A stretch of DNA of 31,743 nucleotides, from positions 1 to 31,743 of the forward strand of contig JAKCBB010000002.1 in NCBI GenBank assembly GCA_021839365.1. The letters run 5' to 3'. Position numbers and translations under genes: made by a program. Below the pieces are notes generated by a model. It ran no database searches. It was not told where the DNA came from and was given only the letters and a program-made list of their open reading frames with translations. This DNA is from a bacterium (GTDB taxonomy: Bacteria; Patescibacteriota; Minisyncoccia; UBA6257; Colwellbacteraceae). Below, in pieces: positions 1 to 31,743 of this stretch. The number at the start of each line of letters is the position of its first letter. Positions within the stretch are counted from its first letter, which is position 1.

Positions 1-319
1 GCCGAACATGGTCTTCCAGGGTTTTCGCCACCAGCTTGAGTGCCGCGTCTCCCGCATCGTGCCCATAAGTATCGTTTAACTTTTTGAAGTTATCCACGTC
101 AAGCATTATTATGCTCAGCATTGTCAGGTTGAACTTATCCTTGGACCTGCCGTGCGCCTGGCTTTTTCCTACCGCGGCTATCATTTTTTCAACGCCGTCC
201 GTAAATCCGCGGCGATTAAAAGCTCCGGTCAACGGATCCTTGTAGACCATGAGCTTCAGCCGCTCTATTTCTTTTTTCAGTCTAGAAAACTCAACCGGAC
301 TTAGATTAACGCTGGGCAT
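1..319 (-). CDS. GGDEF-domain (diguanylate cyclase-like) protein, 3'-truncated by the window edge
   Basis: Not in the ORF track; translated by hand from ATG at 319: MPSVNLSPVEFSRLKKEIERLKLMVYKDPLTGAFNRRGF...LSIIMLDVDNFKKLNDTYGHDAGDAALKLVAKTLEDHVR. DxLTG-NRR, DxDxFKxxNDxYGHxxGD are hallmark GGDEF motifs. The GG(D/E)EF motif itself lies outside the window. Confidence 0.92.
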   Translation of the reverse strand, partial: MPSVNLSPVEFSRLKKEIERLKLMVYKDPLTGAFNRRGFTDGVEKMIAAVGKSQAHGRSKDKFNLTMLSIIMLDVDNFKKLNDTYGHDAGDAALKLVAKTLEDHVR

Positions 320-337
320 AAGCGGATAAGTTTTAAT

Positions 338-664
338 CTAGGAAGTTTCCCCTTCTCTTTCAACGTTATCCACGAACTCCGCCGCTTCGTTTCTGAAGTT
401 GGCCGCTTCCTTAGCAACCAGCTCGTTGAAGTTCGGGATGCGCTGATTCAAGAACTCGGAAATCTCGTCCCCGGTAGTTCCCTCCGAACTCAGTAATTTC
501 TCGAAAGCGTCCTGATCCGCCTCGTTAAGCAAATCCAGGGAATTAACTATTATGTTCTGGAAGATTATCCGACTGATGCTCTCAAGCGCTTTTTCCTGCT
601 CCTCCGCGGGAAGAGCGTCTAATCCCAAACCTTTTACGATATTCTGTTTTATTTCCTGATCCAT
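338..664 (-). CDS. Small acidic helical protein, DUF5663-like (CPR-typical)
   Basis: 108 aa; pattern I..LGLD.LP.EEQE..L......I...I...L..L.E.DQ..F resembles DUF5663 from memory, not searched. Confidence 0.6.
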   Translation of the reverse strand: MDQEIKQNIVKGLGLDALPAEEQEKALESISRIIFQNIIVNSLDLLNEADQDAFEKLLSSEGTTGDEISEFLNQRIPNFNELVAKEAANFRNEAAEFVDNVEREGETS

Positions 665-688
665 TTTCTTGTTCTTATTTTAGACCTT

Positions 689-3619
689 TTACTTTCCTAC
701 CTGCGTTGCTTTGGTTAAAGCCGCCTGTAAAATTTCCTGTATATTAACTGGGGTAGTGTTGTTGATCTTAGCTGCTTCATTTACCCACGACGAGTTCCCC
801 ATTGCCGCTTTAATCGCCGCTGACCCGACTTTTCCGGACGCGATGCCCTGGAACAACTCTTTTACGTTCGCCGTATTCAAAGCCTGTTCCAGAATAGCAT
901 GCATTTTATCCGGCGTGACATTATTGAGCGCCGCCAATCTATCCACCCACGACTGATCCGACAGCGACGTTTCTATCTGCGCGCTTTTAAGCTGGCCCGC
1001 ATCAAGATTATGTATCCACAATTGGACATTCTGCGCTTTATCTAAGGCTTCATTCAAAGTCTTCTGCATGTCATCCGGCGTAACCCCCTTGATTTGCGCC
1101 AGCCTGTCAATCCATTCTTTATTGCCCAGCGCCGTAGTTATATCCGCAGGTCGCAAAGTTTCGTCGTTAAGTTTAGCCAGCCACTCTGCCGTATGCTGGG
1201 AATAGTCAAGCCCCGACCTAAGGTTTTCATATAATTGATTAAAAGGAGTGCCCGTTACTTGAGCCAGCTGTTCGATTCTTTCTCTGTCATACAAAACCGA
1301 CGTTATCTGAGACGGAGTCAACGTCTCATCCTTAAGCCTGGACAAGAAAGCTTCGCCCGTAGCGCGGGAAAAATTGTCCGCGGGAACGACAAACGCTTCT
1401 GCCGGAGCGGAAACTCCGGATCCCCCCGCAGCACCCTCATCGGAATGGGCTGCAGAGGCGACACCGGATAGTTTCTCCTGCGCCTCCTGCACGGAAGGCA
1501 AAGGCTGTCCGGAAAACTTTGTAGCGAACTGGTTAAGAACCTCGTTATTGTGCGTTATGCTTTGTACGTCTGCGGCTGAAAGTCTCTCGGCATGCGCGGC
1601 TGTCGCGTGCAACCATTCTTGCCCGCTTTGCGTTGCGAATAAATTAGACAGGTCAAGCTTCCCGTCCATCATATACTTCGACGGATCGGCCATAACCTTA
1701 TCCTTTATGGCGTCTATATAATAAGTCTTCGCCGCTTCCAGAGCATTTCCATGCAAGCCGCTGGCTTGCAAGGCATCGAATTGCTTCGTGCTTTGAAGCA
1801 CGTCTGAAACCTTGTTCCAAACCGATTCGCCGTTCATCGGCTGGATATACTCGCTCGGCGTAAAAGTTTCCGCGGCGGCTCCTCCTGCTCCGGCAGTTCC
1901 AGCCGCGCCACCTGCATGCTCGGCCGACCCGTGAGAAATAGGCGCAATTCCGCTTCCGGACATATGCAGTGCTTTGGCGACAGCGTCCGCATGATGGCCT
2001 AATATAAATGAGGTTGCAACTCCCGCGCCGACTTGTGCCGCGAGCATTCCGATTCTTCTCCTTTTTTCACGCTGTTCGGCAATGGTTCGCATCTCTCCAT
2101 ATTCCTGCTGCATTTTTATAAACTCATCAAGCGATGCTCCGGTAAATTTTCCGCGCATCGATCTTTCTTGATACGCCAATCCTTTCTTTTCTCCGCCGAA
2201 TACCTTATCCCACGTTTTTAAACCTAATTCAGCGGTTGCTCTCGCGCCTATTGACGCGCCGCCGCTTATCCATCTCCTCATAACCGCAGCTCCTCCGAAA
2301 ACAAGCACTGCCGGAACGGTTGCTATAGCGCCCGTTCCAACACCGAGCGCGAGCGACACTCCGGTCGAGATGGCCAGCCTTTTCCACCTCGGCTGTTTCA
2401 TCCACCAGTTAACCGCTTTTTGGACAGCGCTTTTTTCTTTCGGCGGAAAGTTTTCTATGTTCAAAGCCTGCGAGCGTTCGTACTCTTTTATAAAATGCTC
2501 GTTAAATAATTCAGCTCTATAGTCCTTAAGTTTATTATCCTTATCAGGGTCTCCTTCCAGTTCTTTGCCTTTGGCTTCGATTAACGCGCTAACGCGTTTA
2601 GCCACTGTTTCATAATGAGATCTCCTTGCTTCTTCCGCGGCCCTCAACAATCCTTCCAGCTCTTCTCCGCTCTTTTTAGCTCTTTTACTAGTTCTATACG
2701 CGGAGTAGGCCGCGGCTTGTTTGTTCCGGGCCTCTTCTACAATATTTTCATATTCAGCGGATGCCGCTGATTCTTCCGGCTTTTGTTCCGCCGCTTGTTC
2801 AGACGTAGCGGCAGCTTGATCAAGAGATTTAAGTTCTTCCTCCAGCCCTATCTGCTTTTCCTTAAGCTGCGGGGTAACAATGGCGGCCTTTCTTATCTCC
2901 TCAAGTTCTGATTCTACTTCTCTTCTCCGACTATCTCTTTCCTCAATTTCCGCTTTCTCTGCCGCTATTTTTACCTCATTTTGCCTCTCCGGAGTCAGTT
3001 TCCCGCTATCCAATTCGGCAAGTTGAGTCTTAAGTTTTTCCGTTTCCGCCTTAACATCCGCGCTTTGGTATTGCGCCCCGCCAAGTTCTTCCAGCCTCGC
3101 CTCTATTTTTCTTCTGTCCTCGTCTATCGCTTTTTGTTCCGGAGAAACCGTGATCCCCCTCTTTGCAGTCGGTTCTTCCGGCTTTTGTTCCGCCGCTTGT
3201 TCAGACGTAGCGGCAGCTTGATCAAGAGATTTAAGTTCTTCCTCTCCTGGCTCATTCTTCGCTGGCGTCTGGGCAGGCAAAGCTTCCGACTCTGATTTGC
3301 TTGTTGCGTTTAAAGCCGCTTCGGCAGGAGTCGGCCTAAACCCCGGCTGGCCGAAAGAAGAAATGCGCCCTTCCAAAAAGGAATCTCTGGCTTCCGACGT
3401 TTGGCCTTCCGCATATCTTATCCCCTCTCTTATCTCTCTTGCCTTATCGGCATTCTCTGGGGAACGAGGTAAATTCCTTAATTGGGCTTCCAGTCTTCCC
3501 TTTTCCGCATAAAGCGGCTTAACGATGTTAAAATATTCGCGCTGCTCCGGAGTTACTGGGATTTCTTTATTGTTTCCCCCCGTATTATTCCCTTTTACAC
3601 CTGGAACTTGTTCACTCAT
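689..3619 (-). CDS. 976-aa hypothetical protein: charged coiled-coil N-half, Gly/Ala-rich hydrophobic segments, C-terminal 4x55-aa helical repeats; secreted or membrane effector-like
   Basis: Long ORF. E/K/A/Q-rich N-terminus; hydrophobic stretches AISTGVSLALGVGTGAIATVPAVLVFGGAAV and IGMLAAQVGAGVATSFILG; segment GESVWNKV...TYYIDAIKDKV (possibly LysM-like); C-terminal repeats. Confidence 0.85.
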   Translation of the reverse strand: MSEQVPGVKGNNTGGNNKEIPVTPEQREYFNIVKPLYAEKGRLEAQLRNLPRSPENADKAREIREGIRYAEGQTSEARDSFLEGRISSFGQPGFRPTPAEAALNATSKSESEALPAQTPAKNEPGEEELKSLDQAAATSEQAAEQKPEEPTAKRGITVSPEQKAIDEDRRKIEARLEELGGAQYQSADVKAETEKLKTQLAELDSGKLTPERQNEVKIAAEKAEIEERDSRRREVESELEEIRKAAIVTPQLKEKQIGLEEELKSLDQAAATSEQAAEQKPEESAASAEYENIVEEARNKQAAAYSAYRTSKRAKKSGEELEGLLRAAEEARRSHYETVAKRVSALIEAKGKELEGDPDKDNKLKDYRAELFNEHFIKEYERSQALNIENFPPKEKSAVQKAVNWWMKQPRWKRLAISTGVSLALGVGTGAIATVPAVLVFGGAAVMRRWISGGASIGARATAELGLKTWDKVFGGEKKGLAYQERSMRGKFTGASLDEFIKMQQEYGEMRTIAEQREKRRRIGMLAAQVGAGVATSFILGHHADAVAKALHMSGSGIAPISHGSAEHAGGAAGTAGAGGAAAETFTPSEYIQPMNGESVWNKVSDVLQSTKQFDALQASGLHGNALEAAKTYYIDAIKDKVMADPSKYMMDGKLDLSNLFATQSGQEWLHATAAHAERLSAADVQSITHNNEVLNQFATKFSGQPLPSVQEAQEKLSGVASAAHSDEGAAGGSGVSAPAEAFVVPADNFSRATGEAFLSRLKDETLTPSQITSVLYDRERIEQLAQVTGTPFNQLYENLRSGLDYSQHTAEWLAKLNDETLRPADITTALGNKEWIDRLAQIKGVTPDDMQKTLNEALDKAQNVQLWIHNLDAGQLKSAQIETSLSDQSWVDRLAALNNVTPDKMHAILEQALNTANVKELFQGIASGKVGSAAIKAAMGNSSWVNEAAKINNTTPVNIQEILQAALTKATQVGK
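692..1345 (-). repeat. Four degenerate tandem 55-aa protein repeats at the C-terminus of the 976-aa protein
   Basis: Units begin LSRLKDETLTPSQI, LAKLNDETLRPADI, IHNLDAGQLKSAQI and FQGIASGKVGSAAI; units 2-4 share W(I/V)xxxAxxxxxTPxx(M/I)xxxLxxAL and unit 1 is more diverged; unit 2 counted as 55 aa. Confidence 0.85.
2771..2842. repeat. Perfect 72-bp intragenic direct repeat, copy A
   Basis: ttcttccggcttttgttccgccgcttgttcagacgtagcggcagcttgatcaagagatttaagttcttcctc, identical to 3173-3244; encodes EEELKSLDQAAATSEQAAEQKPEE. Confidence 0.95.
3173..3244. repeat. Perfect 72-bp intragenic direct repeat, copy B
   Basis: Identical to 2771-2842; offset of 402 bp (134 codons) keeps the frame. Confidence 0.95.
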
Positions 3620-3666
3620 ATTGGCTTGTATTTGTAATTAAATCTTCATCCCAAATTTTAATTAAG

Positions 3667-6030
3667 TCAACCCCTAAGTCTTCTGAACACATCCTCCTCC
3701 ACCGACTTCCTGCCGCGGCCATACTTCAACCGCGAAACCTCTTTCACCACCCTCGCTGTTTCCGCGATTCCTGTCTGCGGGGGCAGAGTTTTTATATTAA
3801 ACGGCTTCGCCGGCTGACCTCCGACAAGAAGCTTGGCATAGGCATTGTAGTTATCTATATTTGTAAGGTCTGCCTTGGAAAATGTCGGCTCGAATTCTTT
3901 TCCCAATTCTTCCGCATCCGGTACGCCGACGCGGAAAACAACTTTAGACCCGACGTTTCCGAACACCGCGTCCCTTATCCTGTCAGTCAATTGAGCGATG
4001 AACTGATGCGCTATGGTAAGATTAAGCCTGTATTTCCGGGCCTCGGAAAGAATGACCGCGATAGAATCGGTGGTAAAATTATGAAACTCATCTATATAAA
4101 GATAGAAATCTCTCCTCTGGCTTTCATCTGAAATATCCACTCTTGAAAGCGAAGCCATCAAAAGTTTCCCCACTATAATCATGCCCAAAAGATTGGCGTT
4201 TATATCCCCTATTCTTCCCTTCGCCAGATTGACGATAAGCGCCTTGCCTTCGTCTATCACTTTGCGGAAGTTAAACGCCGACTCGGTCTGGCCTATTATC
4301 GGCCGGATATAATCGTTGGCCGTAAAATTGTTGAACTTAGAGGTGATATACGGAGTGATGTTTGCGAGAGCCGCCTCCCCGCCGGCTTTCACCGCCTCTT
4401 TTTCCCAAAAGTCTATCACCGCAGGGTTCATTATTCTTTTTAGTTTTCTTCCCCTGTACTCCGCATCCGTAAACACCCGCGGAACTTCCATAAGAGTGGC
4501 CGGCTCGTTGTGCATATCCTCCATCAAAAGCAAAAGCGCGTTCTTCATATATTGCTCGAACATCGGACCCATCGTCTCCGGAGGGAAAAGCTTGTTGAAA
4601 ATTCCCTGCATTTCGTTCACAATGAACGTTTTTTCCTCCGGCCGCGCCATATTGTACTCAAGCATATTCAACCCGACGGGGCGCTCGATATCGGAAGGAT
4701 CCAAAACAATTATGTCGTCATATCTTTCTTTCGGGGCCAAAGCCATGATTCCTTCCGCCAGATCTCCGTGCGGATCGATTATGGCCATCCCCTTTCCGTT
4801 CTGCAAATCATTAACCGCCATGTTTTTGAGCAACGCCGATTTTCCCGTCCCGGTCTGGCCGATTACATAGAGATGTCTCCGCCTGTCGTCTTCGGAAAGC
4901 ATTATTGTCTTTCTCTCTCCGCGAAAAACGCTCTCGCCCAAAACCACTCCGCTTGTCGGCAGGTTGGCCGGCGCCGGAGCTTCTTTGCTCTTCAGCCACT
5001 TTATTTTTTGCACTCCGATAGTCGAAGTCGGCAGGTGGAAAATACTCGCCAGTTCCGTCGAATTTAAGATCATCGCCTGTGCCGGAACAAACTGCCTGAA
5101 AGAATAAGCGAAAGAAAGACCGCTTGCATTGCCCGGCTTAACGGCGTTTATCTCGCCTCTCCTCTGCGATTGGAACTGTGAAAAAGAATCGGCTGCGGAC
5201 ATCGCCAAACTCTCCGCCGCCGCGTAATCCGCCGCCGACGCCAATATCCTGAAGTTGACCTCGAATAGCGGATGGGCGATTTTGGATTCCAAAGCCTTAA
5301 CTCCCTCTTCGTCTATTATCTTCGGTCTGCCAGCTTCTCCTTCGTTTTCTTTTTTTGGTTTGGGATTTATCGCCGCGGCTAAATCCTTTAAACCTATTCC
5401 CGCCGGCGCGCTGGTAATTTTCTCGAAACTTTCTCCTTTTTTAAGTTCTCCTATTTCGCGCATTATATTTTTCTTCGTCGATGAGGCCGCCGGCCTGGCA
5501 ACGATTTGGATAGCCATTCCTTCACCGGCCTCCGCGACATTCGCAAGCGCGCTCAATATCGGAGCGAAAGTATCTATATTGGTTTCTTCGTATGTCCGTA
5601 TGGGAAGCGAATAGCCGCTTTTCTGTTTTAGATAAACGCCCGCAGCCGCGCCCGATGGGTTAAAAATATTATAATCCTCCGCTTCCTGCGCCTGTCCGTC
5701 CGGAAACAGGCCCTCTATCTGTCTCTTGACGGTAGGAATGTAATTTGCCGGAACGGAAACGTAAAAGTGTATCTCCTCCCCTATGTGGTGTACTGCCGCC
5801 TCCAAGACGAAAGGGGTTTTTAATCCGGATAGCAGCGCGTAAAGTTGCGCGGATTTATTTATCTCTTCTTTTAAATCCGTATCCGCGTCAGGCTGTTTCT
5901 GGGTCAGTCTTACAAGGAGAAGTTTCAGGTTTAATGAATTTGCGATAGATTGCTTGGCCGCGGCTTTTTTGAGAAAAAATAAAAATATTATAAGCGCAAC
6001 GAGTATGGCCGCTCCTGCCGCCCATATCAT
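3667..6030 (-). CDS. Membrane-anchored type IV secretion coupling protein-like ATPase (VirD4/TraD/TrwB-like; HerA/FtsK superfamily)
   Basis: N-terminal TM (IWAAGAAILVALIIFLFFL); Walker A HLYVIGQTGTGKS (4837-4860); IIDPHGDL; Walker B FYLYIDEFHNF; LSEARKYRLNLTIAHQFIAQL; AVFGNVGS.VVFRVG. Confidence 0.88.
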   Translation of the reverse strand: MIWAAGAAILVALIIFLFFLKKAAAKQSIANSLNLKLLLVRLTQKQPDADTDLKEEINKSAQLYALLSGLKTPFVLEAAVHHIGEEIHFYVSVPANYIPTVKRQIEGLFPDGQAQEAEDYNIFNPSGAAAGVYLKQKSGYSLPIRTYEETNIDTFAPILSALANVAEAGEGMAIQIVARPAASSTKKNIMREIGELKKGESFEKITSAPAGIGLKDLAAAINPKPKKENEGEAGRPKIIDEEGVKALESKIAHPLFEVNFRILASAADYAAAESLAMSAADSFSQFQSQRRGEINAVKPGNASGLSFAYSFRQFVPAQAMILNSTELASIFHLPTSTIGVQKIKWLKSKEAPAPANLPTSGVVLGESVFRGERKTIMLSEDDRRRHLYVIGQTGTGKSALLKNMAVNDLQNGKGMAIIDPHGDLAEGIMALAPKERYDDIIVLDPSDIERPVGLNMLEYNMARPEEKTFIVNEMQGIFNKLFPPETMGPMFEQYMKNALLLLMEDMHNEPATLMEVPRVFTDAEYRGRKLKRIMNPAVIDFWEKEAVKAGGEAALANITPYITSKFNNFTANDYIRPIIGQTESAFNFRKVIDEGKALIVNLAKGRIGDINANLLGMIIVGKLLMASLSRVDISDESQRRDFYLYIDEFHNFTTDSIAVILSEARKYRLNLTIAHQFIAQLTDRIRDAVFGNVGSKVVFRVGVPDAEELGKEFEPTFSKADLTNIDNYNAYAKLLVGGQPAKPFNIKTLPPQTGIAETARVVKEVSRLKYGRGRKSVEEDVFRRLRG

Positions 6031-6434
6031 ATTAATTTCCTGGACTTCATCTCTGCGTAAAGCTTGTCGACCAGGGCGTCATGAAACGCATCCAAAACAA
6101 AAGGGCCGGCGGCCCTTGCCTGTTTGGCCGCTTCTTCAACGCCGCTTCTAAACGCGGTTTCCAAAAGCCTTTCTACTTCCAGTCTTATTTCTTCCGGAGC
6201 CTGGTTCACGTAATCCGGGAGATAAGGAGACTGGCTGTCTTCTCCGGCATTCGTCGAAGCCTTTGCACCAGGTCGCGCCTGGATGCCGTAAACTTCCGGC
6301 TGCACCGCTTGTTTTAAAACTTCTCTTGAACTTTCTCCCGCGGATTTTTCCTTAACCTCGGCCGCAAGGCGCGCGATATCCGCCTCTATCGCCGATTGTG
6401 CCGACCCGCTCCCTTCGATTCTCTCCAGTGCCAT
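6027..6434 (-). CDS. Small helical hypothetical protein translationally coupled to the ATPase
   Basis: 135 aa; its TGA overlaps the ATPase ATG (ATGA, 6027-6030). The C-terminal PFVLDAFHDALVDKLY resembles a family I associate with CPR genomes (unverified). Confidence 0.8.
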   Translation of the reverse strand: MALERIEGSGSAQSAIEADIARLAAEVKEKSAGESSREVLKQAVQPEVYGIQARPGAKASTNAGEDSQSPYLPDYVNQAPEEIRLEVERLLETAFRSGVEEAAKQARAAGPFVLDAFHDALVDKLYAEMKSRKLI

Positions 6435-6440
6435 GACTTA

Positions 6441-6446
6441 ATAATA
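6441..6446 (-). promoter_or_regulatory. Putative -10 box (TATTAT) 6 nt before the ATG at 6434; leaderless start
   Basis: Minus strand reads TATTAT-taagtc-ATG; no clear -35. Confidence 0.4.
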
Positions 6447-6482
6447 AGACCGCGCGGCGCAAAAAAGAAGACCTGCGAAATT

Positions 6483-8279
6483 TTACGCCGACCCCCGTAG
6501 CACCGCCTCCCTGGTTCTACTGTTAGAAGCAAGAGTCTTCCATAATAAAGAAGATTTGAACTTAGCTTCGTCTCCGAATTCGCTTACAGCCTCGTTATTC
6601 ACATAATTCTCAACAAACCTTGAGATGGTTTCATTATGTTCCGGACGCAAATTGGCAAGCGCGTCCTCCAGTTTGGCTCGGTCTCCGCCCACCGCGTCCA
6701 GCAGCGCCGAGTTAAGGAGGCTTTCTATCGCGCTTTCGGCATACTCCCTATCGAATCCGACAGCATCGGCGAACGCGGCCATAGCCCCGTATATACCCTC
6801 GCACTCATTAACACCGGAAGCGGCGGCCATAATATACGATGGCCTGGATTCCAAAGATTCCAAGGATAATACGATCTCCTGCCTTACCCTGGGGGTAAGG
6901 AACTCCGGATTCGCCTTAATGAGCTCGGTTGCTCTTACAATATCCCGTGCGTCAAAAATGTTTTGGGCTTCTCCTTCTATTATCTCATCCATCTTTTGTC
7001 CGGGAATATTGCTGAAAAATTTATTATTTACAAGACGGCGCAGCGATTCGTAAAACTCATATTTCTCGTCTCCTATTTCGTGCCTGAGGTATCTGGCTAT
7101 TTTCCTATATTCTCCGGTATCGAACAAAATCATCGCTGATTTAAGCTCTTCCGTTTTACCCTCGTGCTCCGCTACGAAAAACAAATCTCCCAAGAGAGAA
7201 TAAAAAAAATCGAACTCCTTTTGCAGCTCGGCCAGATACCGGTCCATATATTCCAAGACGGTTTTCTTTGACTCCCCGCTTCTTTTGTTGCTGGAACTTT
7301 CGAAAGCGCGCCTTACCGCATTCAAGTAGCTTTTGACTTCATAAAATGCGGCGAGCTCCGTATGAAGTCTCCCTTTTCGGAGTTCGTCAAAATTAGCGAC
7401 AAGCTCTCCTTTCGAGGAAAGAACTGCCCTTTTGGCCCGCTTTATAAGCATGTCGAACTGTATTTTGCGGAGTACTTCCGAACCGCTGTCAACAGCCTGA
7501 AGAAAACGGCTGAACTCGTCGCCGGCGGCTTTCTTCTTGGTTATGTCCGCACGCGGCCTGTCATCAAACGCCTCATAAACAGAGTGCGTGTTTTCATGGC
7601 GGATGCTCTCGGCTTCGTCTTCGGCGTCCCCGGATCTTCTTATGACGTTAAACACGTCTCCTTCGAAGTGAGCGCCGTATACTCCGCGGTCGTATCCCAA
7701 AGCGCCCATCTCTCCGTCATCGAGAAGAAAGCTGACGCTGAGGCTGGAAAAAACAGTTTCCTTTTCAGCCGCCGGAATATCCAAGTCGGATATTCTTTCC
7801 GGCATTCTGACCGCGCCGGGGTCTTTTTTAAAATCCTCGTAGCGCCGCGCCTTATATCTCAGTTGCGGCTTTGCGCCGCTGAGAACGCTAAAAAGACGGA
7901 CATCGGGGTCGCCGTCAATTTCCGCTATCCTGTCTCTCGTTCTGTCGTTTTCCTCGCTTGATTTCTGAACCTCCGGGGAAGAGAAATCATAATCCGATTT
8001 TTCTATCTCCGCATCGATATTTTCGCTTATTCTGATCAAACGGTCCTTCTCGCTAAGCTGCGGAGCCGCGATTCCCCGATATCTCTCTAAAACGGCGTCT
8101 ATCTTCGCCTCCGCGTTCCGGACGAATTCCTCTCCTTTTATATCCTCTCGTTCAAGCTCCCCGCGAAGTCCGGTAATCATTCCTATCCGTTCTCTCAGCC
8201 TGTCATAAAGAGCCTCTCTTTTTTCCGCTCTTGCTTCGCCCTCGGGAACGGAAGCTCCTTGTTCAGGAAATTTTTCCAT
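6483..8279 (-). CDS. 598-aa acidic helical hypothetical protein with HExxH zinc-metallopeptidase-like motif
   Basis: IRHENTHSVYE (HENTH at 7584-7598, aa 228-232) and downstream KGELVA as a possible third-ligand Glu; no TM or Sec signal seen. Confidence 0.7.
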   Translation of the reverse strand: MEKFPEQGASVPEGEARAEKREALYDRLRERIGMITGLRGELEREDIKGEEFVRNAEAKIDAVLERYRGIAAPQLSEKDRLIRISENIDAEIEKSDYDFSSPEVQKSSEENDRTRDRIAEIDGDPDVRLFSVLSGAKPQLRYKARRYEDFKKDPGAVRMPERISDLDIPAAEKETVFSSLSVSFLLDDGEMGALGYDRGVYGAHFEGDVFNVIRRSGDAEDEAESIRHENTHSVYEAFDDRPRADITKKKAAGDEFSRFLQAVDSGSEVLRKIQFDMLIKRAKRAVLSSKGELVANFDELRKGRLHTELAAFYEVKSYLNAVRRAFESSSNKRSGESKKTVLEYMDRYLAELQKEFDFFYSLLGDLFFVAEHEGKTEELKSAMILFDTGEYRKIARYLRHEIGDEKYEFYESLRRLVNNKFFSNIPGQKMDEIIEGEAQNIFDARDIVRATELIKANPEFLTPRVRQEIVLSLESLESRPSYIMAAASGVNECEGIYGAMAAFADAVGFDREYAESAIESLLNSALLDAVGGDRAKLEDALANLRPEHNETISRFVENYVNNEAVSEFGDEAKFKSSLLWKTLASNSRTREAVLRGSA

Positions 8280-8294
8280 ACCACTATAGAGCGA

Positions 8295-9182
8295 TCATTC
8301 CATATTTCTTAACGCCGCGACCCGCTCCTCTATCGGAGGATGCGTCATAAAAAGTTTTTCCATCCAGGAAATTTTCTTTTTATTCTTATACGGATCGCTT
8401 AGCCAAAGGTGCGCCGTGGCCGTATTGGCTCTGCGCATCGGAACGGCATTCTGTTCTATTTTCTTAAGGGCACTTATAAGCCCCTCGGGATAGCGTGTCA
8501 GCAAAACTCCCGAAGCGTCGGCCAAAAGTTCGCGCTTCCTTGAGACGGCCAGCTGAATGAGCGCGGCGATTATCGGAGAAATAATCGCAAACGCTATCGC
8601 GATAACAAGAGCCAGCGCGTTTCCGCTTCTCTCGTCGTCAAATCCCCAAAAGAGCGAGTTCATAAATATGTTGGCCAGAAGGGAAATTATCCCGACCAGA
8701 ACCACGATAATGGACGACACCAGGATATCCCTGTTTCCGACATGGGACAGTTCGTGCGCGATAACTCCTTCAAGCTCCGTTTTATCCATAATCTTCAGCA
8801 GTCCCGCAGTAACCGCAATTGAGGCATGCTCCGGATCGCGACCGGTCGCGAAAGCGTTCGGCGACATATCCGGAACGACATATATCTTGGGCGTCGGCAA
8901 TCCGGCGGTAATAGCTAAATTTTCAACGACGCGGTAAAGCTCCGGATTATCTTCTTTGTTTACAAGCTTCGCGCCGGAAGTCGCCAGGGCGATCTTATCC
9001 GACCAGTAATAGCCGATGAAACTGGCAACTACGCTGTAAATAACCGCCCCGACAAGAATCAGCGAGTTGCCGTAAATTTGAGAGAACACAAAACCGGCGC
9101 CGATAATAAAAACAAGAAAAACTGTAAAAATAAGATAGGTTTTTCTAATATTGGAATCTCTGTAGGAATAAACGCTGGCCAT
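8295..9182 (-). CDS. htpX: M48 family zinc metalloprotease HtpX
   Basis: PNAFATGRDPEHASIAVTAGLL, ELEGVIAHELSHV, SRKRELLADA, LFMTHPPIEERV; start placed at ATG 9182 (MASVY) rather than 9194. Confidence 0.93.
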   Translation of the reverse strand: MASVYSYRDSNIRKTYLIFTVFLVFIIGAGFVFSQIYGNSLILVGAVIYSVVASFIGYYWSDKIALATSGAKLVNKEDNPELYRVVENLAITAGLPTPKIYVVPDMSPNAFATGRDPEHASIAVTAGLLKIMDKTELEGVIAHELSHVGNRDILVSSIIVVLVGIISLLANIFMNSLFWGFDDERSGNALALVIAIAFAIISPIIAALIQLAVSRKRELLADASGVLLTRYPEGLISALKKIEQNAVPMRRANTATAHLWLSDPYKNKKKISWMEKLFMTHPPIEERVAALRNME

Positions 9183-9185
9183 AAT

Positions 9186-9264
9186 AAAAATCAAAAATCA
9201 AATCTCAAAGTGGAAAATAAACGGGTACGTATTGCTTTTCGCATTGTTATTTTATTTTTGAATT
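9186..9264. repeat. Intergenic heptamer-periodic A-rich tract with an inverted T-rich counterpart
   Basis: aaaaatc-aaaaatc-aaatctc-aaagtgg-aaaataa (9186-9220), then ttattttatttttgaatt (9247-9264). Confidence 0.55.
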
Positions 9265-9316
9265 CACCTCGTTTCCGACAAGGATCAACGCCCAACACAA
9301 ATATGAAAATCCAGAC

Positions 9317-9868
9317 TTAAGACTGAAACTTAACCGCAACCGGTTCCCTTTCCGCCTCGGAGGAGGTTTCAAAGAACTTGACCGGCTTGACGCCAAAAGA
9401 ATTCGCGACAACGTTCATTGGAAAAATCTGAATCATGGTGTTCAGATCTCTCGCGGTTGAGTTATAAAATCTGCGTGACGCCTGGATCTTGTCTTCGGTG
9501 TCGGTCAGCTCGTCCTGTAATTTAAGAAAGTTTTCGTTCGCCTTAAGGTTGGGATAGTTTTCGGCAACGGCAAAAAGAGTTTTAAGCGCCCCCGAAAGCA
9601 TATTCTCCGCGCTATCCCTCTCTAAAGGATTCCCTCCCTGGGCAACCGCCGCTCTGGCTTTCGTTACATCTTCAAAAACGTTTTTCTCATGTGCGGCATA
9701 CCCCTTAACCGTTTCCACAAGGTTGGGGATAAGATCATATCTTCTCTTAAGCTGAACATCTATATCGGAAAGCGCTTCGCTCGTCCGGTAGCGGAAAGTT
9801 ACCAGCCTGTTGTAGGTGTAAATAACCCAAACGAGTATTAATGCCAGAACAATCAGCAGATAAATCAT
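9317..9868 (-). CDS. lemA: LemA family protein
   Basis: N-terminal TM, then YNRLV...SDIDVQLKRRYDLIPNLVETVKGYAAHE, AENYPNLKANENFLKLQ, RRFYN; adjacent to htpX as in the common lemA-htpX pair. Confidence 0.95.
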   Translation of the reverse strand: MIYLLIVLALILVWVIYTYNRLVTFRYRTSEALSDIDVQLKRRYDLIPNLVETVKGYAAHEKNVFEDVTKARAAVAQGGNPLERDSAENMLSGALKTLFAVAENYPNLKANENFLKLQDELTDTEDKIQASRRFYNSTARDLNTMIQIFPMNVVANSFGVKPVKFFETSSEAEREPVAVKFQS

Positions 9869-9912
9869 GATATTTACTTTTAATTCCCGCTTTTATTTTA
9901 CCACCCTTCCGG

Positions 9913-11559
<1,647 letters not shown>

Positions 11560-11570
11560 TTAAGTTGCGA

Positions 11571-11867
11571 CTACTCTTCTATTATTCCCAAAACGTCGTC
11601 CTCATCTCCTACGAGATACTTTTTTCCATCGATCTCGATTTCGTCCGGACCGTATTTTTTGAACAAGACCACATCCCCGACCTTCACCGACACCGGAATG
11701 CGCTCGCCTTTTTCGTTCAGCTTCCCGGGACCGGTCGCCAAGACCTTTCCTTTCATAGGCCTCTCTTTCTCTACCGTATCCGGTATAACTATTCCCGACT
11801 TCGTGGTTTTTTCGTTTTCCAAAGGCTCAAGAAAAATATGGTTTGAGAGAGGTTTTAGTTTTATCAT
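11571..11867 (-). CDS. groS: Co-chaperonin GroES
   Basis: LKPL..., TKSGIVIPDT, GKVLATGPG, VKVGDVVLF.KYG; directly upstream of groEL. Confidence 0.98.
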   Translation of the reverse strand: MIKLKPLSNHIFLEPLENEKTTKSGIVIPDTVEKERPMKGKVLATGPGKLNEKGERIPVSVKVGDVVLFKKYGPDEIEIDGKKYLVGDEDDVLGIIEE

Positions 11868-11986
11868 CGTTTACTATTTACATAAGAAATAGGACGATTG
11901 TCAAGGTTTGGCGCAAAAAAGAAACCCGCGTCAAAAACCGTTCGGACGCGGGCACGGGCATAACGAAAGGTTGGGCATGTTTCTCG

Positions 11987-12463
11987 CTACCGGGCTACCA
12001 ATATGCGGGTCTCAGGAACCCACAGATAATCGTATTCTCCGCAGTATGCGTTTAACTGCAGACCCTCTCCTCTTATATTTTCCACGCTAAACACGGCAGG
12101 GAGATAATCAAGGTCGGAAACCGGTTCCATTATCACGATGATGTATTCGCCTATGGGCTGCTCGCGGTACTGCAACCGCAGGTAGGGGGCGACTATTGCC
12201 TGGAGGATATTGGGCGTGCGTTCTTTTACGCGCTCGCAAAGCCTGTCGTAGCGCGCGGGGAACATAAAACCGAAATCCCCTACCCTAAGCAACGAAGTCT
12301 CGATTTTTGTTCCGGCGCCGGAGACCGGTATTCTTTCAAGGACCTCCGCGGCGCGCTCGTTTACCCGGAATCCTCCGGTTATAAGAGCTTCTAAAATCTC
12401 ATCCGCGGATTTGTAGGAGCCGATCTCCACCGTTTTCCACACCGGAAATGTTCTTTTATTCAC
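11987..12463 (-). CDS. Conserved hypothetical protein (FPVWKTVEIG...PYLRLQY.EQP.GE family)
   Basis: ORF track starts at 12493; GTG at 12463 is preferred because AAGGAG (12472-12477) lies 8 nt upstream. No function recognised. Confidence 0.65.
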   Translation of the reverse strand: MNKRTFPVWKTVEIGSYKSADEILEALITGGFRVNERAAEVLERIPVSGAGTKIETSLLRVGDFGFMFPARYDRLCERVKERTPNILQAIVAPYLRLQYREQPIGEYIIVIMEPVSDLDYLPAVFSVENIRGEGLQLNAYCGEYDYLWVPETRILVAR

Positions 12464-12626
12464 GGCGCCATCTCCTTTCCATTGTAACCGCAAAGGTGCA
12501 GTTTGAAACTTGTTCCTTAAAGATACATCTAAAAAGCCGGAAACAAAAGCGGTTTGGTTTAATTTTTAAAAACAGGAAGCCAGATAATAAACAAATGTGA
12601 AAAAAGACCGGACGGGAAATAACTTG

Positions 12627-13652
12627 TCAATTCTCTCCTTCCTCGCGCGGCTGCTCTAAAACCGGCGGTTCTATCTGCATGCTCTCGCCGCCGATTTTAA
12701 CAACATCCTTATCTATCATTTTTAGTTTTGAATATCCTTTATCGTATGAGCTAACCGCCCTGCCGAGGTGCGTTCCGACATCTCTTATATGCTTCTCGTA
12801 CTCCGCGAGGCGCCGTCCCAGTTCTATCACGTTTTTTCTTATTGCCTCCGCGGACTTATTGAACTCTATCTGCCTTAATCCCTGGACAACGGTTTGAAGA
12901 TACGCGAGGAGCGATGTCGGGGAAACTATAATCACTCTTTTCTCCCGTCCGGCATATTCTACCAAGTCCCTCGCGGTAACCGATCCGACTTTGTTTATAA
13001 GCAAGTCGTAGTAGAGCGCCTCGGAGGGAATGAACATAAACGCGAACTCTATCGTCCCCTCTTCCGGCCGGACATATTTCGAGGTCTCATCGATTCTGTT
13101 TTTTAAGTCGGCGCGCAAGAGATCCTCCAGCCGCTTTTTTTCCTCGGGAGTTTTCGCCTCGATAAGCCGGTTATAGTTTTCCAGGCTGAACTTCGAGTCA
13201 ACCGGAATTATCTTGTCTCCGTAAAAGATGGCGGCGTCCACCGCTTCCCCGTTTTTAAACTTATACTGAAGACCAAAGCTGTTCGGCGGCAGGGTGTTCC
13301 CCAGAACGGTTTCGAGATAATACTCCCCGAGCACTCCGCGCTGTTTAGGATTTTTCAAAATATCCTGCAGGCCGCGCAACTGGTCAGCAAAGCCGACGAC
13401 CTGTTTGTTGGTCTCGTCGAGTTTGGTCAGTTTCTCCGTAACCTCGCGGACGATTTTCAGGTTCTCCCCGCTCTGCGTCTGTGAAAACTTGGAGAAATCT
13501 CCGAGCCGGCTGTCTATCATCCGGTTAATCTCGTTTATCTGGTTTTGGATAAGCAAAAGAGAGTCTCCCTGCGGCTCTTTCTTTCGAAGAAATGCCGCGT
13601 AAAAAACAGCCGCGGCGGCAATCCCGATAATAATTCCTAGAACAGCGTCCAT
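12627..13652 (-). CDS. rmuC: DNA recombination protein RmuC
   Basis: N-terminal TM and coiled coil; LKNPKQRGVLGEYYLE, QYKF, IPVDSKF, FAFMFIPSEALY, IVSPTSLLAYL. Confidence 0.93.
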   Translation of the reverse strand: MDAVLGIIIGIAAAAVFYAAFLRKKEPQGDSLLLIQNQINEINRMIDSRLGDFSKFSQTQSGENLKIVREVTEKLTKLDETNKQVVGFADQLRGLQDILKNPKQRGVLGEYYLETVLGNTLPPNSFGLQYKFKNGEAVDAAIFYGDKIIPVDSKFSLENYNRLIEAKTPEEKKRLEDLLRADLKNRIDETSKYVRPEEGTIEFAFMFIPSEALYYDLLINKVGSVTARDLVEYAGREKRVIIVSPTSLLAYLQTVVQGLRQIEFNKSAEAIRKNVIELGRRLAEYEKHIRDVGTHLGRAVSSYDKGYSKLKMIDKDVVKIGGESMQIEPPVLEQPREEGEN

Positions 13653-13659
13653 CACGCCT

Positions 13660-13665
13660 ATTATA
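13660..13665 (-). promoter_or_regulatory. Perfect -10 box TATAAT 7 nt before the rmuC ATG; likely leaderless transcript
   Basis: Minus strand TATAAT-aggcgtg-ATG (ATG 13650-13652); overlaps the GT2 stop codon. Confidence 0.5.
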
Positions 13666-15184
13666 CTCCAATTTTAACTTCGGCTGTCTTGCGGCTTTTA
13701 GGCGTAACCCAAAAACCCAGCCTGAACTTCCCGCCAAGCGCCAGCCTTACCTGGGACTCTATTGCCGGAAGCGCGCCTAAGACTATCATGGTCGCCGGCA
13801 TCAAGACCCATTGTGCGAAATAAAAAACATAATGGCGCGCCCTGAACCATTCCGGTTTCGGCGGCAGGATAGCCAGCGTTAAAAAACCTGACATGAATAA
13901 CCCGAAAGATCCTATCCACATGAGATATGTCGTTATATGCGGAAGGTTATAAGATAAAACGGTTTCATTGAAAGCCTTTCCTCCCAAAACTACCGGCAGC
14001 CACCCCAGAGAAACCAATATCGCGCTTATTCCCCAGGAGTACGTCCCGCTGAATTCGCTATAAGCTCGGTAAAGTTTGCTTTTAAGCGGAATCATCCGGT
14101 TCAAAAAGAACTTCTTTACTATGTAAGGAAAGTTTTCCACTCCCCACGCCCACCTTCTCTGTTGTTTGTACAAATTACGGATAGTTTCCCATAAATTAGG
14201 TCCGACATTCACGTCCATGGAAACCGGATATTTCAGAGGAACGACCCGCCAGTCCCCGTTGTAATGCGTAAACAGCTGCCAGAAGATGTGTGAATCCTCC
14301 GACACGACATCCGTATCCCAAAACCCCATCTCGGCCAAAGACTTAAATGGAGTGGAATGCGAAGAAAAAGTCACCAGATGCTCCGGCCTGGATTGTTCCA
14401 TCATCCCCCAGAAAGTGGTGGAATAGGCCATAACCCTCGCCAGGGCCGGCGAGTCGAAAATGTTGTTATTGAAGAAAGGTATCGGCTGGTAACTCGATCT
14501 CTGCGGATGCGGCGAGGTTAAAAACGCGTGAGTCAAAATCGCGAAATACTCGGGAGCGACCTGCGTATCCACGTCGAATACGGAGACCATTATCTTTTCA
14601 TAATCCATCCCTAACGGATCTACGATCCTTGCCTTTGCCTCTTTGGCGGCCCAGGCCTCATTAGATCCTTTCCCGGGTATTTCTCCCGGAAGATCGGCGG
14701 GATGGGAGGTTATAAGAAACTTATAAAACTTATTCGCGTAAACTTTTCCGATCTCCTCCCCGTTTTTTGCCGCCGTTTCCCCCGCTCTTGCTTCCTGCGC
14801 CAAAACGACAATCATTTTATCCTTCGGGTAGTTCGATTTCAAAAGCCCCTCGAAGCTTTCCTGAATAACAAGAAAAGGCTCCTTATACATAGGAAGAATG
14901 ATAAGATGATAAACATCCTCCCAGGAAGACGATGTTTTCGGATCGGATTTTAACTTTTCCATCCAGTCGGTTTTTAAATTCTTCTGCAGCTGCCTCTCGG
15001 TCGACTGAAGATGAAAATAAAAATAAATCGTCTTCAAAAGCCAGTATGTATCAAAGACAATAACCGCTATCGCGGCGTAAAAAGGACTGAATATGGCAAA
15101 AGCGATGAAGCCAAGTATCGTCCCTATGGTAAAAGTAGCCGGTAATATTTCCCAAATGCGCTGCATAATGAAATTCTTTCTCAA
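13661..15184 (-). CDS. Membrane-bound GT2 glycosyltransferase (processive, cellulose-synthase-like)
   Basis: N- and C-terminal TMs; ILPMYKE, GKGSN, FDVD (DxD), VSED, and QQRRWAWG (QxxRW). Start uncertain: TTG 15184 or ATG 15166. Confidence 0.9.
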   Translation of the reverse strand: MRKNFIMQRIWEILPATFTIGTILGFIAFAIFSPFYAAIAVIVFDTYWLLKTIYFYFHLQSTERQLQKNLKTDWMEKLKSDPKTSSSWEDVYHLIILPMYKEPFLVIQESFEGLLKSNYPKDKMIVVLAQEARAGETAAKNGEEIGKVYANKFYKFLITSHPADLPGEIPGKGSNEAWAAKEAKARIVDPLGMDYEKIMVSVFDVDTQVAPEYFAILTHAFLTSPHPQRSSYQPIPFFNNNIFDSPALARVMAYSTTFWGMMEQSRPEHLVTFSSHSTPFKSLAEMGFWDTDVVSEDSHIFWQLFTHYNGDWRVVPLKYPVSMDVNVGPNLWETIRNLYKQQRRWAWGVENFPYIVKKFFLNRMIPLKSKLYRAYSEFSGTYSWGISAILVSLGWLPVVLGGKAFNETVLSYNLPHITTYLMWIGSFGLFMSGFLTLAILPPKPEWFRARHYVFYFAQWVLMPATMIVLGALPAIESQVRLALGGKFRLGFWVTPKSRKTAEVKIGV

Positions 15185-15250
15185 ACGCCGAGTCCGCGAT
15201 AAAGATCGATTTTCGCAGTACGGTGGCGTACCTTAAGATAAGCTCCGGGA

Positions 15251-15283
15251 TTGGAATTTACAAGTAAATTCAGTATATTACAA
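15251..15283. promoter_or_regulatory. Overlapping divergent sigma70-like promoters for tRNA-Glu (+) and GT2 (-) containing a 7-2-7 palindrome
   Basis: Plus: TTGGAA(15251-56)-N17-TATATT(15274-79). Minus: TTGTAA(15283-78)-N17-TAAATT(15260-55). Palindrome AATTTAC-AA-GTAAATT at 15255-15270. Confidence 0.45.
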
Positions 15284-15309
15284 AATAGCCTTAGCGGTTT
15301 AATCAACAG

Positions 15310-15384
15310 GCCCCCATCGTCTAGCGGTTAGGACAGCGCTCTTTCAAGGCGTAAACACCGGTTCGACTCCGGTTGGGGGCGCCA
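15310..15384 (+). tRNA. tRNA-Glu (TTC)
   Basis: Acceptor GCCCCCA/TGGGGGC, D-arm TCGTCTAGCGGTTAGGAC, anticodon loop CT-TTC-AA, T-loop GTTCGACTC, encoded CCA; 75 nt. Confidence 0.96.
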
Positions 15385-15479
15385 GTAACATTTCCGGCAC
15401 GGCCTCGGCAAGCGTGCTTGGAGCAGTCGCTTCACTTGGAACAACGAGCGCAGTCGAACTGTCTTTTTGAATTTTGAAC

Positions 15480-15860
15480 CTAGTCTATCTTTATACGCAC
15501 CTTTTTGCTCTTTTCCCGGTGCAGTTTCGGGAGACGTATAGTGAGAACTCCGTTTTTTAGTGAGGACTCGGCTCGCTCCGCATCTATTTCCTCTGGGAGG
15601 ATAACGGAACGGGAGAACTTCCCCCAGAAGCATTCCTGGAAAAGATAATTCCCCTCCTCGGCGGAACGCCTCTTATGCCTCTCCCCGCGGATAGTTATCG
15701 ATTCCCCTGAAACATCCAAATCGATATCGCTCGGCTCCACCCCGGCTATCGTGGATTCCACCACAAACTCCGACGGAGTTTCATACACATCGACGGTGAG
15801 CTGTCCCTCCTCTTCGTCAGCGATACCGCTGTCGTCTTTATCTATATTGATGTTTACCAT
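15480..15860 (-). CDS. Hsp20/alpha-crystallin small heat-shock protein
   Basis: VDVYET..EFVVE..IAGV...IDL.V....ITIRGER, E..WGKFSRSVILP.EID...A...LKNGVLTIRLPK. Confidence 0.95.
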   Translation of the reverse strand: MVNINIDKDDSGIADEEEGQLTVDVYETPSEFVVESTIAGVEPSDIDLDVSGESITIRGERHKRRSAEEGNYLFQECFWGKFSRSVILPEEIDAERAESSLKNGVLTIRLPKLHREKSKKVRIKID

Positions 15861-15861
15861 G

Positions 15862-16527
15862 TCAAGCTATAATTTTTTCTTTTATTGTTTTAATTATATC
15901 AAAATCCCTGAGAAGGAAAATGGCGGCGACAACCAATATGATGCTTGGATAAATCGGCAGGCCGGGGAAACCGAGCACCAGCCAGTTGAAAGAGGTGTGG
16001 ATCAAGGTCGCGACAAACAATCCTCTTAAAGCCCTTCCCCGCATCCAATAATAACCGACAAACCCCGAGGCGATAGCGTGTAACAGCGTGGCTCCGATAA
16101 ACCGGAGTATCACAAGATCCGGGATAGCCGAAAGAGCGCTCCCCGCCAGCTCAAAAAAGTTTTCTATCGCCGCGAATCCCAAACCGACGGTGATAAGATA
16201 GATCATTCCGTCTATCGGCTCGCGAAAATACTTGTCGCGTCTCAAAAGCACTCTGGCCGACAGGAACTTCGTCGTTTCTTCAATAAGGGCGAAGACTAGA
16301 AGTCCGAGTATGGAAAACTCGGCTATATTGAATTTGACGAAGACTCCCTTAAGCCAGAATTCGATAAGTATCGCCGAGGAGGCGGCCATAAATCCGCCTA
16401 AAAGAAAAAATTTCAACACCTCTCTGCCCGGTTCCGGCTTGGCATCTTCGCGCAGAAAAAAAACCAGCCAGATTAATGTCGGCAGAAGTCCGAACGCGGC
16501 CGCTACGACCAGCTTGGCTATTTCCAT
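15862..16527 (-). CDS. prsW: PrsW family intramembrane metalloprotease
   Basis: Multi-TM; EPGR; ALIEETTK (EExxK); GLGFAAIEN (FxxxE); LLHA and LIHTSFN (HxxxN); overlaps the valS end by 10 bp. Confidence 0.9.
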   Translation of the reverse strand: MEIAKLVVAAAFGLLPTLIWLVFFLREDAKPEPGREVLKFFLLGGFMAASSAILIEFWLKGVFVKFNIAEFSILGLLVFALIEETTKFLSARVLLRRDKYFREPIDGMIYLITVGLGFAAIENFFELAGSALSAIPDLVILRFIGATLLHAIASGFVGYYWMRGRALRGLFVATLIHTSFNWLVLGFPGLPIYPSIILVVAAIFLLRDFDIIKTIKEKIIA

Positions 16528-18719
16528 TTTTCAACCATTAAAAGCTTGCCCTCGTTGCCGGGCAAAAGACCCCAAATCTCCTCGGTAACAAACGGCATAA
16601 ACGGATGAAGCATTTTTATCTGCTCTCTAAGCATGCGCATGACTGTTTCCTGCGCCGCCGCGCGATCCGGCTGATTATCGGAATTCAGTCTCGGTTTAAA
16701 CGATTCTATTGCCTTATCCGCGAAAATATCCCAAAAGTAGTGGTAAAGAGAATCGCCGGCGCGGTTGAAATCGAACTTGTCCAAATAGCGCGATACCCTT
16801 TTCTTCAAGTCTTTTACTTCCGCAATCCGCTTTTTGTCATCAGCCGTAAATTTCGGCTTGGTTCTTGTCTCCGAATAATTCAGGAGGACGAATCTGCTGG
16901 CATTCCATATCTTAGTCGCAAAATTCCTATACCCGCGTATTTTGTCCTCTGAAATTTTTATGTCGTTCCCCGGAGCCGATCCTATGACAAGCGAAAGCCT
17001 GACGGCGTCCGCTCCGTACATCTCGCTCATAGACAAGGGGTCGATGGTGTTTCCCAAAGACTTGCTCATCTTTCTGCCCTGCGCGTCGCGCACCAACCCA
17101 TGCAGATAAACTTTCTCGAAAGGAACTTCGCCCAAAAGGTATCCGCTCATAAGAATCATTCTTGCCACCCAGAAAAATAAAATATCGTATCCGGTCTCGA
17201 GGACGCTTGTCGGATGGAACTCCAGAAAATCTTTGGTTTCCTTCGGCCAGCCAAGCGTGGAAAAAGTCCATATACCGGAAGAAAACCAGGTATCCAAGGT
17301 ATCTGGATCCTGCTCCCATCCACCGCCTTTAGGCGGTTTAACGCCCGCGTAAATATCTTTACTTGTTTTTGATTTTTGATTTCTGGTTTTCGAGTTGCTC
17401 TTGTACCAGACGGGAATCCTGTGCCCGTACCATATCTGCCTGCTTATGCACCAGTCGCGGAGATTATCTATCCAGTGGAAATAAACTTTCTCAAAACGCT
17501 TCGGGAGAATCTTGATCTGGCCGTTCTTCACGGCCGCCTTCATCATTTTCTTTAAAGTTGTCTTCTCCCCGCTCTTTATCCCCTTTATTTTTGACTTCTT
17601 CAAAAGAAATTCCCTGTTGACATCAACGAACCACTGCTCTTTTATCTGCGGCTCGATTCTCCCGCCTCCGCGCTGATTGACCGCGACGTTATGCGTGTAA
17701 TTTTCCTCTGCTTTTTGGAGCAGTCCCCTTTCCTTGAACTTCTCGGCGATAAGAGGCCGTGCTTTGCTGATATGCAGCCCGGCGAACTCTCCGGCCAGCG
17801 GAAGCAGTTTCCCGTATTGGTCTATAACCTGTTCCTTGTCTAATCTCCTCCTTTCGGCAATCTCGAAATCGGTCGCGTCATGCCACGGCGTTATCGTCAT
17901 AACTCCGGTGCCGAACTTCATATCCACCGCCTTGTCTTTTATCACGGTCGCCATAATCGGTCCATTGATCCATTCCACCTCTAATTTCTCGCCGTCGCGG
18001 TACTTGGCGTATCTTTTGTCGTCCGGATGCATCACCACGTACTTGTCTCCGAATTTCGTTTCCGGCCTGGCGGTTCCTATGATAAACGGCCCGAACTTCA
18101 AATAATAGAAAGGGACTTTCTCCTCAATGTATTCCAGCTCGTCGTCCGAAACGGTCGTCTGCATCTTCGGATCCCAATTTACGATTCTCGCTCCTTTGTA
18201 AATCAGCCCCTCGTCATACATTCTCTTAAAGGCCGTGCGCACCGCAAGGCTGCGTTTTTCATCCAAAGTATAGGCCTCCCTGCTCCAGTCAACCGAGGAA
18301 CCCATCTTTTTAACCTGCCTTACGATATTGTCATGGCTTTCCTGGGCGAATTCTTCAACCCGCTTTAAAAACTCTTCCCGCCCCATGTCATGCCTGGTTC
18401 TGCCTTCTTTCTTATAAATATTGCTTTCCACCTTGGCTTGGGTAGCGATAGCGGCATGGTCGGTTCCCGGAATCCACAAAGTTTTAAAGCCGTTCATCCG
18501 CGCATAACGCACCATAATATCCTCTATCGCCAGCATCGCCGCATGTCCGATGTGCAGGTTTCCGGTAACGTTCGGCGGAGGAAGGACTATCGAAAACTTT
18601 TTGGCATTCTTTCTGGCAACCCCCTTTTTTACGCAAACATCCGGATTAAAAAACCCCGATTTATCCCACTTCTCATAGATCTTGTCCTCCAAAAACTGGT
18701 AATCGTACCGCGTATCCAT
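16518..18719 (-). CDS. valS: Valine--tRNA ligase (short form lacking the C-terminal coiled-coil arm)
   Basis: PPPNVTGNLHIGH (HIGH), WIPGTDHA.IATQ, RPET editing motif, DWCISRQIWYGHRIP, DTWFSS, GYDILFFWVARM, KMSKSLGN. Confidence 0.98.
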   Translation of the reverse strand: MDTRYDYQFLEDKIYEKWDKSGFFNPDVCVKKGVARKNAKKFSIVLPPPNVTGNLHIGHAAMLAIEDIMVRYARMNGFKTLWIPGTDHAAIATQAKVESNIYKKEGRTRHDMGREEFLKRVEEFAQESHDNIVRQVKKMGSSVDWSREAYTLDEKRSLAVRTAFKRMYDEGLIYKGARIVNWDPKMQTTVSDDELEYIEEKVPFYYLKFGPFIIGTARPETKFGDKYVVMHPDDKRYAKYRDGEKLEVEWINGPIMATVIKDKAVDMKFGTGVMTITPWHDATDFEIAERRRLDKEQVIDQYGKLLPLAGEFAGLHISKARPLIAEKFKERGLLQKAEENYTHNVAVNQRGGGRIEPQIKEQWFVDVNREFLLKKSKIKGIKSGEKTTLKKMMKAAVKNGQIKILPKRFEKVYFHWIDNLRDWCISRQIWYGHRIPVWYKSNSKTRNQKSKTSKDIYAGVKPPKGGGWEQDPDTLDTWFSSGIWTFSTLGWPKETKDFLEFHPTSVLETGYDILFFWVARMILMSGYLLGEVPFEKVYLHGLVRDAQGRKMSKSLGNTIDPLSMSEMYGADAVRLSLVIGSAPGNDIKISEDKIRGYRNFATKIWNASRFVLLNYSETRTKPKFTADDKKRIAEVKDLKKRVSRYLDKFDFNRAGDSLYHYFWDIFADKAIESFKPRLNSDNQPDRAAAQETVMRMLREQIKMLHPFMPFVTEEIWGLLPGNEGKLLMVEKWK
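17366..17393 (-). repeat. In-frame heptamer tandem tract inside valS
   Basis: Minus strand tcgaaaa-ccagaaa-tcaaaaa-tcaaaaa within the segment encoding KSNSKTRNQKSKTSK. Confidence 0.6.
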
Positions 18720-18727
18720 ATTTACAT

Positions 18728-18756
18728 ATATTAAATGGCCTAACAGCCAAATGCAA
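18728..18756 (-). promoter_or_regulatory. Putative valS promoter TTGCAT-N17-TAATAT
   Basis: -35 at 18756-18751, -10 at 18733-18728, ATG 8 nt downstream. Confidence 0.5.
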
Positions 18757-18840
18757 AATCCGTAAATCGGAACTCAAAAGCCGGAACTTTAAAGCAAAAC
18801 GCGAAAATTACGCGATTGGTTCTCGGTTTTGGGTTTTGCT
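18749..18840. repeat. Intergenic heptamer-periodic degenerate repeat tract with an inverted right arm
   Basis: aaatgca-aaatccg-taaatcg-gaactca-aaagccg-gaacttt-aaagcaa-aacgcga..., then ttctcgg-ttttggg-ttttgct. Confidence 0.5.
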
Positions 18841-19868
18841 TACATGCCTAAGTTCGCCTGCGCCGCCATTCTCCTCTTTTTCCCGCGGAGATTCGCCAAA
18901 TATGCCGCCGCGGCGATCATTGCGGCGTTGTCTGTGTTGAATTTCGCCTCCGGAGCGAAAAAATTTACCTTATTCTTCTTGGCCGCTTTCTTTAATTCCC
19001 CGCGCAGACGCTTGTTGGCCGCTACTCCGCCCGAAAGAATAATGGACTTGGCTTTTGTGTCTAAAGCAGCCTTGATTGTTTTTTTGACCAAAACCCCTAC
19101 AGCCGCTTCCTGAAAAGAAGCTGCTACGTTGTTCTTATCATCCGCTGTTTTCGCCGGATGATCGCGCAAGTAATAAAGCACGGCGGTTTTTAATCCGGAA
19201 AAGCTGAAATCATAATTTTTATGATCGATCATCGGCCTCGGAAAAACAATCAGCGGTTTCCCGGAACGAGCCGCTTTTTCTATCTCCGGTCCGCCCGGAT
19301 AAGGAAGATCCAAAAGCCTTGCTATTTTGTCGTATGCTTCTCCCACGGCATCGTCTCTCGTCTCGCCCATCTTTTTCCACTCTTTTATCGATTTCATTTT
19401 TAATATGAGAGTATGCCCTCCGCTGACGAGAAGCGCGATTGCCGGAAAAATACCCGCGAGTTTATTGCGTTCCATGTTTTTAGATAACAGGAAACTGTAA
19501 ATATGCCCCTCAAGATGACTGACCCCTATAAGGGGCTTCTTGTATTTCTTCGCCAGCTCCTTGGCAAAATTCACTCCGGTCCACAGGGCCGGTTCCAGGC
19601 CGGGGCCGACGGTTACCGCCAGCAGGTCCGCTTTTTTTATATCGAATCCCTTTACCGACAGTTTTTCAAACAAAACCGGAAGGTTTTTAAGATGTTCTCT
19701 TTTGGCCAGGTTTGGCACCACTCCGCCGAACGGCCTATGCACCGGAACCTGGGAAGAAACCACGCTCTCTAAAACCCTAAATTTTGGCCTGCTTAATCCT
19801 CCGCTAGCTTTAATAACAGCCAAGGCGGTTTCATCGCACGACGTTTCGATAGACCAGATTGTCATCAC
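18840..19868 (-). CDS. tsaD: tRNA N6-threonylcarbamoyladenosine synthase subunit TsaD
   Basis: IETSCDETA, H..FGGVVPNLA.REH, VT.GPGL, HLEGH, LLVSGGHT, ETRDDAVGEAYDK.ARLL.LPYPGGP, FSFSGLKT, GGVAAN, TDNAAMI. Confidence 0.98.
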   Translation of the reverse strand: MMTIWSIETSCDETALAVIKASGGLSRPKFRVLESVVSSQVPVHRPFGGVVPNLAKREHLKNLPVLFEKLSVKGFDIKKADLLAVTVGPGLEPALWTGVNFAKELAKKYKKPLIGVSHLEGHIYSFLLSKNMERNKLAGIFPAIALLVSGGHTLILKMKSIKEWKKMGETRDDAVGEAYDKIARLLDLPYPGGPEIEKAARSGKPLIVFPRPMIDHKNYDFSFSGLKTAVLYYLRDHPAKTADDKNNVAASFQEAAVGVLVKKTIKAALDTKAKSIILSGGVAANKRLRGELKKAAKKNKVNFFAPEAKFNTDNAAMIAAAAYLANLRGKKRRMAAQANLGM

Positions 19869-19973
19869 ATAACTTTTAGCAGAAGACAGGGATAAATTAA
19901 AGTCCTCAACTTGTTTTACTGAATGAAAAATATATCATTAAGGGGTGAAACCTCTTAAAATTGTTCATTAGAA

Positions 19974-20783
19974 ATGGATATCCTGAATGGCGGTGAATTG
20001 GCCGAAAAGGCCGCATCATTGTTTCCAAAGCGGATAATATTTTTCGATTTAGACGGAACGCTTGCTTTAAGCAAGGCGGACCTGGATAGGGAAATGGCGG
20101 AATTGCTGCGCGCGCTCCTCGGCAAGAAAACGGTTTCCGTCATTGGCGGAGGAGGTTTTTTACAATTTCAGAAACAATTCCTCGATAAGCTTGCGGCCTG
20201 CTCGGCAAAAGAATTGGCCAACCTTTTTATCCAGCCGACTTCCGGAGCGAAAATGTACAGGTTCGTGGATAATATATGGCAGTTGGAATATAACAATACG
20301 CTGACGGAAGAAGAAAAAAGCATAATTTTTTCCATGTTTCCGCAAGCGCTCAGAGACATCGATTACATCGAACCGGAAATAACATACGGCGAGGTACTGG
20401 AGGACCGCGAGAGTCAGATTACCTTCTCCGCACTCGGACAAAAAGCTCCTCTTGAAGAAAAAGAAAAATGGAAGCGGGAAGAAAACGGCTTGAGGTTGAA
20501 ATTGAAAGCCGCTTTGGAAGAATATCTGCCTGAATTCGAAGTCAGGGTCGCCGGAACAACGTCGGTGGATGTAACTAAAAAAGGGATAGACAAAGCCTAC
20601 GGCGTAGGGAAACTGCTCGAGATATTAGACTCCCGCGTGGATGACGCGGTCTATATAGGAGATTCTCTTTTCGAGGGAGGCAATGACCACGCGGTTTTTA
20701 AAACCGGAATAGATACGATTCAGGTTAACCACGTCGACGACACAAAGCATATAGTCGGGAAATTCCTGGAAGCAGATAAGTGA
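19974..20783 (+). CDS. HAD-IIB family hydrolase, phosphomannomutase (PMM)-like
   Basis: Motif I FFDLDGTL; IGGG; EDRESQITFSALG cap; GTTSVDV.KKGIDK; YIGDSLFEGGND motif IV. Confidence 0.85.
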   Translation: MDILNGGELAEKAASLFPKRIIFFDLDGTLALSKADLDREMAELLRALLGKKTVSVIGGGGFLQFQKQFLDKLAACSAKELANLFIQPTSGAKMYRFVDNIWQLEYNNTLTEEEKSIIFSMFPQALRDIDYIEPEITYGEVLEDRESQITFSALGQKAPLEEKEKWKREENGLRLKLKAALEEYLPEFEVRVAGTTSVDVTKKGIDKAYGVGKLLEILDSRVDDAVYIGDSLFEGGNDHAVFKTGIDTIQVNHVDDTKHIVGKFLEADK

Positions 20784-20839
20784 TCCCTCTGTCACAAGCC
20801 GGCCGTTATCACGTCCGATAATGCGGAAATAACCAACCT

Positions 20840-20925
20840 TGGTGGGCGAGGAGGGACTCGAACCCTCAAGGCCTTACGGCCACAACATTTTAAGTGTTGC
20901 GCGTATACCATTCCGCCACTCGCCC
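20840..20925 (-). tRNA. tRNA-Leu (TAA)
   Basis: GGGCGAGTGGCGGAATGGTATACGCG-CAACA-CTTAAAA-TGTTG-TGGCCGTAAGGCCTT-GAGGGTTCGAGTCCCTC-CTCGCCC-A-CCA; long variable arm; 86 nt. Confidence 0.96.
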
Positions 20926-20937
20926 TTAAGCGGGTGT

Positions 20938-20946
20938 ATTGTAGCA
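20938..20946 (-). promoter_or_regulatory. Extended -10 promoter TGcTACAAT for tRNA-Leu
   Basis: Minus strand TGCTACAAT ends 12 nt before the mature tRNA 5' end. Confidence 0.6.
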
Positions 20947-20980
20947 AAAGAAACAGCCGGAAACCAGCCGCTCAGCTAAA

Positions 20981-21433
20981 TCATCTTTCTAACTTCAGAT
21001 TCCTTATCTTGTCCAATCTGCGCCTATGCCCTTCCTTCTCGTCGAAATCTGTCTGCAGCCAGACGCTTACCATTTTTTTCGCGGTTTCCGCATCGATGTA
21101 ATCGGCCGCGAGCGCCAGAATATTCGTATCGTCGTCTGTGCGCGAAGCCATCACCTGATCGGGTGAAACAGCCAAGACGGAACGAACCAAAGGAAACCTG
21201 TTGGCCACGATATCCATTCCCACGCCGGAGCCGCAAAAAAGTATTCCGCGGCTGCCTAAAAAATCCGCTCCGACTTTTTGCGCTACTGCGGAAGCGTAAT
21301 CAGGATAGTCATCGTCCGGCGTTAACATCGCAGCGCTCAAATCGCCGACTTGATACCCGCTTTGCGCAAGGTACGCTTTAATTGTCTCCTTTAATTTAAA
21401 TCCTCTGTGATCCGCTCCCAAGTAAATAATCAT
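20981..21433 (-). CDS. rpiB: RpiB/LacA/LacB family ribose-5-phosphate isomerase B
   Basis: YLGADHRG..LK, DDDYPDYA, GILFCGSGVGM.IVANR, R...D.NILAL, F......HRRRL.KI. Confidence 0.92.
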   Translation of the reverse strand: MIIYLGADHRGFKLKETIKAYLAQSGYQVGDLSAAMLTPDDDYPDYASAVAQKVGADFLGSRGILFCGSGVGMDIVANRFPLVRSVLAVSPDQVMASRTDDDTNILALAADYIDAETAKKMVSVWLQTDFDEKEGHRRRLDKIRNLKLER

Positions 21434-22689
21434 AACCCTGTTCCGTTACCGGGATTAGCGCCATTGCTTATCTCGTACCATCCCGGCAAATTTCCCGTTC
21501 CATACTTATTCTGGTACTGCGAACTCTCCAGTGGAACATAAATCTGATATTTCCCCAAAACCTGATCTAATTGAACCGCATAATAACAATATCCTCCGGA
21601 GGCTCTGCAAAGATCCTGGTTGTTCTCGGAATCTATGGGAAGAGACTGTATCGGAGAGCCGAAAGAAACCAAATTAAAGTCTATCGGAAGCCATCCGGTT
21701 CCGTCAGTTGAAGTTGATTCGGAAACATTGCAGGTCCCCCCGCCGGGAAAAGAACCTGTTCCGCCGCTGCAATAATATCCCGGTTTCCAATTACTGCGGT
21801 TTACGATGACGTCGCTCATCCACATGTTTATGTCGTTGTTTAAATTAAGAGCATCCTGTACTCTCGACGAATCCCTCGCCTGCTGCAAAAGAGCTGACGG
21901 ATTAAAGAGGAACGGTACAATTACCACCAGCGCCAAAGGCGTAAGCAAGCCGAGCCATCCTGCAAACTCGAAAAATCTTTTGTTTCCGGCAACCGGAGCG
22001 GATGCAAGCTGAGATTTTATCCTGACCAGGTTCTCGTACAAACGGAATGTAAAAGCGACAAGGAAAGGAACGGCAACTACCTCGAACGCATAAATTAAAA
22101 CGGTCTGGACGTACGGGTTTATGAGTCTGAATAAACCGATAATCGCCCCGGATACAAAGAGAATCAGGAGAAACAACAAAGATCTCCCAAGAACTCCCCA
22201 CCAATAACCGGAGATATACTCCTTGCTTCGAAGCAGGGCGCCAATTCCCCTCTTGTCCTCCAACAAGAGAACATAATACGCGAATCCGAACCAGACCATG
22301 AATATAAATCCGGGGATTATTCCCATTACGAATCCGCCCATGACTACGAGTCCCGTGAGCAACCCCACCCAAAGATACTTCCAAAAAACACCGAAAGATT
22401 TGCCGTACGACTCCGCTATTCCGCCGTTTCCGCTTACCGCGTATATAATCGCTATAGAACCGGCGATGGATAATATTATCTCCAGTAAAAATAAAATAAA
22501 GAGCGGGATTAGCGTAATAAAATTTTTAGGGATGAAAAACGCCACGAGACTGACAATAATAGGAAGCGCATAAATTCCCATCAAAACCCACGCCCTACTC
22601 TTGAACAAAGACCAGGCCTCTCCGAACAGTTTGCCGAAACTATCCAGTTGTTGCTCGCTTACGGTATTTGCCTTAGTAGAATCCTGCAT
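21430..22689 (-). CDS. Multi-pass membrane protein fused to a C-terminal type IV pilin-like extracellular domain
   Basis: About 6 TMs with ALLRSKEYISGYWWGVLGR, then FNPSALLQQARDSSRVQD...DGTGWLPIDF...GSPIQSLPID...YYAVQ...LES.QY; ATGA-coupled to rpiB. Confidence 0.75.
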   Translation of the reverse strand: MQDSTKANTVSEQQLDSFGKLFGEAWSLFKSRAWVLMGIYALPIIVSLVAFFIPKNFITLIPLFILFLLEIILSIAGSIAIIYAVSGNGGIAESYGKSFGVFWKYLWVGLLTGLVVMGGFVMGIIPGFIFMVWFGFAYYVLLLEDKRGIGALLRSKEYISGYWWGVLGRSLLFLLILFVSGAIIGLFRLINPYVQTVLIYAFEVVAVPFLVAFTFRLYENLVRIKSQLASAPVAGNKRFFEFAGWLGLLTPLALVVIVPFLFNPSALLQQARDSSRVQDALNLNNDINMWMSDVIVNRSNWKPGYYCSGGTGSFPGGGTCNVSESTSTDGTGWLPIDFNLVSFGSPIQSLPIDSENNQDLCRASGGYCYYAVQLDQVLGKYQIYVPLESSQYQNKYGTGNLPGWYEISNGANPGNGTGL

Positions 22690-22746
22690 ATTCGATTATT
22701 AATCTTTCATGAGAAGAATTTTACTTTAAAGTTTAAACATAATTCC

Positions 22747-23826
22747 TCACCTATGCAACAAAGACACGATAGACGAGGGCAAGAAAAAAGGCGCGAGAGC
22801 CCCTAATACGATCATAATTACAAAAAACGGCCTGTCTCCGGTTGCCGGTTTGCTGATCAGCTCCGGCTTTGCTTCCTTTAAAGAAGAATAAATGGAGTAT
22901 ATGAAAACAACGCTGAACGGCACCAATATAAGCTGTAGCGAAACGCTCACCATGTAATTAATCAGAGAACCGAATAAGGCAGATACTCCTCCGATTAGCG
23001 CGTCCGCGACGGAAGCCGCAGCCACAAGCAATAAAACCCTTCCCAAAATGACCCAAAAATACCCCGTCGCATATTCCTTGCTCCGAAGCAGGGCATTTAT
23101 GCCTTTCTGGCCCTGATTTTCATCAAGAACGACATAGGCGGCAAAAGCAAACCATATGCCGAATATAAATGCCGGGATGACTCCTAATATCAATCCGCCT
23201 AAAAATGCGAGAAAAACAAGGAGCGCGACCCATAAATAAGAAGACGCTTTTTTAAGAGATTCCCAGTATGCCTCTTCCGTTCCCATCCCTTCCTTGTTAA
23301 TCGCTAAAATCATCGCCATCGTTCCGATAAGGAAAAGAACGAATGAAGCCGCGTATACAAGTATGGAAATGCCGCCCCAGAAAAGGTGCGCCGCTCCCGT
23401 AGCGGTATTCGAGGTATTGAGAAATATCGCCGAAACGGCCAGCGCGGCAATCGGAATAAGAAAAATCTCGGTTAAAACAGCCGCCCTGGCCTTATATAGC
23501 GTGACAGCCCTGTTGACCGTTTCTATAAATCCGATTAGTTTCGGAAATTTTTGAGATTCTTTTCTGGAAGTTTTCGACGGGACGTTTGGGGATTCCGCAG
23601 GATTAACACGATCCTCCCCGCTAAATCCGTCCGGTTCCTCTTTAACGGGAGCCGGAAGGCTTATCACGCTCATCCCGCTCCCGGGCACGTAGCTGTCCAG
23701 AACCGCTTTTATCTCCCCCTCGCGGTATCCCGCCGAGATAAGAAGTTTAACAACCTCCTCATCGGAGACGCCCCTGTCCTTAAGGGCGAACACTCTTTCT
23801 TCAAGCGGTCTTTGGATCTCTGCCAT
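22747..23826 (-). CDS. Multi-pass membrane protein, tandem paralog of 21430-22689 with an N-terminal cytoplasmic extension and no pilin head
   Basis: Shares Y.WV.LL......GG.I.G.IP.FIF..WF.FA.YV and ALLRSKEY..GY.W..LGR.LL; DNA similarity ccttgct(t/c)cgaagcagggc. Confidence 0.8.
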   Translation of the reverse strand: MAEIQRPLEERVFALKDRGVSDEEVVKLLISAGYREGEIKAVLDSYVPGSGMSVISLPAPVKEEPDGFSGEDRVNPAESPNVPSKTSRKESQKFPKLIGFIETVNRAVTLYKARAAVLTEIFLIPIAALAVSAIFLNTSNTATGAAHLFWGGISILVYAASFVLFLIGTMAMILAINKEGMGTEEAYWESLKKASSYLWVALLVFLAFLGGLILGVIPAFIFGIWFAFAAYVVLDENQGQKGINALLRSKEYATGYFWVILGRVLLLVAAASVADALIGGVSALFGSLINYMVSVSLQLILVPFSVVFIYSIYSSLKEAKPELISKPATGDRPFFVIMIVLGALAPFFLPSSIVSLLHR

Positions 23827-23832
23827 TCTTTA

Positions 23833-24855
23833 TTATGTCAATTGCGAGACTCTTTTTACATGCTTCACGAGCGTCGAAACATACCCCCACTCGTTGTCAT
23901 ACCAGGAAAGAATATTAACCAGGTCTCCATCGACGACTTTTGTAAATCCCAGGTCCACGACGGCTCCGTATGGTTCCCCTATTATGTCCGACGACACAAG
24001 CTGGTCTTCCGTAACCGTCAATATCCCGCGCCATCGCGGTTCTGCGGCGGCTTTGCGGAAAATATCATTTATCTCCTCAACCGAAGTTTTTCTCTTGGCT
24101 AAAAAGGTTATCGAGGCGATGGACCCCGAAACAACCGGCACACGAAAGGCCAATCCGTCGAACTTTCCTTCTAATTCCTTAATGGCCCTTGTAACCGCGA
24201 CAGCGGCTCCGGTTGTAGACGGAGTGATATTTTGCGCCGCCGCCCTTCCTCTGCGGTAATCATGGCCTTTCGCGGGGCTGTCGACTATCGACTGGGTCGA
24301 GGTGTATCCGTGAACTGTGCTTAACACGGCCTTAGCTATTCCCAGATTTTCAGACATTATCTGTATAACGGGAGAAGAGGCGTTTGTAGTACACGAACCA
24401 TTCGAGGTAAGGACCGCCGATTGCAGCTCCCCTTCATTGACTCCCATGAGAACCGTCTTGCCTTCGATGCCATCCGCATCCTTGGCCGGAGCGGTTATGA
24501 TAACCCTCTTTGCCCCTGCGGTTATATGCGCTTTAGCCTTTTCGAACTCCGCGAAGAATCCGGTTGATTCCACGGCAACATCTATTCCCAAACCCTTCCA
24601 CGGCAACTGAGCCGGGTCCTTAACCTGCAAAACCTGTATAGTCTTGCCGTCGACAATCAGGCTGTTTCCGCTGGCCTCAACGCTCTTGTCGAAATTGTGG
24701 TAAACCGTGTCGTGTTTCAGAAGATACGCCAAATTGTTTATATCTCCCAAATCGTTTATGGCTACTACGTCTATTTCCGGATCGCCGAAAATCTGCCGGA
24801 AGAACAGCCGGCCTATCCTCCCAAATCCGTTAATTGCTACTTTCTTTTTATTCAT
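23833..24855 (-). CDS. gap: Type I glyceraldehyde-3-phosphate dehydrogenase
   Basis: VAINGFGRIGR, INDL, VAVESTG.F, GAKRVIITAP, catalytic SNGSCTTN, TVHGYT, PSTTGAA, AFRVPV, SWYDNEWGY. Confidence 0.98.
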   Translation of the reverse strand: MNKKKVAINGFGRIGRLFFRQIFGDPEIDVVAINDLGDINNLAYLLKHDTVYHNFDKSVEASGNSLIVDGKTIQVLQVKDPAQLPWKGLGIDVAVESTGFFAEFEKAKAHITAGAKRVIITAPAKDADGIEGKTVLMGVNEGELQSAVLTSNGSCTTNASSPVIQIMSENLGIAKAVLSTVHGYTSTQSIVDSPAKGHDYRRGRAAAQNITPSTTGAAVAVTRAIKELEGKFDGLAFRVPVVSGSIASITFLAKRKTSVEEINDIFRKAAAEPRWRGILTVTEDQLVSSDIIGEPYGAVVDLGFTKVVDGDLVNILSWYDNEWGYVSTLVKHVKRVSQLT

Positions 24856-24888
24856 CGAAGATTTTTTCTTAAGCGCTCGACTTCCCGT

Positions 24889-24897
24889 AGTATAACA
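24889..24897 (-). promoter_or_regulatory. Extended -10 promoter TGtTATACT for gap
   Basis: Minus strand TGTTATACT about 33 nt upstream of the gap ATG (24855). Confidence 0.55.
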
Positions 24898-24899
24898 CG

Positions 24900-25418
24900 C
24901 TATATTTTATACACGAATATCCTTTGCTGGCCCGGCTTTTCAATCACCGCGCTCGGCGCCCACTCCCGAATGGGAAACGCGTAGGAAACGATCCTGGCTC
25001 CGGGTCTTAGCTCTGCGGCTAACTTTTTCGCGACCACTTCCACGGTTTTCGGCATGAGAAAAAAATAAACGACGTTCGCGTCATTTAGCGGATAGTTATA
25101 AAAGTTTCTTAAATAAATCCGGCAGTTCCTCACCCTTTTCAATTTAAGATTGATCTTGGCAAGAAGATATAAGAGAGGAGCTAATTCGAATCCCGTAACT
25201 TTTACGTTCCCGCTTCCGGCAAACGCAACCGCGACTTGTCCGTTGCCCGCGCCAAGTTCATATATAATATCCCCGTCTTCAATTCCAGCTGCGCTTACTA
25301 TATCCCTAACCTGCGACCGATACGCCGGAACAAACGGCGCGCCGATTACGGAAGCGTAAGCCGTTGGCAGGACAATAAACAATGTGACTAAAGTGGTTAA
25401 TACTGCTATAGCGAACAC
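24900..25418 (-). CDS. Membrane-anchored class I SAM-dependent methyltransferase
   Basis: GTG start; N-terminal hydrophobic helix, GAPFVP, motif I YELGAGNGQV, GFEL.P, VVYFFL, LRPGARIVSYAFPI. Confidence 0.85.
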   Translation of the reverse strand: MFAIAVLTTLVTLFIVLPTAYASVIGAPFVPAYRSQVRDIVSAAGIEDGDIIYELGAGNGQVAVAFAGSGNVKVTGFELAPLLYLLAKINLKLKRVRNCRIYLRNFYNYPLNDANVVYFFLMPKTVEVVAKKLAAELRPGARIVSYAFPIREWAPSAVIEKPGQQRIFVYKI

Positions 25419-25429
25419 GGATAAAAGAG

Positions 25430-25795
25430 CTACGTTAGATCATCGCCGACATTTATTCCCAGTCTTTCCGCCTCGCCTCCGGCAACCTCAATAACGCAGT
25501 CAACCATAACTGGCGGATAATACGCCTGCAGTGAAAGCAAAGATATTCCTCTGCCGGCCGGCACTCCATGATTTATTCCCACGACTTTCTTGCTCCTAAT
25601 CCAGATTATATCTATCGGAAACCTTACCCCCCTCATCCAGAATCCATATCTCATCGGAATCTTAAACTGAAAGATCATTCCCTCTCCTATCTCCAGCTTG
25701 CTCAAAACAGAAACGCCGGCCTGTTTCTCTGTGAATGTTTTTGCCACGAGAAGATTCAGCCTGCTTTCGCCTATTTTAATCCTTTTTTTCTGCAT
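25430..25795 (-). CDS. DUF192 family protein
   Basis: A.T..EK.AG.S....L...EGMIF.F......GFWM.GV.FPIDIIWI...VIEV.GG.A..LGI.VGD; start ATG 25795 (MQKK) preferred over 25813. Confidence 0.85.
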   Translation of the reverse strand: MQKKRIKIGESRLNLLVAKTFTEKQAGVSVLSKLEIGEGMIFQFKIPMRYGFWMRGVRFPIDIIWIRSKKVVGINHGVPAGRGISLLSLQAYYPPVMVDCVIEVAGGEAERLGINVGDDLT

Positions 25796-25861
25796 AAGAT
25801 AAGGTGGAGCCAACTATCCTGGACATTAAGAATACCACGAAAGGACAACCTTGTAGAAACT

Positions 25862-26359
25862 TCACCTTCCCAGCTTGCCAAGCACTATTTCGTAAACCGC
25901 GATGCCGTAAGCGACCGAGACATTCAAAGATTCCTTTTTGCCGAACATCGGTATCTCGACAATCATATCAACCGCCTTAAGCACCGAGGGCGGCAAGCCC
26001 TTGACCTCGTTCCCCATAACCAGAGCCAATTTATCAAACTCCTTCTTTTTATATTTTACCTTATGGAAAGGAACCGCTGTTCCGCTTTGTTCCACGGCCA
26101 GAACTTTATACCCCTCTTTTTTAAGCCGGTTTATAAGCTTGACCGTTCCGGCGATTCTTCCCGGAACTTTCTCCCACTTGATATATTTCTCCGCGCCTAA
26201 AGCGGTTTTGACCAGGCGCGATTCCGGCCGGTTGTGCTTATCCACCGGTGCGGGAGTATAGCCGCATAAGTACAGCCTTTCCACGCCAGCCGCGTCTGAG
26301 GTCCTAAAAATCGAACCTACGTTATGCAGGCTTCGGATGTTATATAAAATCGCCACCAT
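25862..26359 (-). CDS. TrmH/SpoU family RNA 2'-O-methyltransferase
   Basis: NIRSLHNVGSIFRTSDAAG, KTALGAE, LVMGNEVKGL, IPMFGKKESLNVSVAYGI. Confidence 0.93.
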   Translation of the reverse strand: MVAILYNIRSLHNVGSIFRTSDAAGVERLYLCGYTPAPVDKHNRPESRLVKTALGAEKYIKWEKVPGRIAGTVKLINRLKKEGYKVLAVEQSGTAVPFHKVKYKKKEFDKLALVMGNEVKGLPPSVLKAVDMIVEIPMFGKKESLNVSVAYGIAVYEIVLGKLGR

Positions 26360-26367
26360 TAAAATAC

Positions 26368-26396
26368 AAAATAATATCTCTCAAAAGAACGGTCAA
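26368..26396 (-). promoter_or_regulatory. Putative promoter TTGACC-N17-TATTTT for the TrmH gene
   Basis: -35 at 26396-26391, -10 at 26373-26368, ATG 8 nt downstream. Confidence 0.45.
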
Positions 26397-26437
26397 ACAA
26401 TGAATAGTGCGCCCAGTAAACAAGGCAGTCGATAGAC

Positions 26438-26462
26438 GATTTAAGATCATCGTGCTTAAATC
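26438..26462 (+). promoter_or_regulatory. Inverted repeat just upstream of the NYN start (operator or leader hairpin)
   Basis: GATTTAAG-atcatcgtg-CTTAAATC, ending 5 nt before ATG 26468. Confidence 0.4.
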
Positions 26463-26467
26463 TAAAC

Positions 26468-27019
26468 ATGAAAACGGTGTACGTTTTTATAGATGCCTCT
26501 AATTTATGGGAGGCACAAAAAGCTAAAGGCAAGTTTTTTGATTACAAAAAGCTAAGAAATTTTATCGGAGAAAAATTCGACGCTTCCGATATTAAAATTT
26601 TTTATTACTCTTCTTACCCCGCTAATGGTACGCGCGATTATAATTTAGACGGGCGACACAAATTCTTTACTTTTCTCAAGAAGGGATTGGGTTTTGTTGT
26701 CAGAAAAAAAGAACTTAAACAGATAAGCATAACTACCGCGGAAGGTGAATCCATAGAAGAAAAAGGGAACATGGATGTCGAATTGACAATCGACGCTCTA
26801 CATCATTACAAAAAATATGACGTAGCTGTTTTATTCACAGGGGATTCCGACTTTCTAGCTTTAGTCACATATCTGCGCGCCAGAGAGAAAGATGTTTATA
26901 TATTTTCATCAAAAAATAACATATCGGAGGAATTGAGAACCGGCTCTAGCGGGTATTTTGATGTCCTAAAGATAGAAAACGACGTCTGGGGCAAGGATCT
27001 AAAACAAAGATCCAAGTAA
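26468..27019 (+). CDS. NYN domain (LabA/DUF88, PIN-like) putative RNase
   Basis: VFIDASNL, EKGNMDVELTID, LFTGDSDF..LV, acidic active-site residues intact; AT-rich relative to neighbours. Confidence 0.93.
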   Translation: MKTVYVFIDASNLWEAQKAKGKFFDYKKLRNFIGEKFDASDIKIFYYSSYPANGTRDYNLDGRHKFFTFLKKGLGFVVRKKELKQISITTAEGESIEEKGNMDVELTIDALHHYKKYDVAVLFTGDSDFLALVTYLRAREKDVYIFSSKNNISEELRTGSSGYFDVLKIENDVWGKDLKQRSK

Positions 27020-27047
27020 AAAAGCAACCCTCCGCTAGGAGGGTTGC
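27018..27047 (-). terminator. Rho-independent terminator on the minus strand
   Basis: GCAACCCTCC-TAGC-GGAGGGTTGC-TTTTTT: perfect 10-bp stem, U6 tract overlapping the NYN stop codon. Confidence 0.8.
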
Positions 27048-27094
27048 CCTTGGATGTAATGCCCTTTCGGTTCATGGAATAAACCGAAAGACAT
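27018..27094 (-). ncRNA. Candidate about 77-nt two-hairpin small RNA convergent with the NYN gene
   Basis: Lies between a TTGACC-N16-TATAAT promoter and the terminator; 5' hairpin CUUUCGGUU/AACCGAAAG (27064-27090) extendable by AUGU/GGCAU; 11-nt linker; terminator hairpin. Confidence 0.55.
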
Positions 27095-27098
27095 GATT

Positions 27099-27126
27099 AT
27101 TATACCCAACACCGACACGCGGTCAA
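27099..27126 (-). promoter_or_regulatory. Near-consensus sigma70 promoter TTGACC-N16-TATAAT
   Basis: -35 at 27126-27121, -10 at 27104-27099; points at the NYN 3' end with no long ORF before the terminator. Confidence 0.7.
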
Positions 27127-27151
27127 GGCGGACATGCTAGTGTTTCATTTT

Positions 27152-30100
27152 TTAATTTAACCCTAATTTCATATACCAATCGGTCCCGTTTTCCGAATAC
27201 CCGCCAAACGAGCATTTGTCGCAAACGGGATTAAGAGCTCTTCCGAATCCCGAACCGGAATCGCCGCCTGGATACGGATTGCCGTTCATAACGGCATTCT
27301 GCCAGGAGTTGTTGAAGTAACCCTGTAATTCCCCATAGTTTGCCACATCAAGCACGGCCCACCCGCCGTTATCGGCAGGCAATGTTATGGGAGAGGCAAA
27401 GGTAAACGTAACATCTTGCTGATCGGTAAGCGGGCTAACGTTCTTAATCACGCTCTCGCCGAGAAGATCGGCGAACGCCGGCGTTCCGGAAGAATCGGCG
27501 TATATGGATAATCTCAAATTAGTCGGCGCGTATCCTCCATACCAGTTCTGTCTGACTTTGACCGTAAACTTATCGAAGCTTAAGGCGGTCGATGAGGATA
27601 TTTTCTGAAAACTCGCCGAATCCGGCGCAGAATAATTCTGGTTTATATCCAGTGTCCCGAAGCTCTTGCCCCAGCTTCCGTCCCATTGATTCTGTTCTAT
27701 AACAAGATCCGCGGTTGGATATGTCCAGGTCGAAGTTTCCGCTATCGACGGCAAACCGAACGCATCCTTCGCGCGCAAGCCTATGACAAAATCATCTCCC
27801 GTGTTAACAAACCGCGAATATCTGTAACTCATACGGCCGGGATCGGTAAAATCAGCCCTCGGTTCCGGAGAAAGCGCCTGCCAGAGAGAATCATCCAGGC
27901 CGCCCGACGGCGATATATTTATCTCATAACTTGTCGAGTTCAAAATTCCGTCGCTGTCGCTCGCCGGATCCCAGCTGACGGCAAGTGCGGAGTTTTCCGG
28001 CTTGAGTTGAGTTACAAAAGCGGATGCAAAAACAGGCGCGGCGTGAAGGTTTTGAACCTCCTCGAGACTCAGATCCCGCAGAGGATAGTGGGCGTGATCC
28101 GCTGCCACAAGCCTGAACTTTCTTTCCCCGAAAACGTTGGGATCGTGATCATAATACGAAACCGTAATAAAGCTGCTCGTGGAAAGATTTAGATTTGAGG
28201 CCGGAAGCGCGGACGGAAGCAATAGATGTAAGCCGCTCTCGGCCTGAAGAGAAATATCGGTGGCATAGGGACCGTAATCGCAGAATCCGTTGGGAAAAAT
28301 CACGGCTGGGGCGGAGATATCCGATCCTCCGCAACTTACGTATTTTATATCGAAAGTGCTTGTGCCGGCCTGGAAATACTCCGACTTATCCGCGTCGCTG
28401 TTCAAAGAAAAGGCCAAAAGTCTCCAGTTGGTTTTCGTTCCGGCCGTTCCGCTCCAAAGAGGAGGTATAAACGGATCGTTTTGATAAAACGCGTCAATAA
28501 GATACGCATCGGCCCCGCTCCTCGGATCGCGATAAAAATAGAGACCGGACAAGAAACTCGGCGCGCTGGCGCTCGATGTCGCTTCGGCAAGCACCGTTCC
28601 ACCCTCATCCAAAGCCGACACCCTGAACTCATAGTTTCTCCCGACCTCGTTAATCCGTAACGCGGTGCCGGTGGTCGATATCAAAGAAGCAACCGAATCC
28701 GAAGTTCTGTCGTCTCCCCAAACCGTCTCGCCGGCGGAAGTCGATGTGGAGAGTTGAACGGTATAAAAGACAGCCGTACCAATGGCGGTACTGGTGGATA
28801 ATACATCGCTCGACGAGGCTTGAAGAGGTATAAAATCATCCCAACTCAAAGAAATCTTAAGATTGTCGGGATTATAGCTCGCGAAGAAATTGGTAATAGC
28901 CGGCAATGCCGCTGTTGATGTCGCCGTCGAAGCCGGAGTTGTAGTTGCGGTTGAGGTCGCGGTAGACGTGGAATTCGCATCGCTAGAAATACAAACCGAT
29001 GAAAACGCCGCTGGGCTGGGACATATTTGAATCTCGAAATCGGAGAAATTGTCTCCGCTATCCGCAAACTTCCCGTTCACGATCTTCCTTTCAAGACTCT
29101 GCCCGCCCGCCGGCTCCGGTGCGCAATTCCCTCTGCAATCGCCGGCCTCTCCCCATCCGACTTTATCGACAACCTCGTGATTGGGATTTTTTATGGCCAG
29201 AGAATTGTCGCCGGCTATGCCGTAAGTCGTCATAATATCACCGCTTATGCCGCCGTCCGGATTGGCGATAACCAGAAAATTCCCCGGTTGAATCATCCTG
29301 CCGTTAAATAATTCCGCCTTGGCAAAGGTTGAAAACTCGGCAGCGCTTTTCGTCTTTTTCATAACCGACCAGCCGGTTAAGTCCACGCTGGAATCGTTCG
29401 GGTTATAAATCTCTACAAATTCATCCTTAGTGCCGCTAACCGACGCCAACTGCACCTCTGTAATCAGAAGCTTTTTGTAGGCAACCCCGCTGCTTGTCGC
29501 GGTGCTCGTGGAATTATTATTTTCCGTATTAGTCTGCTGCGCCGCGGATACCGTGCCGCCTCCCCCGCCAGTCGGCGGGGTGTACGCTTGCCCGTTTTCT
29601 CGTTTCGGAGTTCCGCCTACAGCCGTTGAGGTGTGCCATCCTACGCTTCCCGAATTTCTTTCCATTGTCCTGCGCGACACCGGATCCCCCGCCGGCCACC
29701 CGCTTGCGCCATATACGCTGTCGGACAGCAAACATCCGCCGTTAAAAAGCTTTAGATCCGTTCCGCTGTTAACCAGGCTGCCGGTGTACGCCATATCAGC
29801 CTTAACGCCAGGTATGGAATCAACATCCGTCCGCTCAAGAAGATAAAACCCTCCGGGCGCGACAACGGCTCCGGCGGGCACGGTTATTTTTATATGCCCG
29901 TCTCTGCTTAAAACCCGCCAACCGGAAATATCGACCGCCGCGGATGAGATATTTTTCAATTCGATCCACTCGTCGTTCGCACCGCTTACGCTCCCCATCC
30001 ACGCAATCTCGTTAAGGATAACACCCGGATTGGCCAACTGGTCCTGAATAGAAAACGCACAGGAAACTTCCGCTTCCGGTTTCGTCTGAGCCGGAGGATT

Positions 30101-31743
30101 ATTGTCTGCCTTCGGCAAAGACAGCTTCGCCGGAGCGGTAGACGATGCGGGCGGCGCGACGTTTTTCTCCTCCCCGGGCGAGGATTCGGGCTTTGAAGGT
30201 TCAGGAGCGATTTTGTTAGCCTCGCCCGGGGTCGGTAACGCGGCAATCCATCTGCCGCCTGCAAGTTGGAGGGAGTTCCCGTCGCCGTCCGCTCCCTGAT
30301 CGGAAAAATAAGCAATCTTATCCAAAAGGACATCTCCGTTAAAAACGGATATTTCTCCGGAAGAATTATTTAAGGAAACAACGCTGTCCGCCAGCGTGCC
30401 TGAATAATTCGGAAACATGTTTTGAAAACTCCACGGATCGTCCGCTATCACCCCGTAAGCGCCGGGCGATAAAACAGAGGCGCCTGATTTTTTAATAAGA
30501 TGATTGGAACCGTTTACCTTGAGAATCAAAGAAGATAAATCGATTTTTTCTTTGTCGTTATTAAAAACCTCTATCCATTCTTTTCCGGGGTTCCCGCCTT
30601 TTGGATCATACATAATCTCCGTGATCCGAAGGGCGTATTTTTTATTCTTCTTATTTATCTCTTGTTGCGCGCTTGACGACGCCGCTGGGGCAGGCGGTAC
30701 GTTTACTCCGGTCTCGTCCGCCGCAGGCAGATTCACGGTCTGCACAAGCTTCCCTCCGCCATTCCCGACAATCTGATTAAAAGCGGAAATCGCAGTATCC
30801 TTAACCGCTCCGGCGAAATCGGCAAACGATGAAATTGCCTGTCCGATTTTCGACTTCGGCTCGACATCGAACGACTTCGCGTAAACCGGATCGTTTTGCG
30901 CCTTGGCAACCTCCCTGAAGAATAAATCTATAACTCCTGCGGAATACTGGACGGATTTTACAGAGAGAACATTCCAGTAAGAGGATTTAATTAAGTCGTT
31001 AGTAATATCTATATTTACAGCATAATCCGAGACGCCAAAGCCACTATTAGATTTTCGTGCAACATAGTGTTTGTTAGAGCCGTCACCATCGTAAAAATAA
31101 TAATGTTTATCGATTATTTCTGCTCTAGAAATAGACAATTCTGGATTAGAATATCCAGAATTTATTCCTATAGTATTATTGCTGTAGTAATGAGAGTTTG
31201 TATATTTAGCCAAAGATCCGAAATATAAGTCAATATTATCCACTTTTATTGGCTGTAAATTTAAAGTTTTGGTTTCTAAGTCACCATCTGGAGCGTTAAG
31301 ATTAAATCTGTCAGCATAAAGCTCATACGAATCATTTCCGGGATGAGGATCGTTGCGCGTGTGCGCAGGAACGGACATGTCCTCGAGAAGATGTAAAATA
31401 TGACCGAGCGCGAACATCGCCCCATTCTTGTCGCCGTTAATATAAAGATTTACCGCCTTCTGCCAGGTGAAATTTGTTTCGGCGGAAATTTTTGATATAT
31501 CTCTCCGCTCTATCGCCGTAAGAACCGAACCTATCGTCTCCGGCACCTTGTAGACCAAACCGTTCTGGGCGGACGGATTCTGCGACCATTCCTTGGCGCT
31601 TAGCCATTTTCCCGGAATCGGTATCGCCGCGTTTATGGCGGGATCATAAGTTATCCCGCGGTTATTGATCGGATCGTAAAAATGATCCATTGAGCGCGGG
31701 ATGTCGTCCTCCCGTCTCGAGCCATCGATAAGGAAATTGGCGT
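27152..31743 (-). CDS. Giant surface protein (>1529 aa, 5'-truncated): Zn-dependent phospholipase C/P1-nuclease-like domain, 3 lamin-tail domains, Ser/Thr linkers, Fn3-like C-terminal regions
   Basis: Frame is open beyond ATG 31690 to the window edge (ANFLIDGSRREDDIPRSMDHFYDP). PLC motifs HFYDP and LGHILHLLEDMSVPAHTRNDPH..YE. LTD motifs ITEIMYDP..EWIEVFN, LNEIAW..DEWIELKN, ITEVQL..DEFVEIYN. Fn3-like ISLSWDD and LAVSWDPASDSDG..YEI. Confidence 0.85.
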   Translation of the reverse strand, partial: ANFLIDGSRREDDIPRSMDHFYDPINNRGITYDPAINAAIPIPGKWLSAKEWSQNPSAQNGLVYKVPETIGSVLTAIERRDISKISAETNFTWQKAVNLYINGDKNGAMFALGHILHLLEDMSVPAHTRNDPHPGNDSYELYADRFNLNAPDGDLETKTLNLQPIKVDNIDLYFGSLAKYTNSHYYSNNTIGINSGYSNPELSISRAEIIDKHYYFYDGDGSNKHYVARKSNSGFGVSDYAVNIDITNDLIKSSYWNVLSVKSVQYSAGVIDLFFREVAKAQNDPVYAKSFDVEPKSKIGQAISSFADFAGAVKDTAISAFNQIVGNGGGKLVQTVNLPAADETGVNVPPAPAASSSAQQEINKKNKKYALRITEIMYDPKGGNPGKEWIEVFNNDKEKIDLSSLILKVNGSNHLIKKSGASVLSPGAYGVIADDPWSFQNMFPNYSGTLADSVVSLNNSSGEISVFNGDVLLDKIAYFSDQGADGDGNSLQLAGGRWIAALPTPGEANKIAPEPSKPESSPGEEKNVAPPASSTAPAKLSLPKADNNPPAQTKPEAEVSCAFSIQDQLANPGVILNEIAWMGSVSGANDEWIELKNISSAAVDISGWRVLSRDGHIKITVPAGAVVAPGGFYLLERTDVDSIPGVKADMAYTGSLVNSGTDLKLFNGGCLLSDSVYGASGWPAGDPVSRRTMERNSGSVGWHTSTAVGGTPKRENGQAYTPPTGGGGGTVSAAQQTNTENNNSTSTATSSGVAYKKLLITEVQLASVSGTKDEFVEIYNPNDSSVDLTGWSVMKKTKSAAEFSTFAKAELFNGRMIQPGNFLVIANPDGGISGDIMTTYGIAGDNSLAIKNPNHEVVDKVGWGEAGDCRGNCAPEPAGGQSLERKIVNGKFADSGDNFSDFEIQICPSPAAFSSVCISSDANSTSTATSTATTTPASTATSTAALPAITNFFASYNPDNLKISLSWDDFIPLQASSSDVLSTSTAIGTAVFYTVQLSTSTSAGETVWGDDRTSDSVASLISTTGTALRINEVGRNYEFRVSALDEGGTVLAEATSSASAPSFLSGLYFYRDPRSGADAYLIDAFYQNDPFIPPLWSGTAGTKTNWRLLAFSLNSDADKSEYFQAGTSTFDIKYVSCGGSDISAPAVIFPNGFCDYGPYATDISLQAESGLHLLLPSALPASNLNLSTSSFITVSYYDHDPNVFGERKFRLVAADHAHYPLRDLSLEEVQNLHAAPVFASAFVTQLKPENSALAVSWDPASDSDGILNSTSYEINISPSGGLDDSLWQALSPEPRADFTDPGRMSYRYSRFVNTGDDFVIGLRAKDAFGLPSIAETSTWTYPTADLVIEQNQWDGSWGKSFGTLDINQNYSAPDSASFQKISSSTALSFDKFTVKVRQNWYGGYAPTNLRLSIYADSSGTPAFADLLGESVIKNVSPLTDQQDVTFTFASPITLPADNGGWAVLDVANYGELQGYFNNSWQNAVMNGNPYPGGDSGSGFGRALNPVCDKCSFGGYSENGTDWYMKLGLN

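Follow-up and report, generated by a model that had tools for sequence, protein, structure and literature searches.

The window analysed here is one whole contig (C7; JAKCBB010000002.1, 31,743 nucleotides) of the assembly GCA_021839365.1, from an ultra-small bacterium of the family Colwellbacteraceae of the Patescibacteriota. A sequence-only reading had described six co-oriented, tightly spaced genes at its beginning, and all six open reading frames were recovered on the minus strand with the following features:

6483..8279, minus strand: HExxH protein, 598 aa, cytoplasmic; lineage-specific neighbour, outside the conserved module
6027..6434, minus strand: p135, 135 aa, small cytoplasmic partner; module core
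3667..6030, minus strand: type A hybrid ATPase, 787 aa; module core
5932..6030, minus strand: N-terminal hydrophobic helix of the ATPase (aa 1-33), likely membrane anchor, from hydropathy and model
4951..5931, minus strand: DUF8128 domain of the ATPase (aa 34-360), predicted fold like the VirB4 N-terminal domain, from domain model and fold searches
3670..4950, minus strand: motor domain of the ATPase (aa 361-787), RecA-like P-loop core, from fold and profile comparison
689..3619, minus strand: 976-aa membrane protein; recurrent accessory, member of a BLAST family
1985..2380, minus strand: conserved hydrophobic core of the 976-aa protein (aa 414-545), from alignment blocks and hydropathy
338..664, minus strand: DUF5663 small acidic helical protein, 108 aa (PF18908); recurrent accessory
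2..319, minus strand: GGDEF diguanylate-cyclase gene (PF00990), truncated by the contig end; genus-level neighbour only

Intergenic gaps of 15-49 nt separate the HExxH/p135, ATPase/976-aa, 976-aa/DUF5663 and DUF5663/GGDEF pairs, and p135 and the ATPase share an ATGA overlap, which agrees with the earlier description of the spacing. The six genes do not form a delimited block, since further co-oriented, closely spaced genes lie upstream of them, among them HtpX, LemA and GroEL/ES, up to about 19.9 kb. As had also been claimed, no relaxase, VirB4 or integrase family was matched among the 27 ORFs of the window that were scanned. The genes surrounding the locus are housekeeping genes, and neither a nuclease, a Sir2 partner or an integrase near the ATPase nor a composition shift at the locus was found. 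These surroundings, devoid of HerA/NurA or conjugative neighbours, place the ATPase on the chromosome and outside any conjugative element, in line with what had been proposed.

The motor domain of the ATPase resembles that of the coupling proteins (T4CPs). Pfam matches on the protein comprise TrwB_AAD_bind, DUF87 and T4SS-DNA_transf, with PF10412 at 27.9 bits (cut-off 20.5) and PF02534 at 21.1 bits (cut-off 20.1), and both the Walker A (G391-K397) and Walker B (D647-E648) motifs are invariant across 47 homologs. The NCBIfam matches of the T4CP type lie far under their equivalog cut-offs (TIGR03743, 44.1 vs 366; NF045973, 38.6 vs 250), the VirB4 model TIGR00929 reaches 16.7 bits for a cut-off of 643, and a weak match points to the archaeal DNA-translocating ATPase CedD. 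Run against PDB sequences, the motor profile retrieved TrwB (2e-7) and DotL (2e-5) as its sole matches, and it did not match the VirB4 of the same genome at E <= 0.01. Judged from these sequence comparisons, the motor is closest to TrwB/VirD4. The fold matches include TrwB (Z 29.0, 365 residues aligned), the VirB4 C-domain (28.8), DotL (26.1) and HerA (24.1), the first two being whole-motor values, practically equal, that take in an all-alpha insertion located apparently at the T4CP position. This insertion covers approximately residues 465-593 of the AF2 model and is strongly conserved in the homologs. Other structural matches of the motor are Cag-beta with its small regulator CagZ (8dol), HerA defence complexes, FtsK and DndH.

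The front half of the protein leads in another direction. A single N-terminal transmembrane helix is predicted from hydropathy; in the AF2 model of the full ATPase (pLDDT 88), residues 2-33 form a single long helix. Membrane anchoring is not obligatory, since the ATPase forms fused to p135 are devoid of this helix. The following N-domain, modelled with a pLDDT of 83, aligns with TrwK/VirB4 (7o42_A) over 271 residues with a VIA-align Z of 16.4, the next match being at 8.8; similarly, the top 14 Foldseek matches are all TrwK chains with E values of about 1e-6, followed by a gap. The type VII chains of ESX-3 and ESX-5, which give the second-best fold match (Z 8.8 and 6.5, respectively), were set aside because these matches are too weak. 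The identity of the domain as DUF8128 is drawn from precomputed annotation, the ESM Atlas and fold searches: PF26449 (DUF8128) is listed for the ATPase and its homologs in the precomputed Pfam annotation, and the Atlas clusters matching the N-domain with TM values of 0.76-0.85 bear the same family. PF26449 thus precedes a motor of the DUF87/TrwB type, the arrangement that defines the DUF8128-containing ATPases, and the modelled DUF8128 domain folds like the VirB4 N-terminal domain. The description of the protein as a membrane-anchored VirD4/TraD-like ATPase therefore holds for its T4CP-type motor and predicted anchor helix, but it left aside the VirB4-like N-domain and the status of the protein as one of two ancient paralogs. 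Literature searches on DUF8128 and DUF5663 returned no paper.

The constant partner of the ATPase is p135, which has a helix at its N terminus, then a linker rich in Pro and Ala, and a conserved motif PFVLDAFHDALVDKLY in its C-terminal part. It adjoins the ATPase directly upstream in 19 out of 20 loci of the same order and in 21 out of 22 loci of the phylum sample, and the two are fused in frame in 5 genomes from 3 GTDB families; the expectation that the 135-aa gene would be constant beside the ATPase was thus borne out by the neighbourhood survey. It is present as a single copy in the genome. No Pfam family was found on p135, its profile gave nothing under E 0.2 against PDB sequences, and its structure matches in the Atlas all have a TM below 0.4. 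Complex prediction with the ATPase (aa 34-787), both partners being supplied as alignments, gave a score of 0.01 that speaks neither for nor against binding. Both p135 and the DUF5663 protein are net acidic.

The DUF5663 label rests on a PF18908 score of 24.0 bits, marginally above the cut-off of 23.7, and on a profile of 25 homologs taken from the neighbourhoods, which scores the protein of the window at 3.6e-32. The gene, also single-copy in the genome, occurs at 5 kb or less from a type A ATPase in 29 of the 57 class genomes which carry it, representing at least 14 families, with the proviso that related genomes are non-independent samples. It usually adjoins a large protein, in the recurrent order large protein, DUF5663, p135, ATPase; in the window, the accessories stand downstream of the ATPase. 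DUF5663 had been expected to be constant: it is indeed recurrent across the class, but only 7 of the 41 genomes of the window's own order carry it. Most loci of this order lack DUF5663 and the large protein, which should therefore be regarded as either optional or too diverged to be detected.

Fifteen large DUF5663-adjacent proteins make up one fast-evolving BLAST family to which the 976-aa protein belongs; the class loci L071-L090 had been picked for the presence of DUF5663 near the ATPase, and what is unselected in them is just the occurrence of the large protein. Hydropathy places the hydrophobic segments of the 976-aa protein at approximately residues 414-448 and 520-543, and the alignment blocks in which the family is best conserved correspond to this transmembrane core, the ends being variable. 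No Pfam family was found on the 976-aa protein, and nine of the large DUF5663-adjacent proteins yielded none besides one partial LysM-like match (E 0.0055, 15 residues). A GDS(I/V)W motif, apparently common to the large proteins after the transmembrane core, offers a lead towards wall binding. Since the conserved part of these proteins is the transmembrane core, they are more likely to be membrane partners or clients than soluble effectors, and the view of the 976-aa protein as effector-like cargo is accordingly the less favoured one.

The two outermost genes behave differently. The HExxH label is sound, H228-E229..H232 together with E236 being invariant in four genus homologs, and an Atlas feature search gave sub-threshold leads to zinc peptidases (0.80-0.81); no family was found for the protein in Pfam, NCBIfam, PADLOC or PHROG. 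Genus loci are the only ones in which the gene stands upstream of p135. The family comprises 85 cluster representatives, of which three were looked up and two had readable neighbours, none beside the ATPase, and homologs elsewhere have dnaG, rpoD and other unrelated genes beside them. The GGDEF label is based on PF00990 at 60.7 bits, with 71 of the 161 profile positions matched from the N-terminal side, the contig ending before the GGDEF motif itself; homologs occur downstream only in the genus loci L025 and L070. Neither gene can be retained as a module member. Conservation of the neighbourhood, the check proposed by the sequence-only reading, thus holds for p135-ATPase, DUF5663 and the large protein but fails for HExxH and GGDEF: four of the six genes represent a real module, because DUF5663 and a protein of the 976-aa type are recurrently linked to p135-ATPase across the class. 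The six genes as a single unit are rejected, and the core consists of p135 and the 787-aa ATPase.

A match to the ATPase is present in all 41 relatives, and the sequence survey indicates that the protein is near-universal, mostly single-copy and vertically inherited across the class. In a motor tree built with a quick IQ-TREE search, its branch support taken from SH-aLRT alone and its root set at the midpoint, the sequences fall into two deep clades, each spanning the order, class and phylum samples. The ATPase of the window belongs to clade A and is one of two ancient paralogs. Its sister paralog is split, is located after SecDF and a sigma-like HTH gene, and is always preceded by a Sigma70_r4/HARE-HTH protein; a p135-like motif was sought upstream of it and none was found, the upstream gene being the Sigma70_r4/HARE-HTH protein. 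Replacement of FtsK by the ATPase was considered and rejected, FtsK being present in the genome of the window and in 40 of the 41 relatives. A canonical VirB4/PrgI cluster occurs in the same genome on the separate contig C39, and no relaxase (PF03432, PF01076) was found in this genome, which is 91% complete. [quoted passage not shown]

Functional information comes from the cultivated species Southlakia epibionticum, in which SEML1_0141, a 139-aa ORF, directly precedes the ATPase SEML1_0142. From synteny and annotation, these two genes are likely the counterparts of p135 and the ATPase. Table S1 of Wang et al. 2023 (Tn-seq) classifies SEML1_0141 (420 bp) as GD/ES/ES, a growth defect and then essential, the adjacent SEML1_0142 as ES/ES/ES (essential), and the sigma-linked paralog SEML1_0293 as NE (non-essential). 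The T4SS is essential in this species too.

The explanation we favour, and hold to be probable, is that of a native chromosomal module of Patescibacteria, named type A, with a p135-ATPase core, recurrent accessories and a membrane-bound VirB4/T4CP hybrid motor. The ATGA overlap suggests that p135 is translationally coupled to the ATPase, which combines the anchor helix, a docking domain of the VirB4 type (DUF8128) and a motor of the TrwB/VirD4 type with its all-alpha insertion. Like its relatives, the ATPase may form oligomers at the membrane, and its N-domain could dock on membrane partners in the way the VirB4 N-domain docks on VirB3/VirB8, with p135 placed beside it as a regulator or an adaptor. 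ATP hydrolysis would then drive the assembly or the translocation of an envelope component or a macromolecule. In this picture, the gene content, the architecture, the fold and the conservation are established, whereas the oligomeric state, the docking, the substrate and the direction of transport are inferred. A more ambitious version, which must be considered doubtful, holds that the ATPase, p135, DUF5663 and the 976-aa family protein form a so far unrecognised patescibacterial machine for translocation or assembly in the envelope, independent of the canonical T4SS, required for the epibiotic lifestyle, and intermediate between, or a chimera of, VirB4 and the coupling proteins.

It is rather unlikely that the ATPase is instead the true coupling protein of a patescibacterial T4SS encoded on another contig, recruiting substrates, possibly its large neighbours, with the help of p135 as adaptor and of DUF5663 as chaperone, and passing them to a VirB4/VirB6 channel. 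The sequence kinship of the motor with TrwB, DotL, TraD and VirD4 and the position of the all-alpha insertion fit such a role, as do the small partners, typical of T4CPs and exemplified by Cag-beta solved with CagZ, the VirB4 and PrgI of contig C39 together with the near-constant co-occurrence across the class, and the essentiality of both the T4SS and the likely ATPase counterpart in Southlakia. However, a VirB4-type N-domain is absent from the known T4CPs, and the strong conservation of the insertion suits a constant partner more than a variable cargo. The ATPase is not near virB4 here, and according to Quinonero-Coronel et al. 2025 (PMC12102498), only 148 of 5,713 patescibacterial T4CP homologues are; the same source reports T4CP homologues in 2,918 and VirB4 in 2,417 of 3,035 assemblies, i.e., in about 500 more assemblies for the former, and the ATPase is retained in the two genomes of the class in which no VirB4 was found.

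Less likely again is a nucleic-acid motor moving DNA or RNA across the membrane for nucleotide scavenging or gene transfer, as expected from most characterised members of the FtsK/HerA/TrwB clade. The nearest solved relatives include the DNA-dependent TrwB, HerA, FtsK and DndH; the CedD match, the DNA-binding type of the protein preceding the sister paralog, the occurrence of ATPase homologs in large Bacillus phages and the dependence of Patescibacteria on host nucleic acids also speak for it. Against it, p135, DUF5663 and the large protein show no nucleic-acid-binding family, the first two being net acidic, FtsK is retained and no relaxase was found. An essential DNA uptake is moreover unsupported, since the loss of comEC abolishes competence in Southlakia but leaves its viability unaffected.

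A six-gene effector-export module, in which the HExxH and 976-aa proteins would be secreted cargo under the control of c-di-GMP made by the GGDEF protein, is very improbable: the tight co-orientation of the genes, the conserved HExxH motif and the linkage of four of the six speak for it, but the HExxH and GGDEF genes are adjacent in the genus only, with the HExxH family found elsewhere by dnaG and rpoD, the tight run continues into housekeeping genes, and the conserved part of the large protein is a transmembrane core. Finally, a HerA-type anti-phage defence system or mobile-element remnant, suggested by PADLOC matches to mad8 (1.2e-17) and HerA models, by the HerA defence complexes among the structural matches and by a full-length match to phrog_5156, is likewise very improbable in view of a near-universal, mostly single-copy and vertically inherited gene with housekeeping neighbours, with no nuclease/Sir2 partner, integrase or composition shift found, and with a likely counterpart that, unlike a defence gene, is essential for growth.

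Patescibacteria, which account for much of bacterial diversity, live attached to the cells of their hosts, and T4SS genes are essential in the sole species of the phylum that has been tested on a genome-wide scale. Their orphan homologues of coupling proteins, of which a genome has about two, had been counted before but left unexplained; they now gain testable partners, one paralog having a VirB4-like front half, a constant small partner fused to it in some lineages, and two recurrent accessories. The persistence of the ATPase in genomes where VirB4 was not found and the essentiality of its likely Southlakia counterpart designate it as a target in a genetically tractable species, and its hybrid layout bears on the divergence between VirB4 and the coupling proteins. 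The window contributes one more member of the module, into which two lineage-specific neighbours had been wrongly counted.

With respect to known systems, HerA-NurA and the HerA-type defence systems share the fold class of the motor (Z 19-24); however, no NurA, Sir2 or DUF4297 partner stands beside the ATPase, the N-domain matches the fold of VirB4 and not that of HerA chains, and the sequence matches are weak. VirB4, as known from TrwK of R388 (7o42/8rtd) and from Thermoanaerobacter pseudethanolicus (4ag5), displays the same two-domain layout, a docking N-domain followed by a RecA-like motor, and both families also occur split into separate N and C genes. The ATPase differs from VirB4 by its sequence, as seen from its TIGR00929 score (16.7 vs 643), by its own anchor helix and by its own partners, p135, DUF5663 and the large membrane protein, whereas VirB3, VirB6 and VirB8 genes are not adjacent to it and PrgI accompanies the canonical VirB4 on C39. 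The T4CPs (TrwB, VirD4, TraD/TraG, DotL, Cag-beta) share with it the sequence kinship of the motor, an anchor and, as is typical of the group, small partners; the all-alpha insertion in its motor model may correspond to theirs. In contrast, the ATPase possesses a 320-aa VirB4-like N-domain and one anchor helix where these proteins have a two-helix transmembrane domain directly before the motor; it has no relaxase or T4SS linkage, misses the equivalog cut-offs, and is chromosomal and vertically inherited. The T4CP homologues reported by Quinonero-Coronel et al. 2025 (PMC12102498) belong to the same family and are described as widespread, about two per genome, rarely near virB4 and suspected of exaptation. 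As far as the available portion of that paper goes, it makes no mention of the VirB4-like fold of the N-domain, of the two paralog clades or of the p135, DUF5663 and large-protein partners, and its citation of a non-essential Southlakia homologue differs from Table S1 of Wang et al., where one of the two homologues, SEML1_0142, is scored essential. From the sequence comparisons made here, the p135-ATPase module is found across the phylum, with the partner fused in some lineages and with DUF5663 and large-protein accessories in many relatives.

The genome under study, of 535 kb in 44 contigs, belongs to the Patescibacteria of the Paceibacteria/Parcubacteria type, close homologs carry the names Tyrphobacter, Wolfebacteria and Liptonbacteria, and the 31.7-kb window represents one entire contig (C7). 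From ORF calls and translations, the six genes delineated by the sequence-only reading were all recovered on the minus strand exactly where that reading had placed them, and their domain calls were borne out by Pfam and NCBIfam.

Genes of the locus (window coordinates)
2-319, minus strand: GGDEF protein, first 106 residues only, the gene being cut by the contig end
338-664, minus strand: DUF5663 protein, 108 aa
689-3619, minus strand: large protein, 976 aa
3667-6030, minus strand: ATPase, 787 aa
6027-6434, minus strand: p135, 135 aa, with a stop codon overlapping the ATPase start as ATGA
6483-8279, minus strand: HExxH protein, 598 aa, with the HExxH motif

Upstream of these genes, the close-packed run on the same strand continues with HtpX, LemA, GroEL, GroES, RmuC, a glycosyltransferase, Hsp20, PrsW, ValRS and TsaD. 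Since this run extends into housekeeping-type genes, the surroundings correspond to core chromosome and the six genes do not form a delimited block. At 27152-31690, the minus strand also carries an ORF of 1512 aa in which three domains of the lamin-tail family are recognized (PF00932, E 1.4e-36).

The module consists of four of the six genes, namely a two-gene core made of p135 and the ATPase, and two optional accessories, DUF5663 and the large protein. A p135 homolog is located directly 5' of the ATPase in 19 of 20 loci compared within the same order. Phylum-wide, a profile search detected p135 homologs in 23 of 151 sampled genomes, i.e., in 22 besides that of the window, and in 21 of these 22 the match lies directly upstream of a full-length ATPase. 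In addition, five genomes from three GTDB families encode in-frame fusions of 905-926 aa, in which p135 occupies the N-terminus of the ATPase.

In-frame p135-ATPase fusions (compared loci from other genomes)
L080:6929-9646
L109:1740-4475
L110:1751-4531
L111:2201-4972
L112:2338-5094

All these fusions keep the motif DPHLxDDFHxxL and are devoid of the N-terminal hydrophobic helix, so that membrane anchoring via this helix is dispensable. Of the genomic evidence for a joint action of p135 and the ATPase, these fusions are the strongest.

DUF5663 is rarer than the core, being present in 7 of 41 relatives and in 59 of 301 class genomes. Of 57 class genomes possessing both, 29 have DUF5663 at 5 kb or less from the ATPase, and these are distributed in at least 14 families; the order is most commonly DUF5663, p135, ATPase, and less frequently DUF5663 comes directly after the ATPase. 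In the fetched loci DUF5663 usually adjoins a protein of 600-1400 aa; for the loci L071-L090, which were picked for the proximity of DUF5663 to the ATPase, the recurrence of this large protein is the sole unselected evidence. Fifteen of these large neighbors, including the 976-aa protein of the window, belong to a single family, whose best-conserved blocks comprise a hydrophobic core and its flanks (residues ~320-545 of the window protein). Its variable parts are the N-terminal region, a charged coiled coil, and the repeats at the C-terminus. A motif xGDS(I/V)Wxxa....DEArKtYlIDaiKD, common to the family, follows the transmembrane core (residues ~595-700 of the protein encoded at 689-3619, minus strand; also in loci L072, L068 and L090), and its beginning resembles the opening strand and helix of LysM, to which one member gives a partial Pfam match (E 0.0055). 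This resemblance hints that the C-terminal part of the large protein may be extracellular and wall-binding.

The two outermost genes behave differently from the other four. Among the 20 same-order loci compared, the HExxH protein was found in four genomes only, which are those of the genus, and the GGDEF gene similarly recurs within the genus only. Homologs of the HExxH family exist elsewhere (85 cluster representatives); of three whose loci were inspected, two lie on contigs with readable neighbors, and neither of these is beside the ATPase. The proposal of a six-gene unit thus holds for p135, the ATPase, DUF5663 and the large protein, which show recurrent linkage, and fails for the HExxH and GGDEF genes, which are genus-only neighbors.

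A second, paralogous system was identified in every genome examined, in which DUF8128 and the T4CP-like motor are separate proteins, accompanied by a Sigma70_r4/HARE-HTH protein (contigs C42 and C19 of the window's genome, at L061:215-4561 and L060:107-2339; further loci are L043-L059, L091, L094 and L097). In this order, it follows GrpE, DnaK, DnaJ, SecD and SecF and precedes EF-P, and its adjacency to SecDF is kept in three genomes from other classes. A maximum-likelihood tree of 82 motors (quick run, midpoint root) separates two clades, each with an SH-aLRT of 100: clade A contains all 42 p135-linked ATPases (type A) and clade B all 22 sigma-linked split ATPases (type B). Each clade spans the order, class and phylum samples, and the duplication is thus older than the split of those classes. 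The occurrence of two paralogs agrees with a published survey (PMC12102498), which counted 5,713 T4CP homologues in 2,918 genomes, or approximately two in each. In the genus of the window, the type A copy comes after GroES, GroEL, LemA and HtpX, both paralogs thus residing beside proteostasis or export genes.

Tn-seq essentiality data exist for Southlakia epibionticum ML1 (Table S1 of Wang et al. 2023, Cell; PMC10633639). The hypothetical gene SEML1_0141 (420 bp) is scored GD/ES/ES, for growth defect followed by essential, and 13 bp separate it from the downstream SEML1_0142, a 3,060-bp gene for a "TraM recognition domain" ATPase scored ES/ES/ES. The other T4CP-like gene, SEML1_0293, is preceded by a sigma-factor-like gene and scored NE (non-essential). 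These arrangements mirror type A and type B, respectively, and synteny suggests that the p135-ATPase pair of the window is the counterpart of the essential SEML1_0141/0142 pair. The 2025 survey calls the Southlakia T4CP homologue non-essential (PMC12102498), whereas the table contains two homologues, SEML1_0293 being non-essential and SEML1_0142 essential (PMC10633639); the remark probably refers to SEML1_0293.

Beyond the established gene content, conservation, folds, p135 fusion and catalytic motifs, a possible mechanism can be outlined. The ATPase would be a membrane-associated oligomeric motor, whose VirB4-like N-domain may dock onto membrane partners, with p135 placed beside this domain as a putative adaptor or regulator. 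The large-protein family would provide a membrane partner or a client, and the motor could power either the building of an envelope component or its translocation. The main rivals to this envelope motor, both less likely but plausible, are a nucleic-acid motor and a true coupling protein serving a T4SS encoded elsewhere. The genome does harbor a canonical T4SS cluster on contig C39 (L062:196-6917), comprising an unsplit VirB4 of 803 aa, a PrgI/VirB3-like protein of 287 aa and two further proteins of 273 aa and 826 aa, and VirB4 occurs in 119 of 121 class genomes at least 95% complete. The two class genomes without detected VirB4 retain both paralogs and, according to the survey, T4CP homologues occur in ~500 more assemblies than VirB4, only 148 of the 5,713 being near virB4 (PMC12102498). 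The balance leans against a strict T4SS dependence of the ATPase, in a small sample where incomplete assemblies could account for part of the pattern. Class-wide, VirB4 mostly matches as two adjacent pieces of ~220 aa and ~600 aa.

In the AF2 model (pLDDT 88), the ATPase starts with a long N-terminal helix, continues with an alpha/beta domain (35-350) and ends in a RecA-like motor, into which an all-helical segment (465-593) is inserted, and structure alignments of the motor are near equal for TrwB (Z 29.0), the VirB4 C-domain (28.8), DndH-C (27.0), DotL (26.1) and HerA (24.1). By sequence, the ATPase matches T4CPs only, the Pfam models TrwB_AAD_bind and T4SS-DNA_transf scoring slightly above cut-off, and TrwB and DotL are the sole significant matches of the family profile among PDB sequences. 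The genome possesses FtsK, and the motor profile matched the two paralogs only. The six-gene effector reading, i.e., a dedicated substrate-recruitment module with adaptor, chaperone and cargo, possibly linked to c-di-GMP, is disfavoured; the observation underlying it was confirmed and its interpretation is supported in part. A defence or mobile-element reading is disfavoured as well. The window ORFs scanned gave no match to relaxase, integrase or VirB4 families, and two Pfam models detected no relaxase in the genome.

Modelled alone (pLDDT 83), the N-domain has its best structural match in the N-terminal domain of TrwK/VirB4 (271 residues aligned, Z 16.4); the runner-up scores 8.8, and the best 14 Foldseek matches of the domain are all TrwK (E ~1e-6). 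Precomputed annotation and the ESM Atlas both assign it to Pfam PF26449 (DUF8128), which in the Atlas also occurs in Saccharimonadota and Sungiibacteriota. The same N-domain and motor layout is found in an 843-aa protein of Bacillus phage SP-10 (BS_SP10_203, L113:2427-4958) and in other large Bacillus phages, e.g., phage G (gp156), CP-51, Shanette and JL, with E-values of 1.4e-78 for phrog_5156, 8e-6 for the N-domain profile and 1.5e-32 for the motor; in SP-10, the gene comes after a pair encoding small hydrophobic proteins of 136 and 114 aa, and phage sigma-factor genes lie ~1.3 kb upstream.

The literature searched contains no mention of DUF8128 or DUF5663. With respect to this literature, the p135-ATPase fusions, the class-level statistics tying DUF5663 to the ATPase and the retention of the ATPase in two genomes without detected VirB4 are apparently new. 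The ATPase scores far below all NCBIfam equivalog cut-offs and departs in some defining features from VirB4 and in others from the T4CPs. It is a hybrid, VirB4-like in its layout and N-domain and T4CP-like in its motor sequence, which belongs among the type IV secretion-family ATPases, and the window contributes one more member to a phylum-wide module.

Follow-up and report, generated by a model that had tools for sequence, protein, structure and literature searches.

Type III toxin-antitoxin systems (ToxIN, CptIN, and TenpIN) pair an endoribonuclease with a dedicated structured RNA, which consists of tandem direct repeats and precedes the toxin gene within one operon. This RNA inhibits the toxin protein by binding to it and is in turn processed by the toxin. 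ToxN-type toxins have a fold other than the NYN/PIN-like one. In type I systems with convergent, 3'-overlapping RNAs, such as txpA/RatA and bsrG/SR4 of Bacillus subtilis, a small and strongly promoted RNA lies over the 3' end of a potentially harmful gene, which encodes a small (<60 aa) hydrophobic peptide; the antitoxin RNA of type I systems acts by base-pairing with the mRNA of the toxin. Exceptions to this peptide rule are the type I pairs SymE/SymR (PMC1891008) and RalR/RalA (PMC4041452), which have nuclease or RNA-cleavage-associated toxins. Among NYN proteins, the closest described relatives are the LabA-like proteins (PF01936, COG1432; structure 2qip, VPA0982) and a CRISPR-associated NYN RNase from Bacteroides fragilis, a Mn-dependent, sequence-nonspecific single-stranded RNA (ssRNA) endonuclease (bioRxiv 10.1101/2024.04.08.588522). 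None of these NYN proteins has been reported with a dedicated convergent small RNA, and we found no paper on an NYN-small RNA pair in the literature searched.

Here, we analyzed a 31,743-nt stretch of DNA (the window) from an ultra-small bacterium of the CPR (Patescibacteria), in which an NYN gene and a convergent small RNA gene together make up an inserted cassette. Like the type III systems, this cassette combines a predicted RNase with a dedicated structured RNA, and the conserved single-stranded linker of this RNA would be compatible with direct protein binding. A preliminary description of the locus had likened it to the type III and AbiF-type systems, but the architecture does not support membership of either: the RNA is single copy without tandem repeats, has its own promoter, and does not precede the nuclease gene in a shared operon but lies downstream of and convergent to it. 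The resemblance to the convergent type I loci lies in a small, strongly promoted RNA over the 3' end of a potentially harmful gene, in a compact, two-part, and accessory locus, and in the availability of RNase III for a duplex. Unlike those loci, however, the cassette encodes a 183-aa soluble NYN nuclease instead of a small hydrophobic peptide, and its RNA has an invariant single-stranded motif that is not needed for cis-antisense pairing. Overall, the cassette does not fit the type III architecture and fits type I only loosely. The protein shares its fold and acidic active-site residues with the LabA-like NYN proteins, and the Mn-dependent ssRNA cleavage of the B. fragilis enzyme is the chemistry that we would expect of it.

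The NYN gene encodes a predicted single-stranded RNA endonuclease

The nuclease gene (26468-27019, plus strand, 183 aa) matches PF01936 (E 4e-23) with a score of 82.9 bits, where the curated cut-off is 24.2. The preliminary description had noted an AT-rich gene with intact acidic residues that opposes its neighbors, and all three points held: the gene has a GC content of 36.8%, compared to 48.6% for the remainder of the window, and it is flanked by spoU (25862-26359) and a giant open reading frame (ORF) of at least 1512 aa (27152-31690), both on the minus strand. Six acidic positions (D9, D103, E105, D109, D126, and D128) are each conserved in at least 90% of 91 NYN orthologs. The AlphaFold2 model of the protein (pLDDT 94, pTM 0.89) predicts a PIN-like alpha/beta fold that carries these conserved acidic, putatively metal-binding residues. 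In Foldseek, the best structural matches of this model were the LabA-like structure 2qip (E 1e-9) and the NYN domain of MARF1 (E 2e-4), and 2qip was also recovered by a sequence profile search. We infer, from characterized relatives only, that the protein is a metal-dependent ssRNA endonuclease. An unrestrained copy could plausibly be harmful, because its bacterial NYN relative cuts ssRNA nonspecifically (bioRxiv 10.1101/2024.04.08.588522).

A candidate promoter for the nuclease gene (26433-26461, plus strand; TAGACG, 17-nt spacer, TGc-TTAAAT), read from the sequence, ends 6 nt 5' of the ATG. Given that the -10 box lies so close to the start codon, the NYN mRNA is probably leaderless. A -10-like hexamer at 5-8 nt 5' of the NYN start was seen in 45 out of 135 cassettes, compared to 15-18 at control offsets; this position suggests a leaderless NYN mRNA in about one third of cassettes, including that of the window.

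The same genome encodes a second NYN-domain protein (contig C12, 11217-11669), which has 111 bits to PF01936 and is distant from the one in the window. We found no small RNA of the same type near this paralog, which argues that the RNA is specific to the window-type NYN subfamily.

A 77-nt structured RNA gene lies on the opposite strand

The small RNA gene (27018-27094, minus strand) has a predicted length of 77 nt and scores 95 bits with a covariance model (R1) that we built from four sequences: the window RNA and the RNAs of three NYN orthologs from the same taxonomic family. Its sigma-70-type promoter (27099-27126, minus strand) has 11 out of 12 consensus matches, with TTGACC (27126-27121) and TATAAT (27104-27099) separated by a 16-nt spacer. 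The RNA starts with a 5' hairpin (27059-27094) with a variable loop, in which 6 out of 14 pairs are changed on both sides somewhere in the set of 97 distinct sequences, followed by an 11-nt single-stranded linker, UACAUCCAAGG (27048-27058). It ends in an intrinsic terminator (27018-27047), which consists of a perfect 10-bp stem capped by a 4-nt loop (27047-27024) and a U6 tract (27023-27018); 4 out of 10 terminator pairs show double-sided changes, and 99.3% of the terminator-stem cells in the alignment pair. The U6 tract overlaps the NYN stop codon (27017-27019). The predicted fold of the RNA has a free energy of -39.1 kcal/mol (z = -6.65), which was equalled by none of 200 shuffles. The promoter, the linker, the terminator, the position of the U6 tract on the stop codon, and the length of about 77 nt had all been described beforehand, and each was confirmed at these coordinates. 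The hairpin was also present where expected (27094-27059), but with 14 pairs and one bulge it is slightly longer than the 9-13 bp that had been claimed.

The same RNA unit was found at 173 other loci. In the three close NYN orthologs from the same family, a matching RNA element lies directly 3' of the stop codon, with compensatory changes in its stems. A search of species-representative genomes with the linker pattern and R1 returned at least 118 loci, of which 99 (97 distinct sequences) were aligned. In this alignment, 96.2% of stem cells hold a standard pair, compared to 87.4% after shuffling and about 50% when the partners are slid. We counted 207 cells that were changed on both sides, compared to 60 after shuffling, and none of 500 shuffles reached as high a count. 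The number of pairs with double-sided changes discriminates less (10 out of 24, compared to 8.9 after shuffling, with 99 out of 500 shuffles as high). G·U pairs make up 15.8% of stem cells, and 96.3% of cells pair when read on the minus strand, compared to 81.1% on the NYN-sense strand; the RNA strand is therefore the one opposite NYN. While the stems covary, the ACAUC and AG of the linker are invariant in all 68 distinct RNAs from loci that were picked by their protein. The promoter is kept at a fixed distance, with at least 5 out of 6 matches to the -10 box in 147 out of 173 loci and to the -35 box in 127 out of 173. Each part of the RNA is either conserved or a covarying stem, leaving no variable, guide-like segment. 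As had been anticipated, homologs thus retain the reverse promoter, both hairpins, and the covarying stems. Judged by these sequence patterns, the 77-nt unit is a real structured RNA gene on the strand opposite NYN.

Rfam 15 contained no match for this RNA at gathering or permissive thresholds; the best sub-threshold match was Phe_leader, with 24.6 bits against a cut-off of 55. Together with the lack of a paper on such a pair in the literature searched, this agrees with the earlier remark that no named NYN-linked RNA antitoxin family is known. We also considered two other identities for the unit. It is not a small peptide gene, since neither the frame nor the start codon is conserved: the window frame gives 19 aa, a copy in another genome (G018) uses a different frame (frames were assigned by eye), and many starts would be TTG, ATA, or GAG. 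A housekeeping RNA was ruled out by the presence of the NYN-RNA pair in just 2 out of 400 phylum-wide genomes. The only window matches to Rfam at the gathering threshold were two tRNA genes (15310-15381, plus strand; 20843-20925, minus strand). Elsewhere in the genome, a weak R1 match of 22.5 bits (contig C2, 24297-24372, minus strand) has a linker-like CACUUCCAAG before a terminator; no NYN gene lies near it, and it is probably due to chance.

Just upstream of the small-RNA -35 box, 80 out of 173 cassettes carry a DnaA-box-like 9-mer (at most one mismatch), as TGTGGATAA in 49 and as TTATCCACA in 31, where about 2 per orientation would be expected by chance. The 9-mer lies 44-57 nt upstream of the RNA 5' end (loci L034-L235), and it is absent from the corresponding region of the window copy (27127-27151). 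This pattern suggests that DnaA may control the small-RNA promoter in many copies.

No RNA sequencing runs containing the window genome were found. Three metatranscriptomic libraries, each from a different study, contained relatives of the cassette in the form of contigs that run across NYN and the RNA with a word depth of at most 110; these contigs reveal neither strand nor ends, and they may include DNA carry-over.

The RNA is an obligate companion of the nuclease gene

We examined the linkage between the two genes from both sides. On the protein side, we took the best 80 metagenome loci, whose proteins are 67-82% identical to the window NYN. The RNA was convergent to NYN in all 78 informative loci and followed directly after the stop codon in 77 of them; the remaining two loci sit at a contig edge with no room for the RNA. 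None of the 78 informative loci had NYN without the RNA.

On the RNA side, at least 90 of the at least 118 loci had a convergent ORF of 140-260 aa whose end is no more than 30 nt, and mostly no more than 5 nt, away from the RNA. Of the 90 such ORFs among the RNA-motif matches listed, 89 encode proteins that are 53-77% identical to the window NYN. Another 28 loci among the matches listed failed this ORF filter: 8 were cut by a contig end, 4 had an intact NYN that the filter had overlooked, 10 had an intact RNA next to an NYN that was 5'-truncated or frameshifted, and 6 had room for NYN but lacked it (one of these retains the last 15 NYN codons). Thus, among the matches listed, about 110 informative loci comprise about 94 with an intact NYN, 10 with a decayed NYN, and 6 with none. 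The same states occur within the genus of the window genome. One congener (G003) has a broken NYN beside an RNA that is intact at 93 bits, a second (G002) has a lone RNA with its own promoter (TTGACG-16-TACCAT) between an RNase J-like gene and trpS, and both NYN and the RNA are absent from the other two (G001 and G004). The linkage is obligate and one-sided: the RNA outlives the nuclease, and the nuclease without the RNA was never seen in the 78 informative loci. Together with the conserved promoter, hairpins, and covariation, this linkage corroborates the earlier proposal of a two-part module whose RNA forms a convergent transcription unit of its own.

An accessory and probably mobile cassette

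At the window locus, the cassette is an insertion of about 790 bp between the start of spoU and the stop codon of the giant gene (26360-27151), and it contains exactly NYN and the RNA. In all four genomes of the same genus (G001-G004), this site is empty: the spoU start and the giant-gene stop are only 14-60 nt apart, with neither NYN nor the RNA between them. The window genome itself is an assembly of 535 kb in 44 contigs (91% complete), of which the window is contig C7. Close NYN orthologs (E ≤1e-45) were found in 2 out of 400 genomes drawn evenly across the phylum and in 3 out of 60 relatives. Across 83 cassettes, per-column nucleotide conservation is 0.63-0.90 from the NYN start to the RNA 5' end and collapses beyond these borders. 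The flanking genes are diverse, with 149 Pfam families in 148 proteins; restriction-modification is the commonest category (~10-15% of flanking genes), followed by tgt, and the insertion sites share no common target gene.

The cassette contains no recombinase. Direct repeats of host sequence, 26-137 nt long, surround 14 out of 113 cassettes (12%; among them L188, L046, L037, L194, L230, and L070, the last being the copy in G003), compared to 0 out of 333 mismatched controls. These bracketing repeats point to what may be an unusual, recombinase-free insertion mechanism. At the window locus, we found neither a target-site duplication nor a fossil gene stub. An imperfect, AT-rich inverted repeat of 19 nt (74% complementary) lies exactly at the insertion borders (26358-26376 and 27138-27156); it is weak and may be due to chance.

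We also asked what the history of the copies can tell. The GC content of NYN correlates with that of the host (r = 0.8) and is on average ~6.6 percentage points lower, so the copies have long been resident and are no recent transfers. A phage-borne cassette was rejected, as the motif occurred in none of 2.9 million viral contigs. A phylogenetic proof of transfer was not obtained either: the NYN tree resolves poorly, and a single clade for the three Colwellbacteria copies was not rejected (AU test, p = 0.665). The case for mobility therefore rests on genome positions and not on phylogeny. The best reading of these patterns is that NYN and the RNA form a rare, accessory, horizontally mobile, and self-contained two-gene cassette.

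Several individual copies deserve mention. A complete CPR-type NYN-RNA cassette (L069) lies on a 404,760-bp contig of a Bacteroidota isolate assembly (Niastella vici DJ57 contig14, NZ_LVYD01000041.1), and its NYN groups with a Nomurabacteria copy; either the contig belongs to a CPR bacterium that was co-cultured with the isolate or contaminated it, or the cassette was transferred out of the phylum. One metagenome-assembled genome (isolate C19_concoct.bin.47) has two near-identical cassettes (L065 and L131) on separate contigs, so that more than one cassette can be present in a genome. In the window, the left arm of the cassette has a promoter-like site toward spoU (26368-26396, minus strand; TTGACC-17-TATTTT, 9 out of 12 matches). 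We speculate that this site could drive spoU in place of giant-gene read-through, which the insertion with its terminator would block.

How the RNA may act on the nuclease

Our preferred reading, to which we give roughly even credence, is that the cassette is a mobile module resembling a toxin-antitoxin system, with the RNA restraining the NYN RNase through its mRNA, its protein, or both. The RNA would be an antidote or brake of the nuclease, and we favor this role because the RNA survives the loss of NYN (16 loci), but none of the 78 informative loci had an NYN that lacked the RNA. A failure of the RNA supply, for instance after loss of the cassette, under stress, or upon infection, would set the nuclease free.

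Such restraint could follow two routes. In the first, the RNA would be fully complementary to whatever 3' UTR the NYN mRNA has, and the duplex would be cut by RNase III; in a variant of this route, the two colliding convergent transcription units would interfere with each other. The whole RNA gene sits where the NYN 3' UTR would run, and the RNA reaches into the stop codon with its 3' end. When the terminator hairpin is read on the NYN-sense strand, CCUUGGAUG comes after it instead of a U-tract, so NYN transcripts would be forced into the RNA gene and the RNA would be antisense to any NYN 3' UTR; the antisense overlap past the stop codon is assumed. The window genome encodes RNase III, and Hfq was not found in it. 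In the second route, the NYN protein would directly bind the invariant single-stranded ACAUCCAAG linker, which would serve as inhibitor or decoy. Cis-antisense pairing is kept whatever the sequence, and the invariance of the linker is therefore not explained by such pairing. The linker would have to be read by something sequence-specific, and the most obvious reader is the NYN protein.

We also searched for other partners of the linker. In a genome-wide duplex scan for a trans target, only the cis-antisense site stood out (-35.5 kcal/mol, compared to -23 kcal/mol or weaker elsewhere). A pairing of the linker with the NMDV codons had a consistent position in 48 out of 68 loci, yet at -12.4 kcal/mol it did not stand out from that of shuffled linkers (-11.8 kcal/mol), and we rejected it. 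A resemblance to the 790 loop of 16S rRNA was a by-eye impression that did not surface in the scan.

Some observations weigh against our preferred reading. The intact orphan RNAs in 16 species could point to a separate function of the RNA, and NYN shows unusually high conservation for a toxin, at 63-77% identity across candidate divisions of the phylum. The host-tracking GC content of NYN and a tree that leaves a single origin of the three Colwellbacteria copies unrejected count against it as well. A more specific form of the restraint reading, which we offer tentatively and hold to be doubtful, is that the cassette represents a new class of RNA-antitoxin system. Here, a lone, non-repeated RNA would bind NYN directly and silence it through the invariant single-stranded ACAUCCAAG, its supply would be wired to DnaA in nearly half of the cassettes, and release of the nuclease would follow the replication state or the loss of the cassette.

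Alternative explanations

The alternative that survives best, though we consider it unlikely, is that the RNA works together with NYN, as a cofactor, scaffold, activator, or dedicated substrate, in a ribonucleoprotein such as a defense effector or an RNA-processing unit. The invariant single-stranded linker argues for recognition by a protein, and NYN and the RNA are both very highly conserved. A role in defense would also be in keeping with the share of restriction-modification among the flanking genes (~10-15%) and with a weak match of the window NYN to the NYN model of PADLOC (E 9e-11). However, the RNA stays intact beside a broken or deleted NYN and the reverse was never seen; because of this asymmetric persistence, a mutually dependent NYN-RNA particle is hard to square with the data. 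The lack of a variable, guide-like segment in the RNA likewise speaks against a working partner.

We regard it as improbable that the cassette is a selfish mobile element in which NYN is a DNA-acting mobility nuclease and the RNA merely tunes its expression. Such an element would account for the insertion at the window locus, for the many unrelated sites that are occupied despite the lack of a recombinase, and for the 26-137-nt host duplications that bracket 12% of copies. Nevertheless, the characterized NYN domains cut RNA (bioRxiv 10.1101/2024.04.08.588522; the structural match to MARF1 agrees with this), the insertion sites have no target gene in common, the window locus shows no duplication, and the cassette was not found in viral contigs.

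Finally, the small-RNA -35 box follows 25 nt after the end of the giant gene on the same strand, and transcripts of the giant gene therefore probably stop at the small-RNA terminator, but the idea that the hairpins are nothing other than its 3' UTR and terminator, or a bidirectional terminator, next to a chance promoter can be dismissed as highly implausible: the unit accompanies NYN and not the giant gene (four congeners have the giant gene without the unit), a near-consensus promoter is found at a fixed distance in most of the 173 loci although their upstream genes are unrelated, and the RNA in G002 stands alone with its TTGACG-16-TACCAT promoter.

Significance of the NYN-RNA cassette

In the tiny genomes of CPR bacteria, very few regulatory RNAs and toxin-antitoxin systems have been characterized. 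The RNA of the cassette is structured, covaries strongly, is spread across the phylum, and lies outside Rfam; it is a new RNA family, and it is the obligate partner of a nuclease family about whose roles in bacteria little is known. The way in which the cassette moves is of interest in itself, given that it lacks a recombinase and that long host-sequence duplications often lie on either side of it. At ~0.75 kb, the module is portable to E. coli and hence easily testable. If the RNA does restrain the nuclease, as in our preferred reading, the RNA-controlled toxin systems would gain a toxin fold and an architecture that are both new, and the cassette would provide the first function for a LabA-like NYN protein.
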